Source of the DNA: Candidatus Hermodarchaeota archaeon
GTDB lineage: Archaea; Asgardarchaeota; Lokiarchaeia; Sigyniarchaeales; SOKP01
Length of the DNA stretch: 10,022 bases
Assembly: GCA_048885535.1 (NCBI GenBank)
Contig: JBHLLO010000088.1
Coordinates: forward strand, 1-10,022
Direction of reading: 5' to 3'
How positions within the stretch are numbered: the stretch's first letter is position 1; each line of letters opens with the position of its first letter. The translations under genes were made by a program, and so were the position numbers. Below, piece after piece: positions 1 through 10,022 of the stretch. The notes below the pieces were generated by a model. It had not been told where the DNA came from, did not search any database, and was given only the letters and a program-made list of their open reading frames with translations.

Positions 1-413
1 TCAAAAGCTTCGATGGCTAATTCAATAATTTCTTGAAATGCCATGGCATCTTGAAGGTTACCTTCTACAGTTATGTCTCCAGCCATATAAGCGCTTGTTG
101 CGTCAACTTCTCCGAAGAGTAGGCCTAATGCAACTTCTTTATTAGCAGAAAAGGTAAAAGAAGGATTATCTACTTCTCCTTCTCCATACTCGAGTATTCC
201 GTCATGGGCTTTCATCCAAGCTTTCGTGTCAGCATCAGTAACAATCATTTGGACGGTAATGTCCATATCTTCTAATTCTTCTTTCAAATCTTCATTCTCT
301 TCTGCAATTTGCTTGAAGAGTTCATACATTTTCAAAGCAAAGCTTATATCAGTCGCAGCAGCTCCTGCGTCTAATTTTTCCTTAACTTCATCTATTAATG
401 CTTGATCGACCAT
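1..413 (-). CDS. SCP2 sterol/lipid-binding domain protein (3' end truncated by window edge)
   Basis: Not in the ORF track; translated by hand from ATG at 413: MVDQALIDEVKEKLDAGAAATDISFALKMYELFKQIAEENEDLKEELEDMDITVQMIVTDADTKAWMKAHDGILEYGEGEVDNPSFTFSANKEVALGLLFGEVDATSAYMAGDITVEGNLQDAMAFQEIIELAIEAF..., open to base 1. GEVDATSAYMAGDITVEGNL is the typical SCP2 C-terminal signature. AGGTTGA SD-like site upstream. Confidence 0.88.
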   Translation of the reverse strand, partial: MVDQALIDEVKEKLDAGAAATDISFALKMYELFKQIAEENEDLKEELEDMDITVQMIVTDADTKAWMKAHDGILEYGEGEVDNPSFTFSANKEVALGLLFGEVDATSAYMAGDITVEGNLQDAMAFQEIIELAIEAF

Positions 414-632
414 TTTGGTTTTTCAACCTTTTTTTATTTTTTAACCCTTTAAATCTAAAATTTTATATTTTGAATTTTTTTAAAATTGTGATTTAGATAA
501 TTCTTTTTGATTTAAAAAACTTTGAACTTTTTAACGAAGTATTAGCAAAAAGTTTTTATAGATACTTAAAATATTTTTGATTTTTAAAAACTTAGTATAT
601 TAATATAATCAAAAATGGCGCCCACAGCGGGA

Positions 633-662
633 TTTTCTTCATATGTGGAAAACACACATTAC
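633..662 (-). other. 30-nt tRNA intron in T-loop (about position 59/60)
   Basis: GTAATGTGTGTTTTCCACATATGAAGAAAA interrupts TTCAAA^T. Internal hairpin ATGTG/CACAT; exon TTCA can pair with intron TGAA. The boundary can slide between 56/57 and 59/60 because of the A runs. Confidence 0.85.
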
Positions 663-708
663 TTTGAACCCGCGTCGCAGGAGTGACAGTCCCGAATGCT
701 GAACCGAG

Positions 709-738
709 TTTTGCGCTTCTTTTAAATAAAGATAAACT
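709..738 (-). other. ~30-32-nt tRNA intron in D-loop (about position 15/16)
   Basis: AGTTTATCTTTATTTAAAAGAAGCGCAAAA(CT) lies between G15 and the (CT)CGG containing G18G19. Helices GAGTTT/AAACTC and TCTTT/AAAGA are possible; exon GTGT can pair with intron GCGC. The 3' boundary is uncertain by about 2 nt. Confidence 0.8.
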
Positions 739-954
739 CTACACTATGTGGGCTTAATTTATAGTTTTATATCAGAAAAAATAAATAAAAGTATAAAAAT
801 TTTATTCTCACATTTCATAGCTCTCTTTTTTCTCTTTAAAATTATGAAGAATCTACACTTTTAGATCTTAATAAATAGGGATAAAAAACAAATAAATACG
901 AGGAAAAAGATAATCATTTATAGGTATAAGAATTTTAGATTTTGTAATAGAATT

Positions 955-1389
955 ATGGCTGCTAATGATCCTATTAATTCGTTATTAGAAGTTTTGGAAA
1001 AGGATAAAAAGCAGTTTGTGAAAGTTTTAGATAAAATCATCAGAATAGGAGTAAAAGCTTTTAATTCCGCAGAAGAGCTCAAAGAAGAACTTGTAGGATT
1101 TGATGATATTTATCAAACTTATATTAAAGATGTAGATTTTAGCTATTGGTTAAAAATAGCAAACGGAAAAATGGATTATCAAAAAGGAGATAATCCAGAT
1201 GCTCTTTTTAGGATGAATTACACCTCAGAGATGGTAATTAAGATTTTAAAGGGGGAAATTAGCGGTACGGATGCCTTTATGAGAGGAAAGCTTATTGTCG
1301 AAGGCGATCTAACTCAAGGTTTAAGATATGTAAAACTTTTTCGCATGTTTTTTAAATATATCCAAAAAAAGAATCACTCTGCTAATTGA
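955..1389 (+). CDS. SCP2 sterol/lipid-binding domain protein
   Basis: YWLKIANGKMDYQKGDNPDA...GEISGTDAFMRGKLIVEGDL SCP2 motif; aligns by eye with the flanking paralogs. TTTATA at 917-922 upstream. Confidence 0.88.
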   Translation: MAANDPINSLLEVLEKDKKQFVKVLDKIIRIGVKAFNSAEELKEELVGFDDIYQTYIKDVDFSYWLKIANGKMDYQKGDNPDALFRMNYTSEMVIKILKGEISGTDAFMRGKLIVEGDLTQGLRYVKLFRMFFKYIQKKNHSAN

Positions 1390-1497
1390 ATAACGATTAT
1401 CATCGCTATATTATATCCTAATATATATTACGAATTTTTAAATGATCATGAGTTAATTCAAATAATAATCTCCATATTTATAGATTGATTTTAAGAG

Positions 1498-1938
1498 ATG
1501 ACAACGGATTCTAAAGTACTCCATTCAATGTTAAATGCGTTACAATTAACCGATGATGCCTTCAAGACTAATATTGATAAATTAATGAGCGTGGGAGTAA
1601 AGATTGCTAACAAATCAAAAGACTTTCAAGACGAATTAAGATTGTTTGGAGACATGACCTTCCATCTTTATCTGAAAGACATCGATTTTAATATTTGGAT
1701 TACTAGCTTAGATGGAATTTTAACATATAATACTAGTTTCTATGAACCTGTAACTAAAAAAAGAAGGACCATTCATTTTATTCTCATGAAGGAGACATTG
1801 AAACGTATATTTACTAAAGAGATGGATGCCGCAGAAGCTTATATGAAGGGTTTTATTGAATTTGATGGAAGTTTCTCTGATGCTATGATAGCAAAAAACC
1901 TAATAAAAATATATTCTAATTGCTTGGAACATTTATGA
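1498..1938 (+). CDS. SCP2 sterol/lipid-binding domain protein (divergent paralog)
   Basis: KDIDFNIWITSLDGILTY and KEMDAAEAYMKGFIEFDGSFSDA are collinear with 955..1389 (KDVDFSYWLKIANGKMDY and GEISGTDAFMRGKLIVEGDLTQG). Confidence 0.8.
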   Translation: MTTDSKVLHSMLNALQLTDDAFKTNIDKLMSVGVKIANKSKDFQDELRLFGDMTFHLYLKDIDFNIWITSLDGILTYNTSFYEPVTKKRRTIHFILMKETLKRIFTKEMDAAEAYMKGFIEFDGSFSDAMIAKNLIKIYSNCLEHL

Positions 1939-2013
1939 GAAAAAATATAGAAATTTTTTTTAGAAATAAAATATGAGATTATTATAGCTAATACTTTATA
2001 AGTCCCTATATCA

Positions 2014-2117
2014 GGGCCTATAATCTAGTCTGGATTTGATTTCCTATTGATGAAATTAACAGAAAGGGTGCCCGGCTTCGGACTGGGATGTCGCAGGTTC
2101 GAATCCTGCTAGGCCCG
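2014..2117 (+). tRNA. tRNA-Arg(UCG) with D-loop intron; CCA not encoded
   Basis: GGGCCTA-TA-ATCT-AGTCTGGA[intron ~2035-2064]A-GGGT-G-CCCGG-CT-TCG-GA-CTGGG-ATGTC-GCAGG-TTCGAAT-CCTGC-TAGGCCC-G. Perfect acceptor and T stems, A20 Arg identity element, G37; followed by CTTTT. Confidence 0.92.
2035..2064 (+). other. ~29-31-nt tRNA intron in D-loop (about position 20/21)
   Basis: 4-bp helix TCTG(2029-2032)/CAGA(2060-2063), 3-nt bulge GAT(2033-2035), then an 8-bp intron helix TTGATTTC(2036-2043)/GAAATTAA(2052-2059). This is a relaxed bulge-helix-bulge/loop motif. Confidence 0.85.
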
Positions 2118-2202
2118 CTTTTCTAGAAACATAGAGTAAATAGCCGGTTTAAATATAAAAATTCTTAAAAAAAAAGAAATTTGAGATTTAATTTGGTTTT
2201 AT

Positions 2203-2517
2203 TTAAAAGAATATGAATCCAGGCCCAATATTCATTATAATAATAGCTACAAAGGGAAGGAATCCAAGAGTTCCTATCACTAATCCTGCTATTGCTAAAC
2301 CACGTGAATCATCCTTTTTAATTCCTATTGCTCCACAGATTATCGCTACTGCAAGAAAGGCTACTGGAAGAAATCCTAATATTATTAAAAGAAAAATTGG
2401 TGTAGTTATGAATGGTGAGAGTACCATAAAGATATAGCTAACATAAACACCTACAATTAAAAGAGCTACTCCAATTATACCAAATATTAAAGCAATAATA
2501 CCAAGTGTTTTTCCCAT
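2203..2517 (-). CDS. Small membrane protein, 3 predicted TM helices, DUF4190-like
   Basis: Three hydrophobic stretches; GAIGIKKDDSRGLAIAGLVIG resembles the DUF4190 GxGLAIAGLVLG pattern. GAGAG upstream of ATG; upstream BRE/TATA. Confidence 0.7.
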   Translation of the reverse strand: MGKTLGIIALIFGIIGVALLIVGVYVSYIFMVLSPFITTPIFLLIILGFLPVAFLAVAIICGAIGIKKDDSRGLAIAGLVIGTLGFLPFVAIIIMNIGPGFIFF

Positions 2518-2583
2518 ATTTATCTCTCATTAGATTTCTTTTTTTAATTAAATTTAGTATAGATTGTAATATTGATATTATTG

Positions 2584-2598
2584 TATATAAGTTTTTTT
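2584..2598 (-). promoter_or_regulatory. Putative BRE/TATA promoter of the membrane protein gene
   Basis: Minus strand AAAAAAACTTATATA, 66 nt upstream of ATG 2517. Confidence 0.45.
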
Positions 2599-2758
2599 AG
2601 GATTACACTAAAAAAATATATATTTACAAATTAATGAATTGCCTAGGCTATCTTTTAAGAATAATATGGTATTATATATGTTTTTTAGCAATAATTTTTT
2701 ATAACAAATTATTAGATCAATTTATTATGAGGATTTGATTAGAAAGGCTATTTATTAT

Positions 2759-2952
2759 TTTGTGCTAATGAAACAAAATTGTACTATTATTTAAATATTT
2801 AAATTCATTTCTGTTTTCTTATCTCATAATAGAGTTTAATTAGCACAAATAGATCATTTTTTTGTACACAAATGGCTTTTATTAACACAAAAGTTTATAA
2901 ATGCAAAAATAATATTTATTTGTTAGCAAAGAAAAAAAATTATTAACACAAT
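2759..2952. repeat. Repeated 11-mer ATTARCACAAA (candidate operator array)
   Basis: TTTGTGCTAAT 2759-2769 (inverted copy), ATTAGCACAAA 2839-2849, ATTAACACAAA 2881-2891, GTTAGCAAAGA 2922-2932 (degenerate), ATTAACACAAT 2942-2952; partial TACACAAA 2865-2872. Confidence 0.6.
2886..2901 (+). promoter_or_regulatory. Putative BRE/TATA promoter of the longin gene
   Basis: CACAAAAG-TTTATAAA (TATA 2894-2901), about 70 nt upstream of ATG 2971. Confidence 0.55.
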
Positions 2953-2970
2953 AATAAATCCCAAAACATA

Positions 2971-3771
2971 ATGATTATACTAGAAGACTCTATTCCTGAA
3001 ATAATAGATGGGCATCATCCTTTAGAAATGTTAGGCTTAGGGTTAGTGTCAATAACGCCTAGAAATCATAATGTAATCTTACATAAGGGGATGGGAACCC
3101 CACTTCTGAATAAATTAATTAAATTATATAAGGATGAAATTATTCAAAAGCGAGAAGGAAAAATCATAGACTTATTAGGGAGCTTTACGGTTTATATTCA
3201 CTTTTATGAAGTAGAAAGAGAAATTATAACTATTTTTTATGTAAATGAAAAAGATAAATTAATTAAATATGAAAGTTTGTGCTCAATTTCGAATATTTTG
3301 CTAAGATGTTATTGTTCAAATGTTTCTACTCTAGAACTAAATCGCGTTTGTAATAAAATCATTCCTTGTGTGAAGGGAATATCAGCATTATTTATAATTT
3401 ATAATAGTGGTCATTCATTATTCAATAAGATTAACAAGGAAAAAAAATTTTTAGCTGATAATTATATCCAAGTAAGCGGGTTTATATCAGCGATCTTAGC
3501 ATTTTCAAAAGAAGTAATAGGAAGAGAATCTGGAGAAAGTCTTCAGGCAATCAATTTTGAAAATGAAAGATTTTTTGTACATGTAAGAGATAATGTAATT
3601 TTTGCTTACCTTATAGATAAAAAAAATGAATCAAAGAATCTTAAGAGATTTATAGAATTGATTGCTGATGAGTTTATGGAGCTTTTTAATACCAATTTAA
3701 AAGATTTTAACGGAGATGTAACACCTTTCGGAGATTTTGAGCGGATTGTTGATAATTACTTAATAATTTAA
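2971..3771 (+). CDS. Longin-like domain protein (C-terminal longin; N-terminal region possibly a second degenerate longin/roadblock fold)
   Basis: ISALFIIYNSGHSLF...QVSGFISAILAFSKEV...LQAINFENERFFVHVRDNVIFAYLID...IADEFMELF...FNGDVTPFGDFERIV matches the beta-beta-alpha-beta-beta-beta-alpha-alpha longin pattern typical of Asgard proteins. Confidence 0.75.
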   Translation: MIILEDSIPEIIDGHHPLEMLGLGLVSITPRNHNVILHKGMGTPLLNKLIKLYKDEIIQKREGKIIDLLGSFTVYIHFYEVEREIITIFYVNEKDKLIKYESLCSISNILLRCYCSNVSTLELNRVCNKIIPCVKGISALFIIYNSGHSLFNKINKEKKFLADNYIQVSGFISAILAFSKEVIGRESGESLQAINFENERFFVHVRDNVIFAYLIDKKNESKNLKRFIELIADEFMELFNTNLKDFNGDVTPFGDFERIVDNYLII

Positions 3772-3899
3772 TTTCTAAGTTGCATTTTTATTCTCCTGTA
3801 TCATCCAAAAAGGCAAATTTCGAACTAAAAGTAAAGTTTATTGCCTTAATCTTTTCTTACCAAAAATATATAAGGTTTTGAGATATAAAATATATAGCA

Positions 3900-4256
3900 A
3901 TGACGATTTTAATAGATTTAGACTTAATTTTAAGGAATTTAATCAGTGAATTAGGATCGTCAGTCTATTTTATTTTAATATCTTCTGAAAATGGAGCGGT
4001 AATTAAATCATATATAAATGAGGAAGAATTCAATAAAGCATCAATTTCCCTTAATATATCACAACTTTATGAATTGGCTGAAGATACTGCTGAATCCATC
4101 GGGTTACACAGCCCAGATTTTAATATTATTCATTCAGATAATTATTATATTTTATCAATCAAAATCGTAGAAAAATTAATTATACTCTTGACCGCTGATC
4201 AGATAAGAGTAAAGGAAGTTTTCAAAATAATTAATAATTCGATTAATACCACTTAA
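3900..4256 (+). CDS. Roadblock/LC7 (LAMTOR2/MglB-like) domain protein
   Basis: 118 aa with alpha-beta-beta-alpha-beta-beta-beta-alpha layout: LRNLISELGSSVYFILISSENGAVIKS...ISQLYELAEDTAESIG...NIIHSDNYYILSIKIVEKLIILLTAD. AAAAATATATAA ends 26 nt before the ATG, consistent with a leaderless transcript. Confidence 0.8.
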   Translation: MTILIDLDLILRNLISELGSSVYFILISSENGAVIKSYINEEEFNKASISLNISQLYELAEDTAESIGLHSPDFNIIHSDNYYILSIKIVEKLIILLTADQIRVKEVFKIINNSINTT

Positions 4257-4270
4257 TAAGAAAAAATATT

Positions 4271-5239
4271 TTATGGAGGATATCTTAATTCATAAATACT
4301 TTTTCCTCCTTTTAAAGGTCCCTTTATATAAGACTCAATCACTTTTGGATCTCTCTGTGTAATCCCCTCTATTGGTGGTAATGTTCCTGGAGGAAAAGTT
4401 TTTAAAATATCGTTAACCAACGTTTCTAGATAATCTAGAAAAGCTTCTATTCCAGGTTTCCCTTTTTCAAAGCTAGCTTTGCTCGGGCATCCTACATGCC
4501 CTTCAGGATACGCTGCAACCTCAATTGGTCCGAACCCTACCTGTCCATACCATCGAATTGGTTTTTGGTAAATGTTTCCAGCTTTATCAACGTGTCCTTC
4601 GGGTATCCATCCGATAACTTTATTATCCTCACAACTATCTATTTCCTTAACCATTTCAGGGAATAAAGTCATTGAAAAAGATGTCTCAGCCTCATCTGCA
4701 TGAATAAATGGAGTTTCAAAAGGACCTCCATGTTCTCGATCCTTGCAATATTCGGGAATAGCATGATACCAATTTACATTACAAATAAGGGCTGGTAATT
4801 GATAATTTTTTGCCCATTCATGAATTGCACTAGGAATAACATACTCTTGACCATGACCATTAAGCAATATCATTTTCCTAAATCCCATGTTCCAGCAACC
4901 AGCAATTACTGATCTTAAGAGCCCTTTAAATATTTCTTCTGGTACAATTATCGTACCTGGCATGCCCATATGATGATATGGATGAGATCCATACCAAATA
5001 GGTTGAGCGACAGTACATCCCGTTTTTTGAGCAACTAATTCAGCCATTCTGGTTACTAAAAAGGTATCTTCACCAATACATGCAGCAGGTCCGTGATTTT
5101 CAGTAGATCCTACAGGAATAATAATCAAGTCATTTTTTTCAATACGTTCCCTAATTTCAACTATGTTCATATTTTGAAGGTATATTCCATCAGCAAGATC
5201 TAAATGTCCGCCTTTAGGGGGTAAATTCCATTTTCCCAA
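4271..5239 (-). CDS. iolN: 3-dehydro-scyllo-inosose (diketo-inositol) hydrolase, creatininase family
   Basis: Creatininase motifs PVGSTENHG, GEDT, NGHG, HADEAETS; long segments match my recollection of Thermotoga maritima TM0413 (GEDTFLVTRMAE, HPYHHxGMPGT, ETPFIHADE, GPIEVxAYPEG). TTG start with GGGTGA SD 6 nt upstream. Confidence 0.9.
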   Translation of the reverse strand: MGKWNLPPKGGHLDLADGIYLQNMNIVEIRERIEKNDLIIIPVGSTENHGPAACIGEDTFLVTRMAELVAQKTGCTVAQPIWYGSHPYHHMGMPGTIIVPEEIFKGLLRSVIAGCWNMGFRKMILLNGHGQEYVIPSAIHEWAKNYQLPALICNVNWYHAIPEYCKDREHGGPFETPFIHADEAETSFSMTLFPEMVKEIDSCEDNKVIGWIPEGHVDKAGNIYQKPIRWYGQVGFGPIEVAAYPEGHVGCPSKASFEKGKPGIEAFLDYLETLVNDILKTFPPGTLPPIEGITQRDPKVIESYIKGPLKGGKSIYELRYPP

Positions 5240-5332
5240 TATTTTTCACCCTTAAAATTAATTTTGTATTAATAAATCTAATTCTGTCTCTCTGTTAAAC
5301 TTTTTAATTGAGGCAAATAATAAAATAATTGT

Positions 5333-6145
5333 ATGTTACTCAGTATAGTTACTGGGTTGAATGAATCCAAGAGTTCTAATGAAGTAGTTATTAAGAAAAT
5401 TACCGATTTATGTGCACTATTAAAACCACTCAGATATAATGGGATCGAATTAAGCCTTTTAGAACCTGAGAAGATTAATGTTACAGACCTATTAGAAGTT
5501 GTTCAATCTTATCAAATTAAAATTCCAGCCTTAGGAACTGGAAGTACTTTTTTAAGGTTTGGTTATTCTTTTGGTGATATCGAGGAATCGATCAGAAAAA
5601 AGGCAATTGAGAGAATGAAGAATTATATTGAATTTGCTCGTGAAACAGAATCAAAAGTCATTATAGGGTTGATAAGAGGACGTTATAGGTTTAATAACAA
5701 CCCCAAAAAAGAAAGATTGAATATAATATCCTCTTTAAAAGAATGCTGTTGGATTGCCCAAAATAATGAAGTTGAACTTCTTTTTGAACCAATAAATCAA
5801 TTTGAGATCGATTCATTCAATACAATCGCTCAATCTTTAGAATTGTTAAAGGAAATTCGTTCAGATAACCTAAAATTACTAATTGATTCTTTTCATATTT
5901 ACTTAGAGGAGGAGCCTGGTTTTATATGGGAGGATTTAAAGGAGGTCGCTCCTCTTGTTGGTCATCTTCATCTAGCAGATACAAATAGGAGAGCCCCTGG
6001 CAGTGGACATTTTGATTTTAAAACATTCTTGGGAATTTTTAAAACAAGTGGATATGATGGTTTTGCTTCAATTGAAACAATAATGAAACCTTCTTTTGAA
6101 GAGGTTGCCAGAAATTCATCAGAATATTTAAGGTTGATTTTGTAG
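5333..6145 (+). CDS. iolO: 5-keto-L-gluconate epimerase-like, xylose-isomerase-like TIM barrel
   Basis: Metal/catalytic motifs EPINQFE, DSFH, HLADTNRRAPGSGHFDF, SIE; ALGTG, IRKKAIER and VIIGLIRGR resemble recalled T. maritima TM0416; located between iolN and iolM. Confidence 0.8.
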   Translation: MLLSIVTGLNESKSSNEVVIKKITDLCALLKPLRYNGIELSLLEPEKINVTDLLEVVQSYQIKIPALGTGSTFLRFGYSFGDIEESIRKKAIERMKNYIEFARETESKVIIGLIRGRYRFNNNPKKERLNIISSLKECCWIAQNNEVELLFEPINQFEIDSFNTIAQSLELLKEIRSDNLKLLIDSFHIYLEEEPGFIWEDLKEVAPLVGHLHLADTNRRAPGSGHFDFKTFLGIFKTSGYDGFASIETIMKPSFEEVARNSSEYLRLIL

Positions 6146-6219
6146 GATTAATATAGAAAACTGGATTTCAATTAGAATTATATATTATGTTAAATTTGGA
6201 TGGAAATGTAAATCGCATT

Positions 6220-7398
6220 TTAGTTAATTTTCACAGAAATTTTACAATTTTCTCGATCTGTTTGCAAAAGTGTTAGGTTTTCTGGTACTAGTTCTAATGA
6301 TATCTCTTTAGTAATCATTGGAGTTAAATCCATTCCAGTAGCCATGGATGAAATTACATTAGGAAACGTGCCATGACCAGAATGACCTTGAGCTCCAACA
6401 ATTCGAGCTCGTTTAACTTGGATATATTCTCCACATATCGGCATTTTTTGTTCCGCTCGTGCTACAATTACGACGGTACTATTAACAGCTTTACATTCCC
6501 AAATTGCATTTTGAATGTCGTCAGTAACTATATGAGGTAATCCAGTCGCTTCAAGGTACAATGCTGCGCCCTCGTTATCAGTATATTCTTTTACTTTTTC
6601 TACAAAATTTTCTTCTTGAGGATTAATAATATAATCTGCACCTACTTTTTTTGCTAATCTAGCTCTTGTTTTATTGGGTTCAGATAAAATACAAATTGCA
6701 GCTCCAGCTGTTTTTAAAATTTTAGTAGCTGCTATTCCAATTGGACCTCCTCCTAAAATAATTGCATTTTCACCAGGCTTTATTCCTCCACCTCTTTCAA
6801 TCAAAGCATTATAGGCAACAGACGTGGGTTCTACTAAACTTCCTGGTTTACATACATCATTGTAATTTTTTTCTAACTTTTTTAGACTCCAACATAGTTT
6901 CGATGGAACAGCGATATATTCTGCAAATGCACCATCAATTGAGAATCCAATTTCTTGTAATCTTTCGCAATGGTTTGGATATCCATCACAACAAGGTTTG
7001 CATTCACCGCACCAAACCATCTCTTCAACTGTGACCGGTTCTCCCTTTTCATATAGCTTACCAGTTCTTTTGTTAATAGCATTACTCCCTACTTCAACTA
7101 TTTCACCAGAGAATTCATGCCCAAGGGTTACAGGAAAAGCTGTTAATCCAGGGTAGTATATGTAACCATCATCAGAAGTTTGATTCATATGAACATCAGA
7201 ACCACATATTCCACATCTTTTTACTTTAATGAGTACTTCATTAGCCCTGATTTTGGGAATTGATTTTTCAACTAGCTTGACTTTTGGATATCTCCATACT
7301 TGTGAGCCTAAATAAGTCAATTTTCCTCTAATATCTTTGGATCCAAGCTTAAAATGTGGTTTTGGATCCCATTCTGCTATTAATTCAACTGATTTCAT
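6220..7398 (-). CDS. iolM: scyllo-inosose 3-dehydrogenase (Zn-dependent MDR)
   Basis: Diagnostic N-terminus WDPKPHFKLGSKDIRGKLTYLGSQVWRYP and GYIYYPGLTAFPVTLGHEFSG as recalled for T. maritima TM0412; CGICGSD, structural Zn CxxCxxCx7C, GGGPIG, GAQGHSGHGTFP. GAGG SD. Confidence 0.92.
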   Translation of the reverse strand: MKSVELIAEWDPKPHFKLGSKDIRGKLTYLGSQVWRYPKVKLVEKSIPKIRANEVLIKVKRCGICGSDVHMNQTSDDGYIYYPGLTAFPVTLGHEFSGEIVEVGSNAINKRTGKLYEKGEPVTVEEMVWCGECKPCCDGYPNHCERLQEIGFSIDGAFAEYIAVPSKLCWSLKKLEKNYNDVCKPGSLVEPTSVAYNALIERGGGIKPGENAIILGGGPIGIAATKILKTAGAAICILSEPNKTRARLAKKVGADYIINPQEENFVEKVKEYTDNEGAALYLEATGLPHIVTDDIQNAIWECKAVNSTVVIVARAEQKMPICGEYIQVKRARIVGAQGHSGHGTFPNVISSMATGMDLTPMITKEISLELVPENLTLLQTDRENCKISVKIN

Positions 7399-7466
7399 TT
7401 TCCTCTCTTAAAATTTGTATACTCTTAATTTAATTTATGTTTCAAAATAAAGATTAATCTTATTCC

Positions 7467-7485
7467 AAAAAAAAATAAAAAAAAA
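7467..7485 (-). terminator. Archaeal oligo-T terminator after the MFS gene
   Basis: Minus strand reads T9-A-T9 immediately after the MFS stop codon. Confidence 0.5.
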
Positions 7486-7486
7486 T

Positions 7487-8692
7487 TTAATCTGATTTTT
7501 CTTTTAGTAATAGAAGGATAATTAATGTAACTAAGAGAAAGATCGATTCTAACAGTAAGGTTGGAAAATAATCTCCCATTGGAGTAGTAAATCCTTCAAA
7601 AAAGAGGATAAATATTATTCCTCCAATTTGACCTATCATCATTAACATACCATTCGAAGTGGCCTCTGGGACGGGTTTTGTTAAATCTACTGCATATTCT
7701 AAAGCTACTGGTCCAGCAGATAAAATTCCAAAGCCTAAAAGAAAACTAAATATGTATAATATAGTTGGATCAGAGAAAAATGTTATCAAGAATAATGATA
7801 CAGTTGCCACTAGAACTGAAATAATGAGTAACATTTTAGGTTTTTTATATTTATCAGATAAAACTGACATTATAACACAACCTATTATTCCACCGACAAG
7901 CATTAAACCTCCAAGAATTCCAGCATCGACAGCAGTAAATCCTCTTGGAATTACAATTAATTCTATGTATGATGTGATAAAGTTAAAAATTCCTAGGCCA
8001 AAGAAAAATGTAATAAACAGAATTATGAAATATCTATTTATAAATAACTTTTTCAAACCTTCACCCATTAAAACTCTTTCTTTAGAAATTTCAGTAGATG
8101 GGGGTGTAGGAGGTTTATTTTTCACGAGAATAATGAAAAGCATACCAGAAATCAAAGCTAATATTCCATATATCAATAAAACCATTTCAAGGTTAAGTGC
8201 TTCAAAGATAAATGGAGTTATTAATACTCCTAACATTATACCGATAAATTGAGAAATTAGTGACAGTCCTGTTGCTGATGTTCTTTCTGATTCAGGAAAC
8301 CAATTTGCTGAAAGCCTAGTTATACTATTTAAAACAAAAGGTTGACCAATTGCAATTCCTATCTGAAAGAGTAAAAGTAACATGTAGTTATTTCCAGCAA
8401 AAAATCTTAAAAACCCGAAAATTCCAGCTAGCAGTGCTCCAACACCTGCTCCAATTCTAAAATCATATTTATCAATTAACCATGACGCTAAGAATGTAAC
8501 AGGAATATATGCAATCATGAAAACTAAAGACAACAAGAGTATATCTAATTCTGCTACACCATAATAAAATGCGGCTTCAACTGTTATTGAAGCGTAAGTT
8601 ATCCATAAGATTTGTAATGTTATATTAGTAAACATAAATAATATTAGTACTAACCACCGATATCCATACAATTGTATATTTTCTTCACTCAT
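7487..8692 (-). CDS. MFS transporter, FLVCR/SLC49-like
   Basis: About 12 hydrophobic segments; YGYRWLVL...N...ILWITYASI N-terminus, WLIDKYDFR and VLSDKYKK motif A, WFPESERTSATG, PVPEATSNG. ATG at 8692 (MSEENIQ) is preferred to the TTG at 8737 because a TATA-like site lies at 8744-8751. Confidence 0.88.
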   Translation of the reverse strand: MSEENIQLYGYRWLVLILFMFTNITLQILWITYASITVEAAFYYGVAELDILLLSLVFMIAYIPVTFLASWLIDKYDFRIGAGVGALLAGIFGFLRFFAGNNYMLLLLFQIGIAIGQPFVLNSITRLSANWFPESERTSATGLSLISQFIGIMLGVLITPFIFEALNLEMVLLIYGILALISGMLFIILVKNKPPTPPSTEISKERVLMGEGLKKLFINRYFIILFITFFFGLGIFNFITSYIELIVIPRGFTAVDAGILGGLMLVGGIIGCVIMSVLSDKYKKPKMLLIISVLVATVSLFLITFFSDPTILYIFSFLLGFGILSAGPVALEYAVDLTKPVPEATSNGMLMMIGQIGGIIFILFFEGFTTPMGDYFPTLLLESIFLLVTLIILLLLKEKSD

Positions 8693-8813
8693 AATATCAT
8701 CAATTTTTTTAAGATATGATAATTGATTAATTATCAATTCAAGTTAAACTTAATAAAATTTAAATCTTCAATTTTTAATTTAATAATAATGAATATAAAT
8801 AAAGGTGATTAAA

Positions 8814-9863
8814 ATGGATAAGATGCTAGCGGCTGTCTTTCATAAAAATGCGAATAATGGAGGTTCTGTAAAATTAGAAGAAGTAAAAATACCAGAAATA
8901 TCTAAGAGTAACCAGATACTGATTAAAATAGGATCTTGTGGAATTTGCGGGACTGATCTGAAGATAATTGAAGGAGGGCATCCTGCTAATGATAATATTA
9001 TTTTAGGTCATGAATTTACAGGCATAATAAAAGAATTGGGGGATGGCATTAAGGATTTGAAAGTTGGGGATAAAGTAGTTGTAGATCCCAATGAAAAATG
9101 TGGCTATTGTATTAATTGTCGAAGGGGATATTCAAATTTATGTGAATATCTGGCATTAGGTACTACTTTTGGGATATTTCAGAATGGTGGTTTTGCTAAA
9201 TATTCAGTTATTCCAAGAGATGCTGTGTTTAAACTTCCAAAAGACATCGACTTGACAGCAGCAGCATTAGTGGAGCCTTTATCGTGTGCCATACATTGTC
9301 ATAATATCGCCGATATCAGAGAATCTGATAATGTAGTTATAATTGGAGCTGGTCCAATGGGTTTAATCATAGAATCTGTTATTAGAATACATCCAATTAA
9401 AAATTTGATTACTATTGAAATAGATGATTGGCGTAGAGAAAAAGCATTAGATCTTGGTGCTGACTACGTAATAAATCCTCATTCTCAAAATGTGAAAGAT
9501 GAAGTTATAAAGATTACTGAATCACATGGAGCAGATGTGATTATTGATGCTGTTGGTCTTTCCGAGACTTTTGAGATGGCGCTAGATTTTTGGGCTCCAG
9601 GTGCTAGATTAGTATGCTTTGGACAAGATTATCGTGCCGAAGCAAAGATTAAACCTAATGATATAGTAAGATATCAAAGAAAAATTATGGGATCCTATAT
9701 AGGAGATGCTGAAGATTTTTTAGACGCTATCGAATTAATTGCTAACAACGTTGTTGAAGTAAAGAAATTAATTACTAAAACAATCCCAATAGAAGAATTG
9801 GTTTCTACTGGTTTTCATCTTATGAAAGAGCGTAAATGTGTTAAAATAATTGTTAAACCTTGA
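8814..9863 (+). CDS. Zn-dependent NAD(H) dehydrogenase, sorbitol/threonine-DH-like MDR
   Basis: CGICGTD, GHE, CGYCINCRRGYSNLC, VEPLSC (Glu third ligand), GAGPMG followed by acidic IEID. The ORF-track GTG at 8805 lies within an AGGTGA SD, so ATG 8814 is the more likely start. Confidence 0.88.
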   Translation: MDKMLAAVFHKNANNGGSVKLEEVKIPEISKSNQILIKIGSCGICGTDLKIIEGGHPANDNIILGHEFTGIIKELGDGIKDLKVGDKVVVDPNEKCGYCINCRRGYSNLCEYLALGTTFGIFQNGGFAKYSVIPRDAVFKLPKDIDLTAAALVEPLSCAIHCHNIADIRESDNVVIIGAGPMGLIIESVIRIHPIKNLITIEIDDWRREKALDLGADYVINPHSQNVKDEVIKITESHGADVIIDAVGLSETFEMALDFWAPGARLVCFGQDYRAEAKIKPNDIVRYQRKIMGSYIGDAEDFLDAIELIANNVVEVKKLITKTIPIEELVSTGFHLMKERKCVKIIVKP

Positions 9864-9960
9864 AAAGATTCTTAGAAGATTCTTATTTTAAAGTTTTTAA
9901 TTGCTGAAATATTATTAATTCTAAGAAGATATTATTTTAAAATCCTTAATCTGAAAAAAT

Positions 9961-10022
9961 ATGTCTTATGATATATCCGCATTGAAAGTTTTAATCAAGA
10001 AGATTTTTCCACCTAAAGAATC
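9961..10022 (+). CDS. Possible 5' end of next gene (MSYDISALKVLIKKIFPPKE...)
   Basis: ATG at 9961 with a frame open to the window edge and AT-rich upstream sequence. Too short to verify; a minus-strand gene end (…DSLGGKIFLIKTFNADIS*) is an alternative. Confidence 0.3.
   Translation, partial: MSYDISALKVLIKKIFPPKE

Follow-up and report, generated by a model that had tools for sequence, protein, structure and literature searches.

Heavily interrupted tRNA genes have already been published for Asgard archaea, in which D-arm inserts are common and are often missed (bioRxiv 10.64898/2026.10.13.758758, section 2.1). As described in the relevant sections of this literature, the introns of these genes are short and non-canonical, and one gene often carries several; annotation programs miss the inserts of the D-arm, the inserts of the T-arm are found at clear bulge-helix-bulge (BHB) motifs, and repeated gains were proposed. 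The tRNA-Asp(GUC) gene described here, which was found in a stretch of 10,022 nucleotides analysed as a whole (the window), belongs to this described kind. The published papers, in the sections that concern such genes, centre on Jordiarchaeia and Atabeyarchaeia and report median intron lengths of 22-23 nt, whereas the present gene is Loki-type and its introns are 30 nt long; unlike in those sections, a single syntenic tRNA-Asp locus is followed here across 54 species. The main text of the preprint has no word starting with Lokiarch or Promethearch, and a literature search returned no paper on such a tRNA-Asp architecture in Lokiarchaeia; the supplementary tables of the preprint may list this gene type.

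In Thermoproteales, too, single tRNA genes can have several BHB or relaxed-BHB introns, at sites in the D-arm and the T-arm; an example is the tRNA-Pro(UGG) gene of Pyrobaculum islandicum, which has introns at 25/26, 37/38 and 56/57 (PMC4090602). Both 59/60 and 56/57 are among the intron sites listed in that paper, while 15/16, the other site occupied here, is outside its non-exhaustive list. The present gene differs from the Thermoproteales genes presented there in lacking the canonical 37/38 intron, and its host is an AT-rich Asgard archaeon instead of a hyperthermophilic crenarchaeon. Pre-tRNA-Thr2(UGU) of Aeropyrum pernix, which like the precursor described here has an intron in the D-loop, is cut in vitro by the (αβ)2 EndA enzyme, and in the assays of PMC3241643 EndA suffices by itself and needs neither a guide RNA nor any further factor. 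At this D-loop site cleavage is slower than at 37/38, and a Crenarchaea-specific loop is needed for such sites, according to the same assays (PMC3241643). The A. pernix intron, as presented there, is a canonical BHB, whereas the D-loop intron described here is relaxed and has 3 of 4 central pairs.

The tRNA-Asp(GUC) gene and its detection

The minus strand from 753 to 616 is a real tRNA-Asp(GUC) gene of a Lokiarchaeia-type archaeon (Promethearchaeota in NCBI). The gene and its surroundings are composed of the following features:

616..753, minus strand: whole tRNA-Asp(GUC) gene of 138 nt, with three exons, two predicted introns and an encoded CCA; from the sequence, ARAGORN after removal of the inserts and alignment to the compact orthologue L020
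739..753, minus strand: exon 1, tRNA positions 1-15, with the acceptor 5' strand, U8, A9, the D-stem 5' strand GTGT, A14 and G15; boundary from the alignment
709..738, minus strand: predicted intron 1, 30 nt, in the D-loop at 15/16; from motif-free alignment to the compact orthologue, with no sliding ambiguity
663..708, minus strand: exon 2, positions 16-59, with the remaining D-arm, the anticodon arm, a 4-nt variable loop, the T-stem 5' strand and T-loop positions 54-59
685..687, minus strand: anticodon GTC in the unbroken loop CTGTCAC; from the sequence and ARAGORN
633..662, minus strand: predicted intron 2, 30 nt, in the T-loop, at 59/60 by BHB register; from alignment, BHB score and covariation in 25 genes
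616..632, minus strand: exon 3, with position 60 (T), the T-stem 3' strand, the acceptor 3' strand, G73 (619) and the encoded CCA (618..616)
792..809, minus strand: candidate archaeal promoter, an A-rich BRE-like stretch and a TTTTTATA box, at -56..-39 from G1
611..615, minus strand: T5 run immediately 3' of the CCA, a likely transcription stop

On unspliced DNA, ARAGORN gave no tRNA, including with its anticodon-loop intron options and lowered thresholds, and Rfam gave nothing at gathering score. At E<=10, Rfam returned four matches (Afu_254, Yfr21, CbSR9 and SCARNA7; E 6.7-9.9), none of which is a tRNA and all of which were rejected as chance matches with scores far below gathering. Removal of only one insert still left ARAGORN without a tRNA, while removal of both led to a tRNA-Asp(gtc) of 78 nt with the boundaries used here, or 76 nt with those of a preliminary description of this DNA. 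The cloverleaf, with a 7-bp acceptor, the D, anticodon and T arms and the GUC anticodon, is found by ARAGORN only in the spliced form. The preliminary description had proposed a tRNA-Asp(GUC) gene with two non-canonical introns and none at 37/38, which folds into a cloverleaf only when both inserts are out and which standard scans miss, and it is borne out in these points by ARAGORN and Rfam, by the unbroken anticodon loop, by the 54 Asgard relatives and by the BHB-type motifs at both inserts. Without the gene at 616..753, the genome would seem to lack tRNA-Asp.

The core nucleotides U8, A14, G18 G19, U54 U55 C56 and A58, the G53-C61 pair and G73 are all present in the exons, and G73, C38 and G10.U25 are Asp identity elements. 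The three exons joined have 61.5% G+C, against 24% for the surrounding intergenic region. The spliced gene is identical at 75 of 78 positions to the intron-less genes of L020, L028 and L033, with all three mismatches in the D-loop, and the compact genes of L020 and L033 have an Rfam tRNA score of 60.1 bits. The element at 792..809, which is presumably a promoter given the archaeal TATA consensus, is conserved in L015, L031, L013, L033, L037, L042 and L043 when the upstream sequences are compared side by side. Two other types of gene were considered and rejected. A split or permuted tRNA gene is ruled out by the three exons, which are colinear within 138 nt. Group I and group II self-splicing introns need a ribozyme core of hundreds of nucleotides; the inserts have 30 nt and Rfam gave no group I or II match, at gathering score or at E<=10. 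From its sequence and that of its relatives, the locus is predicted, with a probability of about 0.88, to be a functional tRNA-Asp(GUC) gene carrying two 30-nt archaeal introns that would be spliced by proteins.

Orthologous loci and intron census

A genome scan with a 24-nt core of exon 2 found 55 loci in 55 different assemblies, one match each, the window's own genome being outside the set. Of these loci, 54 are tRNA-Asp genes in Asgard-labelled or archaeal MAGs, and most of the 54 share the locus of the window, with SCP2-like ORFs on the flanks. Seven of the 54 relatives have no insert, 21 have the T-loop insert alone, 15 have an insert at 20b/21 alone, four (L005, L009, L015 and L031) have the layout of the window, at 15/16 and in the T-loop, three combine 20b/21 with the T-loop, and four have inserts at other sites (8/9, 18/19, 25/26 and 27/28). 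The T-loop insert is present in 28 of the 54, inserts are found at seven distinct sites or site zones, and none of the 54 has an insert at 37/38. Exon 1 is the same in the window gene and in the four relatives with its layout. Intron 2 is identical to the L015 intron over 29/29 nt, and intron 1 shares 92% identity over 24 nt with the introns of L015 and L031. The preliminary description had regarded an insert at 15/16 as unusual, which holds in part: the site is absent from the published list cited above and occurs in these four of 54 relatives, but D-arm inserts as a class are reported as common in Asgard tRNA genes.

In a phylogeny of the flanking ORF, at least seven state changes are needed for the T-loop intron and at least five for the 20b/21 intron; this tree left out 25 of the 55 loci, including L005 and L009, which gave no HSP that reached 120 aa and 50% identity. 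Six species form a well-supported clade in which 0, 1 or 2 introns are carried and the exons are otherwise identical. A search for further intron copies, which covered the window and the 55 loci, returned nothing but the orthologous introns and some short, AT-rich matches due to chance, and therefore there is no sign of transposition. A single orthologous locus at which close relatives carry 0, 1 or 2 introns lends itself well to the study of archaeal tRNA intron gain and loss, the mechanism of which is left open in the sections on this subject of the 2026 preprint (bioRxiv 10.64898/2026.10.13.758758).

The census also bears on two alternatives that are unlikely. One of them is a decaying pseudogene with two insertions, in a cell served by a separate intact tRNA-Asp gene, which would agree with the lack of calls by the standard finders. 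It has a very low probability, since all exon positions are intact, with the differences from the compact orthologues confined to the variable D-loop, conservation extends to the promoter-like element and to the T-run, and four other assemblies keep the two-intron layout, their intron helices showing compensatory changes. In addition, the 24-nt core has its single match in every assembly, and no relative has both an interrupted and an intact copy with that core. The other is that the inserts are an assembly artefact or a chimera, in favour of which the source is probably a metagenome-derived sequence; homologous inserts at both sites in four independent assemblies, and the T-loop insert in more than these, make its probability next to negligible. 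The reading of the locus as a functional gene with two introns is followed below.

Predicted splicing motifs of the two introns

The relaxed BHB (HBh' or hBH) was defined by a central helix of at least three pairs, two bulges of 3 nt that lie on opposite strands, each to the 3' side of its central strand, and at least one flanking helix. The cut falls after the second bulge nucleotide, a rule derived from the first two anticodon nucleotides lying in the central helix, as stated in the motif description of PMC4090602. The relaxed form was found at both introns. The strict hBHBh' form, with four of four central pairs, was found at neither, as each has three of four, the mismatch being G10.A for intron 1 and A57.A for intron 2. 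The cut sites of this 3-4-3 geometry coincide with the boundaries that were found without the motif. Of 85 windows of 30 nt taken stepwise across the precursor, the two proposed introns alone reached H>=3 and H+inner>=8, where H is the central helix score, and with the null tests run at the exact intron boundaries 1.0-2.0% of 20,000 shuffled introns attained the observed H and inner scores.

By alignment alone, the position of intron 2 is free to move across AAA, between 56/57 and 59/60; in exon 2 the T-stem 5' strand is followed by TTCAAA before the insert. The BHB register selects 59/60 within this interval, in agreement with the preliminary description. The T-stem supplies the outer helix of this motif, with 5 bp, the two bulges read AA|G and AA|T, and nucleotides 638..635 of the intron pair with T-loop positions 54-56 and leave position 57 facing an A.A mismatch. 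The inner hairpin has nine positions, 661..653 with 647..639, and the inner helix is paired at five of its first six positions. Covariation in 25 genes, 23 of them distinct, gives strong support to this motif. Its cells are 87.0% paired, against 73.3% in shuffles, none of 500 shuffles is as high, all nine pairs of the inner helix are changed on both sides, and the covariation score is reached by 0 of 500 shuffles. The four central pairs form in 23, 23, 21 and 12 of the 23 distinct genes, and the complete 4/4 central helix is formed in 12 of the 23. Sliding of the partners lowers pairing to 26-62%. In L006 and L050 the insert can only sit at least 1 nt further 5', and by eye a 4/4 central helix is formed at 58/59, with a 1-nt shift. 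A "6-4-6" alternative, in which TGAA at precursor positions 113-116 pairs with T-loop positions 54-57, was rejected: a change in L013 breaks it and is neutral in the 3-4-3 geometry, and partners slid by -3 reach 45.9% pairing.

Intron 1 has an H score of 3/4 and an inner score of 5/6. D-stem positions 11-13 have their partners in its 3' part (714..711), while G10 faces A; the two bulges read AG|A and AA|C, and intron positions 2-5 (737..734) pair with 718..715 in a 4-bp inner helix. The outer helix is only A9-U, and on this model the D-loop motif would be of the HBh' type, essentially without an outer helix. Support for this motif is weaker than for the T-loop motif and its register is ambiguous. 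Across five genes, 80% of cells are paired, with double changes at pair 17:39 (G-C to A-U in L009) and pair 19:37 (U-A to A-U in L015); in the shuffle control of these few sequences, whose statistics are weak, the paired fraction was matched by 9 of 500 shuffles and the double-change count by 61 of 500. The central helix is 4/4 in L005 and L009, that is in two of five genes. The energy model does not favour the BHB of intron 1, which has -3.5 kcal/mol locally against -6.2 kcal/mol, and the whole precursor has -31.9 when constrained and -42.0 when free. The helix of the MFE fold, formed by intron positions 2-5 with the last intron nucleotides and the first nucleotides of exon 2, would place the cuts inside a continuous helix; it was rejected as a splicing motif, and kept only as a competing fold, because it matches no known EndA substrate. 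An origin of intron 1 as a duplicated D-arm segment was also rejected, as by eye there is no similarity beyond the 4-nt stem mimic.

The alignment to the compact orthologue agrees with the preliminary description on the site of intron 1 at 15/16 and corrects its length. That description had proposed 32 nt; the intron most likely has 30 nt, with its 3' end 2 nt upstream and an 11-nt instead of a 9-nt D-loop, like the intron-less orthologues. With the gene and both introns being real, intron 1 could end elsewhere, either with 32 nt, cut 2 nt further 3', or with 28 nt, cut 2 nt further 5', with a 13-nt D-loop and a helix of positions 10-13 with 38-41. ARAGORN accepts the 76-nt product of the former, and RNAalifold, run on the five genes, chooses the register of the latter, shifted by 2 nt, with 20/20 cells paired; in the slide control this register is 77.5% paired, against 80.0%. 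We give these other ends a small chance, because the motif-free alignment gives 30 nt without sliding ambiguity, only this boundary yields the 11-nt D-loop of the compact orthologues and of the genes without a D-loop insert, and both double changes are confined to register 0, with none in the shifted register. At the 32-nt boundary no strict BHB was present among the best candidates, and 2/4 central pairs are formed by eye.

With the 30-nt introns preferred, a mature tRNA could still retain both inserts as enlarged D- and T-loops, and tRNAscan-SE output displays such stretches as enlarged D-loops in many Asgard genes, according to section 2.1 of the preprint. This is highly improbable here, since a 30-nt insert in the T-loop would part positions 54-59 from 60 and abolish the T-loop/D-loop elbow, the BHB-like motifs at the inserts are far beyond chance, and one insert or both are missing from this locus in close relatives whose exons are otherwise identical.

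Predicted processing of the precursor and consequences

If the two introns are spliced, transcription would run from the TATA-type promoter, about 40-55 nt upstream, to the T5 run past the encoded CCA. The precursor would fold two local, independent and relaxed BHB motifs, and EndA would cleave after the second nucleotide of each bulge. In intron 1, the partner of D-stem positions 11-13 would be a copy of the D-stem 3' strand that lies within the intron. An RtcB-type ligase would probably join the three exons and RNase P would take off the leader, while the D-stem and the T-loop, and hence the elbow, would form only once both introns are excised. An (αβ)2 EndA is the probable splicing enzyme; for the kind of EndA that Asgard archaea have, we follow PMC5829648 and section 2.6 of the preprint (bioRxiv 10.64898/2026.10.13.758758).

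The preliminary description had suggested that elbow folding and the modification of G15 and A58 wait for splicing. Such a delay would fit the models, which pair intron sequence with positions 10-13 of the D-stem and 54-57 of the T-loop. The intronic look-alike of the D-stem 3' strand builds the central helix at 15/16, and for that reason the precursor would have to swap partners after splicing. Taken jointly, these features would suggest, as a tentative and rather doubtful reading, that the locus records intron turnover in progress, as a natural time series, that the partner swap makes splicing an obligatory folding checkpoint before the modification of G15 and A58, and that introns persist or arise where they imitate a stem partner.

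Asgard EndA is the closest prokaryotic relative of the eukaryotic enzyme. The locus supplies defined relaxed substrates, a D-loop motif of the HBh' type and a T-loop motif with one mismatch, that could be used for probing the range of Asgard EndA enzymes.

Detection is similarly affected elsewhere. On the 54 relatives, ARAGORN was correct only for the seven compact genes, reported two interrupted genes with a wrong span, and reported one as tRNA-Leu. A second missed gene is present in the window at 2014..2117, a tRNA-Arg(UCG) with a D-loop intron, which behaves like the tRNA-Asp gene. With seven correct calls for 54 genes and this missed tRNA-Arg, the tRNA counts and completeness estimates of Loki-type genomes are therefore likely too low.

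The tRNA-Asp gene and placement of its inserts

The tRNA-Asp(GUC) gene is interrupted at two non-canonical sites, with a bulge-helix-bulge (BHB)-type motif at each; motifs and layout alike are conserved. Precursor positions (pre) are counted along the 138-nt gene, pre i being window position 754 - i.

753..616, minus strand: tRNA-Asp(GUC) gene, 138 nt
5' part: 7-nt acceptor 5' strand, U8, A9, D-stem 5' strand GTGT, A14, G15
Insert 1: AT-rich, directly after G15
Middle part: remainder of the D-arm, anticodon arm, 4-nt variable loop, T-stem 5' strand, TTCAAA, insert 2
Anticodon arm: uninterrupted, loop CTGTCAC, anticodon GTC at 687..685
3' part, after insert 2: T, T-stem 3' strand, acceptor 3' strand, G73, CCA

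The acceptor 3' strand is a perfect complement of the 5' strand, and G+C content is 61.5% in the joined exons versus 24% in the surrounding intergenic region. The preliminary description held that standard scans may miss the gene, and they do: ARAGORN calls no tRNA in the window, nor in the excised region with intron options, while Rfam has no match in the window at gathering scores and, at E<=10, only four chance-level matches, all to unrelated families. When both inserts are cut out by coordinates with a script, ARAGORN calls tRNA-Asp(gtc), of 76 nt with the boundaries of the preliminary description and 78 nt with the alignment-derived ones. Removal of a single insert yields no ARAGORN call, in agreement with the claim that the complete cloverleaf appears only after both removals.

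Relatives come from one scan of the genome collection with the 24-nt core from anticodon loop to T-stem, which finds 55 loci (L001-L055) in 55 different assemblies, with a single match in each. For a placement independent of any motif, each gene was aligned, under a low penalty for long gaps, to the compact (intron-less) gene of L020 (75 nt). Insert 1 then lies at 15/16 without sliding ambiguity and is 30 nt long (window 738..709), so intron 1 ends 2 nt before the boundary first proposed. Insert 2, also 30 nt, lies in the T-loop and slides over AAA from 56/57 to 59/60, being window 662..633 when put at 59/60. The sites 15/16 and 59/60 of the preliminary description stand, and only its 3' end of intron 1 moves. 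Removing the 30 nt leaves a D-loop of 11 nt, the length found in every compact gene, and a spliced gene that shares 75 of its 78 positions with those of L020, L028 and L033. With Rfam, the compact L020 and L033 genes each score 60.1 bits as tRNA, and L013 (T-loop insert only), L015 and L031 give no tRNA match. The ARAGORN call after removal and the alignment to L020 confirm the observation of a tRNA-Asp(GUC) with two non-canonical inserts and none at 37/38, and its interpretation is supported with the 2-nt correction. Judged from its sequence, this tRNA gene almost certainly works and has its introns spliced out.

Pairing motifs at the two introns

The archaeal endonuclease target is described as a 4-bp helix with 3-nt bulges on opposite strands, and in canonical 37/38 introns the first two anticodon nucleotides lie inside this helix (PMC4090602); it follows that each bulge is 3' of its central strand and is cut after its second nucleotide. 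When every pair of boundaries is scanned without bias, 59|60 ranks among the best. The T-loop motif has the 5-bp T-stem as outer helix, central pairs U54-A, U55-A and C56-G with A57 opposite A, bulges AA|G and AA|T, and an inner helix with five of the first six positions paired. Across 25 genes with a 30-nt insert in the 59/60 register (23 distinct sequences, aligned without gaps), pairing reaches 87.0% versus 73.3% in column shuffles, none of 500 shuffles being as high. Central pairs 1-4 form in 23, 23, 21 and 12 of the 23 genes, changes on both sides occur in 9/9 inner pairs, and pairing falls to 26-62% when the 3' partners are slid. Unaided, RNAalifold recovers the T-stem and the inner hairpin from this alignment and does not recover the short central helix. 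The insert of L006 and L050 can lie only at least 1 nt further 5', and by our reading both have a complete central helix 1 nt away, at 58/59. A 6-4-6 pairing considered for the window's T-loop subfamily is broken in L013 and finds no support.

For the D-loop motif, the cuts are set at 15|16 and at the 3' boundary from the motif-free alignment. Its central helix has U11-A, G12-C and U13.G with G10 opposite A, and joins the D-stem 5' strand to an intron segment that resembles the D-stem 3' strand; the bulges are AG|A and AA|C, the inner helix is G17-C39, U18.G38, U19-A37 and U20-A36, and the outer helix is A9-U alone. By sequence it is classed as a relaxed motif of the predicted HBh' type. Over the five genes with a 15/16 intron, 80% of cells are paired, all four central pairs form in L005 and L009, and compensatory changes occur at 17:39 (G-C to A-U, L009) and 19:37 (U-A to A-U, L015). 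Shuffles of these genes match the paired fraction in 9/500 and the double-change count in 61/500. Support for this motif is weaker than for the T-loop motif. A register shifted by 2 nt, pairing 10-13 with 38-41, has 20/20 cells paired and is the choice of RNAalifold; the energy model also favours other folds over the BHB, with -6.2 (free) versus -3.5 kcal/mol (constrained) locally and -42.0 versus -31.9 kcal/mol for the whole precursor. Register 0, the pairing that gives a 30-nt intron 1, is favoured because it alone puts the cuts of the enzyme geometry exactly at the boundaries derived from intron-less genes.

Shuffling each intron 20,000 times gives central and inner scores as high as those observed in 1.0-2.0% of cases. 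Among 85 windows of 30 nt slid along the precursor, a central-helix score H>=3 with H+inner>=8 is found in the two proposed introns only.

Relatives and turnover at the locus

L041, a bacterial tRNA-Asp, is the sole bacterial locus among the 55; the other 54 are from MAGs labelled Promethearchaeota/Promethearchaeia (the NCBI name for the Loki-type phylum), Hod-, Thor- or Odinarchaeota, or 'uncultured archaeon'. No locus is an identical copy of the window, so the collection lacks the genome to which the window belongs. The closest are L031 (89%) and L015 (87% nucleotide identity), over about 1.7 kb. Two small ORFs adjoin the gene:

3..413, minus strand: SCP2-like flanking ORF
955..1389, plus strand: SCP2-like flanking ORF

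Their counterparts lie beside tRNA-Asp in most loci, in synteny, with up to 98.5% and 87.6% identity in L015. Together with 1498..1938 (+) they make three paralogous small ORFs around tRNA-Asp, named for a predicted likeness to SCP2, and most of the 54 Asgard loci keep this three-ORF arrangement beside the gene.

Inserts in the tRNA-Asp genes of 54 relatives (5' parts of L006 and L012, cut by contig ends, taken from parsing)
No insert: 7/54
T-loop only: 21/54
20b/21 only: 15/54
15/16 and T-loop, as in the window: 4/54 (L005, L009, L015, L031)
20b/21 and T-loop: 3/54
Other sites (8/9, 18/19, 25/26, 27/28): 4/54
37/38: 0/54

The comparison across relatives proposed earlier recovers the same two-site layout in four Asgard loci. 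Insert lengths in the 54 loci are 28-32 nt at most sites, with exceptions of 18 and 45 nt: 30 nt in 26/28 T-loop inserts, 29-30 nt at 15/16, 30 or 32 nt at 20b/21, 30 nt at 8/9 and 32 nt at 25/26. A 2026 preprint on Asgard tRNA introns gives median lengths of 22-23 nt (bioRxiv 10.64898/2026.10.13.758758, section 2.1).

Multi-intron tRNA genes with non-canonical sites are classically those of Thermoproteales, as the preliminary description held and as PMC4090602 and PMC4033280 report; 59/60 and 56/57 are among the sites listed (PMC4090602). In Atabeyarchaeia and Freyarchaeia, introns are reported in 92-95% of tRNA genes (PMC11291895). The preprint places Asgard T-arm inserts most often at canonical BHB motifs and D-arm inserts less often, and concludes that the introns were gained repeatedly (bioRxiv 10.64898/2026.10.13.758758). 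The window gene fits this already published kind of Asgard interrupted tRNA gene closely. The preprint's main text does not name Loki-type lineages, and its supplements may list this gene type; those supplements aside, no description of the two-intron tRNA-Asp architecture was found in the literature searched.

A quickly built tree for the SCP2-like ORF downstream has 30 rows and leaves out 25/55 loci, including L005 and L009, whose match in the 1-kb flank is too short. In it the window, L015 and L031, which all have 15/16 and T-loop introns, form a group (SH-aLRT 89) nested in a clade of six (98*) whose other members are L042 and L013 (T-loop intron only) and L033 (no intron). At least one change of state is needed for 15/16, seven for T-loop and five for 20b/21; as the tree is short and unrooted, it does not distinguish gains from losses. 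The window's introns are nearest to those of L015 and L031: intron 2 equals that of L015 at 29/29 nt, and intron 1 is 92% identical to those of both over 24 nt. No extra copies of the introns occur elsewhere in the window or the loci. L033 is without intron while L013, L037, L042 and L043 have the T-loop intron, and their exons and about 70 nt upstream are near-identical, a clear-cut case of intron presence versus absence at a single locus.

Predicted processing and other features

An A-rich segment followed by TTTTTATA lies at window 809..792 (-56..-39); the stretch is conserved in L015, L031, L013, L033, L037, L042 and L043, with similar boxes 40-70 nt upstream in more distant loci, and may act as promoter. 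The T5 run directly after CCA (615..611) is a putative terminator. Each motif is local, one spanning pre 9-47 and the other pre 81-127, and both coexist with the acceptor and anticodon stems in the constrained fold, so no order of removal is imposed. Asgard EndA would cut both relaxed motifs, RtcB would ligate the exons, and RNase P would remove the leader. In the modelled precursor, positions 10-13 and 54-57 are paired with the introns, so the D-stem, T-loop and elbow would form only after splicing, and it is reasonable that modification of G15 and A58 would wait for it. Two EndA paralogues are reported in 44/60 Asgard genomes (bioRxiv 10.64898/2026.10.13.758758, section 2.6), and enzymes of the two-paralogue type are described as needing no other factor in vitro to cut relaxed motifs and D-loop introns (PMC6379350, PMC3241643).

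The rest of the window (4271..9863) encodes a multi-pass membrane protein and metabolic ORFs of ordinary appearance, without evident tie to tRNA splicing; from their translations they seem to resemble a creatininase, a TIM-barrel isomerase and two zinc alcohol dehydrogenases. Another tRNA gene in the window is also interrupted:

2014..2117, plus strand: tRNA-Arg(UCG), second interrupted tRNA gene, no encoded CCA

Its 29-nt insert (2036..2064) lies at the D-loop site 20a/21. Neither ARAGORN nor Rfam calls the unspliced gene, and ARAGORN calls tRNA-Arg(tcg) of 75 nt once the insert is removed. Of 61 windows, the one at the census boundary scores best for likeness to a BHB, with 3/4 central and the first seven inner positions paired. 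The 20a/21 insert is also found in L002, L004, L009 and L055; the tRNA-Arg of other relatives has inserts in the variable region, the T-arm or elsewhere in the D-loop.

ARAGORN calls tRNA-Asp in 9/54 relatives, seven being compact genes; the other two calls (L025 982..1058, L034 967..1044) take the wrong span of genes with a T-loop intron. The interrupted Asp gene of L053 (949..1044) is called a 96-nt tRNA-Leu(taa), and 90-91-nt 'tRNA-Thr(ggt)' or 'tRNA-Tyr(ata)' calls overlap interrupted tRNA-Arg genes at L001 1312..1401, L019 658..748 and L030 1089..1179. The calls at these six loci look wrong owing to introns.
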